A stretch of 63,721 bases of DNA, filler included, from Octopus bimaculoides (Eukaryota): NCBI RefSeq assembly GCF_001194135.2. It is 7 parts of 6 records of this genome, joined end to end, with 100 filler letters (N's around TTAATTAATTAA, not from the genome) between each part and the next. Parts side by side here need not be neighbours in the genome. Positions count along the whole stretch, not along the records: positions 52,540 to 62,300 come from NC_068984.1; 6 more parts are not named here. One strand, given 5' to 3'. Within the stretch, counting starts at the first letter, position 1. Each line of letters starts with the position of its first letter. Positions 1-63,721 of this stretch are shown here, piece by piece. Both the position numbers and the translations under genes were made by a program. Under the pieces are notes generated by a model. That model was not told the origin of the DNA. It was given only the letters and a program-made list of their open reading frames with translations, and made no database searches.

Positions 1-682
1 ATATCTATACATATAACTTTGACATGGGCGATTCGTTCTTGTCTTGGGATTCACGGTCAAACGGCTGGGTGGAATTGCGCGAAAAATTTCACAGATGTGT
101 AGAATGATCTGGTGGTGTTGCTGGGCTTTGTATTTTTTCATGGCTCCCATGGTTACAGAGATAATCTACTATAATACTCTTGTGTTTAAGAATGAGAAAG
201 GAAGGGATGACAGATGAATAAGGAAGGAAGGAAGGGGGTGGTGTCATACTTGGTAGTGGGATGATGAAAATTGTACACTGAAAAGGATTAATCAAACAGC
301 GTTTAAACTCTGTGTGAATATATCTGTGTGTATGTAAAAGGGGCTATGTGAATGTGTGTGTTTGTGCGTTCGTGTGTGTGTGTGTGTGTGTATGTGTGTA
401 TGTGTATGTGTGTGTGTGTGTGTGTGTGTATGCGTCAGCATTGGAAGTTGGATGATTCATATTTGTTCGCTTAGTATTTGGGTTTATTTTTTGATTTGGT
501 TGAATCTTAGTTGTTTTTTTTTGTTGTTGTTCGTCAGTTACTTTTAGCGTTTCGACAGAAAAAAAGTCATTCTAAAATTGTTTTCTAACGTAAACGAGCC
601 CAAAGGAATCGAATGCTTACACAGAGCAGGTTTTACAGCTACATCATCCAAACAGACCAGGTGAAACCGGGCTTAGCTGCTA

Positions 683-724
<42 letters not shown>

Positions 725-982
725 GCAGCAGTGTAGAAGTGTATATAAGTAGAAATGAGGTATGTGCATGCATACGAACCTGTGTGTTTAGTGAACACAA
801 TTTTAGGGAGTTTTAGTGTAATCATCTACCATAGCTGCAACCCTCGTATTCACCATAATGTTTATTAATGTTTCTTCAGAGATCGGTTACTCTTTCTATC
901 GACGCAAAACATAGGATCTTATAGGATCTTGTGTGTGTGTGTGTGCGTGTGCGTGCATGTCTGTGAGTGTGTGTGGAGAGAG

Positions 983-1024
<42 letters not shown>

Positions 1025-1199
1025 TGTGAAGAAGAAATGGAGCAGGTAAGAAATATCCAAGCATGTATGTGTCCCATTGCTTGCACTTTCCTTCGGGCTC
1101 TTTCATTCTGACGGAAACGCATAGCCTCGGCTACGGTAGACGACGTAACATGGGTATGACTCTTTAGACCAAGCGAATATCATTGTTCATCAGGAGAGT

Positions 1200-1203
1200 G
1201 GGG

Positions 1204-1234
<31 letters not shown>

Positions 1235-1486
1235 AAAACAAACAGTAAATGAGTATATGCATATATACGTACAGGTATGTGCATACCGACATCCACCTGT
1301 ATGTATAGGTGCATATCTGGGTACAGGACATTGCAAACAAAACGTAGACGAGAAAACACACAACCCACATAAAGAACATTCTTCTTCATCAGCTACCCCC
1401 GTTTTAACACCGGCGTTTCGAAGAGCTGGGCAGGACGCATCGTTAAAACGGCTCTTCCCATGGACCGCAAATTAAATTTGTATACG
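1200..1486 (-). repeat. Dispersed repeat with GTCCTGTACCC core (copies at ~20200-20340 +, ~36380-36560 +, ~48850-48965 +)
   Basis: Shared TTTT(G)TGACGTCCTGTACCCA..TATACATAT..GTAGG core in four places; family unassigned (possibly Penelope-like terminal repeat). Confidence 0.6.
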
Positions 1487-2519
1487 NNNNNNNNNNNNNN
1501 NNNNNNNNNNNNNNNNNNNNNNNNNNNNNNNNNNNNNNNNNNNNNNNNNNNNNNNNNNNNNNNNNNNNNNNNNNNNNNNNNNNNNNNNNNNNNNNNNNNN
1601 NNNNNNNNNNNNNNNNNNNNNNNNNNNNNNNNNNNNNNNNNNNNNNNNNNNNNNNNNNNNNNNNNNNNNNNNNNNNNNNNNNNNNNNNNNNNNNNNNNNN
1701 NNNNNNNNNNNNNNNNNNNNNNNNNNNNNNNNNNNNNNNNNNNNNNNNNNNNNNNNNNNNNNNNNNNNNNNNNNNNNNNNNNNNNNNNNNNNNNNNNNNN
1801 NNNNNNNNNNNNNNNNNNNNNNNNNNNNNNNNNNNNNNNNNNNNNNNNNNNNNNNNNNNNNNNNNNNNNNNNNNNNNNNNNNNNNNNNNNNNNNNNNNNN
1901 NNNNNNNNNNNNNNNNNNNNNNNNNNNNNNNNNNNNNNNNNNNNNNNNNNNNNNNNNNNNNNNNNNNNNNNNNNNNNNNNNNNNNNNNNNNNNNNNNNNN
2001 NNNNNNNNNNNNNNNNNNNNNNNNNNNNNNNNNNNNNNNNNNNNNNNNNNNNNNNNNNNNNNNNNNNNNNNNNNNNNNNNNNNNNNNNNNNNNNNNNNNN
2101 NNNNNNNNNNNNNNNNNNNNNNNNNNNNNNNNNNNNNNNNNNNNNNNNNNNNNNNNNNNNNNNNNNNNNNNNNNNNNNNNNNNNNNNNNNNNNNNNNNNN
2201 NNNNNNNNNNNNNNNNNNNNNNNNNNNNNNNNNNNNNNNNNNNNNNNNNNNNNNNNNNNNNNNNNNNNNNNNNNNNNNNNNNNNNNNNNNNNNNNNNNNN
2301 NNNNNNNNNNNNNNNNNNNNNNNNNNNNNNNNNNNNNNNNNNNNNNNNNNNNNNNNNNNNNNNNNNNNNNNNNNNNNNNNNNNNNNNNNNNNNNNNNNNN
2401 NNNNNNNNNNNNNNNNNNNNNNNNNNNNNNNNNNNNNNNNNNNNNNNNNNNNNNNNNNNNNTATATATATATGTATATTTTTTTATATATATATAGATAT
2501 GCATGTGTGTGTATGTGAG

Positions 2520-2562
<43 letters not shown>

Positions 2563-4098
2563 ATGTGTGTGTGTATGTATGTGTATATAAAGCACGCATA
2601 CATATATACATACGGCCAGAGGGAGGGAATATTTGTTTATCTTTCAAAAGCGTTTCATTTAGTTAATTAAAAAAAAATACCGAAGCAATTAAAACACCAA
2701 AAATAAACAAAAATCAAAAAAGAATTATACATACACTCACGCGCGCACACATACACATGCACACACATATGTACACTTATTTAACGAATGTTTTTGATGA
2801 TATGAAAATATAACATATTCGTCTTCAACTGTTTATGTGTTACTCTGGTCGTCGTCTGTGGTAATTTTGCTTTTTAGGTTTTAGAGTGTATTTTTCCCCT
2901 TTTGATGTTAATTCGAATTTAATATCATCATATTTCTCTCCAACTGAATGGTTTCAATGAAGAGAGGGTTGATGGGGGTTATATATCTATATATATCAAG
3001 ATAATAATAGACCACCAACTCCCATGTACACACACGTACATAGTCTTGTCTTATGTTATATGGACGTGTGCTTGAGTGTGTTCGTGTTCCTCGGAGTGCT
3101 TACATATGTATAATATATATATATATATATNNNNNNNNNNNNNNNNNNNNNNNNNNNNNNNNNNNNNNNNNNNNNNNNNNNNNNNNNNNNNNNNNNNNNN
3201 NNNNNNNNNNNNNNNNNNNNNNNNNNNNNNNNNNNNNNNNNNNNNNNNNNNNNNNNNNNNNNNNNNNNNNNNNNNNNNNNNNNNNNNNNNNNNNNNNNNN
3301 NNNNNNNNNNNNNNNNNNNNNNNNNNNNNNNNNNNNNNNNNNNNNNNNNNNNNNNNNNNNNNNNNNNNNNNNNNNNNNNNNNNNNNNNNNNNNNNNNNNN
3401 NNNNNNNNNNNNNNNNNNNNNNNNNNNNNNNNNNNNNNNNNNNNNNNNNNNNNNNNNNNNNNNNNNNNNNNNNNNNNNNNNNNNNNNNNNNNNNNNNNNN
3501 NNNNNNNNNNNNNNNNNNNNNNNNNNNNNNNNNNNNNNNNNNNNNNNNNNNNNNNNNNNNNNNNNNNNNNNNNNNNNNNNNNNNNNNNNNNNNNNNNNNN
3601 NNNNNNNNNNNNNNNNNNNNNNNNNNNNNNNNNNNNNNNNNNNNNNNNNNNNNNNNNNNNNNNNNNNNNNNNNNNNNNNNNNNNNNNNNNNNNNNNNNNN
3701 NNNNNNNNNNNNNNNNNNNNNNNNNNNNNNNNNNNNNNNNNNNNNNNNNNNNNNNNNNNNNNNNNNNNNNNNNNNNNNNNNNNNNNNNNNNNNNNNNNNN
3801 NNNNNNNNNNNNNNNNNNNNNNNNNNNNNNNNNNNNNNNNNNNNNNNNNNNNNNNNNNNNNNNNNNNNNNNNNNNNNNNNNNNNNNNNNNNNNNNNNNNN
3901 NNNNNNNNNNNNNNNNNNNNNNNNNNNNNNNNNNNNNNNNNNNNNNNNNNNNNNNNNNNNNNNNNNNNNNNNNNNNNNNNNNNNNNNNNNNNNNNNNNNN
4001 NNNNNNNNNNNNNNNNNNNNNNNNNNNNNNNNNNNNNNNNNNNNNNNNNNNNNNNNNNNNNNNNNNNNNNNNNNNNNNNNNNNNNNNNNNNNNNNNNN

Positions 4099-4139
<41 letters not shown>

Positions 4140-4570
4140 TCAGAGTGCACGCGGCGGACGTGTGTGTGTATATATTAGTATATATGCTTATGTGTTTATA
4201 TCGAAATCGATGATACCTGCCGTCGATACAGACGAAATGAACGTGCCGTTCTGTGTCCTCATTTAACCATATGGCTCTTCCATCTAGCAGCTCTGGACAT
4301 GGCAGATCAAGTAAAAGAATAATCATTGTAATATCTCGATGAGAGCGCGGTGAGTTCGTATGTGTTTTATATGTATATATATATAGGTTTGGTAGCACAA
4401 GCAGAATAAATAAAACACATATGGTCTGTATGTACATACACTTAAAAAATCCTCAGTGGTCACAAAGGGTTTCAAAGTGTGAGGTTTTAGCCCATGGCAT
4501 TATCTAGTATGAGCATGTGTGTGTGTGTGTGTTTGTGTGGTAATAAAATCGCTGTTTGCTTTTCCTCCTT

Positions 4571-4710
4571 CTCCTCCTCGTCATCATCATCATCATCATC
4601 ATCGTCGTCGTCATCGTCGTCGTCGTCGTCGTCGTCATCATCATCATCATCTTCATCATCATCATCATCGTCGTCGTCGTCGTCGTCGTCATCATCATCA
4701 TCATCGTCAT
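4571..4710. repeat. Compound (TCA)n/(TCG)n microsatellite
   Basis: Direct inspection. Confidence 0.95.
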
Positions 4711-4997
4711 CAGGGGGTCTAGGTGGGAATCTTTTCATATTCGGTGGAAATGAAATAGTAGCTTTTATTTTTTTTAATCCTCCAGTCTGTGGACTGTGGC
4801 CATACTTGACACTATCTTGAAGGGTTTTAGTTGAATAAATTGACCCCAAGATTGTTTGTTTTGTTATGTATTTATTTATTTATTTATTTATTAAGTCTGA
4901 TACCTATCATAAAAATGTCGTGTGTCGAATCGTTAAGTTACGGAGATTGAAACAAATGACACTGGTTGTCAAGTAGAGAAGAGACACAAACTCAAAT

Positions 4998-5032
<35 letters not shown>

Positions 5033-5329
5033 ATCGGCGTCTTTCTGTTTCTGTCTATTAAATCCATTCACAATTGTTTGGTCGTTTTTGGACTATGATA
5101 GAAGATACTTGTCCAAGATGTTATGTAGTTGAATTGAACCCGAAACCATGTGCTTCCTACCACAGAACCATGCATATAGTTATTACATTTGTACCAATTT
5201 TTTTGCAAAAGACCCTAAAGGTGAAAAGTATACAATGCATAATATCGTATCTTTGTGACTCAGAATCCGAGTTTGCCATGTCTGAGATGTCCTATGGCTA
5301 AATAACAACCAGAGCACTTATCACAATTT

Positions 5330-5637
5330 CCATCGATACCATTCTTCCTTCTCGAACACCACCACAAATCACCAGCACCAAGCACCAACACAAACCACCA
5401 CCACCACCAATAACAACAACAACATGATAACCACAAAATCCACAACCATCTCCACCATCTCAACCATCTCCATCATCAGCATCAACAATAACACAGCCAC
5501 TACCACTATCATCACCAGCAACAACAACAAGACAACCAGGATTAGCGTAATCACCTCCACCTCAACCACACTGCTACCAGCACTTCTATCATCTTTACCA
5601 TTATCATCAATTTTTACTAATATATAGCGCAACCACA

Positions 5638-5693
<56 letters not shown>

Positions 5694-5754
5694 TACTACT
5701 ACTACTACCACTACTACTACTACTACCACTACCACTACTACTACTACTAGTACT

Positions 5755-5837
<83 letters not shown>

Positions 5838-6288
5838 TATTACTACTACTACTACTACTTCTACTACTACCACTACTACTACTACTACTANNNNNNNNNN
5901 NNNNNNNNNNNNNNNNNNNNNNNNNNNNNNNNNNNNNNNNNNNNNNNNNNNNNNNNNNNNNNNNNNNNNNNNNNNNNNNNNNNNNNNNNNNNNNNNNNNN
6001 NNNNNNNNNNNNNNNNNNNNNNNNNNNNNNNNNNNNNNNNNNNNNNNNNNNNNNNNNNNNNNNNNNNNNNNNNNNNNNNNNNNNNNNNNNNNNNNNNNNN
6101 NNNNNNNNNNNNNNNNNNNNNNNNNNNNNNNNNNNNNNNNNNNNNNNNNNNNNNNNNNNNNNNNNNNNNNNNNNNNNNNNNNNNNNNNNNNNNNNNNNNN
6201 NNNNNNNNNNNNNNNNNNNNNNNNNNNNNNNNNNNNNNNNNNNNNNNNNNNNNNNNNNNNNNNNNNNNNNNNNNNNNNNNNNNNNNNN

Positions 6289-6356
<68 letters not shown>

Positions 6357-6357
6357 A
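5330..6357. repeat. Degenerate (ACC/AAC)n grading into (ACT)n microsatellite, spanning a gap
   Basis: Direct inspection. Confidence 0.9.
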
Positions 6358-6913
6358 AGTGAGTGACAACCACGTTAATTTCAACGCTTGCGCCTCCAGT
6401 TCTTCGATGAACGGGAAAACACCAAAATCCTCGGGCGAAGTAGCTGAGTATTCAAAATTTTCATGTATCCTTTTCACATTTCTCTGATAGAATCAGCATC
6501 AGCAGCACCGAGACAGTGTTACTCATATGAGATACATGTATCGTCAATCCGACCGCCTTCTATATAGTTTACTTGCATGGCTAGGATCCGAACCCTAGGT
6601 TACGATAAATACATTTGCTCAAAATATCAAGTAACAGGAAGGAACACGGGAGCTCTTTGTTACGAAGCGAACATGTTAACCACTCAGCCATACATGCAGC
6701 CTCCCCCCCCCCATTACCACGACATAATTACTGTTATCATCACCAATACGGCTAATTATCCCTACTAATTGCGACGCTGTTACCTACCCCAGCACTTTCT
6801 TGGCCGTGACGATACACTCATTTACACGATTAGCAAAACCTCCACCATCCCGAATAACCTCACTTTTGTTATCACCATGTGCATCAGCAGCAGCGGTGTC
6901 AGCAGTAACAGTG

Positions 6914-6967
<54 letters not shown>

Positions 6968-7118
6968 ACAGCAACAACAGCAAAAGCTGCAGCAGGTTTT
7001 CGTTAAAAATGAAGGACATGAAAGAATTAGCTGTTTCAAACGCAAAACAACAACAACAAAAACTTCCATAGAAATAATATCAATGAGAGAAATTCGAATA
7101 ACGATGAAGTTAATATCA

Positions 7119-7181
<63 letters not shown>

Positions 7182-7708
7182 GAAAAATCGAAGATAAAAT
7201 ATGATTACGGCGGCAAGAACAATAGTAACAATCGATAATGAAGTGTTACAAAATTCGGAACAACAATAGCAATCAACAATATGTTCAAATGTAAATATCA
7301 TCATATACAACCAAGTGCAACAAATGAAGCTAGTGTTAATATATTTTGATGCTGGCAGCAGGAATGTAGAGTTAAATGGGAATAATTTTGCAGTGAGGCA
7401 AAATACAATATTAGTTATTAATTATTATCATTTCGATTTATCTTTTTATACCAAAAATAGTGCGTTATATAAAATAAGTCTACATTACCTGATGAAGTCG
7501 TATAAAGACATAAATGTGTTATTTCAGCATGGAATATCTCTATGAGAAACACACACATACACACAAACATATTTACGCTTACATATTCGTTGTGTAAGAT
7601 CGTTGATAATGAATTCGCGTGTTGAAACAGATATTGTTGCATTTGTGGATGGTCTTGTTGCCAGTTTAGCCAATGAAAACACACGCCCTATACATTTCTT
7701 ATATATTT

Positions 7709-7768
<60 letters not shown>

Positions 7769-10700
7769 NNNNNNNNNNNNNNNNNNNNNNNNNNNNNNNN
7801 NNNNNNNNNNNNNNNNNNNNNNNNNNNNNNNNNNNNNNNNNNNNNNNNNNNNNNNNNNNNNNNNNNNNNNNNNNNNNNNNNNNNNNNNNNNNNNNNNNNN
7901 NNNNNNNNNNNNNNNNNNNNNNNNNNNNNNNNNNNNNNNNNNNNNNNNNNNNNNNNNNNNNNNNNNNNNNNNNNNNNNNNNNNNNNNNNNNNNNNNNNNN
8001 NNNNNNNNNNNNNNNNNNNNNNNNNNNNNNNNNNNNNNNNNNNNNNNNNNNNNNNNNNNNNNNNNNNNNNNNNNNNNNNNNNNNNNNNNNNNNNNNNNNN
8101 NNNNNNNNNNNNNNNNNNNNNNNNNNNNNNNNNNNNNNNNNNNNNNNNNNNNNNNNNNNNNNNNNNNNNNNNNNNNNNNNNNNNNNNNNNNNNNNNNNNN
8201 NNNNNNNNNNNNNNNNNNNNNNNNNNNNNNNNNNNNNNNNNNNNNNNNNNNNNNNNNNNNNNNNNNNNNNNNNNNNNNNNNNNNNNNNNNNNNNNNNNNN
8301 NNNNNNNNNNNNNNNNNNNNNNNNNNNNNNNNNNNNNNNNNNNNNNNNNNNNNNNNNNNNNNNNNNNNNNNNNNNNNNNNNNNNNNNNNNNNNNNNNNNN
8401 NNNNNNNNNNNNNNNNNNNNNNNNNNNNNNNNNNNNNNNNNNNNNNNNNNNNNNNNNNNNNNNNNNNNNNNNNNNNNNNNNNNNNNNNNNNNNNNNNNNN
8501 NNNNNNNNNNNNNNNNNNNNNNNNNNNNNNNNNNNNNNNNNNNNNNNNNNNNNNNNNNNNNNNNNNNNNNNNNNNNNNNNNNNNNNNNNNNNNNNNNNNN
8601 NNNNNNNNNNNNNNNNNNNNNNNNNNNNNNNNNNNNNNNNNNNNNNNNNNNNNNNNNNNNNNNNNNNNNNNNNNNNNNNNNNNNNNNNNNNNNNNNNNNN
8701 NNNNNNNNNNNNNNNNNNNNNNNNNNNNNNNNNNNNNNNNNNTTTTAAATCATGTCATATTTAAATTTGGTAAAGTTATTTAAAATTTGTTACAATTTCA
8801 AAATTTTCCAAAGTCTATGAGAAAATCGTTCGCAATCATTTCTTAAAGTCTTGTATTTCAGTATATTAGCGTCATTAGTATATATATATTTTTTGTAGGA
8901 AGAAAGGGCTTAAAAGCTTTGAAGCTTGACAATTTGGTTTATCAGTACAAAAAAAATAGAAAGTAAATTTTTTAAAAATGATGTGATTATTGTGATAGCA
9001 TGGTTGTGGATTTTCATGAGGTCGGACAAATGGAATGAAGTAACAAAAACGACAAAATGGTTCTTCATAATTGTGATGATATTTATATATTCTTTTCGTA
9101 TTGCTCGTGTTGTTGCTAATTTTATTGCACTTCAAATTAATAATCGTCGCATCTCTCTTGCAGTTATTATCATATATTTTGAACGGTAATTGATGGCTTG
9201 AGACGATTGAGTATCACATAGTATAATACGAATATTTTGAACCAATAAGAATACTCTGTCAAAAAACAATAGGTGTTACCGCATGATTCTCGAAGGTGCT
9301 TTTGCAGTCGATGAGAAAGATCAGATTTCGTTGATCTTCAATCTAAGATGTTACAACCGTAACGATCTCGTTTAAATTTTAGAAGTAGTGGTATTCCCAT
9401 CAATGATTTACGTTATAACTATATTCATAAATATTTCAGTAATTCTGCCATGTAAGCAATGATAAGAAGAATACCACGAGTCAAACGTAAATATTATATA
9501 TCGCACATTTTAAGTGATACACACATACACTATGAATTACAGACATATCCTGGAACAAGGAGAAGAATGCTTGCACCAAGATGAAGTTTCCCTTGATAAT
9601 ATCTAAAAATTACAGAAATGTACTTGCATTGCAAGTGTTTTGATCTAAGATCGTATGATGAAACTAAAACGGTTGCAGCGTGAAAAGCATATGTTAGCCA
9701 TTCAGAAACTCACAAAGACTGTCAGCATTTATTGTTTGTAATAAAATTAAATCAACATTTAACGAAAACAAAAATAATAAAACAACAGGTTCTGTTTACT
9801 TATATTCAAGAAAATAGAAGCTAAGTTAGCATGCTGTCTACTGCTATTAAATGATCTGATCTGGGTTAGAGTTAGGTTAAGTGTTTGGTGTTGGCATTCA
9901 CTGTTAGGATTTAGGTTCAGAGTTTAGGATTAGATAAAAGGTTAGGATTAAGGTTAGTGTTAGAGTTAGGGTGACGCTGTACGTTGAAGTGTTAATAGCC
10001 AGGTAGGCCACTGGCTAAAGTGGTACCAGAAAGGTGTGTCCTTATATTATTGTGGTTATTTAACCCTATGTCAGTCCTGATTTGATTAAAGGCGTAATAA
10101 CTGTAATCATTTCAAGAGTATGCATTAGACTACTTTATATAAATAGGTTTCTTTTACATGACTGTAGCGTATGGGTTAAGGGATACTGGACTGCTATGTT
10201 TAGCATGGCGAGCAAACCACACAGAAACTACATCTGTGTTGGGTGAATGCATGTGTGAGTGATTGTTTCTGAAACGAGAGTCTATGCAAGCTTCAGTATA
10301 TGGATTTGAGTGTTTGTGTGAGTGTGTATGTACGAGGACTTGTGTTGAAGTATTTGAGTATGTGATGTGTGTGTCTTGTGTGAGGAAGTGTCTTAGTTCG
10401 TGTATACGACGCATGTTTGCACCAGCTGATAAATTAGTACAATAATAACAGTGTCGTATTACTTTCTTCAATATTAAACATTCTTGTTTGCTTACAGGAA
10501 TTATAAACACAAAATGCCTATTGTTTACGCACCGCTAAATGCGTGTTATGTATATATCTATGTATGTACGTGTATTTATGTTGGTAGATATAGGTATCTA
10601 TGTATATATAATCATTTGTATATAAATATGCACGTAAGCAGCAACGTATATATCCGTATATGCATGTGAGTTTGTATGTATATTGGTATATATGTAAGAT

Positions 10701-11572
10701 TTTATGTATATATGTGGGCGAAAGTAACTAGCGTACTTCTTTCGCTGGGCGTGAGTTGAGAAGTATTTAAGTGTAATTTGTGAATGTACTACGTCTGTGA
10801 GAGAGGATATTTCGTGTGAATGAATGTTGTACGTATACTTGAGAATGTTTCTCTGTGTTGGTGCATGTGTGTGTGACTGTGCCCGCGCGCCCGTGTGTGT
10901 GCGTATTTAGTGGTATATGCATATCTTTTCGCATATAAGCCTCTATGTGTTTATGCAGTGCGGCAATGCGGGTGTTTTGAAGAAACAGCTAAGTTTGAAC
11001 ATCAAACGGACGCGGTACATACCAGTATGAAATACAGTACATCTGAAGTTATGGGCTCTTGTATTGAAGAAACAACAATTCTAAGTGTGTTAAGGTCTAT
11101 TTGTTCAGGAATATACATATGGTGTGATGGTGGTGGTGGTGGTGGNNNNNNNNNNNNNNNNNNNNNNNNNNNNNNNNNNNNNNNNNNNNNNNNNNNNNNN
11201 NNNNNNNNNNNNNNNNNNNNNNNNNNNNNNNNNNNNNNNNNNNNNNNNNNNNNNNNNNNNNNNNNNNNNNNNNNNNNNNNNNNNNNNNNNNNNNNNNNNN
11301 NNNNNNNNNNNNNNNNNNNNNNNNNNNNNNNNNNNNNNNNNNNNNNNNNNNNNNNNNNNNNNNNNNNNNNNNNNNNNNNNNNNNNNNNNNNNNNNNNNNN
11401 NNNNNNNNNNNNNNNNNNNNNNNNNNNNNNNNNNNNNNNNNNNNNNNNNNNNNNNNNNNNNNNNNNNNNNNNNNNNNNNNNNNNNNNNNNNNNNNNNNNN
11501 NNNNNNNNNNNNNNNNNNNNNNNNNNNNNNNNNNNNNNNNNNNNNNNNNNNNNNNNNNNNNNNNNNNNNNNN

Positions 11573-11604
<32 letters not shown>

Positions 11605-14261
11605 CAGGTATGAATGTTGGTATGCATGCATGTATATTTAAATATACTTATGTATGCATTTATGTGTGTGTGTGTTTGTGTGGTGTAAGTGCTTATGTGT
11701 GTGACTCTAGTTTATGTCTGTATCTCAAACATATTCAATGTAGATAGATTTACATATAGTTTTCAACACTCACGCCGTCGTAGAGAACTCGATTATGTAA
11801 GTATATATATTTATTCTTTGCAGACAATGAAAAGCATGTAATGTATCCTGACAGGTTTTATGGCTTGTTGGTTAATCATCAGGGCATAAGTTACCTCCCA
11901 TCATAAGCTACCTCCCTTTTAGAAAGATAAATTACAGGAATCAGCGGTTTTTTTTTTCTATAAAACTAACATTTTTATATCACCTATCTCTTAACGTATT
12001 GACGGAAGTGCAATTCCGTGAAATATTCACGTTTATTTATGTAGCAGATATATGCAGCTTAACTAAAGGTTGTATCATATGCACGGGATATTTTTCATGG
12101 GTAAAAATTAAAAAATAAGAGTGAATAGTTATTTTATGAGTGCTATGTATTAAGTCTATAAAACTCTGCATAAAATATCTAAAGTGTATCTAAAATGTGC
12201 ATTAAATAAGCATCATATTCCAGTTTCTTTTTTAAATGAGTCGCAAATGAGCGACTATCTTTCCATACAGACACGATACTGGCTACGCTTTCAAGTTTTT
12301 TTGATGAAGTTTTCAGAAATTGCCCAATAAGTTTACCATTAATTTCGTGAAATATTCACGGGTCCCGCTAGTTTAAATTTAATTGGCAAAATATGACCAT
12401 CTTCAAATATAACAATATCTGTTTCAACACACGATTTCGCATAAAGAATCTTGCAAAGCAAATATATAAAAGTAAAAAAATATTATCATAACGATTATTT
12501 GCCATGCTAAAATATACACAGCTTTTATTGAAAACACATGGAACAGCCTCCGTATCCTATTCAAATCATCGCTGTCATTTAGTCAGAAGACGTCTGGCCA
12601 ATCGGTTTGAACATATGCGACAGCATACATTGATCTATATTCTGAGATACACATACGTGAAGCAACAAGATATAAACACTGATATTCGTATGGTGTATGT
12701 GACGAAATTAGTTACAGGAAACGGGCTCAATACGACGTTTAAGACCGAGAAGAAATATTATTAACCGCGTAATTCGTAAAAGTGTCGAGGAAGACTTTCG
12801 CTTATACATCGTATGAAATGATAATGTCTGTGTGTCAGTGTGTGGGTGTGATCACGGGCGCATATATATATATGCATGTTTATATTTACATTCGTATAGG
12901 GTATTTGGACTATGCATAAATAGATACATACATAGACACACACACATACACACACACACACACACACAAATATATATATATATGCATGTGCCAATACGGG
13001 TACGGGTACACTTGCTCGCCTGTGCTTGCATGCTACGTAGATCTGTTTGCATATGCTAATTTCATTGACAAAAAATAAGATTATATACGTTGATATATGC
13101 ATAGAGCTATGTGTCATTTCTATATACGTATGCATATNNNNNNNNNNNNNNNNNNNNNNNNNNNNNNNNNNNNNNNNNNNNNNNNNNNNNNNNNNNNNNN
13201 NNNNNNNNNNNNNNNNNNNNNNNNNNNNNNNNNNNNNNNNNNNNNNNNNNNNNNNNNNNNNNNNNNNNNNNNNNNNNNNNNNNNNNNNNNNNNNNNNNNN
13301 NNNNNNNNNNNNNNNNNNNNNNNNNNNNNNNNNNNNNNNNNNNNNNNNNNNNNNNNNNNNNNNNNNNNNNNNNNNNNNNNNNNNNNNNNNNNNNNNNNNN
13401 NNNNNNNNNNNNNNNNNNNNNNNNNNNNNNNNNNNNNNNNNNNNNNNNNNNNNNNNNNNNNNNNNNNNNNNNNNNNNNNNNNNNNNNNNNNNNNNNNNNN
13501 NNNNNNNNNNNNNNNNNNNNNNNNNNNNNNNNNNNNNNNNNNNNNNNNNNNNNNNNNNNNNNNNNNNNNNNNNNNNNNNNNNNNNNNNNNNNNNNNNNNN
13601 NNNNNNNNNNNNNNNNNNNNNNNNNNNNNNNNNNNNNNNNNNNNNNNNNNNNNNNNNNNNNNNNNNNNNNNNNNNNNTATATATATATATATATGCATAT
13701 ATATATCCTTTATTATCTTCTTCATGATGCGAAGATTCTGTCTCTATTTAAACAACTGAGTTTTTTTTTAGACATCATGGCTGTCGTTAACGTTACAGGG
13801 TCTAAGCTGAGGTCACAATACAAAGTATTGCCTTCCAACACTAGTATCTGACGCAGCAAACTCGCCGTCATCATGATATATTACTGTACCTTTCTAATGT
13901 CGTCTACTTCAATATTGTTACTTGCTTTCATTATTGTTTGAATTTTGTTTTTCTTCCATTTTTTTTTCCTGGGTCTGAATTAAATAAGCTTCTTGGCCGG
14001 CTGATTCTGCGTTTCATACTTATACTTACATACTACATACATACTTGCTTACACAAACACACACACGTATGTATGTATATATATATATGTATATATGTTT
14101 GTATGTACGTACGTCTGTATATTATTCCTCTCCTTTTATCATTTTCTATCGCATCTACATAAACCAAATAGAATCGATTTACGCGGAAAATATAAAAGCC
14201 AGTAGGATATTATACTTTCGCCATTTCTATTATATATTTTCTCCAGCAATATTTTTGGTGG

Positions 14262-14327
<66 letters not shown>

Positions 14328-14432
14328 TGTATTTTGTATTTTACTATGCTTCGGAATTCTTTATTTGCATCAAGGCATATATATATTTACTAATACGTAA
14401 ATACGTATACATATGCATGTATGTGTGTGAAT

Positions 14433-14532
14433 NNNNNNNNNNNNNNNNNNNNNNNNNNNNNNNNNNNNNNNNNNNNTTAATTAATTAANNNNNNNNNNNN
14501 NNNNNNNNNNNNNNNNNNNNNNNNNNNNNNNN
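14433..14532. other. Artificial 100-bp scaffold spacer N44-TTAATTAATTAA-N44 (also 25174-25273, 34848-34947, 43147-43246, 52440-52539, 62301-62400)
   Basis: An identical six-frame stop linker centred in Ns occurs six times. Confidence 0.97.
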
Positions 14533-14564
<32 letters not shown>

Positions 14565-14774
14565 TATAAACACACATACACACACATTTATATATATACA
14601 TGAATGTATCTTATGTACTTTCGCAGTGATTCTCTATACTATGGACCTTTCACAGGCACTATCACATAATTTACGCGACCTTTAACCATTTCACAGCTGT
14701 GCTGATGTCATGTTTTTGTCTTACACTGACAGTCGATGCATGCACGTATGTATGTGTGTGTGTGTATAGATACG

Positions 14775-14819
<45 letters not shown>

Positions 14820-14948
14820 ATACAGATAGATGTATATGTGTATGTATATATGTGTGTGTACGGTGGTGCACCAGCATGACCGCAGCCACTTGGCTAAAAC
14901 ACATAAATAAAAATATATGTACACACACGCACACACACATACACAAAC

Positions 14949-15801
14949 ACAAGGTGCGATGAATAAACTGTCGTCTAAATTACGCAAAAATGAAAATAAC
15001 ACTGACGTCTCTTTTTAAGAGATATATTTACCAAAATTACATTAAAAATATCTTGAAATACTAAAGAGTAAATATATATCGCCATTGGCTACAACCCCGG
15101 CCTCCAGACGATTTTGGAATCTCCTGCAACTTTTCTGGACGGTCCCCTTGTTTAAGTTGGTGGATGCTGCCATAATCCTTGCCTTCAGTTCTGCTTTGGT
15201 GTTACAAGGAGTTTTGTTGGTCTCTCGCTCAACTGCGCCCCACACATCATAATCAAGAGGGTTTCAGGGTGAGGAGTTATGTGGTCAGATGTTAGGGGTG
15301 ATGTGGTTGCAGAAATCGTCTGACAGCCATGACTAGGTTCTCCTGCTTGTGTGGCAACGGTGCAGTGTCCTGTTGTGAGACATAGGGTCTTCCAGCAGCC
15401 ACCCCCTTGACTCGGTGCAGCACTATCCCCTCCAGGCATTTGATGTAGGCCTCCGTGTTGAGTCTGAGGCCGTGTGAGAAGATGAATGGAGGCGTAATGT
15501 CGCCATCACTAGTGATCACTCCTAACACCATGATATTGAATGCATGTTTGATTTTTATCACTCTCGTTACATGTTCGTATTGGCACATGTTGGTACTGGA
15601 GCTTCCGGCGCGAATACCAAGCAGTACAGAATGTCGCTTCTAAATTTCTAGCAGAGTGAATTGCGTCATGGTGTTGTTTTTCTGACAGTCGGTGCTCAAC
15701 TACCCCTACTATACTGTGTAGTGGACAAACTCAGAAACAGACAATAGGCATGCACGAAATTAAAAATATAAAATGGCGACAATTTACCCATCGCATCCGG
15801 T
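14949..15801 (-). mobile_element. Internally deleted Tc1/mariner-superfamily element of maT (DD37D) type with both TIRs
   Basis: Minus strand reads IMVLGVITSDGDITPPFIFSHGLRLNTEAYIKCLE..RPYVSQQDTAP..NPLDYDVWGAVERETNKTPCNTKAELKARI. Correcting one frameshift gives 37 residues between QQD and PLD. Degenerate TIRs at 14949-14975 and 15775-15801 match at 20/27 positions. Confidence 0.82.
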
Positions 15802-15824
15802 ATATACATGCATATATATATATT

Positions 15825-16015
15825 CTTTTACTTGTTTCAGTCACTTGACTGCAGCCATGCTGGAGCGCCGCCTTTTAGTCGAACAGATCGACCCCAGGAC
15901 TTATTCTTTGTAAGTTTGGTACTTATTCTCGGTCTGTTTTGCAGAACCGCTAAGTTACAGTAGCATAAACACACCAACATCGGTTGTCAAGCGACGGTGG
16001 GGAGACAAACACAGA
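15825..16015 (-). mobile_element. SINE family A, 3' tail copy (related tail fragments at ~4770-4855 -, 48505-48660 -, 48730-48830 +, 55760-55875 +)
   Basis: CTTGTTTCAGTCA..GCCATGCTGGAGCGCCGCC..GATCGACCCCAGGACTTATT..GAACCGCTAAGTTAC..TTGTCAAGCG. Confidence 0.85.
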
Positions 16016-16025
16016 TACAATGACA

Positions 16026-16076
<51 letters not shown>

Positions 16077-16205
16077 GGTATCGGAGCGGGAGAGAATGAG
16101 GCGAAGAGGGTGAAAGTAAGTTACAGGAAAAAGAAATGAAACTGGAGTGTGAGTGGATATATATATGTAGATGGATAGATTGATAGATAGGTAGTAAGAG
16201 AGAGA

Positions 16206-16273
<68 letters not shown>

Positions 16274-16744
16274 AAGAAAGGGATAGAGAGGGAAAGAGAA
16301 GTGGGGAGAGAGGGAGAGAGAAAGAGAATGTACAAGAGTAAGCTCTCATATGCTAGCTAATCAGAAATCAGAAATACATTAAGGAAGTTAGGTTGTTGTT
16401 GGCGATGGTGGCGCTGACGGTGGGGAAGGACTGTAACGCACGCAGTGACCTCACGTGAGTTTATAATTTGGTTCTTTCTTGTCGAAAGAATATCAGTTGG
16501 CAAAGGATTTGACAAACTTAATTCAGTTGTGACTGGCTTTATCTTGAGGAAATGCCAAGGTTGAACTGGCAAGGACCTTAACGTTGCTATTTTAGGGGGC
16601 GTTATATCAGCTGACTGGCGGGAGTTTAAGAGAATGCTGAGGAAGAGTTTGCCAAGAAGCGACCTGCGAAAAGGACTCCCTATTTCTGTTTAAGGACACG
16701 TCGGTGTCTTTCAGCTAATTCGTAGAAATTGTGGCTGTTATTGT

Positions 16745-16920
16745 TATGGAGCAGAATGCTTAGAGGTATCTGTTTCGGCTTTACGTTCTGAGTTCAAATT
16801 CTGCTGGGGGCGAGTTTGCTCTTCACCGTTTCGGTGTCGAACACTGGGTTTTTGGTAAACGGCTAGCCCCTTCCTCCCCACTAATTTCAGGCATTGTGTG
16901 CCTATAGCAGAAAAAGTTAT
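16745..16920 (+). mobile_element. Diverged SINE family B copy
   Basis: AATGCTTAGAGG..TTACGTTCTGAGTTCAAATTC..ACACTGGG..GGCATTGTG. Confidence 0.65.
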
Positions 16921-17043
16921 TATTGTTGTTATTGATGATGATGATGATGAAGTTGTTTATCTTCAAGGTTGCCATTATCGTTCCAGTCATGCCCATCCTA
17001 TCTTATCAAAGAAAGATAAAGAGTGTGTGTAAAAGAGATAGAT

Positions 17044-17085
<42 letters not shown>

Positions 17086-17384
17086 AGATAAATAGAGACA
17101 AATGAGAGAGAGCAAGAGGGAAAAGAGAAGATATATATATATATATAAAGTGAGAGATAGAGAGAGAGAGAGATGGACAAAGAGGGAGGAGAGAGAAAAA
17201 ATAGTTATTTTCAGATGTCACAACATCCGGTAGCGATTCTTTGATAACCTAAATCAATGTTTCAGAAGACAGGGTGTGGAAATATTTTGGTGGGGGCGTG
17301 GATTACTTCAGAATGGGGTGTAGCTAACAAACAAATAAATTTGCAATAATGTTTCAATTAAAACAGCTTTTATGTATATGTATG

Positions 17385-17425
<41 letters not shown>

Positions 17426-18942
17426 NNNNNNNNNNNNNNNNNNNNNNNNNNNNNNNNNNNNNNNNNNNNNNNNNNNNNNNNNNNNNNNNNNNNNNNNNNN
17501 NNNNNNNNNNNNNNNNNNNNNNNNNNNNNNNNNNNNNNNNNNNNNNNNNNNNNNNNNNNNNNNNNNNNNNNNNNNNNNNNNNNNNNNNNNNNNNNNNNNN
17601 NNNNNNNNNNNNNNNNNNNNNNNNNNNNNNNNNNNNNNNNNNNNNNNNNNNNNNNNNNNNNNNNNNNNNNNNNNNNNNNNNNNNNNNNNNNNNNNNNNNN
17701 NNNNNNNNNNNNNNNNNNNNNNNNNNNNNNNNNNNNNNNNNNNNNNNNNNNNNNNNNNNNNNNNNNNNNNNNNNNNNNNNNNNNNNNNNNNNNNNNNNNN
17801 NNNNNNNNNNNNNNNNNNNNNNNNNNNNNNNNNNNNNNNNNNNNNNNNNNNNNNNNNNNNNNNNNNNNNNNNNNNNNNNNNNNNNNNNNNNNNNNNNNNN
17901 NNNNNNNNNNNNNNNNNNNNNNNNNNNNNNNNNNNNNNNNNNNNNNNNNNNNNNNNNNNNNNNNNNNNNNNNNNNNNNNNNNNNNNNNNNNNNNNNNNNN
18001 NNNNNNNNNNNNNNNNNNNNNNNNNNNNNNNNNNNNNNNNNNNNNNNNNNNNNNNNNNNNNNNNNNNNNNNNNNNNNNNNNNNNNNNNNNNNNNNNNNNN
18101 NNNNNNNNNNNNNNNNNNNNNNNNNNNNNNNNNNNNNNNNNNNNNNNNNNNNNNNNNNNNNNNNNNNNNNNNNNNNNNNNNNNNNNNNNNNNNNNNNNNN
18201 NNNNNNNNNNNNNNNNNNNNNNNNNNNNNNNNNNNNNNNNNNNNNNNNNNNNNNNNNNNNNNNNNNNNNNNNNNNNNNNNNNNNNNNNNNNNNNNNNNNN
18301 NNNNNNNNNNNNNNNNNNNNNNNNNNNNNNNNNTATATATATATATATATGAAGGGTTAAACAAGCAGAACAGAACAAAGAGAAAAAGTTAGACGAAAGC
18401 AGAGCAAACGGGAGACTAGGCGAAAACTTAACGGGCGGAGCATATAGACAAAGACACGATACGCGGAATATTCGCAGCTGAGTTTTCCTTGTCAGTCAAT
18501 GAACCAAGATATCATTGTGATTTCGCGCCATTATCATTGAGACCACTCAATCCTGGAGGCGCCAGTGCTTTTATTAAGCTACTGGGAAAAAGCTAGCAAA
18601 TGTATACTGAGACCGAAACAAACAAGACATTATATAAATATAACAGATGAAGAATTATGCATATATAACAGCACGAAGCCTTACGGCTATATACAATGGA
18701 AGAGAAAAAATAATAATTATTATACAAATACCACAAATGCAACAAAAAAAAATTTGCAGCTATCAAACGAACTAAGTAAGATAGCGCAGGGTGAAATGGA
18801 GTAAGTCCTAATGGACGTAGCTGGAACCCAGACCAACATGACCAGTCTGGTCAAAGGCAGGGCGAAAAAGAACAACACCGCCTTCACTGGACACCGGTCA
18901 CGTGGTAGGGTAGAGGAATAATATATATAGAGAAGGAATGGT

Positions 18943-18977
<35 letters not shown>

Positions 18978-19222
18978 GAGAGAGAGAGAGAGGAGGAAGG
19001 AGCAGAGNNNNNNNNNNNNNNNNNNNNNNNNNNNNNNNNNNNNNNNNNNNNNNNNNNNNNNNNNNNNNNNNNNNNNNNNNNNNNNNNNNNNNNNNNNNNN
19101 NNNNNNNNNNNNNNNNNNNNNNNNNNNNNNNNNNNNNNNNNNNNNNNNNNNNNNNNNNNNNNNNNNNNNNNNNNNNNNNNNNNNNNNNNNNNNNNNNNNN
19201 NNNNNNNNNNNNNNNNNNNNNN

Positions 19223-19279
<57 letters not shown>

Positions 19280-19626
19280 TTGTATCTGTTCAACCCTTGA
19301 TACATCCATGTAGCGCAACGCACACCCTGTTTGTTTATGTGTGTGCATATATGTATATATATGTATATATAATCACAAAACCAATATTATACGACCCATA
19401 TTAATTACTGTCTAGCCCATCCCATTTTGGATAATACGGTTATAACACGTTACGAGTATAGGAGTGGAAGTGTTGATCAGAAAGCTGAGTCAAAAATATC
19501 TGGTAAAGTGTATCACATTAAAGCACACTATCGAATCTATCTATCTATCCATCCACATATACATATATGTACATATGTATACACACACACGTGTGCGTGT
19601 ATGTGTATACATATGTATATATATGT

Positions 19627-19658
<32 letters not shown>

Positions 19659-19805
19659 GCACACACACACACACAAACACACACATCGCAGAAGTAAATA
19701 AACACCCCATAAAACATCGTTTTATATTTTTTCTAACTTGTAAAGGTTTATATTTTTTATTAATTGATATTTTTATGTTTCAGGCTCAACATGTGACTGT
19801 TTAAT

Positions 19806-20135
19806 CGTGCCCTGTACAAAAGAACCTTTGGAACTGTCTGAATTTCAAAGAGGCTATATTGTGGGTTAATTTGAAAGGGGACATAGCATAAAATCGCAAA
19901 AAACCTAGGAATCCCGCTTTCTACAGTTAATAGAGTGATTGTGCAATTCACCAGAGAGAGAACAAGCCAACATCACCTCGTCCAGGTTGACCGGGGCCCT
20001 CTGGCAGGACTCTTCTCTTTGTTAAGAGAAGTGTGGAGGATAATCGTCGTTGCAAGTTCTCTGACATAGCAGAACAAGTTGGTATCAGTCCCAGAACAAC
20101 TGCCAGGTATCTCCGCGAACTTGGATATTCTTTTA
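19806..20135 (+). mobile_element. Tc1-like transposase N-terminal (paired HTH) remnant
   Basis: Frameshifted reading ELSEFQRGYIVG*FERGHS..IAKNLGIPLSTVNRVIVQF..VKRSVEDNRRCKFSDIAEQVGISPRTTARYLRELGYS. Confidence 0.75.
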
Positions 20136-20352
20136 CTTGTTTCAGTCATTTGTCTCTTCTCAAAACTCATTTTTTCCAGCGTTCACCACTTCCCATCGTC
20201 TTGGCTTAACAGCTCGTTTTCTATGTTTTTGTTTTTTATGTTCTCGTTTCTCATTGTGTCTACGTTCTTTTGATGTCCTGTACCCATATATGCATGTATA
20301 TATACATATATATGTAGGTATGTACATATATGTATGCATATATGCATATATA

Positions 20353-20520
20353 GGTGCAGGAGTGGCTGTGTGGTAAGTAGCTTGCTTACCAACCACATGG
20401 TTCCGGGTTCAGTCCCACTGCGTGGCACCTTGGGCAAGTGTCTTCTACTATAGCCTCGGGCCGACCAAAGCCTTGTGAGTGGATTTGGTAGACGGAAACT
20501 GGAAGAAGCCCGTCGTATAT
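20353..20520 (+). mobile_element. tRNA-derived SINE family A (head and body)
   Basis: A-box TGGCTGTGTGG, B-box GGTTCAGTCCC, body CTTGGGCAAGTG..GTGAGTGGATTTGGTAGACGGAAACT..GAAGCCCG. Many copies occur in the window. Confidence 0.9.
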
Positions 20521-21109
20521 ANNNNNNNNNNNNNNNNNNNNNNNNNNNNNNNNNNNNNNNNNNNNNNNNNNNNNNNNNNNNNNNNNNNNNNNNNNNNNNN
20601 NNNNNNNNNNNNNNNNNNNNNNNNNNNNNNNNNNNNNNNNNNNNNNNNNNNNNNNNNNNNNNNNNNNNNNNNNNNNNNNNNNNNNNNNNNNNNNNNNNNN
20701 NNNNNNNNNNNNNNNNNNNNNNNNNNNNNNNNNNNNNNNNNNNNNNNNNNNNNNNNNNNNNNNNNNNNNNNNNNNNNNNNNNNNNNNNNNNNNNNNNNNN
20801 NNNNNNNNNNNNNNNNNNNNNNNNNNNNNNNNNNNNNNNNNNNNNNNNNNNNNNNNNNNNNNNNNNNNNNNNNNNNNNNNNNNNNNNNNNNNNNNNNNNN
20901 NNNNNNNNNNNNNNNNNNNNNNNNNNNNNNNNNNNNNNNNNNNNNNNNNNNNNNNNNNNNNNNNNNNNNNNNNNNNNNNNNNNNNNNNNNNNNNNNNNNN
21001 NNNNNNNNNNNNNNNNNNNNNNNNNNNNNNNNNNNNNNNNNNNNNNNNNNNNNNNNNNNNNNNNNNNNNNNNNNNNNNNNNNNNNNNNNNNNNNNNNNNN
21101 NNNNNNNNN

Positions 21110-21152
<43 letters not shown>

Positions 21153-22059
21153 ATGTGTGTGCGTGTACGTATATATGTATGTATGAGTGAGTGGTGTATA
21201 CTTTGCCTGATCATGGTGATGCACACATATTTTGGGGGAACATCAAAGTGAGTGGAGGTGCAAAAATAGTTGAGAAACAACGATCGAGATTTTAGTGGAA
21301 TCTCGAAAACTCCTCCCAAATATCATGATTTAACAATTTGCTAGTTTAATTGGTAACAACCAATTATCAACACGATGATACATGAAAGTTCAGCTCGTCT
21401 TAACCAACGAAAATAGTTTTCTATCACTCTATTACACAGTTCATTTCCATATGTAAATGTGTTAGATTCCCAGTTAGACGAGTCGATGTTATGCCATCGC
21501 ATCGGTGTAAATATTTGCAACTGTTACCTCATTACCATTGCTCGCATGTTTATGTGGTAAAGTCAGTTGACTCATAAATGTATCAGTTGAGCTGAGCTAC
21601 AGTTTAACTTAATAAGCAACATGTGTACTGAGTAAAGGTAATGAGAGAACCTTTAAATGGTCACTCAACCTGCCAGAAATAACAACACTGTATCTTTTTA
21701 TATAATGAAGGATACGTTGTGTTAAATAGGCCTAAGCATACTATGCTTAGACAAACATATAAAAAAAAAGGACGAAAATAGAATCTGAACGACTAGAGCT
21801 CTTTCCTTCAAAATTTGACCGTAACTACAACGGACAAGAATAGTACCGCCACAGCAATGCGTTCTCGAGCGCTACAATCACGAAGACAACAGCAACAACG
21901 ACCACCATAACCATCACCACCAACGAGAATACAACCATCACCGCGTCCACCGCCACCACCACCACCAACAACAACATGCTTATTGATGAATTGACAGGTG
22001 TTTCATTAAGATGTAATGTTAGTAACAAATTACACCTCCGTAGATATATTTTGTAAAAG

Positions 22060-22290
22060 AATGGGGCTCAACGGTGTTGATTTACCCTACATAGAGCATG
22101 AAAACGAAGCCTTCAAGAGTTGCTTTCATATTTTCAATGAGTTAGGGGGTCTTTCAGTTATGGTCTGGATTATTATAATCGGAAATAGTTCGATCCCAAA
22201 AGACGTCATCTTACCAAAATGCTCGGGTTCCTGCAAATTATGAATAGACAGACAATGATTATGAAGAACTATTGAACAGTTATGGAGCCT
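22060..22290 (+). mobile_element. Highly decayed Tc1/mariner DDE-domain fragment
   Basis: GGLSVMVW motif followed by ..YEELL.., typical of Tc1/mariner catalytic domains; short and degenerate. Confidence 0.4.
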
Positions 22291-22824
22291 GAAATTCCTC
22301 TATTTATATTTTGGTATTAAATGATTCCGCTTCTTCCTTCCACCTCCTTTAAATATCATGAGAAATCAGAAACAAATTTGATAAGTATTTTGAGCTTAGT
22401 TCTATTTCCCTGGCTTCATCGTTACATTCTTTGGGAGAAAAAAAATATCTCATAGACTAGATAAATTTGGATTTAACATTCAAAATATACTTTCATGATT
22501 CTTAACTATCAACAAGAAGGATTTAATTATCTAACCGTTTTTGTAATAGAATATTCTCTAAGCAGATAAAACTTGAAACAGCTGGCATTGGCAGTGATGA
22601 TTGCTGGTTGAATATCTCTGTCTTTAGAAGCAGCAACAGCAACAACAACAAAAAAGAAGAAAGAGAAAAAGAAATTTATACTTTTTCAATTTTAAAAATA
22701 ATTTCGGAAAAAAAGGTTTTTGCGTAAAAAGAAAACGAAAGAAGAGAGAATTAAATTAAAAAAACATATCATCACATGAAAGGTACTAATAGTATTATCA
22801 TTACTATTATTATTAGTAGTAATA

Positions 22825-22868
22825 ACGACGATGATGATGATAATAATAATGATAACAATAACAATAAC

Positions 22869-22915
<47 letters not shown>

Positions 22916-22942
22916 TAATATCAATAATGATGATTATGATGG

Positions 22943-22973
<31 letters not shown>

Positions 22974-23055
22974 GATGGTAATGATGATGATGATGGTGAT
23001 GATGATGATGATGGTGATGGTGATGATGATGGTGATGATGATGATGATGATACTA
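22825..23055. repeat. Compound (AAT)n/(GAT)n/(GGT) microsatellite
   Basis: Direct inspection. Confidence 0.95.
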
Positions 23056-23315
23056 ATGATATATCTGTTGTATTGTGATATATCTTAATTTTGTTGTATC
23101 AGTGTACGTATATCTTTTGGCACACAATATGAGTGTTCTTATGTGTGTGTGTGTGCGCGCGGGCGAGTATCTGTACGAATGTACGAATGTACGCATGTAT
23201 ATATTAATATAATGCGTATTATATACAGAATATTCGTATTCATATATTGTTTAACTTGACTATGCACGCACTGCACTTACACTCATACAATCTCTCTTTC
23301 TCTCCTTCTTTTCTT

Positions 23316-23372
<57 letters not shown>

Positions 23373-23594
23373 ATTGATGTAAATTCGTTAAGGCTGAAAC
23401 AGGAGTGCTCAACACGTGTTTGTTGCAAAGAATTTGTAAAGTAGATTAATGATTACTTATAAAGGACTTTGTCTGTAGATCTCTTCGTTAAGAAACGTTG
23501 ACTCACAATTATTGCATATCAAATTACAGAAAATACACACACATACATACACGCATACATACATATATACATATTTATACATATACATGTAGAA

Positions 23595-23638
<44 letters not shown>

Positions 23639-23744
23639 GTGCTTGCATATCTACACATACGCATATAATATATATACATACGCGCACATATATACGCATG
23701 AACATACTTATATAGTACACACACACACACACACTCACGCACAG

Positions 23745-23778
<34 letters not shown>

Positions 23779-24147
23779 GCACTCATATATGCATGCATGT
23801 AGTTGCGTGTGTGTAGTAAGATGCATTTCTGCAATCGTTAACATATGTTCGTGCAGCTGATTTGCATATCTCACAGCATCATAGGGACTTTATCCAATCA
23901 GCGGGGCCCAAGGCTATGTACCTATATCACATCAACCCCACAACCTTGATAAGAATTAGAAGCTTAGTACTTTTTCCTTACGAGACATTCTTTGAGAGAA
24001 ACCAAATTCATATCATGCAATTTAGATAAATTTGGTTTTAACTTTTAAATACTATTTCTATGGCGGCAACTATCTCCAAGAAGGAAGGGGTCGTAATCTC
24101 TTGTAGATATACACAAACTGTTGTTAAAGCCACCAACGCGAATTTTT

Positions 24148-24357
24148 TTAACCCTTTAGTGTTTAAACTGACCACATCTAGCCAAAATATTCTACCTGTT
24201 TTACATTCAAACCATCTAGATGTATAATGCTGTTCTGAAAATAAGCAATCACATCATCAAAATCTTGAAGCAATGAGATAGTGCAAGATTATCTTGAAAT
24301 AATGTGGATAAATAAGCATCACTTTTGGTAGAATAATCTGAATGCTAAAGTGTTTAA
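24148..24357. mobile_element. piggyBac-type MITE (~210 bp)
   Basis: Begins TTAA-CCCTTTAG and ends CTAAAGTGT-TTAA (degenerate TIR with TTAA target duplication); no coding capacity. Confidence 0.5.
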
Positions 24358-24559
24358 TTGCTTTGTCAGAAGGCAAGGTGAGGGACCCTGATGGTTTTTT
24401 TGTCCTTGAAAAATCTCTGGGATTGGTAAGAAAATACAGGAAGGGACCAAAGCAATCAGTTCAATGAAGTGGGCGTGGTTAAAAGCATCAGGTGGCTTGG
24501 TGGTAGTGTTTAACTAAAAGGAAGAATTACGTTGACTATCTAACAGCATGCACAGTGCT

Positions 24560-24715
24560 TTCACATAGTTTCCGTCTACATCACGTCTAAATAGTCTTGG
24601 GTTGATTCGAAGCTAAGATAGAAAACACTCCTCTATGATGTCACGCAGTGAGACCGATCCCGGATCCATGTAATTATGAAGCGAACTTCTTAACCACTTC
24701 CCTATTCCTGCATCC
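24560..24715 (-). mobile_element. Old, diverged SINE family A-related copy
   Basis: AGTTTCCGTCTAC..GTCACGCAGTGAGACCGATCCCGGATCCATG..CTTCTTAACCAC..CCTGCA. Confidence 0.55.
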
Positions 24716-25355
24716 TTGTTCATTAGTTGATTACTAAAATGATTTAAATTTAACCATGTTGAATTTCTTTTTCTTTAATGAATTCTAAATTAGTGTTTCT
24801 TAGAAAAAGAAAAAGCTACCGGAACTCGTGGAAGCCTTTAGACTGATTATGGTGAAAGCGTTATAAATAAAATAAAAGATTAAAAAGAAAAAAACTAGGT
24901 GCGTGAACTAAGTTTATTTTAGCCCGGTAAGCTTTCGACGATATAAATGAATGTATTATTCACTGTTCGCTATATATTGGAGGGTATAAATCTTCATTAG
25001 GCATGTGACGACCATGCCTAATGAGAAGAAGACTGAAACGCGTTTGATGTTCTCGTGAGTAACTTCTGGGACGATGTTCGGCCCGCCACGCAATGTATAT
25101 TGCGTTTATAACACAACGTGTCTATAAGGAGATTTTCACTCATAAAAAACTACAGCACCGTTACTATCATTCCNNNNNNNNNNNNNNNNNNNNNNNNNNN
25201 NNNNNNNNNNNNNNNNNTTAATTAATTAANNNNNNNNNNNNNNNNNNNNNNNNNNNNNNNNNNNNNNNNNNNNTATAAATACATATATATAAATACATAT
25301 ATATATAAATATATATATATATAAATATAGAAATACATATATATAAATATATATA

Positions 25356-28300
25356 TACGTACGTTTGTTCGTTCGTACTTACGTACTTCGTTCGTTCGTA
25401 CATTCCTTCATTACGCTCGTTCGTTCATACGTACGCTCCTTCGTTCGTTCAATTATTCATTCGTTCGTTCATACGTACGCTCCTTCGTTCGTTTGTACGT
25501 TCGTTCTTTCGTACGTACGTTTGTTCGTTCGCTCGTACGTACGTTTGTTCGTTCGTACGTACATACGTTCGTTCGTTCGTACGTACATACGTTCGTTGGT
25601 TCGTTTGTTCGTACGTACGTTCGTTCGTACGCATATACGTACGTTCGTTCGTTCGTATGTATGTTCGTTTGTTTGTTCGTACGTACGTTCGTGTGTTCGT
25701 TCCTTCGTGCGTTCTTTCGTTCGTTCGTACATACGTTTGTACGTTCGTTCCCTTTGTTCGTTCGTACGTATGTTCGTTTTTACGTACGTTTGTTTGTACG
25801 TACGTACGTTCTTTCGTACGTATATACGTAAGTTCGTTTGTTCGTTCGTACGTACGTACCTTCATTTCGTTCGTTCGTACATACATACGTAAGTTTATTC
25901 GTTCTTACGTACGTTCGTTCGTACATTCGCTCGTACGTACGTTCGTTCATTCGTACGTACGTACGTTCGTTCCTTCATTATGCTCCTTCCTTCGTTCGTA
26001 TGTACGTACGTCCGTTCAATTATTCATTCGTACGTTCCTTCGTTCGTCTGTACGTACGTTCGTTCGTTTCTTTGTTCGTTCTTTCGTTCGTTTGTTCGTT
26101 CGCTCGTACGTACATTCGTTCGTTCTTACGTACGTTTGTTCGTACGTACGTATATATGTACGTTCCTTCGTGCGTACGTTCGTTCGTTCAAACGTACGTA
26201 TGTGCGTACGTACGTTCGTTTGTTTGTTCATACGTACGTTCGTTTGTTCGTTCGTTCGTTCCTACGTACATTCGTTCGTACTTACGTACGTACGTTCGTT
26301 CTTTCGTTTGTTAGTTCGTACGTATGTTCGTTCGTTCGTTTGTACGTACGTACGTTCCTTTGTACGTACATTCATTCGTTCGTACGTATGTACGTTCGTT
26401 CGGTCCTACGTTCGCTCAGTCTTTCGTTCTTTCATTCGTTCGTACGTTCGTTCGTTAGTTTGTACATTCGTTCGTTCGTTTGTTCGAACGTACGTTCGTT
26501 TGTTTGTACATACGTACGTACGTACGTTCGTTACTTCATTATGTTCCTTCGTACGTAGTACTATCGGTCGTACATACGTACGTACGTAAGTTTATTCGTT
26601 CGTACGTTCGTTCGTTCATACGTACGTTCGTTTGTTCCTTCGTTCGTACGTTCGTATGAACGAACGAATGAATAATTGAACGAACGAAGGAGCGTACGTA
26701 TGAACAAACGAATGAATAATTGAACGAACGAACGATAGTACGTACGAAGGAAGGAGCGTAATGAAGGAACGAACGAACGAACGTGCGTACGTAGGACCGA
26801 ACGTACGTAAGTACGAACGAACGAATGTACGTACGAACGAACAAACGTACGTACGAACGAACAAAAGAACGAACGTACGTACGTATGTACGAACGAACGA
26901 ACGAATGAACGTACAAACGACCGAAAGAACGACGGAACTAACGAACGTACGTACGAGCAAACGAACGAACGTACGAACATACGTACAAACGAAAGAACGA
27001 ACGAACGAATGTACGGACGAACGAACGAACATATGTACGTACGTACGTACGAAAGAACAAAAGAACGACGGAACGAACGTACGTACGAACGAATGAACAA
27101 TTGAACGAACGAACGTACGTACGAATAAACTTACGTATGTACGAACGAACGATAGTACGTACGTACGAACGAAAGAACGTAAGTACGAACGAACAATCGA
27201 GCGAACAAACGTACGTACGCACAAACGAATAAGCTTACGTATGTACGAACGAACGATAGTACATACGAAGGAACGAACGATAGTACGTACGAAGGAACGT
27301 AATGAAGGAACGAACGAACGTAAGTACGAACGAACGAACGAATAAAATTACGTACGTATGTACGAACGAACGAACTTACGTACGAACGAACGTACATACG
27401 AACGAGCGAATGAACGCACGTTTGTTCGTTCGTACGCACGTTCGTTTGTTCGAACTTACGTTCCTATGTATGCTCGTTCGTACGTTCATTCGCTCGTTCG
27501 TATGTACGTTCGTTCGTTCATTCGCTCGTTCGTATGTACGTTCGTTCGTACGTAAGTTCGTTCGCTCTTACGTTCATACGTACGTTCGTTTGTACGTGCA
27601 TTCGTTCGTTCCTTCGTACATTACGTTCGTTCGTATGTACTATCGTTCGTTTGTACATACGTACGTACGTAAGTTTATTCGTTTGTACGTACGTTCGTTC
27701 GTTTGTACGTTCGTTCGTGCGTACTTTCGTTCGTTCCTTCGTACGTACGTACTATCGTTCGTTCGTGCATACGTAAGTTTATTCGTACGTACGTTCGTTC
27801 GTTCAATTGTTCATTCGTTCGTACGTACGTTCCGTCGTTCTTTCATTCGAACGAACAATAGTACGAAGGAACGAAATGAAGGTACGAACGAACGTACGTA
27901 CATACGAATGTACGTAAGAACGAACAAACGTACGTACGAATAAAATTACGTATGTACGAATGTAATGAAGGAAGGAACGAACTTACGTACATACGAACGA
28001 ACAAACAAACGAACATACGTAGGAACGAACGTACGTACAAACTAACAAATGAAAGAACGAACGCACAAACGAACGAACGAAGGAACGAACGAACGAAGGA
28101 ACGAACGAACGAACGAACGTACGAACAAACGTAAGTACGAATGAACGAACGTACGTATGAAGGAACGAATACACATACGTACGAATGAACGTACGTACGA
28201 ACAAAGGTACAAATGAACGAACAAAAGAACGAAGGAACAAACGAACGTACCTATGAACGAACGATAGTACGTACGTACGAAGGAACGTAATGAAGGAACG

Positions 28301-31300
28301 AAAGAACGTAAGTACGAGCGAACAAACGTACAAAAGAACGAATAAACTTACGTACGTACGTATGTACGAAGGAACGATAGTACATACGAACGAACGTAAT
28401 GTACGAAGGAACGAACGAATAAACGTACAAACGAACGTAAGTACGAACGAACAAACGTACGATCGAACAAACGAATGTACGTACGTACGAACGAACAAAC
28501 GTATGTACAAACTAACGAACGAAGGAACGTACGAACGAATAAACGTACGGACGAATAAACAAATGAAAGAACGAACGAACGTACATACGTACAAAAGAAC
28601 GAACGTACGTATGGACGAACGAAAGTACATACGAACGAATAAACTTAAGTCCGTATGTACGAACGAACGAATAAACTTAAGTACGTATGTACGAACGAAA
28701 GATCGAACGTACGAACGAACAAAAGAACGAACGTACGTACGAGCGAATGAACAACTGAACCAACGTATGTACGAACGAATAAGCTTACGTATGTACGAAC
28801 GAACGATAGTACGTACGTACGAAATGAAGGAACCAACGAACGAACGAACGTAATGAAGGAAGGAACGAACGTACGTACGAACGAACGAACATACGTGAAC
28901 GAACGTACGTACGCACAATCGAGCAAACGTACATACGTACGAACGAAGGAACGTACGTACAAACTAACGGACGAAAGAACGTACGACCGTATGTACGAAC
29001 GAACGAACAAACAAATGAAAGAACGAACGTACGTACGAACGAGCGAATGAACGAACGTACGTGCGTACGTAGGACCGAACGAACGAACGTATATACGTAC
29101 GTACGAACGAATGAACAATTGAACGTACGTACGAATAAACTTACGTATGTACGAACGAACAAACGTACGTACGCACGCACGAACGTACAAACGAACGAAC
29201 ATACGAACAAATAAACTTCCGTATGTACGAACGAACGAATGTAATGTACGCAGGAACGAACGATAGTACGTACGTACGAAGGAACGTAATGAAGGAACGA
29301 AAGAACGTAAGTACGAACGACCAAACGAGCGAACAAAAGAACGAATAAACTTACGTATGTACGAAGGAACGATAGTACATACGAACGAACGTAATGTACG
29401 AAGGAACGAACGAATGCACGTACAAACGAACGTAAGTACGAACGAACGTACATACGAACGAACGAATGAACGAACATACGTACGAACGAACAAACATGCG
29501 TTCGTTCGAACGAATGTACGTACGAACGAACGAACGTATGTACAAACTAACGAATAAACGTACGGACAAACAAATGAAAGAACGAACGAGCGAATGAACA
29601 ATTGAACGAACGAACGTACGTATGGACGAACGAAAGTACGTACGAACGAATAAACTTCAGTCCGTATGTACGAACGAACGAATAAACTTCAGTCCGTATG
29701 TACGAACGAACGAATAAACTTAAGTACGTACGTACGAACGAACATAATGAAGGAAGGAACGAACAAAAGAACGAACGTACGTACGAGCGAATGAACAACT
29801 GAACGAACGAATAAACTTACGTATGTACGAACGAACGATAGTACGTACGTACGTACGAACGAAGGAACGAAATGAAGGAACGAACGTACGAACGAACGAA
29901 TAAAATGATGTATGTACGAACGAACGAACGTAATCAAGGAAGGAACGTACGTACGTACGAACGAGCGAATGAACACAAACAAACGAACATACGTAGGAAC
30001 GAACGTACGTACGCACGAACGAACAAACGTACGTACAAACTAACGAACGAAAGAACGTATGTACGAACGAACAAACAAATGAAAGAACGTACGAACGAAC
30101 GTAATGAACGAACGAATATATGCACGAACGAACGAAAGTTCGTACGAAAGAACGAAGGAACAAACGAACGTACGTATGAACGAACGTACGTACGAATAAA
30201 CTTACGTTCGTACGTATGTACGAACGAACGATAGTACGTACGTACGAAGGAGCGTAATGAAGTAACGAACGAACGTACGTTCGAACAAACAAACGAGGAA
30301 ACGAACGAACGTACAAACGAACGAATGAAAGAACGAACGACCGAACGTACGTACGAACGAGCGAATGAACGTGCGTACGTAGGACCGAACGAACGAACGT
30401 ACATACGTACGAACAAATGTACGTACGAAGGAATGTACGTACGTACAAACGAAAGAACGTACGGACGAACGAACAAACGAATGAAAGAACGAACAAAAGA
30501 ACGACGGAACGTACGAACGAATGAACAATTGAACGAACGAACGTACGAATAAACTTACGTATGTACGAACGAACGAACGCAATGAAGGAACGAACGAACG
30601 ATAGTACGTACGTACGAAGGAACGTAATGAAGGAACGAAAGAACGTAAGTACGAACGACCAAACGAGCGAACAAACGTACGTACGCAGGAACGAACGTAC
30701 AAAAGAACGAATAAACTTACGTATGTACGAAGGAACGATAGTACATACGAACGAACGTAATGTACGAAGGAACGAACGAATGCACGGACAAACGAACGAA
30801 CGTACGAACAAAAGAACGAACGAACGAACGTACGAACAAAAGAACGAACGTATGTACGAACGAACGATAGTACGTACGTACGAACGAACGTACGTACGAA
30901 TAAAATTATGTATGTAAGAACGAACGAACGTAATGAAGGAAGGAACGAACGAACTTACGTACATACGAACGAGCGAATGAACGAACGAACGAACATACGT
31001 AGGAACGAACGTACGTACGCACGATCGAACAAACGTACGTACGAACGAAGGAACGTACGTACAAACTAATGAACGAAAGAACGTACGACCGTATGTACGA
31101 ACGAACGAACAAACATGAAAGAACGAACGTACGAACGAATATACGCACGAACGAACGAAAGTACGTACGAACGAATGAACATACGTACGAACGAAGGAAC
31201 AAACGAACGTACGTACGAATAAACTTACGTTCGTACGTATGTACGAACGAACGATAGTACGTACGTAAGAAGGAACGTAACGAACGTACGTGCGAACGTA

Positions 31301-34300
31301 GGACCGAACGAACGTACGTATGAACGAACGAACGTACATACGAACGAACGTATATACGTACGAACGAACAAATGTACGTACGTACAAACGAACGAACATA
31401 CAAATGAACGAAGGAACTAACGAACATACGTACGACCGAACGAACGTACGAACATACTTACAAACGAAAGAACGAATGTACGGACGAACGAAGAAACGAA
31501 TGAAAGAACGAACGTACGAACAAAAGAACGACGGAACGAACGTACGTATGAACAATTGAACGAACGATAGTACGTATGAAGGAACGAACAAACGTACGTA
31601 CGCACGCACGAACGTACAAACGAACGAACATACGAACGAATAAACTTACGTATGTACGAACGATAGTACGTACGTACGAAGGAACGAAAGAACGTAAGTA
31701 CGAACGACCAAACCAGCGAACAAACGTACGTACGCAGGAACGAACGTACAAAAGAACGAATAAACTTACGTACGTATGTACGAAGGAACGATAGTACATA
31801 CGAACAAACGTAATGTACGAAGGAACGAACAAACGTACGATCGAACAAACGAACGAAAGAACGTGCGTACGAACGAACAAACATGCCTTCGTTCGAACGA
31901 ATGTACGTACGTACGAACGAACGTACGGACGAACAAACAAATGAAAGAACGAAAGAACGTACGTATGAACGAACGAGCGAATGAACAATTGAACGAACGT
32001 ACGTATGAACGAACGAGCGAATGAACAATTGAACGAACGTACGTACGAACGAATGAAAGAACGAACGAACGTACATACGTACAAAAGAACGAACGTACGT
32101 ACGAACGAATAAACTTAAGTCCGTATGTACGAACGAACGAATAAACTTAAGTACGTATGTACGAACGAACGAACGTAATGAAGGAAGGAACGAACGAAAG
32201 ATCGAACGTACGAACAAACGAACGAACGTACGTACGAGCGAATGAACAACTGAACGAACGTATGTACGAACGAACGATAGTACGTACGAACGAAGGAACG
32301 AAATGAAGGAACCAACGTACGAACGAACATAAGTACGTATGAACGAACGTACGTACGAAGAAAATTATGTATGTACGAACGAACGAACGTAATGAAGGAA
32401 GGAACGTACGTACGAACGAACTTACGTACATACGAACGAACGTACATACGAATGAACGAACGTACGTACGAACGAACGAACAAACACAAACAAACGAACA
32501 TACGTAGGAACGAACGATCGAACGAACGAACAAACGTACGTACATACGTACGAACGAAGGAACGTACGTACAAACTAACGAACGAAAGAACGTACGACCG
32601 TATGTACGAACGAACGAACAAACAAATGAAAGAACGAACGCACAAAGGAACGTAATGAACGAACGAACGTACAAAAGAACGAATGAACATACGTACGAAC
32701 GAAGGAACAAACGAACGTACGTACGAATAAACTTACGTTCGTACGTATGTACGAACGAACGATAGTACGTACGAAGGAACGTAATGAAGTAACGAACGAA
32801 TGAAAGAACGAACGTACGTGCGTACGTAGGACCGAACGAACGTACGTACGAACGAACGTATATACGTACGAACGAACAAATGTACGTACGTACAAACGAA
32901 CGAACGAACTAACGAACATACGTGCAAACGAAAGAACGAACGTATGTACGAATGTACGGACGAACGAAAGAACGAACGTACGAACAAAAGAACGACGGAA
33001 CGAACGTACGTACGAACGAATGAACAATTGAACGAACGTACGTACGAATAAACTTACGTATGTACGAACGAACAAACGTACGCACGCACGCACGAACGAA
33101 TAAACTTACGTATGTACGAACGACCAAACGAGCGAACAAACGTACGTACGCAGGAACGAACGTACAAAAGAACGAATAAACTTACGTACGTACGTATGTA
33201 CGAAGGAACGAACGAATGCACGTACAAACGAACGTAAGTACGAACGAACGTACATACGTACGAACGAAAGAATGTGCGTACGAACGAACAAACATGCGTT
33301 CGTTCGAACGAATGTACGTACGTACGAACGTATGTACAAACTAACGAACGAACGTACGAACGAATAAACGTACGGACGAACAAACAAATGAAAGAACGAA
33401 CGAGCGAATGAACAATTGAACGAACGAATGAAAGAACGAACTTACGTACCTACGTACAAAAGAACGAACGAATAAACTTAAGTACGTATGAACGAACGAA
33501 CGTATATACGTACGAACGAACAAATGTACGTACGTACAAACGAACGAACGAAGGAACTAACGAACATACGTACGACCGAACGAACGTACAAACGAAAGAA
33601 CGAATGTACGGACGAACGAACGAACATATGTACGTACGAACAAACGAATGAAAGAACGAACGAACGTGCGTACGAAAGAACGAACGTACGAACAAAAGAA
33701 CGACCGAACGTACGTACGAACGAATGAACAATTGAACGAACGTACGAACAAAAGAACGACGGAACGAACGTACGTACGAACGAATGAACAATTGAACGAA
33801 CGTACGTACGAATAAACTTACGTATGTACGTACGAACGAACGCAATGAAGGAACGAACAAATGTACGTACGCACGCACGAACGTACAAACGAACGAATAA
33901 ACTTACGTATGTACGAACGTAATGTACGCAGGAACGAACGATAGTACGTACGTACGAAGGAACGTAAGTACGATCGAACAAACGTACGTACGCAGGAACG
34001 AACGTACAAAAGAACGAATAAACTTACATACGTACGTATGTACGAAGGAACGATAGTACATACGAACGAACGTAATGTACGAAGGAACGAACGAATGCAC
34101 GTACAAACGAGCGAATGAACGAACATACGTACGAACGAACAAACGTACGATCGAACAAACGAACGAACGAACGAATAAACGTACGGACGAACAAACAAAT
34201 GAAAGAACGAACGTACGTATGAACAATTGAACGAACGTACGTATGAACAATTGAACGAACGTACGTACGAACGAATGAAAGAACGTAGGAACAAACGAAC

Positions 34301-34847
34301 GTAGGAACAAACGAACGTACATACGTACAAAAGAACGAACGTACGTATGGACGAACGAAAGTACGTACGAATGAATAAACTTAAGTACGTATGAAGGAAG
34401 GAACGAACAAACGAACAAAAGAACGAACGTATGTACGAACGAAATGAAGGAACGAACGTACGTACGAATAAAATTATGTATGTACGAACGAACGTAATGA
34501 AGGAAGGAACGAACTTACGTACATACGAACGAGCGAATGAACGAACGTACGAACGAACGAACATACGTACGAACGAACGTACGTACGCACGATCGAGCGA
34601 ACGAACAAACGTACGTACGTACATACATAGGAACGTACGTACAAACTAACGAACGAAAGAACGTACGACCGTATGTACGAACGAACGAACAAACATGAAA
34701 GAACGAACGTACGAACGAACGCACAAAGGAACGTAATGAACGAACGTACAAAAGAACGAACGTACGAACGAACGAATGAACATACGTACGAACGAAGGAA
34801 CGAACGAACGTACGTACGAATAAACTTACGTTCGTACGTATGTACGA
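25356..34847. repeat. CpG-rich 4-nt-periodic satellite built from ACGA/ACGT tetramers and variants, with reshuffled higher-order modules
   Basis: Continuous (ACGA/ACGT/ATGA/AGGA/ACAA/AAGA)n filling a whole scaffold piece. Recurring modules include GAATAAACTTACGTATGTACG, GAGCGAATGAACAATTGAACG, GTAGGACCGAACG and AAACTAACGAACGAAAG. Polarity flips at ~26655, ~27420 and ~27848. Confidence 0.95.
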
Positions 34848-35019
34848 NNNNNNNNNNNNNNNNNNNNNNNNNNNNNNNNNNNNNNNNNNNNTTAATTAAT
34901 TAANNNNNNNNNNNNNNNNNNNNNNNNNNNNNNNNNNNNNNNNNNNNAATAGATTAAAATTCATTAATATCAACAGTTTAAGCTCTAAAATACTATTAAC
35001 ACATTCCAATACAACAACA

Positions 35020-35056
<37 letters not shown>

Positions 35057-35209
35057 TAATAATAATAATAATAACAATAATAATAATAATAGTATAAAGA
35101 AAATGTCTTTCATAGTTTTGGTGCAATTTCTTTGCTATTAATTAATGAACAGAAATGAACAAGCATTAGGTTCACTCTGTTGAATATGCTACGTCAGAAA
35201 TACGATAAT

Positions 35210-35313
<104 letters not shown>

Positions 35314-35796
35314 ACCGATATATATATATACGCTTTTTGTTTTCGAGTTAGTTTCTTTGTTCGTGTAACTCAACTGCTCTTTAATTGTTTCCATCACTAA
35401 TTTTACTGGCTTGGCATTATTTTAAACCTATAGGGTTCCACCTCAGAGTATATAATATCTAGGGTTACTTGGGATACAGTGTGTACTCTATAAAAATGCT
35501 GTTTTTGCAGCATGCGAACTCCCTGTATTGATTGGAGCCTCAAGTGAATATCATGTGACCCTGCTTTATACAGCACAGCGAAGAACACTAAAGTCACATT
35601 ATACCATCATAAAAGAAAGAAAGGTACATTGTATATTGTTGATTCATGAGTAAATAAATTATGACTGAAAACATAATACTAGATGGCCAAGGAGGCTTAA
35701 AAATGTTGACCATCGGTCTACTTAATCAAGTGTTATCTGGGACCAAAAAAGAAAATGAAAATCCTATGAATGTATGCATGCATATAAATATGTATG

Positions 35797-35827
<31 letters not shown>

Positions 35828-36554
35828 TGCATGTATATATATAACATGTATGTGTGTGTATATATATATATATATATAAATATGCATACATAGATATGTA
35901 TGTANNNNNNNNNNNNNNNNNNNNNNNNNNNNNNNNNNNNNNNNNNNNNNNNNNNNNNNNNNNNNNNNNNNNNNNNNNNNNNNNNNNNNNNNNNNNNNNN
36001 NNNNNNNNNNNNNNNNNNNNNNNNNNNNNNNNNNNNNNNNNNNNNNNNNNNNNNNNNNNNNNNNNNNNNNNNNNNNNNNNNNNNNNNNNNNNNNNNNNNN
36101 NNNNNNNNNNNNNNNNNNNNNNNNNNNNNNNNNNNNNNNNNNNNNNNNNNNNNNNNNNNNNNNNNNNNNNNNNNNNNNNNNNNNNNNNNNNNNNNNNNNN
36201 NNNNNNNNNNNNNNNNNNNNNNNNNNNNNNNNNNNNNNNNNNNNNNNNNNNNNNNNNNNNNNNNNNNNNNNNNNNNNNNNNNNNNNNNNNNNNNNNNNNN
36301 NNNNNNNNNNNNNNNNNNNNNNNNNNNNNNNNNNNNNNNNNNNNNNNNNNNNNNNNNNNNNNNNNNNNNNNNNNNNNNGAAGGAAATATTCTCTATGTGG
36401 CCTGTTTGTTTTCTGTGCTCTGTTTATGTTCTGTTTTTCATTTTGTCCACGTTTTTTTGTGACGTCCTGTACCCAGTTATGCATCTATATATACATGTAG
36501 ATGTAGGTATATACATACATGTACGTATATATGCATATACTCACATATTATTTG

Positions 36555-36628
<74 letters not shown>

Positions 36629-36920
36629 TACATATATATATATATATAACTACACACACTTACACACGCACATTCTACAAGTGTAGAATAGATATACAGC
36701 AATACACACACGCATACACATATACGCACACAAGTATGCAACGCGCGTGCGCGTTCACACACACACACATATATATAGAAAGAGAGAGAGGGAGAGAGAG
36801 AGAAAGAGAGAAGGAGAAAGAACGAGAAGGGGAGATAGATAGTTGGGTGGATAAACAGATGAAGTGATAGATAGATAGTTAGATAGATAGATAGACATAC
36901 ATACAGACAGACAAATAGTC

Positions 36921-36968
<48 letters not shown>

Positions 36969-37214
36969 GGCTTGAATATATGAGCGCTGTGAAGCGCGAC
37001 ACGTAACTAAAATTCGGGTTCAGATCTGTGTTTTGAAGCCAACAGGGACTAGTTCTAATGAGATTTTGAATGATTTGACGGTCCATTTTGCTAATGTTAG
37101 GAAAACAGGAATCTACGTTATCACGGTACAAAACAAAATGCTTCCGGTTAACGCACCATCTTCATTGTTCCCCATTGTAGAGTTTTATTCTTATTCTCAA
37201 AGATGTCAACTCTA

Positions 37215-38400
37215 ACCGCCTCCAGATATTCTTTTCACAATTCAGGTTTTATCCAGAATGATTTTAATTTGTCGATGAAGTCTATAACGACAGACACGTT
37301 GTTTTGAAATGCCTTGCGGACTGCACTGAGTCGTAAGAAAATATAATTCAGGTAGACTAGCTTTATCTTACATTTATTGTCAGAAAATTACATTGCAAAC
37401 TTGATTGCTTTATCGTTCCAATTTTTTGAAATGAATTTTTCCACTTCGACACTGCGACTCATGCTACTGCATCAACTCTCGATTTCTGAAGCTAAAAAGT
37501 GTTTCATCCTCAGTGATTAATTCTCGGAATAAATGAAGTATTCTTGTGTTCATAGGATTAGATTTAACAAAATTCACCAAGCCCACAACATTTTCGAGAA
37601 CAGATTTGAGCATTTTCGTACATAATGCATACCTAGGAATCATGTGGTGTATATTTTTTTAATATCAGAGTTGACATTTGACTCTCTTAGAAACCAGATC
37701 TACGATCTAGCATCGTAGCAGCGCCATCAGTTCTGCAACCGTCATTTATTTTTAAATAAAGAGCTTCTTTTACAAAGAAACACGATACAACTTCATATAT
37801 GTCGTCTTTTGTTGTGCTCCACAAGGGTTGACAAAACAAGAATTCTTCCTTAAAATCTGAATCCTTTATGTATATTGCGTTTACAAGCAGCAGGGCGTCA
37901 CACGGTATGTCTGTGAATTCGTCAAGCTGGATAGTAAAGATATCTAGCGTAGCCGTTTTGATTTTCAATATTACCTTATTTTATTTTTTATATATATAAT
38001 CTGATATGTCAAATATCCTTCGACGAACAGTATCATTTGACAGTGGCAGACTGTTCAGTTTCTTTGCTCTCTCTTCCCTAACATACAAACAACAAACAAT
38101 ATCTTTGCAGCAGAGCAAGATCAAATTTTCAGCAATTGTGTGAGATTTGTTTATTTAGTTTTTTGTTTCCCTAGGCAACCATAAAGGTAATATATAGGCT
38201 TGCTTTATTTCATTGCTACACTTGCCCCTTTCTGGTCAAGATGCATGCGCTTCATATTCAACACTTTCTGCTTGCAGAAATCTTGTCATCGAATAGTTTG
38301 TCTGGTGAAATAAACATCAGAGATACTTTGTACCCGGCTGAAACTGTAGTTGCAAAAATGCTACAGGCTTTTCTAATGAAGGCAATTAAAACTATTGTAT
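37215..38400 (-). mobile_element. Decayed hAT (Buster/Charlie, ZBED8/SCAND3-like) transposase
   Basis: Minus strand reads HTIAENLILLCCKDIV..LPLSNDTVRRRIFDIS..FTIQLDEFTD..KEEFLFCQPL..TDGAATML..SGF, with stops and frameshifts. Confidence 0.85.
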
Positions 38401-38421
38401 TATTTGTAACCCTTTAGACTG

Positions 38422-38640
38422 TGAGCTGGCAGAATCATTAGCGCAACGGACAAAAAGCTTAGCGGCATTTCTTTCGGCTCTTTATGTTCTGAGTTCAAAT
38501 TCTTCCGAGGTCGACTTTGCTTTTAATCCTTTCGAGATCGATAAAATAAAGTACCAATCAAGCACTGGGGTTGATATAATCGACTAATCCTTTCTTCCCC
38601 CAAAGTTATTGACCTTGTACCAAAATTACAAAGAATTATT
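38422..38640 (+). mobile_element. tRNA-derived SINE family B
   Basis: GAGCTGGCAGAATC (A box), GAGTTCAAATT (B box), central GAGGTCGACTTTGC..ATCCTTTCG.G.TCGATAAAAT..GTACC, tail CCTTGTACCAAAATT. Confidence 0.85.
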
Positions 38641-39446
38641 TAAAACCCTACTGAATCATCAGCAGGTATTTCAAGGTCACAAAAGTTTCACTCCTTAGCC
38701 TGTATACCTCACCTGAGTGGGGCAACGGGGATTGAATTAATCTTCGCTTACAGTTCCAACTGTAACTTCTTGTCAACGGTTGCCAGTTAAAATTAGTCTC
38801 AGTAACCATGGTTATCTCCTTAATTCTTTTGGGTTCCAAACCAATCTTCTAGAAATAGCACATTGATCTTGCTGCCTATAATACCAAATACAGCGAGGAT
38901 ACAATAGGCAGCAATATTTTTCTTCCTATATTTATTCCATTGAAACCAAATTTCATTTATAATTCACTGTATGAAACTTCTATTTTTTTAAACTACTGGA
39001 CGCCATAATTACAAGGGTGGAAAAAGCAAATATATCAGTAATTAGTTGGCTAAATAAACAACGATAATACTCTCTAATCTGATCTGGGTGTGTTAACAAG
39101 ACATTGCTGTAATAAACTTATAAAAAGTATTGCCTTTCGTCAATTCATCTTGTATCAATAAAATTATACTTGGGCAGCGGTTCGAAAATATAAGAAACAA
39201 TTGCCGGTTTTTGGCGTTAAAAAACAGTCAACAAGGGAATCAAATAACTATAACTATATATATTAATGGTGCTTAGCTGAAAGTTAGTTTTTCAAGAATA
39301 GAATTTCGAACATAAAAACTGTGCCGAAGCCTGTTGCAAGTGTGTATTTGTGCGTGCGTGTGTGTGTGTGCGTGCGTGCGTGCGTGTGTGTGTGCGTGTG
39401 TGTATGTGTGTGTGTATGTGTTTGAACATAGAGAGGAAAGATGGAG

Positions 39447-39499
<53 letters not shown>

Positions 39500-40572
39500 N
39501 NNNNNNNNNNNNNNNNNNNNNNNNNNNNNNNNNNNNNNNNNNNNNNNNNNNNNNNNNNNNNNNNNNNNNNNNNNNNNNNNNNNNNNNNNNNNNNNNNNNN
39601 NNNNNNNNNNNNNNNNNNNNNNNNNNNNNNNNNNNNNNNNNNNNNNNNNNNNNNNNNNNNNNNNNNNNNNNNNNNNNNNNNNNNNNNNNNNNNNNNNNNN
39701 NNNNNNNNNNNNNNNNNNNNNNNNNNNNNNNNNNNNNNNNNNNNNNNNNNNNNNNNNNNNNNNNNNNNNNNNNNNNNNNNNNNNNNNNNNNNNNNNNNNN
39801 NNNNNNNNNNNNNNNNNNNNNNNNNNNNNNNNNNNNNNNNNNNNNNNNNNNNNNNNNNNNNNNNNNNNNNNNNNNNNNNNNNNNNNNNNNNNNNNNNNNN
39901 NNNNNNNNNNNNNNNNNNNNNNNNNNNNNNNNNNNNNNNNNNNNNNNNNNNNNNNNNNNNNNNNNNNNNNNNNNNNNNNNNNNNNNNNNNNNNNNNNNNN
40001 NNNNNNNNNNNNNNNNNNNNNNNNNNNNNNNNNNNNNNNNNNNNNNNNNNNNNNNNNNNNNNNNNNNNNNNNNNNNNNNNNNNNNNNNNNNNNNNNNNNN
40101 NNNNNNNNNNNNNNNNNNNNNNNNNNNNNNNNNNNNNNNNNNNNNNNNNNNNNNNNNNNNNNNNNNNNNNNNNNNNNNNNNNNNNNNNNNNNNNNNNNNN
40201 NNNNNNNNNNNNNNNNNNNNNNNNNNNNNNNNNNNNNNNNNNNNNNNNNNNNNNNNNNNNNNNNNNNNNNNNNNNNNNNNNNNNNNNNNNNNNNNNNNNN
40301 NNNNNNNNNNNNNNNNNNNNNNNNNNNNNNNNNNNNNNNNNNNNNNNNNNNNNNNNNNNNNNNNNNNNNNNNNNNNNNNNNNNNNNNNNNNNNNNNNNNN
40401 NNNNNNNNNNNNNNNNNNNNNNNNNNNNNNNNNNNNNNNNNNNNNNNNNNNNNNNNNNNNNNNNNNNNNNNNNNNNNNNNNNNNNNNNNNNNNNNNNNNT
40501 GTATGTATGTATGTATGTATGTATGTATGTATGTATGTATGTATGTATGTATGTATGTAGAGTCCATATATA

Positions 40573-40605
<33 letters not shown>

Positions 40606-40650
40606 ATATATATACATATATATATATATATGTTTGTATATATATCATAT

Positions 40651-40717
<67 letters not shown>

Positions 40718-41437
40718 GTATATAGACTTCGGGGAAAGTAAAACGTGTAGAAATATTTTAATACTAAATTTATTCAAACATCAGGTGATTAATGCAAGTT
40801 ACTTTTAACATTTTTTAAACCTTTTTTTGGCATGTGGACAAAAATATATTTCCTTTGTATATATGCGTGCATGTGTATGTGTGTTTGAAGCCTTTCGTGA
40901 AGTATAGGCAAACTCAGCCATTGGTTAAATAGAGATCGGTAAAATGGCTGATGTTTGCAGAAGAGTTCAGTTAAATAAGTTCATGTAAAAACAAATAAAC
41001 TGACGTTTCTGGTTTTTAATTCCTTCATCTAAAACTGAAGAAAAGAATATAGTGTTTTCGGTTATGTTGTGGGCCATCACCCTTTCTTTTTCTTACTCTC
41101 GGATGAAGGGTAATGGTTCTAAACATTATATCATTCATTTCTCACGACAAATGAACATATGAAACTCTTTTAGGAACCCTGAATATATTAATTGGTTTAA
41201 GATGAAAAGAAAAAGATAAGAAAGTACAAAAGTGTAATCGACAACAGTGCTTGAAGGTCAAAACAAAAACTGTGTCAAGACAGTCAAATCCTGCCGGAGT
41301 TAACTTTGCTTTACATTGTTTACGGCACCGATAAAATAGAATAATAGACAAGTACGAAAGTTGATGGTATCGACTAATTACTTACCTTTAAAAGCACTCA
41401 CCTTGTGCCTAAGTTACGAACCATTTTATTAAGGCTA

Positions 41438-42010
41438 CGAGCTATCAGAATCGTTATCACGCTGGGCGAAATGCTTAGCGGTCTTTCGTCTGCCTTTACG
41501 TTCTGAGTTCAAACTTCAACAAGGTCGAATTCGTTTTTCATCCTTTCAAGCAATAAAATTTGCACCTGTAGAACACTGGGAACGTTGTAATCGTCTTACG
41601 ACCTCCCGAAAGTGCTGGCCTTGTGCCAAAATTTGAAAACATTATTAAGTTGTCGAGTTTGTCGAGAAAAAGAATGTCTAATGGTATTTCTTGCAACTCT
41701 TTACATTCTGAGTTCAATTTGCACCCTGGTTCATTTGAGCTTTCCTTCCTTTCGGGAACGACAAAATAAAGTACTGGTGAAGTATGTGAGACGATGGTAC
41801 CGACCAGTCCCTTCCTCTCAAAATGATTGGTCTTTTACCTATGTAAGAAACAATTGTTTATTAAGGTGGGTGAACTTTCAGAATCGTTAGGACGTTGGAA
41901 AAACCCCCTGCGGTATCTTTCCCTGTTCTTTGCATTCTAAGATCAAATCTCAGCCAGGTTAAATTTACCTGCCGTTCTTTTCGGCATCGCTGAAACAAAG
42001 TACTTGCCAA
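41438..42010 (+). mobile_element. Cluster of ~3 diverged, head-to-tail SINE family B copies
   Basis: CAGAATCGTTA../TTCTGAGTTCAA../TTTCATCCTTTC motifs recur at ~41445, ~41700 and ~41880. Confidence 0.7.
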
Positions 42011-43110
42011 ATACGATAGTTGCTGCCATCGGCTATCGTACGATGGCATATAAGAGAAACTCCTTCCTCCTACCACCTCCCACCAAAAAAAAAAACCCCA
42101 CATAAAATATAAATCATCCTGGGCCCTAGATGTGAAGTCAGGTCTCTTATAACCTTTAATGCACTAAATTCAATCTTTTCCTGAATATGCTTTGTTGAAA
42201 TTGTGGTGTTTCTAATATACATACCCGTACGTCTTTTATACCATCAAATGCAGTATTTCCCCCTCCCCTCAAAATTGCTGGCATTGTGCCTGAATTAGTT
42301 ATCATTTAGTAGTTCAACTAATAAAATTCCAACTTCTTTAGCTTCATTTTCAGTTGTTATTGTGTTGTGCTGTAGTTAACAATTGTGACCGGTGTATCAG
42401 TTTTCCTTGAATAATGCCAATATAGGCGAATTCCTCGTTCTAACTGCTGACAGCGAAAAAACAAAGAAAAAAATAAGCACCTAAATAAAAAATAAAAAAT
42501 AGTACGACGTGGAAATCTGAGCGCACGTTTCCATCACAAATTACGCGCGGTGTATAGAGTTCGTTACGTAAATAGATAAATAAAAGAAGACAGAAAGAAA
42601 GAAGGAGAGAAAAGAAGAAAGAGAAGGAAGAAGAGATTTAGAAATGAACAAACAAATAAATACGTATATATGTATATAAGACAACAACGAATAATAAACA
42701 AGAAAGAACAAGGTTTTGGGGTGGAGATTAAATTTTTTGGTCGATTCCATGTGGCTGGCTTGTTGTACATTAACTATTGTACTTTTTAATCTCAGAATGA
42801 ATAAGTAAAGGAAAGAAAAATACGTAAAAGAATAAAATAAAAACAATAACAATGAATATAATAATAATAATAGCAGCGACAACATATATATTTACGAGAA
42901 AATAGTAAACTGTAAACAAGAACACCAGAGAAGTTTCCATACCAGATTCCTACATATATACACACTAAACACACTTACATACAACACTCATCTTTCTTTC
43001 TCTTTCTCCCTCTCTCTCACACACACATACACTCACACATGTATATACTGATAAAGTTATTAAATATATATATATATAATAAATTTATCTGTATATACAT
43101 ACATGTGTGA

Positions 43111-43146
<36 letters not shown>

Positions 43147-43246
43147 NNNNNNNNNNNNNNNNNNNNNNNNNNNNNNNNNNNNNNNNNNNNTTAATTAATT
43201 AANNNNNNNNNNNNNNNNNNNNNNNNNNNNNNNNNNNNNNNNNNNN

Positions 43247-43274
<28 letters not shown>

Positions 43275-43278
<4 letters not shown>

Positions 43279-43440
43279 GACGGGTTTCTTTCAGTTTCCG
43301 TCTACCAAATCCACTCACAAGGCTTTGGTCGGCCCGAGGCTATAGTAGAAGACACTTGCCCAAGGTGCCACGACGCAGTGGGAATGAAACCGGAACCATG
43401 TGGTTAGTAAGCAAGCTACTTACCACACAGCCACTCCTGC
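43275..43440 (-). mobile_element. SINE family A copy
   Basis: Near-identical reverse complement of 20353-20520. Confidence 0.9.
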
Positions 43441-43984
43441 AGAAAATACATAGAAAATTAACGACTGAAGTACAATATATTTTCCTTAATTTCATTCCTC
43501 GCCAACAACTGACGTTTCTTAAATATTCCTTCATCAGTGTTCATTTCAGATGTTGTACTAAATTTCTATTTTACGAGTTTATTAAATTCGTAAATTTGTG
43601 AAGGTTTCTATTATTCATATATGAAAGTCTTTGACAAGATTCTTTGCCCTCTGCGGAGAAATTGAAGATATGACGTCGCTAATACTTTAATTCCAAACTG
43701 CGAGAAATCGTGACTGAACATATAGATTATTTATTTGTCACATAAGCTTGCTGATCGATAAATATATAAGCCTTCTATTGAAGTGTGTTGATGCCAGGAT
43801 AGAATATAATACCCTATGGCTTATATCACTACTGTTTTTGAAACACACTAGGATAAACATATATAGATATGCATGTGTGTGTGTGTGTGCGTACATTTTA
43901 CATATATATGCATATATATATAAAGAGAGGAGATAGAGAGTGAGAAATACATATATGCACGCATTCATATATATGCGTGTAGAA

Positions 43985-44015
<31 letters not shown>

Positions 44016-44154
44016 CATATATGTATACATATATATATACATGTATACACACAAACACACGCATGATCTGAATGTGTCTTCTATATATTTTTATAAATAC
44101 ATTGCTATATATGATACACAGATATGTGTACGTATGTGTGTGTACGTATGTGTC

Positions 44155-44185
<31 letters not shown>

Positions 44186-44350
44186 TTATATACACTCATT
44201 CAATCACATACACAGAAGATCCAAATCAGGGGTGAAACTGATCAATCACCGGGAGGGATTGTAACTTTAATTCCTTGAAAAAAACCATTCGTGTGTGTGC
44301 GTGTGTGTGTGTGTGTGTGTGTGCGTGCGCGCGCGTGAGTGTGTGCCGGG

Positions 44351-44398
<48 letters not shown>

Positions 44399-44490
44399 GT
44401 ATATATGCATATTATATAGGTATATATGTATGTACATTATATATTTATGTATGAATGGCACTTCCGCAGAGGAAGAAATGTTTCTCCATT

Positions 44491-44597
44491 AGGTGCATGT
44501 GTGATTGTGTGGTGAGAAGTTTCCTTCCCAACCACATGGTTCCGGGTTCATTCTCACTGCAGGGCAACTTGGGCAAGTGTCTTCAACTATAGCCTCG
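44491..44597 (+). mobile_element. SINE family A, 5' fragment
   Basis: CAACCACATGGTTCCGGGTTCA..TTGGGCAAGTGTCTTC..TATAGCCTCG. Confidence 0.85.
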
Positions 44598-44859
44598 AAG
44601 AATGAAAGAAAGAAACAAACAAAGAAAGAAACAAAGAAAGAAAGAAAAAAAGATAGAAGGAAGGAAGGAAGGAAAAGAAAGAAAGAAATGAAGGAAGGAA
44701 GGACTGGAAGATGGCGGACGTGGAAGTAAGCTGTGTTATCTCTTCCTTAGCAGCATCAGTTGCCTGTATAAAGTTATCTGTTGCTCCAGCTTGTGAGTGA
44801 GTAACGTTATTCGTGTTGGGGATTATTTGTAAAGTTAAGACATTGTGTAAGAGATGAAA

Positions 44860-45205
44860 TGGCGGTGATTGTGATGACGATGGCGATGAGGAGGGATAGG
44901 AGGAGGAGGAGGAGGAGGGGAAAGAGGTGGAGGAACGTGATAACGAAAAAGACGACGACGACGCTGATGATGATGATGATGATGATGATGATGAGGATGA
45001 GGATGATGACGACGACAACAATGACAAAGATAATGGTGATGATGATGGAGATGACGATGATGACGATGACAGCTGTGGTTTGTCCTGGTGGTAGTGGTGG
45101 TGGTGTTGTTGTTCATGGTGGCTGTTGTGGCGATAGTCGTAATGTTAGTAGTAGTGCTAGTAGCTGTGGTAGTTGTAGTCGTTGTGGTGGTGGTGGTGGT
45201 GGTTG
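44860..45205. repeat. Compound (GAG)/(GAT)/(GAC)/(GGT) trinucleotide low-complexity tract
   Basis: Direct inspection. Confidence 0.9.
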
Positions 45206-45424
45206 CAGTTTTGTACGAAACTAACGTGAATGTCATTAAGCTGAAGTTTCCTAACTCTTACAGCTGACATCAATGGTGACTCATTAGGTAAAAGAAAAGA
45301 CGCTCTCCTTTGTTGCAAAATACATTTACATCCTCCGGGGGTAGGCAGCGGACGCCCAATCCTTAATGGATAGCTTTCATGTAATGGATAGCTGGCACAC
45401 ACACATGCACACATAATGCAATGC

Positions 45425-45845
<421 letters not shown>

Positions 45846-46239
45846 AATACAGTAGAAAGTGCATGTATATATATATGTGTATCCACACGCAACAATATTG
45901 ACACACACACAAACAGACACACATAGAGATATTTACGCAAGCATGGATGTAAATCTGTATCTAGGTATAAACATATAAATGTAAAAATTAAATGTATTTA
46001 TTGGAAGAGAATCACGTTTTTCAACGTATGTTGAGTGAAATAGATTTAAAGTATAGTCTGTTAGTGATAATACATCGAGCCTCAAAGTTTCATGTCCACC
46101 GTATCCAGATAGCCATCTGACTATAAAAGCACAACTTATTATGAAAATATCAGTGGCACAAGAATTGTGTGTATGTGTATATGTGTGTGTGTGTGTGTGC
46201 GTGCGTGCGTTTATGTGTTTGTATTGAATATTGTGTTCT

Positions 46240-46392
46240 ACTCTAGGCATAAGGCACTAAATTTTTGGGGGGAGGCGTCCAGTCGATAAGATCGACCCCA
46301 GTACGTAACTGGTACCTAATTTATCGACCCCGAAAGGATGAAAAGCAAAGTTGACCTCGGCAGAATTTGAGCTCAGAACATAAAGACAGACG
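46240..46392 (-). mobile_element. SINE family B copy
   Basis: GGTACCTAATTTATCGACCCCGAAAGGATGAAAAGCAAAGTTGACCTCGGCAGAATTTGAGCTCAGAAC is the reverse complement of the family B core. Confidence 0.85.
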
Positions 46393-46519
46393 AAATGTTT
46401 GTATTAAATATTATATATTATGTAATATATTAAATATAGATTTATACTACGGAGTATTCGGCCTTGTCTTTTAAATTTTTCGATATGGTAAGGGTAAAAT
46501 TCATTATATCTCTCATGAG

Positions 46520-46950
46520 TTACTTGTTTCAGATTTGGGATTGTGGCCATGCTGGTGCACTACTTTCAAGAGTTTAGGCATATAGGTCGACGTCAGGACT
46601 TATTATCTTTAAATATGATACATATTTTATCGGTCTGTTTTGCCCAACCGCTACGACACCAGATGTAAACAAACCAACACCGGTTGACAAGCAGTGGTAG
46701 GGAACAAACAAATGCTCACGCTCTCGAACACACTCATTCGACACACGCACAACCATATACACACACATATATATATGTATGTGTCTGTACATTTGTGTGC
46801 ACAACGGTCTTCTTTCAGTTTCCATCTACCAAATCCACTCACAAGGCTTTCGACCGCCCGAGGCTATACTAGAAAGCACTTGACCAAGGTGCCACGCAGT
46901 GGGACTGAACCCGGAACCATGTGATTGGTGTGCAAGCTTCTTACCACATA
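46520..46950 (-). mobile_element. SINE family A, near full length (head, body, internal microsatellite, 3' tail)
   Basis: Head and body at 46806-46950, (CA/TA) tract at ~46720-46800, and tail (..GGCCATGCTGG..ATCGGTCTGTTTTGCC..AACCGCT..) at 46520-46710. Confidence 0.85.
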
Positions 46951-47486
46951 GATTATACATAAATGATATTTTGTGTCATTTCAGAATTATAAGTCTTGCA
47001 ATAAGGTTTTTAGTCGCAGAGAAGAAGCAAGAACTAGTTTAGAAATGACTAAGAGATGACGGACTTGGACGCCGTCGAAGAGAAAAGACCATGGGATGGT
47101 GGGAGGTAACTTATAGGAGAAATATATTTGGTTGCAATGTTAAAAAGAGTTGTTATTTATCAGTCGTTCATCTGTCCCCTGGGATAATGACAGCCAATGA
47201 TGATTATTCGCCGATATAGACAACAACGACTTAACACCAGGGAACATGAAACGAAATTATACAGAAGAAAATTTGGTTAAGTAGGTTTCGTTCCAGTATT
47301 TATGTATTTCTTATCAGCCCTCTCTCTGTCTCTCTCTCTCTCACCCTCTCCCTTTATTTCTCTCTCTCTCTCTCTCTCTCTCATTCTCTCTCTCCGTATC
47401 TATCTATCTATCTATCTATCTATCGATCGCTTTCTATATCTAGCATTCCTTTTATCTCTATCGTTTGCTTTCGCACCCGCATTCTG

Positions 47487-47522
<36 letters not shown>

Positions 47523-47746
47523 CTTATATCTATTTACATACATATATATGACACATACGTATATATATGTGTGCGTGTGTATACACACACACACATATAT
47601 ATATATGCATATATGCATACATATATATATATATATATATATACATATATATACACATATATATATATATACACATATATATGCATATGTATATATATAT
47701 ATACACATGTATATACTCTCTGACGCATACGTATATATGTGTGAGT

Positions 47747-47814
<68 letters not shown>

Positions 47815-47969
47815 ATATATATATATATACATGTATACATATACGTACATACATATACACATATATATGCATATGTATATATATATGATTAAATTTGTAT
47901 TCGTATTTATATATAAACAAGATACCATACATGCGCATAAATATATGTATAATTACATATATATATGAG

Positions 47970-48005
<36 letters not shown>

Positions 48006-48016
48006 TNNNNNNNNNN

Positions 48017-48052
<36 letters not shown>

Positions 48053-49129
48053 CATATACGCACATAAATATGTGTACTCGTCTACATGATAATATGTGTA
48101 TGCATATTTGTGTGTGCGTGTGTATGCATTCATGAGTGTACGTACGCATGCGTATATGTTGCGTTTCTGCGCATGTGTTATTATATATACATAAAACCAT
48201 ATCCATACGCACAGACAGACACACACATATGTACTTATACACGTATGTATACATGTATACGTGTGTATGTATGTATGTACAAATGCGCGTGTGTAGGAAT
48301 ATAGAAATAATGTAAGATTTTATTCTTACACGGTTCACATGATACATCATTGTATTACCATTTTTCAGGAAATTCTTAGGAAAATCTAATTTCTTGTGGA
48401 AAATTTTCCTAATTTTAAAAGGAATCAAGTTCTCCATTTTTTATTTGTTTATTTATTCCTTCATTTATTTGCGTTTTTTTTAACGTTATTTTCATCTTTG
48501 TTTTTTCATTTACTTATTGAAGTCATTGGACTGTGGCCATGCTGGGGCACCGTATCGAAAGGCGTAGTCAAAAAAAATCGACACCAGAACTTATTACTTT
48601 AAACATGGTACTTATTCTATCGGTCTTTGTTTGTCCAACCGCCAAGTAACGGCGAACTTACTGCGATAGTAATGGCCAAACATATGTGTGTCGGTGTATA
48701 TATGTGTGTGAGTGTGTGTGTGTATATGTCAGTGTTTGTTCCCCCCCACACTTTGACAATTGATGCTGGTGTGTTTACGTCCCCGTAACACTAGCGGTTC
48801 GGCAAAAGACACCGATAGAATAAGTGCTTGGCATACATGTTTTTGTTTTTCTATGTTATCGTTTTTTTTCCGTTTTGTTCACGTTTTTTGACGTCTTGTA
48901 CCCATATATACATATATATATATAGACATATATATGTAGGTATGTACATATATGTATGTATACATGCACATTATATATATATATATATATATATACAGAG
49001 AGAGAGAGAGAGAGATGGAGAGAGATAATATTTCTAAGTCTCTCTAAAGGAGACTACGGCAGCGGTACTAGAAATTAATAGTTGGCTTGGCGATAACTAT
49101 TAATTATATATATATATATACATATATAT

Positions 49130-49219
<90 letters not shown>

Positions 49220-49258
49220 TACATGCATACATATACATACATACACACGCATAGAGGG

Positions 49259-49370
49259 AGAGGCTATAGTAGAAGACACCTGCCCAAGGTACCACGCAGT
49301 AGGACTGAACCCGGAACAATGTGGTGGTTGCGAAGCAAGTTTTTTTTTACCGCACAGCCACGCCTGCGCC
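49259..49370 (-). mobile_element. SINE family A, 5' fragment
   Basis: GAGGCTATAGTAGAAGACAC..GGACTGAACCCGGAAC..CACAGCCACGCCTGCGCC. Confidence 0.85.
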
Positions 49371-49755
49371 AATATATACTATTCTGTTAAAAGACTTCTC
49401 TATATATTTCGAAACTAGTTTCTGCAATAATTCCATAGCAGGCACCACCAGAGCGTAGTTTAAAGACTGGTTCTGTGACAGGCAAGTGCTAATTTTGACG
49501 CGAGTTGGCCATAAACCAAGCAGGGAAGCTTCTAATTTATTCGCTCGTTTTTGTTTTCGTTGTGTGAGGTGAAATTACTAAGTAATTATTCGAGTGAAAT
49601 TATCGCCATTCCACCCACGACAGCCACCGTCTATTACCCACCAGTGCGCACCTTAATACCTTTAAAATATTGCTTGTTTCATTTTATTGCTGGGCTTGTC
49701 TCACTTTTGCATTGCTTTCTTGGAGAAACCATCAAATCATTTATAAGGTTATGAG

Positions 49756-50495
49756 ATGGGTGGGGGGAAAGGGAGAGGAGGAAAGGGAGGTGGTATGAAC
49801 AGTGACGGTGGGAGAAGAGGAAGGAGGAAGAGGGAGGAGGCGGAGGTGAAGAAGAACAACACCAACAACATCAACAACAGCAAGAAGGAGGAGGGGGAGG
49901 GGAAGAAGAAAGAGAACAACAAGAATAATAAAACGAAGAAGAAAAAGAAGAATAAAAAGTAGAAGTAGAAGAAGACAATCAACAACAACAGCAAGAAAAC
50001 GAAGGAAACGAAGAAAGGGGAAGAACAAGAGCAGGAGGGGAAGAAAGAGAAGTAGAGAAAGACGGGATAACAATGGGGAAGTGGTATGAGTAGAAGTGAA
50101 GGGGAGGATGATGATGATGACGATGACGGCGGTGGCGGTGGTGATTAGAAAAAGGAAAAGGTAAACAAGAAAACGACGAAGAAAACGAAGATGAAGGCGC
50201 GGAAGAAGGATGTGGAGGATGAGGAAGAGGAGGAATAAGAGGTGGAGCCGGAGTAGGAGGAAAAGAGAGGGGATGAAACAGACGGGGAGAAGGAAGAGGT
50301 GGTGAGGGGAATATAAGAAACAACTACTGCCCCCAACATCAAGAATTCCTCCTCATCATCATCATCATTATGAAAATCATGATCATCATCATCATCATCA
50401 TCATTATAACTATCATCATCATCATCATCATCGTTATTATTATTATTATTATTAGTAGTAGTAGTATTATTAATATTATTATTGTTGTTATAGTT
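49756..50495. repeat. Purine-rich (GAA/GAG)n then (ATC)/(ATT)n low-complexity tract
   Basis: Direct inspection. Confidence 0.9.
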
Positions 50496-50777
50496 CATTG
50501 GCCGTGTGATTACGAATAGGCATCAACGTACCGACTGTTTGGTGGTGGTCATGGGTGGGTCGGGGGTGCAATATTTAACATTTGTTATTGGGTTGTCTTC
50601 CACCGTTAATGAGAAAGCTGAAAACCATAAGTTTTAACGATAGCGAAATGGCTAATTATCCGGGCCCAAGGTGGGACATTCACTGCTATATGGCCATTAG
50701 CTACGGTTTAGCCAAAACAATGACCATTAAGAGAACAAAGCTGAGAGATATTTCGACAGTTTTGACTTTTGACACAT

Positions 50778-50797
50778 TGAACTTTGACCTTTAACCT
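50778..50797 (-). promoter_or_regulatory. Candidate nuclear-receptor DR1 array (three half-sites)
   Basis: Minus strand AGGTTA-A-AGGTCA-A-AGTTCA in unique sequence that is rich in TAAT/ATTA motifs. Confidence 0.35.
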
Positions 50798-51166
50798 TTG
50801 CCATATTCAACCCTTTCCTCCTGTAGCAATGTGTATAGGAAAGTGCAGCAGTCATTCGTGTTTCAGTGTTTGGGGCCCCGGGAGCAAAAGCGAAGCTTTT
50901 GCAGAGAGGTTTAAGGGTCGAAGGAGTTGCAAACAAATGCAAATACCTTCTCGGCACTGCTATTCTTCATTCTCCTTCACTGCTCCGCGGAACACTCAGC
51001 CTCTCCTCTTTCTCTTCTTGCCTTTCTTTCCCCTATATTCTCCTCTCTTCTTCTTCTTCTTCCGTTTTTTTCTCTTCTTTTTCTTCTCCTTCCGTTTCTT
51101 CTTCTCTTTCCTCTTCCGTTTCTTCTTCTATTTCTTTTTTTTTTTCCACTTCTTTTTCGTCTTCTT

Positions 51167-51201
<35 letters not shown>

Positions 51202-51255
51202 TCCTGTCTTTTTCTTCTACTTTTTCTTTTTCTTCCGCTTCTTCTTCGCTCCACA

Positions 51256-51297
51256 CCTTGAGTGGATTTGGTAGAAGGAAACTAAAAGAAGCCCGTC

Positions 51298-51329
<32 letters not shown>

Positions 51330-51470
51330 CTATGTTTGTCTCACACCACCATTCCTTGACAGCCGATAGAATCAGTACTAGGCTTACAAAGAATAAGCCC
51401 TCGGGTCGATCTGTTCGACTAAAGGCGGTGCTCCAGCATGGCCGAATCAAATGGCTGAAATAAATAAAAG
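51256..51470 (+). mobile_element. SINE family A, 3' part (body end, (TG)n, tail)
   Basis: GAGTGGATTTGGTAGA..GAAGCCCGTC, then (TG)n, then CCGATAGAAT..GGTCGATCTGTTCGACTAAAGGCGGTGCTCCAGCATGGCC. Confidence 0.85.
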
Positions 51471-51503
51471 GAAAAAAATAAATATCTATATATATCTACA
51501 TCA

Positions 51504-51895
51504 GTGTGGAGGCGCAATGGCCCAGTGGTTCGGGCAGCGGACTCGCGGTCATAGGATCGCGGTTTCGATTCCCAGACCGGGCGTTGTGAGTGTTTATTGA
51601 GCGAAAACACCTAAAAGCTCCACGAGGCTCCGGCAGGGGATGGTGACGAACCCTGCTGTACTCTTTCACCACAACTTTCTCTCACTCTTACTTCCTGTTT
51701 CTGTTGTGTCTCTGTAATTCAAAGGGTCAGCCTTGTCACACTGTGTCACGCTGAATATCCCCCGAGAACAACGTTAAGGGTACACGTGTCTGTGGAGTGC
51801 TCAGCCACTTGCACGTTAATTTCACGAGCAGGCTGTTCCGTTGATCGGATCAACTGGAACCCTCGACGTAGTAAGCGACGGAGTGCCAGCAACAA
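51504..51895 (+). mobile_element. tRNA-derived SINE family C, apparently full length (~390 bp), tRNA-Arg-like head
   Basis: A-box TGGCCCAGTGG (51518), B-box GGTTTCGATTCCC (51561), TCG at the anticodon-equivalent position, then a long unique body and an (A/CAA) tail. Octopus OK/OR1/OR2 SINEs are described, but I cannot assign which family this is. Confidence 0.85.
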
Positions 51896-52365
51896 ATATC
51901 TACAAATACATGGTGATACCTCTACAAGAATGTCACAATAATATAGAATACACATTTTCGTCTGACTATCTTCATGTAACAGCAACAGCTACAAAAATAA
52001 CGATTGTTGTTAGTCATGTCCTCATTCTGTCAATTCCCTATATTATTATCATTATTATTCTTGTTTTTCTTGTTTTTGTTATGCGACTCATACATACACA
52101 TGTTTATATTCGTCATTGTATTTATATATATATATGCATATCTGTATACATACATACTGAAATCTATATGTATATATCTATATATACATATATATATAGA
52201 AATATATATCTATACATATACGTACGTATATATAAATACATATATATAAATATATATATATAAATATATATATAAATGCATATATACATATATATATATA
52301 TGTATATGTATATATATGTATGTATGTTTTTATATATATATATGTGTGTGTTTATATATACGTAC

Positions 52366-52407
<42 letters not shown>

Positions 52408-52809
52408 TTATATATACGTACGTATATATATATATATATNNNNNNNNNNNNNNNNNNNNNNNNNNNNNNNNNNNNNNNNNNNNTTAATTAATTAANNNNN
52501 NNNNNNNNNNNNNNNNNNNNNNNNNNNNNNNNNNNNNNNATATATATATATATATATATATACACACAAACATGGATGTTATGTGTGTGTGCGCGCGTGT
52601 AAAATAAAATTATATTCGTATTCTTCATCCGTGTGTGTCAAAAACTAAATAGCAGCAGCAGCAGCAGCAGCCAGCCAAGACTTATTTTTTTTCTCCACAT
52701 ACGACGACTAAGTAACAATACTGATATCAAGGAACTGGTGTCGCTAAAATGGCTATAAATATGAATGTGACGATGCCAGTTGTCTGCGTAAGTGCTTGCT
52801 GTGTGTGTG

Positions 52810-52854
52810 TCCACTACGGCTATTACTACCATCTCCAACGCTACTACTACCACC

Positions 52855-52888
<34 letters not shown>

Positions 52889-54325
52889 TGGTGTGTATTA
52901 CCACCATTGCTTACTACTACTACTACTAATACTAATACTATTCATCATCGCTTACTACTACTATTAGTATTACTAGTATTATCACTTTCTTTACTACTTT
53001 ACTACTACTACTACTAGTAGTAGTAGTAGTAGTAGTAGTATCACTACCTTCATTACTACTACTACTACTACCACTACTATTACTAACCTACTGCTGTTAC
53101 CTCTGTGACTACTACTACTATTACTACAAACTAGTATAGAACTGCTGCTGTCAATACTGCTGCTACAACAACTATTACTACTATTATTACTACCACGAAA
53201 ACGGTTACTACTACTACTACTACTACTAATGATAATAATAATATTAATACTAATGCTAATACTAATACTATTATTGCTGCAACTAGTTCTATTATTACTG
53301 CATCAACTATCACTTCTACTGCNNNNNNNNNNNNNNNNNNNNNNNNNNNNNNNNNNNNNNNNNNNNNNNNNNNNNNNNNNNNNNNNNNNNNNNNNNNNNN
53401 NNNNNNNNNNNNNNNNNNNNNNNNNNNNNNNNNNNNNNNNNNNNNNNNNNNNNNNNNNNNNNNNNNNNNNNNNNNNNNNNNNNNNNNNNNNNNNNNNNNN
53501 NNNNNNNNNNNNNNNNNNNNNNNNNNNNNNNNNNNNNNNNNNNNNNNNNNNNNNNNNNNNNNNNNNNNNNNNNNNNNNNNNNNNNNNNNNNNNNNNNNNN
53601 NNNNNNNNNNNNNNNNNNNNNNNNNNNNNNNNNNNNNNNNNNNNNNNNNNNNNNNNNNNNNNNNNNNNNNNNNNNNNNNNNNNNNNNNNNNNNNNNNNNN
53701 NNNNNNNNNNNNNNNNNNNNNNNNNNNNNNNNNNNNNNNNNNNNNNNNNNNNNNNNNNNNNNNNNNNNNNNNNNNNNNNNNNNNNNNNNNNNNNNNNNNN
53801 NNNNNNNNNNNNNNNNNNNNNNNNNNNNNNNNNNNNNNNNNNNNNNNNNNNNNNNNNNNNNNNNNNNNNNNNNNNNNNNNNNNNNNNNNNNNNNNNNNNN
53901 NNNNNNNNNNNNNNNNNNNNNNNNNNNNNNNNNNNNNNNNNNNNNNNNNNNNNNNNNNNNNNNNNNNNNNNNNNNNNNNNNNNNNNNNNNNNNNNNNNNN
54001 NNNNNNNNNNNNNNNNNNNNNNNNNNNNNNNNNNNNNNNNNNNNNNNNNNNNNNNNNNNNNNNNNNNNNNNNNNNNNNNNNNNNNNNNNNNNNNNNNNNN
54101 NNNNNNNNNNNNNNNNNNNNNNNNNNNNNNNNNNNNNNNNNNNNGTGGTGGTGGTGGTGGTGGTGGTGGTAGCGATGACGGTGACGGTGGTGGTGGTTTC
54201 GGCAACGGCGGCGGTAGCGGCGGTGTTGGTGGTGCTAGTGGTGCTGGTGGTGGTGGAGGTGACGGTGGTGCTGGTGATGATGGTGGTGGTAGTGCTGCTG
54301 TTGTTACTGTTGCTGCTGCTGCTGC
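52810..54325. repeat. (CTA/ACT)n and (GGT/GCT)n low-complexity tracts around a gap
   Basis: Direct inspection. Confidence 0.9.
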
Positions 54326-54521
54326 GAATGAACTCTTCCCTGGAGAACAATATATAATCTCACAGAAACAAAGAGTAAAATAAAAAGATAATAATTATAA
54401 ATGGAAGCGTTGTTACCGAACCGCCTACACAAAAGGCCATTATTTCTTCCTAGTTGTATAACGTGAAGTAATGCATTGTGTACCATGTGCCAGACACAAA
54501 AAGTTGTATGTTTAAGACAGG

Positions 54522-54579
54522 ATGAAAATCCTAAACAGATCGATGCTAATCTTCGTTACTGTCGCAATCCACATCATAC
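54522..54579 (+). CDS. Tentative first coding exon (signal peptide) of the knottin precursor
   Basis: ATG at 54522 follows cag|g and reads MKILNRSMLIFVTVAIHII plus 1 nt. That gives the required phase 1, joining to ...IIHSGVSA|VP. The donor (C|GTGGAA) and acceptor are weak, so the true exon may lie in gap 53323-54144 or outside this piece. Confidence 0.2.
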
Positions 54580-55134
54580 GTGGAATGCGACAATAAGGGA
54601 ACTTCACATCGTATGTGAAGTTCTCTTTGCCGTAGTTTATCTAATAATTGATTAGGCCAGTGACTCTTAACCTTTGTGATAGCGCCCACTTGGGAGCGTA
54701 GTGAACTCACAAACAGGAAGTGAAGGAAATGTGAAGGGGTAGCAAATTACACGAGGGCACAAGGATCGTGGTATTCTTATATTATAAAATCTTTGTCAAA
54801 TTAAATTATGAATAGGATATTGTTTTATCAGTAAGCAGAAACTGGATTGATGATGCACGAAGGTCCATTATATAAGTTCTCGCTTTCATGAGTAATTTCT
54901 TTCAAAATTAACATAGGAATGCACTAACTCACTTAAATGTCTATATAAAAAAAAATTTAAGAAAGAGCGCGATACATTTTGGATTGGATAATATAAAAAA
55001 ATTATGGATAATAATAAACCACAGCATAAGATTATGTTTTATTAAAATAATTTTCAGTTAGTTGAACATGTGTAAAGCGCCTTTCAAGTAAACAAGGTGG
55101 GTACAAAACGAGTCGAAAACCACGAGTGTGAGCT

Positions 55135-55300
55135 TATTTACTCAAGCCCTTCGCTCCCTATGGAACATAGGCCATCGATAACTTTTCTCGACTGTTCTCG
55201 ACTCTGGACAGTCTTTTCTGCTTCTCTACTGTTGGATTGCGGCTTTTATCCCGCCTCCAGCTATTTTTAGGACGTCCTCTCTTCCACCTCCCTTATGGAG
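55135..55300 (-). mobile_element. RTE-type LINE 3' fragment
   Basis: Minus strand reads KRGRPKNSWRR..MAYVP* followed by a short tail. Confidence 0.6.
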
Positions 55301-55963
55301 TGTTTCCCCGAGGGAAAAGCTTCCTCTACCAGGTTTTGCTGGTTTTGAATTGTCATCGATGCTTTTATAACTTTGCCTTTTTCTAAGGAGAGGTTTTGGT
55401 CCTATACAAACCTATTTTTACTTCTAGGAAGAAGTAGTCAATATTAGTCTGACCTCTATCCATTGACTTGCTCAACATAGAATTTACCAGGAGTTTCTGC
55501 TTCGCTAGCATAGTTCTCAGGATCACTGCGATATGCAAGCTTCACCATAACAAAGGCCAGGCTTGTGGTGGACAGGTGTAAACAAATCTCACAAAATAAT
55601 ATATGAAATCGCATATACAAATGCACTAAACCAGTTGTTCCTATCGTTGCGATTTTTAGTGAAGTTATCACTTAAAAGTGCGCTCACTCACCCTTTCAAT
55701 TATTTCTATATCCTTGTGCATTATTACTCGATAGGCGTTGATTCTATACTGGGTTCATTAGTACCAATCCCAAAAAAGGAATACTGAAATCAATTTGATC
55801 AACTAAACCCTTCATGGTGGTGCCCCAGTATGGGTGCAGTCAAAGGACTGAAACAAGTAAAAGAATAAAAGAATGGGAAAATGGGGTTTTATTCGAAAGC
55901 TATTTCGCTACTGGTTCTAGCTGTTCAAAAGATCACGAAAAAGCTCCTTCTTTGGCTCATGAT

Positions 55964-56820
55964 ACGAGGTGAGCTCAAAACGTATCCGACTTATTTCTTC
56001 CCGCCAAAACTAATGCCGCGTGGGTAAAATCCTTTGAAAAGGAGTTGATGCTACCCTTCCTGCGCATGCAGGAAAATTTTCGTGCTGTTATGCCTAAAGT
56101 ACAAACGTGTAGTGCGCGCTCGTCGGATTTTCGCTTTCAGAGGTCGTAACCATAAACACATATCTTATCAACAGTGATGATGTTCTTCATGAAGCTTGAG
56201 TCGTGGTTTGCACAGTCCAAAATATCCTGAATGATTTACATGCGAAGTTGCTTGTGCTGCTCCACCAGTACATTATAGGCGAATTTCACCTACACTCCGC
56301 ATGCACAAATCCTCTGTTAGAATGGAAAACACTGTTCCTCTGCTTATTCCCATTTCGTGAGCAATTTCCTAGATTGTTACACAGCGATCTTCTATGACTA
56401 TTCGCCGAACCTTCTCAAACGTCTCCTCGTTTCGGTTTGCGAATGGCCTGCATGAGCGTGCCTCACTCTTCACTGAGATACGGGCCATGTTTGAAGCGGT
56501 TGTACGAGTCCTAGATCAGAGTTTCGCCCATGGCCTCATCGCCGAAGACTGAATTTTCTGAATGGTTTGAGTTTGAGTATCACCAAGCTTTTGGCAAAAC
56601 TTGATGCAACGTCTCTCGTCGATGAAAACGAAAACCCAACGAGCACATACTACATACCTGTGCTCTACGCATAACATAGGAACTGATGAAGCCTACTGGC
56701 ACGAAAATTTTCGAGCAGGCGCAGGAAGGGTAGCGTCACCATTAACCCGAAAGACTTTGCCCGTGTGGTATTAGTTTTGGCGGGGGAAATAAAGTAGGAT
56801 ACTTTTTGAACACATCTCGT
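55964..56820 (-). mobile_element. Non-autonomous mariner derivative with long (~175-200 bp) inverted ends and a decayed N-terminal transposase
   Basis: Minus strand reads, with stops and frameshifts, RCIKFCQKLGDTQTQTIQKI..FGDEAM..SVKSEARSCRP..EKVRRIVIEDRCVTI*EIAHEMGISRGTVFSILTEDLCMR..DSSFMKNIITVDKICVYGYD (mariner HTH to first catalytic Asp region). Ends ACGAGGTGAGCTCAAAACGTATCC and its inverted counterpart. Confidence 0.85.
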
Positions 56821-56983
56821 TAAACTTATTTGACCTGAACTGCTGATATGGCTGTTGGTAAGGTACTTTGTGTGAACGTAAAAGACATGTAAAAGACATA
56901 CTCCCATCTAAGCAAGTCAATTTATATCAAAACAACCACTAAAACCAACTGCTTTTCTCTCTCTTTCTCACTCTCTTATGCAG

Positions 56984-57056
56984 ATAGTGGAGTCAGTGCA
57001 GTGCCGTCCCAGATGAAAGGCAAGCAGAACACTTTTGCTGCATCGGAGAATAACAT
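56984..57056 (+). CDS. Internal coding exon of the same precursor (end of signal peptide plus start of pro-region)
   Basis: Long polypyrimidine tract gcttttctctctctttctcactctcttatgCAG| and donor cat|GTAAGA. The 73-nt exon reads (xAT)SGVSAVPSQMKGKQNTFAASENN+AT. The final AT plus the first G of 60172 makes ATG in frame with the knottin exon (phase 1 in, phase 2 out). V-S-A|VP fits a signal peptidase site. Confidence 0.68.
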
Positions 57057-57409
57057 GTAAGAGCTTGTTGTTGTTGTTGTTGTTTTTGTTGATGATGATG
57101 ATGATGATGATGATATTTAGCACCGCATCCTCAGTCAATGCTGATTGAGCAGACCTATGATCAAAACTTAGATGTATTTTATTTAGTGCATTGTGCTACA
57201 TAATCCAATGAAATATTTTCGAAAAGACTGTTAGATTCGATTCGAGGTAAATTTCGGCTATTATTTCTAGCGCGCTTGGCAACTGCTATGGACTGCGTGT
57301 TTGCATATTTGGCTCATTGTTTCGGACCAAGCTTGTTGTCTAAAGCAGAAAAGTGATTTTTAAATGTATGTTTATATTCACAAACACACACACACACACA
57401 CACATAGTT

Positions 57410-57700
57410 GAAATTTACAGAAAAACAAAAGACGAAGACAGGTGTATAATCAATAAACAGGGGTATTCGTTTAACGCTCTGTAAGGTGAGAAAGTCTTTT
57501 ACGTTTTGAGCCTACGCTCTTCAACAGAAAGGAACACGAAGAAATAAACAGAGAGAGAATAAAAACCTTTTGGAGCTAGCGGTCAATCATGGCGGCTGGC
57601 TGGACAGAGGTAGTTAGACAGGAGAGCTAAGAAGAAGGGGAGATAGTAAAGTATTAGTGATCCCAAAACAAAGGTGCGCGTGCGTGTGTATGTGAGAGTG
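57410..57700 (-). mobile_element. Probable Penelope-like element terminal-repeat fragment carrying a degenerate minimal hammerhead-like motif
   Basis: Minus strand 57531-57496 reads CTTT-CTGTTGA-A-GAGC-GTAG-GCTC-AAAA-CG-TA-AAAG, the layout of Penelope-type minimal type-I hammerheads. Element boundaries are approximate. Confidence 0.45.
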
Positions 57701-58289
57701 TGTAAGTGTGGATAGGGGCTGGTGACTTTGACGTGTGGATTTGTGCGTGTGTGTGTGTGCGTGTGTAATGTGTGGATGTGTGGATGATGGTGTAGGTGCT
57801 GGGAAGTGGTCAGTGCTAGTGTGTGCGGGGTGGTGTGATGTGGTGTGGTGGTATGTGGTGTCGTGGTGTCGTGGTGTATTGTGACGGTGTTAGAGTGTGG
57901 GGTTGCGAGGGTGGTGAGTGGGGATGTGAGGGTGAGGATGAGGGGTGGGGCATGTGGGAGTGGGATGTGTGGGGNNNNNNNNNNNNNNNNNNNNNNNNNN
58001 NNNNNNNNNNNNNNNNNNNNNNNNNNNNNNNNNNNNNNNNNNNNNNNNNNNNNNNNNNNNNNNNNNNNNNNNNNNNNNNNNNNNNNNNNNNNNNNNNNNN
58101 NNNNNNNNNNNNNNNNNNNNNNNNNNNNNNNNNNNNNNNNNNNNNNNNNNNNNNNNNNNNNNNNNNNNNNNNNNNNNNNNNNNNNNNNNNNNNNNNNNNN
58201 NNNNNNNNNNNNNNNNNNNNNNNNNNNNNNNNNNNNNNNNNNNNNNNNNNNNNNNNNNNNNNNNNNNNNNNNNNNNNNNNNNNNNNNNN

Positions 58290-58522
58290 AAAAGAGAACA
58301 ACTACACCAAGCTACTGAGAAATTTACAGATACTCCACCCAGACTACAAGTTCAGATTCATACCCGTGATTGTTGGGGCATTGGGATATGTAACGAACTG
58401 CCTCAACAAAAACCTGGAAAAATTAGGGTTCTCAAAACCTGAAAGAAAAAGGCTGGTTAGAAGACTACAGATTTAAGCCATCAGTGGAACTGTAAAGATA
58501 TGTAAAACTTTCCAAAAATTTA
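58290..58522 (+). mobile_element. 3' end of a restriction-like-endonuclease LINE (R4/Dong-like) ORF
   Basis: KENNYTKLLRNLQILHPDYKFRFIPVIVGALGYV..LEKLG..RLQI*AISGTVKICKTF matches the C-terminal RLE pattern K..Y..L..IP.IVGALG. Confidence 0.75.
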
Positions 58523-58639
58523 ACACATAAATACATATGCATGCATCTAGACATAAAAACGCATCCATAAAACAAACATACAAATCTGCGCATACACTAA
58601 CACCAAATACTGCACACACACACATATGCACAAATACCT

Positions 58640-58875
58640 AGATGATGTTGATAAAAGTTCCAATGAAGGAGCCTTGAATCTATGTTAGAGTCCGGCTCTT
58701 TCTCTATGGACAAGAAATACAGAAATGAAACTGATTGATAACATACATACAAAAAAATACCTTGCTGTTGGTGTTGAAATTCCAATGAAGGAACCTTGGA
58801 TTCAGGTTAGAAACTGGCTCTTTCTCTATTGGCAAGGAATCTTGAAATAAAACTGAACAATGACATACATACATG
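58640..58875 (+). repeat. Two tandem ~110-bp units (probable LINE 3' UTR), with an inverted copy at 59845-59990
   Basis: Units share TTCCAATGAAGGA(G/A)CCTTG(A/G)AT..GGCTCTTTCTCTAT. The reverse complement of 59845-59990 aligns closely with the second unit. Confidence 0.75.
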
Positions 58876-60171
58876 CATACACACATACTGACAAAAACCT
58901 ACGTACATACATCATAATATATATATATATGTAAATATATCTGTCCATCAATGCACACATACACCTGCATGCCACACGCACACACACACAAACATTAACG
59001 TACATTAACGCACTCATATATTAAAAATCAATAGACTTTCTTGACTAATACCCCCACCCCTTGTTATTCTGTAGTGAACAGGCTTGAATTCTGCAAAAGA
59101 CCTAAATAACTCTCAGAGTATCCATTAATCCGTTCTCTCAACCTGTTAGCTATTCATACATAGATACATTTATATCTCTATTTGATTCAACAAAAAGAAA
59201 AATACACCCACTCCCCAATGCATGTGTATACAGCATACACATATATTTACATGCATAAAAAACGTCGATTAGTGCATTCATTATATCAATGCAAACAGAC
59301 GCTCATACTCATATGCTCATACCTACAAAATAACTGCACACACTCACACCCATGCAAATATCCACTGTCATATATGCACTCATAGACCCACACTTATTTA
59401 CAAATCTCTGGATTATCTATATTCAGACAAAGAGACCATACCACGCTGTTTGTGATAAGTTTGAATTCTGCCAAGAAGAATTTTAATAAACCCCAAGGAA
59501 AACATATGTACGATCTGCAAGCACACACGCTGTCAGCGACCAATGTAAATATGCAAGCCTATAGTAAATTTAACTCTATAGTATTGTTACTGCTACATAA
59601 ATTGCAACGATGGAGCCGTTTTCCTCATGCATATAGTTGCATATTTAGACATGCTCATATATATTTAAAGGATAAACTTCTGGAAAGTTTTACAGATTTT
59701 TACAGTTTCAATGATGGATTCGATTTGTAATCTTCGAATTATTTTTCCCTTTCTGGTTTTCAGGAGCTTAATTTTTCAAGACTAGTATTTTGGCAGTGTT
59801 ACATATCCTGGGATCCCAATAATTACAGGTAAAAACCTGAACTTGTATGTATGTATGTTATTATTCAGTTTATTTCAAGATTTCTTGCCAATTGAGATAG
59901 AACCAGTTTCTAACCGAGATCCAAGGTTTCTTCATTGGAATTTCAACATCAACAACAGGGTATTTTTGTTTTTATGTATGAATGTATGTATGTATGAACA
60001 GATTTGTATGTTTTATGTATGTCTTTTCATGCATATAGTTACATATATAGACACGTATGTATGTATGTATGTATGTATGTATGTATGTATGTATGTATGT
60101 ATGCATGTATGTATGTATGTATGTATGTATGTGTGTATAAAACTAATACTCTTATACATTCTGTTTACTAG

Positions 60172-60397
60172 GGAGCAACAAACTCCACGGTCGGTCATCA
60201 GTTCAGCAGCTGACGCTATGAACAGGAGGGATTTCGACTACTACAGTACCACATCTTTTTACGGTTACCCAGATGGGAAACGAGGTTTCTTTGAATGCAG
60301 ACCAGCTGGCAACCGATGTAGTTTCCTGCAAAGATGCTGTGGCGCTTTAAGATGCGATCGTGAGAAATTCTTCCACTTTTTCGGTCGCTGTTATTAA
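60172..60397 (+). CDS. Terminal coding exon of a secreted knottin (ICK) prepropeptide: pro-region, RR site, Tyr-rich peptide, GKR site, 37-aa six-Cys mature peptide
   Basis: Acceptor ctgtttactAG|g (AG at 60170-60171), branch-point-like CTAAT at ~60143. Reads (g)EQQTPRSVISSAADAMNRRDFDYYSTTSFYGYPDGKRGFFECRPAGNRCSFLQRCCGALRCDREKFFHFFGRCY* (TAA 60395-60397). Cys spacing C-x6-C-x5-CC-x4-C-x11-C is the ICK framework, directly after a dibasic KR. It is non-repetitive sequence between microsatellites. Confidence 0.82.
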
Positions 60398-60617
60398 ATT
60401 ATTCAAAACTTTGTCAAAATAACACTACGACAAAAGATGGAATCATGAAGAAAGAGCGACACACTGAACAAACAAGTGCCTAAATATTAAGGAACAGTGA
60501 GCAACAACATCATCATCATCATCTTTAACGCGATATAATACAGCTGCCCGTTCCTTCCACATCCATTTAATAGATAAATCGATGACTTGTGCCTAATTCG
60601 AGATTAGGATTTCGCAT

Positions 60618-60623
60618 AATAAA
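60618..60623 (+). terminator. Candidate polyadenylation signal of the knottin gene
   Basis: AATAAA ~220 nt after the stop codon; further AATAAA copies follow at ~60653 and ~60666. Confidence 0.3.
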
Positions 60624-60891
60624 AAAAAAACAATTGTAATGATCAATATTAAATAAATGATAATGAATAAAACTGATAACAATCGCTGTATATGAGAGAG
60701 AGAGAGGGAGAGAGAGAGATCGTGAGGAACTGTGAGATGGGGCACAGGTCACCAAGGGAGAGAAAGTAAGCTTAGCACTTAAGAATTTTGCGTGTGTGTG
60801 TGTGTTTGATAGCGTCAGACGTCATCCAATGATCATTGGGTGTCTAGACCTTGAACCGTAACACCCTGTTGTTGGTGGGTCGGCAGTGGTG

Positions 60892-60936
60892 GTAGAAGCA
60901 ACATTAGTAGAAGCAACATTAGTAGAAGCAACATTG
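60892..60936. repeat. 3 x 15-bp tandem repeat GTAGAAGCAACATT(A/G)
   Basis: Units at 60892, 60907 and 60922. Confidence 0.9.
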
Positions 60937-61136
60937 TGACTCAAAGGTCGATAGTTTCGTGTGTTATATACACTCTATGTACACGACAATTAAAAGACGA
61001 TTTAGTTAAACGATTTGGGCGAAGATGGAAAAGAAGGGTACAAGAAAGAAAGCATAAGCGCTTTGTGATGTGAGGTGTACAACAACATCGGATAGTCTGG
61101 TTGATATAGCGTGACTGATAAAATTATATATAACAC

Positions 61137-61187
<51 letters not shown>

Positions 61188-61289
61188 CATACATATATAT
61201 GTATATATATAGACTATATATACATGCGTGTGTATGTATATCTATACATTTATATATATATATATATTGAAACTCTATTCTCTCCAGTG

Positions 61290-61570
61290 ACCTCAACATT
61301 AGGTTCAAAATTCATCCAAGGCTAGGACCACGGGCCATACGTTCTCTACCCAATTCAGTATCACAACACATAAATACACTGCAACACAATTTCTTTTCCT
61401 CAAAAGGCTCTGCCCTATTTAACATTATTCCGAAACAGATCAAAGAGGAAAAAGGATCCCATCACCTTTAAACAAATCTGGACAAATTTCTCCGAGGAAT
61501 ACCAGATAAGCCACCTATACCTGAATACAACTCACTCAACAAGAACTCCCTACTCGAATTGACCATCATA
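61290..61570 (+). mobile_element. CR1/L2-group LINE ORF2 C-terminal fragment
   Basis: FSSKGSALFNIIPKQIKEEK..FKQNLDKFLRGIPDKPPIPEYNSLNKNSLLE, a typical CR1/L2-group 3' end. Confidence 0.7.
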
Positions 61571-61697
61571 CCACAAAACTTTACTTAAAAAAGATTTAAC
61601 AAATCCTATCAGGTGGTGCCATTAAGTTAGACATGGCCTGACCAAACTTTGGTCGAAACATATCTCAGTTATCTAAGTTATATATATATATTTGTGC

Positions 61698-61746
<49 letters not shown>

Positions 61747-62400
61747 TGTGTGTGTTTGTGTGTGTGTGTGTAACGCTACTCACTACTGGTTTTTTTACTC
61801 ATTTGTATAATATTCTTTGAATATTTTTTTGTGTGACATCTATTTCTGTTTCTCTTTCTTTGCCTCTCTTTTGCCTCCCTCTCACTCTCTTTCTCTCTCT
61901 TTCCCACTCTGATACTTTACTTCTTCCTTCGTTTTGATTTTCTATCTATCCTTCTCTTGTCTCCAGTCCTACAGGGCATTTCCCTTTGCGTAACCCCATG
62001 TCAGCCTGTCTTGCGGCCGCATGTTTTTTTTGTTTTTTGTATATGTATGTTTTATTTTGTCATTTTTGTTTTCGTCATTCTCCTGCACATTCGTTAGCTA
62101 TTCCCACTGGCTTTCTGCCACTGGTGCCACCAAGAGCGAACAGTATCAACCTTAAAGGCGTGAAATTGTAATGATTTCCTGGAGGGGGGGGGGCGTTGAC
62201 TGATGAGAAATAAGGTACGAATTTCTGTTTGTTATGCTTTTCTATTTCCGTTTGTTGTGTTTCGTTAAATTTTTGAAATATATATATATATATATATATA
62301 NNNNNNNNNNNNNNNNNNNNNNNNNNNNNNNNNNNNNNNNNNNNTTAATTAATTAANNNNNNNNNNNNNNNNNNNNNNNNNNNNNNNNNNNNNNNNNNNN

Positions 62401-62992
62401 GTTCGGTATAAGCCCACAGGTCCGAAATGGTTGGACACTGCACGAGTGCGTGCAGAACGGTTTCATCACTCTGACCGCATGTCGGACAAGTCCGTCCGGT
62501 GTATCTCGAACCGTGCCTGTTAAACGGGTAATGCATTTCGATAGCACTGCCAGGCCAAGGATCTCTGGTGATTGTCCATAGGTCCCAGTCCGAAAGTTGT
62601 CCTGAATAGGCGGGTCAGGTGTTCCTCGTCGACGCCCAGATTCTCCCCGAGAACATCGCTGCCCCTCCCCTCCACTAATCCTCTATAGAACGCCTTCGTG
62701 GAATTGAAGTCGGTTCCGGACGGCAGAGTTGCTTGAGAGCAAGGCGGCACTCGCGGTGCCATTCGCCTAACTTCGGTCTCTGTTCGATCCACCACTGCAG
62801 TTCGGCCAAAGAGACGAGGTGCGGGAAAGCGCGCCGCACAAGCGGCAACCACACGTGTTCACCGTCGTCTATGAAACGTCGGAGATGTCGCAGTCTGTCT
62901 ACCTCGCTAAATGGAGGGCTGGGCATGCCGTGGTTGATGTCTGTGCATCATCAACCACGGCGCGCCCAGCCCTCCATTTAGCGAGGTAGACA
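62401..62992 (-). mobile_element. 5'-truncated Tx1/L1-clade LINE, ORF2 C-terminus with zf-RVT zinc finger
   Basis: LNGGLGAPWLMMHRH..LRHLRRFIDDGEHVW..SLAWQCYRNALPV..CPTCGQSDETVLHALVQCP across frameshifts. Confidence 0.85.
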
Positions 62993-62995
62993 GAC
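62893..62995. repeat. Near-perfect inverted repeat: 47-bp arms, 9-nt loop
   Basis: GTCTGTCTACCTCGCTAAATGGAGGGCTGGGCATGCCGTGGTTGATG versus the reverse complement of 62949-62995, which differs at only 2 positions. Confidence 0.95.
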
Positions 62996-63084
62996 AGACA
63001 GACAGACAGATAGATTGATAGATAGACACAAACATACATATATGTATGTATGTATGTATGCATGCATGTATGTATGTATGTATG

Positions 63085-63115
<31 letters not shown>

Positions 63116-63496
63116 TTATCATTCTGATGAGTTATGAGTTGGTATTTCAGATCTGACGAACTCCCAGTGAAAACGAAGACTTCTGCCGTAGAATCTTGTT
63201 TGAACATCACATATTTACGAGTTTCCTTTACAAACGATTCTGACAAAACCCCAAAAGTTACAAGCTTGGAACTATGTCCTAACGACATTCCTTTCACATT
63301 TTTCAAGCATTTTCTCTCACTTATTCTTTGTCTAACCACCCCAAATACATCATGAATTAATCAGCTGAAAGAAATAACACCCGACTTCAACCATGACATT
63401 TGTTATTTCACCTTCTTCCTTTCTTCTTTCTCCTACTGGAACCCCATCAAGTCTGCTGGAACTCCCAGAACATTACCATTTTTATTATTATCATTC

Positions 63497-63563
<67 letters not shown>

Positions 63564-63721
63564 GGTTATAAATGACAAGCTTCAGGCGGAATAACAAACT
63601 GATATTAATTCGTCAAACTTGTTTTCTTCTTCCGCCACTTTTGCGGTAACATTTAATGTCTTGCCGAGCAGCAGATATTACATTACCGCCACCACCGCCA
63701 GTTCACCGCCTCCGTCGCTAC

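Follow-up and report, generated by a model that had tools for sequence, protein, structure and literature searches.

A three-exon Octopus gene for a probable prohormone-like precursor with a predicted single-domain knottin resembling the prohormone-3-related (UPF0506) peptides

The stretch of Octopus bimaculoides DNA analysed here (63,721 nucleotides with filler, joined from seven parts of assembly GCF_001194135.2; the window) includes a 9.8-kb piece of NC_068984.1 (positions 52,540 to 62,300), which carries the second and third exons of a genuine three-exon Octopus gene encoding a small secreted prepropeptide of ~120 amino acids (Table 1). A sequence-only reading of the window had proposed a probable octopus gene ending in a 37-residue, six-cysteine peptide that follows G-K-R. 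The translation confirms this peptide (GFFECRPAGNRCSFLQRCCGALRCDREKFFHFFGRCY), and the proposed spacing, C-x6-C-x5-CC-x4-C-x11-C, is read directly from it. The gene is expressed as a spliced, abundant mRNA with identical junctions in three Octopus species, and the junction from 57056 to 60172 is common to all six of the RNA contigs, which derive from these species (organisms A, B and C). The exon start that had been placed at 60172 is the exact splice acceptor in the contigs of all three, and spliced contigs were found over 60172-60397, where a lack of such transcripts had been foreseen as fatal to the proposal.

Table 1. Features of the knottin precursor gene, numbered along the window
Feature	Position	Strand	Basis or remark
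Exon 1, signal peptide			Outside this piece
Exon 2, 73 nt; end of signal peptide and start of propeptide	56984-57056	+	RNA contigs
Intron 2, phase 2, GT…AG	57057-60171	+	RNA contigs join its two flanks
Exon 3 start; propeptide (M)EQQTPRSVISSAADAMN	60172-60223	+	Acceptor TAG|G; RNA contigs begin at 60172
R-R dibasic site	60224-60229	+	Translation and alignment
Acidic Tyr-rich linker peptide DFDYYSTTSFYGYPD	60230-60274	+	Predicted C-terminally amidated
G-K-R; amidation donor Gly and prohormone-convertase dibasic site	60275-60283	+	Predicted
Six-Cys knottin-type peptide GFFECRPAGNRCSFLQRCCGALRCDREKFFHFFGRCY, 37 aa	60284-60394	+	Predicted mature peptide
Stop codon TAA	60395-60397	+	
3'UTR, short isoform	60398-60649	+	Contig ends at 60643-60649

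Exon 2, which is homologous to positions 22976-23047 of the O. vulgaris sequence L001, is flanked by an acceptor AG at 56982-3 and a donor GTAAGA at 57057. It completes an Asn codon, continues with SGVSAVPSQMKGKQNTFAASENN and ends with the first two bases of a Met codon. Contigs X11, X12 and X15 cover 56984 to 57056/7, and their loose ends lead into exon 1 (…TCTTCATCCTCAATGCAATGGTAACATTCA) and exon 3 (GAGCAACAAACTCC…). Upstream, the transcript of the window species reads ...FILNAMVTF, where the signal exon ends. Searching with the loose-end sequence for exon 1 gave no match in the window at up to three mismatches, and exon 1 is thus placed outside the piece; in O. vulgaris it lies ~13 kb upstream of exon 2. 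The introns are in phases 1 and then 2 in Octopus as well as Argonauta. Intron 2 includes an assembly gap (57975-58289) and a (GTAT)21 microsatellite (60055-60138). The open reading frame at 59843-60397 had been described as microsatellite junk up to its end, which holds for the portion upstream of 60172, an artefact of reading through this intronic repeat, but not for the real exon that begins at 60172. A further candidate exon at ~59880-59960 is found in no transcript contig and falls within intron 2. The 3'UTR is 97% identical to that of O. vulgaris and contains an AATAAA signal at 60618-60623; three contigs end at 60649 (X15), 60644 (X25) and 60643 (X29), while some continue beyond 60700. 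A-to-I RNA editing was considered at 60455 and set aside, with a polymorphism being likelier, given that the O. vulgaris genome has G at this position. A scan of the 3'UTR with prokaryote-type promoter and terminator models, which are irrelevant to this host, returned nothing.

By inspection, the orthologues P0001, P0002 and P0003 start with a hydrophobic signal peptide, in agreement with the proposal of a secreted product. Together with this signal peptide, conserved basic sites flank the peptide (G-K-R or G-K-K in the octopods, D-R in P0003), as in precursors of the prohormone class. Once the signal peptide has been removed, a prohormone-convertase-type enzyme would cut after K-R and release a C-terminal, cationic, aromatic-rich knottin of ~4.4 kDa with three disulfides (computed net charge ~+4, pI 8.96, 22% aromatic residues; reduced mass 4429.1). 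The octopus peptide ends in …GRCY-stop, one residue after Cys6, and since it has no C-terminal Gly the knottin is not expected to be amidated. The linker peptide DFDYYSTTSFYGYPD (computed pI 4.05) is followed by a Gly and a dibasic site, on which basis it is predicted to be amidated. An extra cut at R-R and Gly-directed amidation would give DFDYYSTTSFYGYPD-NH2 in Octopus, where the precursor probably yields this amidated Tyr-rich peptide besides the knottin. In P0003, a further transcript from runs SRR25158142 and SRR29271464, D-R-P stands in place of the G-K-R site, and K-R cleavage and amidation may thus be octopod-specific.

All six cysteines are conserved in four of four cephalopod sequences, including those of O. 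vulgaris (L001), Argonauta hians (P0001) and P0003; absence of cysteine conservation in octopods had been named as evidence against the gene, and the O. vulgaris and A. hians sequences keep the full set. Around the peptide, G-K-R is conserved in the octopods, with G-K-K in Argonauta, and the YGYPD motif of the linker is invariant in three octopods. The R-R site is present in the Octopus species, with P-I at this site in Argonauta, and at the start of exon 3 the propeptide region is conserved with O. vulgaris and to some extent with Argonauta. Between Octopus and Argonauta, synonymous sites have reached saturation (16/21 changed), while dN is 0.16, so the coding sequence is under purifying selection. 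Between two Octopus species (organism C) the mature peptide is identical, with 3 synonymous and 1 non-synonymous changes counted. One copy was found in each DNA stretch searched (the 9.8-kb piece, L001 and L002). Residue changes among the octopods occur in loops 1, 4 and 5 (N/D, A/S, D/N/H, E/M/D).

Some RNA libraries contain the transcript in abundance, others not at all. Word depth reaches ~430 in contigs X11/X12 and ~200-290 in X29/X30, while three other RNA libraries, each sampled to ~12 million reads, yielded zero transcript reads. That the peptide is a chance open reading frame or part of a non-coding transcript, with a meaningless cysteine pattern, has a vanishingly small probability. 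The mechanical frame upstream of 60172 is indeed a translated microsatellite, but the spliced, abundant mRNA of three species, the signal peptide and the retention of six cysteines over deep octopod divergence, despite saturated synonymous sites, mean that this explanation is effectively refuted already.

The six-cysteine inhibitor cystine knot (ICK) framework C-C-CC-C-C that had been recognised in the peptide is present, with knot-compatible loop lengths; in a knottin these cysteines would pair 1-4, 2-5 and 3-6, the third bond passing through the ring. An AF2 model of moderate confidence, built on a four-sequence alignment (pLDDT 67), has three short strands at residues 11-13, 24-26 and 33-36; with a two-sequence alignment the model was too poor for use (pLDDT 53). 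Knottins make up seven of the best eight Foldseek matches to the PDB, all of which are non-significant (TM 0.46-0.58; E>=1.3).

The 'prohormone-3-related' peptides (Thiel et al. 2021, PMC8557429) have been described only from nemerteans and one brachiopod, Laqueus; they are called proneuropeptides by similarity only and have no known receptor or function (PMC8557429). Similarity of the octopod peptide to this group extends beyond the cysteine framework. HMMER, run exhaustively against 1.84 billion proteins, recovered an unnamed protein of the annelid Owenia fusiformis (CAH1794238.1, P0008) at E=4.9e-6. With the cephalopod HMM, the first domain of this protein scores 39.7 bits, a value reached by none of 5000 shuffles with fixed cysteines. 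Aligned by hhalign, the cephalopod sequences and fifteen prohormone-3-related sequences match with 94.5% probability (E=7.8e-8). Conversely, the cephalopod peptides score 22-25 bits against the prohormone-3-related HMM (Cys-fixed decoys 6.6±3.5; 2/20000 reaching the real score), higher than against the CCWamide/ALP, prohormone-3, CP3-r or CLCCY models. Pfam UPF0506 (PF11703) is matched by P0008, above the cutoff, and by 12/13 two-domain sequences, so the prohormone-3-related peptides, judged by these profile matches, correspond to UPF0506; no match to this family was obtained for the octopod sequences or P0003. Word-indexed protein searches gave nothing at E<=0.1 with the 17-sequence family alignment, and P0003 as the sole match when P0003 itself was the query.

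A signal peptide, a pro-region with a dibasic end and a knottin-type domain are found alike in the prohormone-3-related, Owenia and octopod precursors, together with the shared motif C-x3-G-x2-C…(R/K)CCG-x-L-x-C-(H/x)-(K/R)…aromatic…G-x-C. The loops of Owenia domain 1 (6/5/0/4/11) equal those of the octopus peptide, to which this domain is 49% identical, whereas the nemertean and brachiopod peptides have loops of 6/7/0/4/10. The family is otherwise distinguished by two tandem Cys-rich domains (~12 Cys), while the octopod precursors encode a single domain and stop one residue after Cys6. Unlike the prohormone-3-related precursors, those of octopods have a long pro-region that includes a conserved YGYPD-G-K-K/R motif, and gene structure differs in that the whole octopod domain lies in the last exon, while an Owenia intron falls inside domain 1 (phases 2,2 in Owenia; 1,2 in octopods). 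By sequence, the octopod knottin is closest to the first domain of the two-domain prohormone-3-related peptides, known from nemerteans and the brachiopod, and to an Owenia homologue; it is a putative single-domain relative of this spiralian (UPF0506) domain. The finding links two groups, the nemertean and brachiopod peptides on the one hand and the uncharacterised UPF0506 with its annelid protein on the other, and would extend the domain to molluscs.

Several other lineages of ICK-type and Cys-rich peptides bear comparison. The sequence-only reading had noted that agatoxin-like neuropeptides have eight cysteines, which agrees with the description of CCWamide/ALP peptides (PMC8557429). In the CCWamide/ALP (U8-agatoxin) genes, as in the octopod gene, three exons encode a short precursor; the first carries the signal peptide and the last the Cys-rich peptide, whose ICK-type core includes a CC doublet. 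Intron phases of 1 and then 2, as found for Octopus and Argonauta, are also reported for CCWamide/ALP (PMC8557429, supplement 20). The last intron splits the cleavage site in CCWamide/ALP, while in the octopods this site is reached 36-37 codons into the last exon. Moreover, CCWamide/ALP peptides have eight cysteines and an amidated aromatic C-terminus (PMC8557429), whereas the octopod peptides have six cysteines and end in a free Tyr or Ser, and CCWamide/ALP HMM scores are 5-13 bits. The CLCCY peptides, which are putative neuropeptides of annelids, molluscs, phoronids and brachiopods, share with the octopod peptide a KR followed by the core C-x6-C-x6-(R)CCG-x3-C, but have eight cysteines, a shorter loop 5 (7 residues) and a C-terminal C-x-C extension. 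The cysteine pattern of clionin, a Cys-rich peptide found in cephalopods, is different, and clionin was rejected as a relative. It is conceivable that the prohormone-3-related/UPF0506 likeness reflects convergence on an ICK core C-x6-C-x5-7-CCG-x3-C, with the octopod peptide forming a cephalopod-specific lineage or belonging to the CLCCY or CCWamide/agatoxin-like peptides. The CCWamide/ALP intron phases would suit this explanation, as would a gene structure unlike that of Owenia, the differences in domain number and loop lengths from the prohormone-3-related peptides, and the 13.5-20 bits of a rough three-sequence CLCCY model, which are slightly below the 22-25 bits of the prohormone-3-related model. 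It is nevertheless unlikely, considering the different cysteine numbers and free C-terminus, the low CCWamide/ALP scores and the resemblance of Owenia domain 1, which scores far above Cys-fixed decoys.

Knottins are best known as venom toxins, and the peptide had been called conotoxin/spider-toxin-like. This label stands only with respect to the cysteine framework and predicted fold, but not to family membership, as both toxin families remain below threshold and the nearest relatives are prohormone-3-related/UPF0506 peptides. For Pfam Conotoxin (PF02950) the best score, 21.7 bits against a cutoff of 25.1 (E=4e-4), was obtained with the mature region of the Argonauta sequence P0001, with no match for the Octopus sequences, and for Toxin_12 (PF07740) scores were 9.9-14.8 bits against a 21-bit threshold (E=0.045-1.5). 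A profile of the octopod and prohormone-3-related domain matched the PDB entries of Hm-3 (E=0.027) and Xt3a (E=0.042) marginally; these share CC…L-x-C…G-x-C with the octopod profile, although all such matches are non-significant or sub-threshold. In its predicted fold the octopod peptide resembles spider and remipede ICK toxins, though below statistical significance, with a TM of ~0.5 to several knottins (Hm-3, psalmotoxin-1 and the double-ICK Xt3a among the toxins compared). With the O-superfamily conotoxins (framework VI/VII) the octopod peptide shares the C-C-CC-C-C pattern, a signal-pro-mature architecture and a molluscan origin. The octopod signal peptide, on inspection only, bears no resemblance to the O-superfamily signal, and the octopod gene, of which the DNA searched contained one copy, shows constraint and not the hypervariability of the O-superfamily conotoxins.

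The peptide had been suggested to be a venom, defence or neuromodulatory peptide. Nothing found points to venom, and one copy in the DNA searched evolves under purifying selection, while venom gene families are typically expanded and fast-evolving. A salivary toxin of the posterior salivary gland, acting on prey ion channels as do O-conotoxins and spider gating modifiers, would fit the framework VI/VII cysteines, the sub-threshold Conotoxin match of P0001 and the weak Toxin_12 matches, the best PDB neighbours in sequence and fold (the spider ICK toxins Hm-3, psalmotoxin and robustoxin), the cationic charge with an aromatic patch, and the very high but library-restricted expression. This is judged improbable, as every toxin-family match is under its curated cutoff, the mature peptide is unchanged in two Octopus species, the signal peptide is unlike the conserved O-superfamily signal (by inspection only), and ICK peptides in cephalopod saliva are reported in no open-access paper found. 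An equally improbable role is that of a host-defence (antimicrobial) or other non-neural secreted knottin, for example of skin, gill, haemocytes or egg coat. A charge of ~+4, a pI of ~9 and a 22% aromatic content are values that membrane-active peptides typically show; Hm-3, the best sequence match in the PDB, is described as membrane-active, and expression is absent from several libraries while very high in a few. No Pfam defensin or AMP family is matched, however, and Gly-dibasic amidation-type sites with a conserved flanking motif are more typical of regulated-secretion prohormones, which the amidation-type site and flanking YGYPD of the octopod precursor fit better. The nearest relatives also came from neuropeptidome surveys (PMC8557429).

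The gene is thus best read, with fair probability, as coding for a prohormone-like precursor that gives a C-terminal single-domain knottin related to UPF0506 and, in Octopus, an amidated peptide, the knottin being likelier an endogenous secreted ligand than a venom component. It would be secreted by a specialised secretory or neuroendocrine cell type and, like other knottins, would bind a membrane receptor or ion channel; a neuroendocrine source may be suspected, with a salivary-gland or skin origin also possible. A more tentative and rather doubtful extension would make the peptide an undescribed cephalopod knottin neurohormone, co-released with the amidated Tyr-rich peptide and representing a single-domain branch of an ancient protostome ICK-type signalling superfamily (prohormone-3-related/UPF0506, CLCCY and CCWamide/agatoxin-like). 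If true, the peptide would be an endogenous ligand of an ion channel or receptor, of the type that venoms are thought to have recruited as knottin toxins. Agatoxin-like peptides and CCWamides provide growing evidence for an endogenous-signalling origin of knottins, their receptors being still unknown, and no receptor for prohormone-3-related/UPF0506, CLCCY or CCWamide/agatoxin-like peptides was reported in the literature examined. The cephalopod neuropeptide repertoire is considered well surveyed; to it would be added an abundant and conserved knottin precursor, found as one copy in the DNA searched, with a peptide small enough for synthesis, folding and testing.

It had also been anticipated that the gene would be missed by automated annotation, and this proved correct. 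Among the gene models found, the knottin is either skipped or labelled 'hypothetical'; the one Octopus model, that of O. vulgaris, splices out of exon 3 at KR|G and so skips the knottin. The protein search found no protein of O. bimaculoides, and none of the searchable papers contains peptide fragments from the octopus, Argonauta or P0003 sequences. The error belongs to a class in which a cryptic GT at a prohormone cleavage site is combined with short exons and repeat-rich introns, and further small secreted peptides have probably been overlooked in octopus genomes in the same way.

The 37-aa peptide GFFECRPAGNRCSFLQRCCGALRCDREKFFHFFGRCY was identified by reading the sequence between 59800 and 60700 and from the ORF listing, and shows the cysteine spacing C-x6-C-x5-CC-x4-C-x11-C. 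Its computed reduced mass is 4429 Da, with a pI of 8.96, a net charge of approximately +4 and an aromatic residue content of 22 %. The peptide, its spacing and the preceding G-K-R, all described in the sequence-only reading, were read directly at 60275-60397. The same reading had regarded the rest of the ORF as microsatellite junk, and the mechanical ORF around the peptide indeed crosses a (GTAT)21 array and is meaningless upstream of 60172. Microsatellites with di-, tri- and tetranucleotide units crowd this piece of the window.

A spliced transcript covering 60172-60397 was looked for and found in public RNA runs. Contigs of the window species (organism A; runs X11, X12 and X15) start exactly at 60172, after the acceptor …tttactAG|G, and this acceptor is shared by contigs of organisms B and C, each a further Octopus species. 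The unaligned 5' parts of the exon 3 contigs from X11, X12 and X15 read …GAACACTTTTGCTGCATCGGAGAATAACAT, matching genomic sequence at 57027-57056, while a 5' loose end beyond exon 2 reads …TCTTCATCCTCAATGCAATGGTAACATTCA and encodes FILNAMVTF, the residues that close the signal-peptide exon in the O. vulgaris orthologue. The loose-end sequence was not matched anywhere in the window piece and exon 1 is thus placed upstream of 52540; exons 1 and 2 are approximately 13 kb apart in O. vulgaris. The signal peptide is encoded by exon 1 and the mature peptide by exon 3, with the first intron in phase 1 and the second, whose length is uncertain because it contains a run of Ns, in phase 2. An exon-like segment at ~59880-59960 was used by none of the contigs. 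The gene product is a real, spliced and abundant mRNA.

Coordinates of features in the window piece containing the knottin exon
Feature	Position	Strand	Remark
Exon 2	56984-57056	+	AG before, GTAAGA after; same organism A runs aligned there
Mechanical ORF	59843-60397	+	184 codons
(GTAT)21 microsatellite	60055-60138		crossed by mechanical ORF; intronic
G-K-R	60275-60283	+	directly before peptide (translation)
Knottin codons	60284-60394	+	37 aa
TAA stop	60395-60397	+	directly after peptide codons
AATAAA	60618-60623		
Microsatellites	52841-53302, 54145-54294, 61141-61267, 61700-61771		
Assembly gaps (N runs)	53323-54144, 57975-58289		one inside intron 2

It had been anticipated that automated annotation would miss the peptide. 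A word-indexed protein search yielded two proteins, P0001 from Argonauta hians (119 aa, complete, labelled 'hypothetical protein') and a 91-aa O. vulgaris model (P0002) with the same N-terminus and a different end, VLISFMEQ, and none of the window species. The O. vulgaris model exits exon 3 via a cryptic GT that coincides with KR|G (~31650 in the O. vulgaris locus L001; window equivalent 60283/60284) and jumps ~23 kb downstream to an exon coding for VLISFMEQ* (L001 55011-55034), thereby deleting the knottin, the exon for which is still intact in L001 (92 % protein identity). RNA of organism B, the species of this model, reads straight across the cryptic GT, and the splice is thus taken as a mis-annotation, with no such isoform in these data. 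Considering this mis-splice, and since the search returned no window-species protein, Octopus annotation seems either to lack the knottin or to render it wrongly, as had been expected. The peptide sequence was likewise absent from the searchable literature, and no cephalopod-venom study was found among the titles and abstracts of open-access papers joining cephalopods, inhibitor cystine knots (ICK) and salivary glands. Signal-pro-knottin precursors are a well-known kind of object, and the interest of this one is moderate, residing in an abundant, conserved, annotation-hidden and directly testable gene.

Cysteine conservation in related octopods was also looked for, and all six cysteines proved invariant in a three-octopod alignment, together with YGYPDGK, GFFEC, QRCCG and KFFHFFG. 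The mature peptide of organism C is identical to that of the window (three synonymous versus one non-synonymous change). Between Octopus and Argonauta, 16 of ~21 synonymous sites differ, a state of saturation, and dN is 0.16, indicating strong purifying selection. The Argonauta gene has three exons and intron phases equal to those of Octopus, with this pattern located at 56984/57056/60172 in the window and at 10057, 11770-11844 and 14907 in L002. The DNA searched, namely the 9.8-kb window piece, L001 and L002, yielded a single copy per stretch.

Three kinds of match came out of an HMMER search run exhaustively over 1.84 billion representatives. The first, P0003, is a 125-aa precursor present on 99 Logan RNA contigs and ending in …DYDRPFFQCRELGTRCSYVQRCCGSLRCRREKFYYFFGRCY* (E=1e-13); it presumably represents another cephalopod lineage, as its pro-region has diverged much further than that of Argonauta. 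The second is P0008 (CAH1794238.1; E=4.9e-6), 104 aa long and unnamed, from the annelid Owenia fusiformis; besides a signal peptide and a K-R site it has two Cys-rich domains in tandem, and domain 1 has loop lengths equal to those of the octopus peptide and 49 % identity with it. The remaining matches, P0004 and P0005, come from marine metatranscriptomes and are polyproteins built of knottin units in tandem; they have no Pfam match, and their unit (…KC-x6-C-x5-KCCG-x3-C-x10-GKTC…) has the framework and motifs of the octopus peptide; by their sequence they look like poly-knottin precursors of some marine eukaryote.

No family in the curated libraries exceeded the threshold for the octopod peptides. 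The octopus peptide matched Toxin_12 at E=1.5, the Argonauta protein scored 21.7 bits against Pfam Conotoxin (cutoff 25.1) and 14.8 bits against Toxin_12, and PDB sequence searches gave marginal matches only (Hm-3, E=0.027; remipede double-ICK Xt3a, E=0.042). The original label of 'conotoxin/spider-toxin-like' therefore holds for the C-C-CC-C-C framework and the nearest folds, which are knottins, but not for the Conotoxin and Toxin_12 families, both under threshold. A closer likeness was found to the 'prohormone-3-related' precursors listed in the supplement of Thiel et al. 2021 (PMC8557429), a group whose reported members come only from nemerteans and one brachiopod, with a first domain such as C-IPLGSP-C-GYTLFHR-CC-GQLR-C-HIVSIWRKGY-C. 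Profile-profile comparison of four cephalopod peptides against 15 of these sequences gave 94.5 % probability (E=7.8e-8), and the Owenia protein matched over both domains (98 %, E=1.7e-13). Convergence is a live rival explanation of this likeness. As Cys-rich peptides can match by framework alone, decoys were generated by shuffling the non-Cys residues with Cys positions fixed. Against the prohormone-3-related HMM the real cephalopod peptides scored 22-25 bits and the decoys 6.6±3.5, with the real score reached by 2/20000, while in the reverse test Owenia domain 1 scored 39.7 bits against the cephalopod HMM, which 0/5000 decoys reached. The other spiralian ICK-type HMMs all scored the cephalopod peptides lower, namely CLCCY (three sequences only; 13.5-20 bits), prohormone-3 domain 1 (8-12 bits), CCWamide/agatoxin-like (5-13 bits) and CP3-r (3-5 bits).

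UPF0506 (PF11703) is matched by 12/13 two-domain prohormone-3-related sequences in alignments built from the supplement (A4/A6; best E 1.2e-8) and, above cutoff, by the Owenia protein. The prohormone-3-related group thus corresponds to this uncharacterised family, to which the searchable literature refers in papers on flatworm transcriptomes and secretomes and in one mosquito transcriptome preprint. The prohormone-3-related sequences also match Dickkopf_N weakly. The octopod peptide does not reach UPF0506 in Pfam, is single-domain where the family and P0008 have two tandem Cys-rich domains, and derives from a gene with intron phases 1,2, whereas the Owenia gene has phases 2,2 and an intron inside domain 1. 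It is not a full member of the family, and is for these reasons placed next to domain 1, as a relative with a single domain. Membership of CCWamide/agatoxin-like peptides (ALP) and CLCCY is excluded by their eight cysteines, as against six in the octopod peptide; for CCWamide/ALP this number, correctly noted in the sequence-only reading, is given in PMC8557429 together with an amidated aromatic C-terminus, which the octopod peptide also lacks. Phases 1,2 coincide with those reported there for CCWamide/ALP genes, although the sequences are little alike; the agreement may go back to an ancient common origin of ICK-type neuropeptide genes or may be coincidental.

AF2 modelling was poor with two sequences (pLDDT 53) and reached pLDDT 67 with four, predicting short strands at residues 11-13, 24-26 and 33-36. 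Foldseek gave no significant match for the model against PDB, as is usual for 37 residues; 7/8 of the best matches were knottins (TM 0.46-0.58), including Momordica knottins, psalmotoxin-1, Hm-3, J-atracotoxin, robustoxin and LaIT1. The predicted structure is consistent with the ICK fold first proposed from the cysteine framework, with knottins nearest at non-significant scores.

The secretory precursor, the conserved dibasic site directly ahead of the knottin and the conservation of both the knottin and the flanking YGYPD-G bear out the proposed secreted six-Cys peptide, and a real secreted knottin precursor is highly probable. A prohormone convertase would cut after K-R, releasing the 37-aa knottin, and a carboxypeptidase and an amidating enzyme acting on the exposed Gly could yield an amidated upstream peptide, which, given the R-R site in Octopus, would be DFDYYSTTSFYGYPD-NH2. 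The Argonauta product would be longer, as P-I replaces R-R, and the amidated second product may be octopod-specific, since P0003 is without G-K-R. Among the venom, defence and neuromodulatory roles previously suggested, single copy in the searched DNA and purifying selection disfavour venom; together with the prohormone-style processing and the relatives from neuropeptidome surveys, they argue for an endogenous secreted ligand over a venom toxin. No function or receptor is known for the prohormone-3-related relatives (PMC8557429). The explanation as a whole is moderately probable, while the chances of a neuroendocrine role are about even.

Word depth was ~430 in X11/X12 and ~200-290 in X29/X30, while X21, a sister library from the same study, contained none of the transcript and three large raw RNA libraries gave 0 reads among ~12 million sampled from each; expression is thus strong but library-restricted. 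Several contigs (X15, X25 and X29) end at 60643-60649, 20-26 nt past the AATAAA, while those of X11, X12 and X30 run on past 60700, as far as ~61160 judging by their length, which brings them to the margin of the (AT)n array (61141-61267). These two 3' end classes suggest alternative polyadenylation or read-through. At position 60455 in the 3'UTR, A occurs in the window and X15/X16, and G in X11/X12, in organisms B and C, and in the genome of O. vulgaris. Given the G in that genome, a polymorphism whose ancestral state is G is a likelier reading than A-to-I editing. Three runs of one 2022 study (X16, X18 and X19) contain the stretch partially (shares 0.51-0.73), with a low-depth X16 contig spanning 60252-60619, the last ~370 nt ahead of the poly(A) signal. 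3'-tag (single-cell type) libraries would be expected to give such coverage, and public data may thus already contain a cell-type assignment.

Follow-up and report, generated by a model that had tools for sequence, protein, structure and literature searches.

ICK toxin precursors, such as those of the spider Toxin_12 family and the O-superfamily conotoxins of cone snails, consist of a signal peptide, a pro-region and a basic site, followed by a C-terminal C-C-CC-C-C domain of about 35 residues. The horseshoe-crab tachystatins A and B are ICK peptides with antimicrobial and chitin-binding activity. In cationic defensins, anionic pro-pieces balance the charge of the disulfide-rich mature peptide. 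The precursors of CCK and sulfakinin combine a tyrosine beside an aspartate with a Gly-dibasic amidation signal, and the resulting peptides end in …GxxRF-amide or …W/MDF-amide. In the oyster, Cragi-GWE, Cragi-GSWN and Cragi-prohormone-3 carry short linear peptides, detected by mass spectrometry (MS), together with a C-terminal Cys-rich peptide in one precursor (PMC8398477). The Cragi-CCWamide precursor contains acidic, Tyr-rich spacer peptides such as MYYADYDDDYYNQNKALDLF, which have also been detected by MS (PMC8398477, Supplementary Table 2).

The gene described here encodes a cephalopod precursor with the same signal-pro-basic site layout as the ICK toxins. It is found in the window (the whole stretch of 63,721 nucleotides of Octopus bimaculoides DNA that was analyzed), in a piece covering positions 52,540 to 62,300 that maps exactly to O. 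bimaculoides chromosome CM046604.1. The gene corresponds to RefSeq LOC106875128 and its product to XP_014778599.1, a protein of 120 aa annotated as “uncharacterized” that was found in the same protein cluster as the O. vulgaris match. The precursor comprises, in this order, a signal peptide, a propeptide (VPSQMKGKQNTFAASENNMEQQTPRSVISSAADAMN), RR, DFDYYSTTSFYGYPD, G-KR and a 37-residue six-Cys domain, with a propeptide length of about 55 residues. A protein search with the translation of exon 3 gave matches in cephalopods only (Argonauta hians and Octopus vulgaris). The features of the locus are as follows, with P0003 denoting a related full-length transcript assembled from sequencing runs.

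56984–57056, + strand: exon 2 (73 nt), acceptor ...cttatgcag/AT, donor AT/gtaagag
57057–60171, + strand: intron 2, with GT...AG boundaries
60172–60223, + strand: start of exon 3 (acceptor ctgtttactag/G), containing the last base of a split Met codon and then propeptide EQQTPRSVISSAADAMN
60224–60229, + strand: Arg-Arg dibasic site (AGG AGG), present in O. bimaculoides and O. vulgaris, Pro-Ile in Argonauta, absent in P0003
60230–60274, + strand: 15 codons translated as DFDYYSTTSFYGYPD, acidic and Tyr/Ser/Thr-rich, with four Tyr and a net charge of -3
60275–60277, + strand: Gly (GGG), a potential amide donor, invariant in three octopods and absent in P0003
60278–60283, + strand: Lys-Arg (AAA CGA) basic site directly before the knottin N-terminus; the junction is basic in every family member
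60284–60394, + strand: knottin GFFECRPAGNRCSFLQRCCGALRCDREKFFHFFGRCY, 37 residues, C-x6-C-x5-CC-x4-C-x11-C, net charge +4, recognized by Cys pattern, AlphaFold2 and homologues
60395–60397, + strand: TAA stop, read from the sequence
60652–60657 and 60666–60671, + strand: two AATAAA hexamers, read from the sequence; the pair (60652–60671) represents candidate polyadenylation signals of the 3' UTR

LOC106875128 has three exons, and the stretch 60224–60283 is located inside the third and last one; conotoxin genes likewise have three exons and long introns. Exon 1, which encodes the signal peptide MNTRATALLLCFFILNAMVTF, lies 16.5 kb 5' of exon 2 and thus beyond the piece, and a search for it within the piece found nothing. 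We recognized MNTRATALLLCFFILNAMVTF, at the start of the full-length O. bimaculoides protein (P0011), as a signal peptide by eye. Exon 2 completes the signal peptide and opens the propeptide, (N)SGVSAVPSQMKGKQNTFAASENN; its last two bases are the AT of the split Met codon. Its sequence is identical to residues 22–46 of XP_014778599.1 and is also the place where a tblastn with the O. vulgaris protein matches. Both exons in the window, 2 and 3, agree exactly with XP_014778599.1. The Met codon is split as AT/G over intron 2, and the Argonauta intron is found at the same place and in the same phase (ctccag/G). Just downstream, at the start of exon 3, the motifs QQTP and SSAAD.MN are invariant in octopods.

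The DNA around the gene has a eukaryotic character, with GT-AG introns and many microsatellites. Intron lengths are uncertain in the assembly because runs of N (assembly gaps) are present in intron 1 (53323–54144) and intron 2 (57975–58289); on either side of the former lie long, impure arrays of trinucleotides, (CTA)n (52841–53228) and (GTG)n (54145–54294). A (GTAT)21 microsatellite (60055–60138) lies in intron 2, about 35 nt 5' of the exon 3 acceptor, and the same repeat occurs at the same place in O. vulgaris (locus L001, 31440–31500). Its translation (YVCMYVCM...) inflates the Tyr/Cys-rich pseudo-ORFs near exon 3. We also considered an exon-like open stretch of 92 nt at 59868–59959 (LFQDFLPIEIEPVSNRDPRFLHWNFNINNR), bordered by ...ttattcag and gtatttt, as the preceding exon but discarded it for a phase incompatible with the acceptor at 60171/60172. 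It is absent from the RefSeq model and has the background level of identity to O. vulgaris (93.5%). The 3' UTR (60398–60660) is 96% identical to that of O. vulgaris, which is the local background level as well. No paralogue was found within +/-10 kb in the genomes of O. bimaculoides, O. vulgaris and Argonauta, and an Rfam scan of the piece gave no match.

The initial annotation had read RR-DFDYYSTTSFYGYPD-G-KR, with four tyrosines, at 60224–60283 and had placed it in a secreted precursor that ends in a knottin. Coordinates and sequence are exactly as claimed: in the frame of exon 3, the + strand reads AGG AGG / GAT TTC GAC TAC TAC AGT ACC ACA TCT TTT TAC GGT TAC CCA GAT / GGG / AAA CGA. The gene structure and the RefSeq identity bear out the position of the 15-mer in such a precursor. 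The acidic context of the tyrosines, likewise pointed out in that annotation, is evident from the sequence (DFDYY and GYPD, with PYDYYGEDYD in P0003) and is compatible with Tyr sulfation. When the bare motif, defined as stop-free [KR][KR]-x(5-30)-G-[KR][KR], was counted in the six-frame translation, the real piece contained one occurrence (the one at 60224–60283) and the shuffled piece 0.66 +/- 0.8. The bare RR...GKR motif is statistically unremarkable, and its weight comes from the gene context. In an AlphaFold2 model run on a six-sequence alignment, the pro-part, the 15-mer included, has a pLDDT below 50, which suggests that the Tyr-rich stretch is disordered.

The same model gives the C-terminal domain a pLDDT of 75–86, versus less than 50 for everything N-terminal of it. 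A Foldseek comparison against the PDB placed mostly ICK peptides on top (double-knot toxin, tachystatins A and B, asteropsin A, ProTx-1 and psalmotoxin), with target-normalized TM-scores of 0.55–0.69 and an rmsd of 1.7–2.4 Å; the E-values are at least 0.48 and non-significant, which is not surprising in a domain of this size. A sequence search of the PDB returned only a plant knottin (E = 0.7). Pfam gave zero matches for the O. bimaculoides protein, and all tested homologues missed the gathering thresholds of Toxin_12 and Conotoxin: the best score for Toxin_12 (PF07740) was 20.8 bits against a cutoff of 21, with 20.6–20.8 in the chiton homologues, and the best for Conotoxin (PF02950) was 21.7 against 25.1 (E = 4e-4), in Argonauta. 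The six-Cys domain is knottin-like by its Cys pattern and predicted fold but, with its recurrent yet sub-threshold Pfam scores, belongs to no curated family.

The octopus family differs from the spider and cone-snail ICK families not only in these scores below the gathering thresholds but also in its presence in a chiton and in the annelid Owenia, two lineages without venom. Its mature domain is conserved while its pro-part evolves faster, the opposite of conotoxins, and a Tyr-rich acidic pro-tail with a Gly-dibasic signal is no feature of the Toxin_12 or conotoxin families. The tachystatins are cationic like the octopus knottin and are among its best structural matches (TM about 0.57–0.62 on the target, rmsd 1.8–1.9 Å over 35–38 residues, with non-significant E-values of 0.7–1.3), but their precursor context differs and they have no detectable sequence homology to the octopus knottin. 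Two described molluscan peptides were rejected as the identity of the octopus product, clionin for its different sequence and FYFY for its 10 Cys. A catalogue of molluscan prohormones (PMC6425005) includes no such family, and the main text of a cephalopod venom preprint (10.64898/2026.02.02.703354) does not mention a knottin.

To collect the family, 1.84 billion representative proteins were searched with a profile, and a seven-sequence alignment served as the query of a word-indexed search. Its members come from O. bimaculoides, O. vulgaris, Argonauta hians, the source of P0003 and P0009, the chiton Liolophura sinensis, the annelid Owenia fusiformis and marine metatranscriptomes. P0003 and P0009 are full-length transcripts from sequencing-run assemblies (99 blocks; Logan contigs) and are contiguous through the knottin. 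Their source is probably a non-octopod cephalopod, since the knottin of P0003 is 76% identical and the QTP and AS.A motifs are shared. None of the run-derived contigs on record encodes the exact protein of O. bimaculoides, O. vulgaris or Argonauta; the abundance of P0003 relative to the octopods may reflect a much higher expression there or a tissue that has remained unsequenced in octopus. In L. sinensis, two paralogues (P0008 and P0010) with near-identical signal and pro regions are encoded on one scaffold. The Owenia protein (P0007) contains two tandem knottins and has one above-threshold Pfam match, to UPF0506, while P0004 and P0006, from marine metatranscriptomes of planktonic eukaryotes, contain four or five tandem knottin repeats.

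The seven aligned cephalopod, chiton and annelid sequences share without exception the six Cys, the Gly that follows CC and one Arg, and their mature N-terminus has the pattern G/P-[FI]-[FL]-[EDQ]-C. In every family member, a basic residue or pair abuts the knottin (KR, KK, R, RR, KR and GR), as seen in the following junctions.

Octopus: GKR/GFFEC
Argonauta: GKK/GFFEC
P0003: DYDR/PFFQC
Chiton (two paralogues): LERR/GIFDC and MSKR/GIFDC
Owenia: KRPGR/GILEC

The upstream part of the motif is less uniform. For RR, GKR and the Tyr pattern, whose conservation in orthologues had been proposed as a check on the initial annotation, the outcome is mixed. All are kept in O. vulgaris (RR-DFHYYSTTSFYGYPD-GKR, one substitution relative to O. 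bimaculoides), a comparison that is weak as a test of constraint because nearby introns and UTRs (mostly 92–97% identity) are as similar as the exon (95%). The informative comparison is the one with Argonauta, since dS is saturated; positions 60248–60412 are the sole part of the 9.7-kb piece that can be aligned to Argonauta hians DNA. Here the precursor reads ...MN-PI-DFSDYTTTTTSYYGYPD-GKK: RR is replaced by Pro-Ile, YGYPD-G-K is retained, and the 15-mer region differs by four substitutions and, in the S/T run, an indel of two residues. Despite the saturation, Octopus and Argonauta have YGYPD-G-K-[KR] without any change. The first dibasic site upstream in Argonauta is the KR with which exon 2 ends; it would delimit a 38-mer, versus the 15-mer in Octopus. 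Between Octopus and Argonauta, dN is lower in the knottin (0.16) than in the RR..GKR stretch (0.26) or the exon-3 pro-part as a whole (0.24), with an amino acid identity of 65% for the pro-part and 70% for the knottin. Within octopods the pro-part is nearly as conserved as the knottin; it is therefore constrained and no free spacer.

P0003 reads ...SSTPYDYYGEDYD-R-PFFQC, without the Gly, without any dibasic site in the propeptide and with a Pro at P1'. Compared to Octopus, its knottin is about 76% identical and its pro-part roughly a quarter (read from the alignment). In the chiton and annelid homologues the knottin is present and the Tyr-rich segment absent. The amide-donor Gly is kept in three octopods and missing in the P0003/P0009 lineage, and neither the two cleavage sites nor the peptide length is conserved among the orthologues. 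All four cephalopod sequences (P0003 counted) have exactly four Tyr and a pro-segment charge of -2 to -6, with an adjoining S/T run and a knottin of charge +3 to +6 next door. Judged by these sequences, the Tyr/Asp/Ser/Thr-rich stretch is cephalopod-specific and conserved by composition.

We favor, with moderate confidence, the reading that the 60 bases at 60224–60283 specify the final 20 propeptide residues, an anionic and disordered tail within an ICK precursor. The knottin would be set free by a prohormone convertase at Lys-Arg, a role assigned to this site because the basic junction is universal and the knottin N-terminus is conserved. The acidic stretch is probably Tyr-sulfated and its S/T run perhaps O-glycosylated. 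What selection maintains would be the Tyr/Asp-rich composition. The acidic pro-piece plausibly offsets the positive charge of the knottin, or aids folding or sorting. This is by analogy only with the pro-pieces of defensins, peptides of an unrelated fold and lineage in which the charge balance is alike (-2 to -6 versus +3 to +6 in the cephalopod sequences). In the genus Octopus, the added RR and Gly would make the 15-mer excisable and its amidation possible, and a released Octopus 15-mer is most likely a processing by-product. The propeptide reading is supported by a pro-part that changes faster than the knottin out to P0003, by the charge complementarity and by the basic junction, which is always present. 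Three points speak against it: among octopods the pro-part lags little behind the knottin in conservation, the invariance of YGYPD-G-K exceeds the need of a charge-balancing spacer and its pattern fits a C-terminally anchored amidated peptide, and one dibasic site lies upstream in each of the two octopod lineages, at differing positions.

Alternatively, the 15-mer would be a true second bioactive product, cut at RR and KR to give ...YGYPD-NH2, perhaps sulfated and co-secreted with the knottin, an octopod innovation by which a pro-piece turned into a signaling peptide. We consider this possible, albeit unlikely. The two Octopus species retain RR, the 15-mer and GKR, YGYPD-G-K-[KR] has outlasted saturating synonymous change in Argonauta, and the upstream KR of Argonauta itself would yield a 38-mer with the same C-terminus. 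In addition, the C-terminal half is better kept than the N-terminal half, like in amidated neuropeptides. The N-terminal cleavage site, however, is unconserved (with a length of 15 versus 38 residues), the middle of the peptide is a linker-like S/T run with an indel, and both the Gly and the dibasic site are lacking in P0003. The 15-mer occurs as a single copy in the precursor, without repeats, and a search for its motif strings in open full text gave no match. To our knowledge, no neuropeptide family has a YPD-amide C-terminus, and the 15-mer fits none that we know. Asp-Gly is among the poorest PAM substrates; peptides with Asp-NH2 exist nonetheless, e.g., dermenkephalin. With CCK and sulfakinin the octopus 15-mer shares Tyr beside Asp and the Gly-dibasic amidation signal, but it ends in ...FYGYPD instead of their typical C-terminus, and CCK/sulfakinin precursors, unlike the octopus precursor, carry no knottin.

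Molluscs do have precursors with linear as well as Cys-rich peptides, of which the linear ones have been seen by MS (PMC8398477). The two-component design, regarded as unusual in the initial annotation, had thus already been described in oyster precursors such as Cragi-GWE and prohormone-3 (PMC8398477). The oyster precursors share this design with the octopus one but differ in Cys numbers and patterns. Spacers of the MYYADYDDDYYNQNKALDLF type resemble the cephalopod pro-segment in composition (PYDYYGEDYD, DFDYY...). The oyster Cragi precursors, CCWamide and CLCCY lay beyond the reach of the profile search (1.84 billion representatives), and no sequence relationship was found. As for the release of a linear amide and a knottin from one precursor, the earlier proposal holds insofar as RR and G-KR bracket the 15-mer in Octopus, so that excision and amidation are possible; it does not extend to P0003, which lacks the Gly and the dibasic sites. 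A separate amidated hormone is possible in octopods alone. The full scenario, in which the acidic pro-piece of an ancient lophotrochozoan knottin precursor gained a Gly-dibasic signal and an upstream dibasic site in octopods and became an amidated, sulfated signaling peptide (…S[FY]YGYPD-NH2) co-released with the knottin, seems rather unlikely to us.

The mature knottin might also retain the acidic Tyr-rich stretch as a (sulfated) tail at its N-terminus, which would join in target binding; the junction would then be poorly cleaved. P0003 would suit such a tail, having a single Arg followed by Pro and no basic residue at -4, -6 or -8, an Arg-Pro junction of this kind being poorly suited to convertases. 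The conservation of the acidic, four-Tyr composition is, moreover, independent of the cleavage signals. In octopods, on the other hand, Gly follows a textbook K-R or K-K at the junction; RR, KR or GR stands right before G-[FI]-[FL]-[ED]-C in the chiton and annelid proteins, which have no Tyr-rich tail, and the GFFEC N-terminus is conserved like a free end. We hold an attached tail to be quite improbable.

A linear-only isoform, in which alternative splicing from a donor CGAG/gtttct (60284/60285), immediately behind GKR, to a distant 8-codon exon leaves the 15-mer without the knottin, is very improbable: this very junction occurs in the O. vulgaris model CAI9721137.1 (91 aa), whose last exon has a good polypyrimidine/AG acceptor, and the donor bases are identical in the window, but the donor is weak (no purine at +3, no G at +5), the knottin ORF that follows in the O. 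vulgaris genome is intact and in frame, the O. bimaculoides RefSeq model and the Argonauta model both contain the knottin, and the P0003 transcripts run through it without interruption. The skipping of the knottin in CAI9721137.1 is probably a mis-annotation or, possibly, an alternative isoform. The last exon of this model (VLISFMEQ*) is located 23 kb 3' (L001:31652–55034, O. vulgaris OX597817.1).

If the propeptide reading holds, the 15-mer is an ordinary propeptide and the two-component design is nothing special. The precursor then belongs to an uncharacterized knottin family, without a Pfam family of its own, that is common to cephalopods, a chiton and an annelid and is reminiscent of the toxin scaffolds of spiders and cone snails; we found no published description of such a cephalopod-chiton-annelid family. 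These knottins could be hormones, antimicrobials or channel modulators, and endogenous knottins of this kind are a candidate stock from which venom ICK peptides were recruited. If, instead, the YGYPD-amide is true, it would be an octopod-specific neuropeptide born from a propeptide, datable and traceable step by step, in a series that would lead from P0003 without signals via G-KK in Argonauta to RR and G-KR in Octopus.
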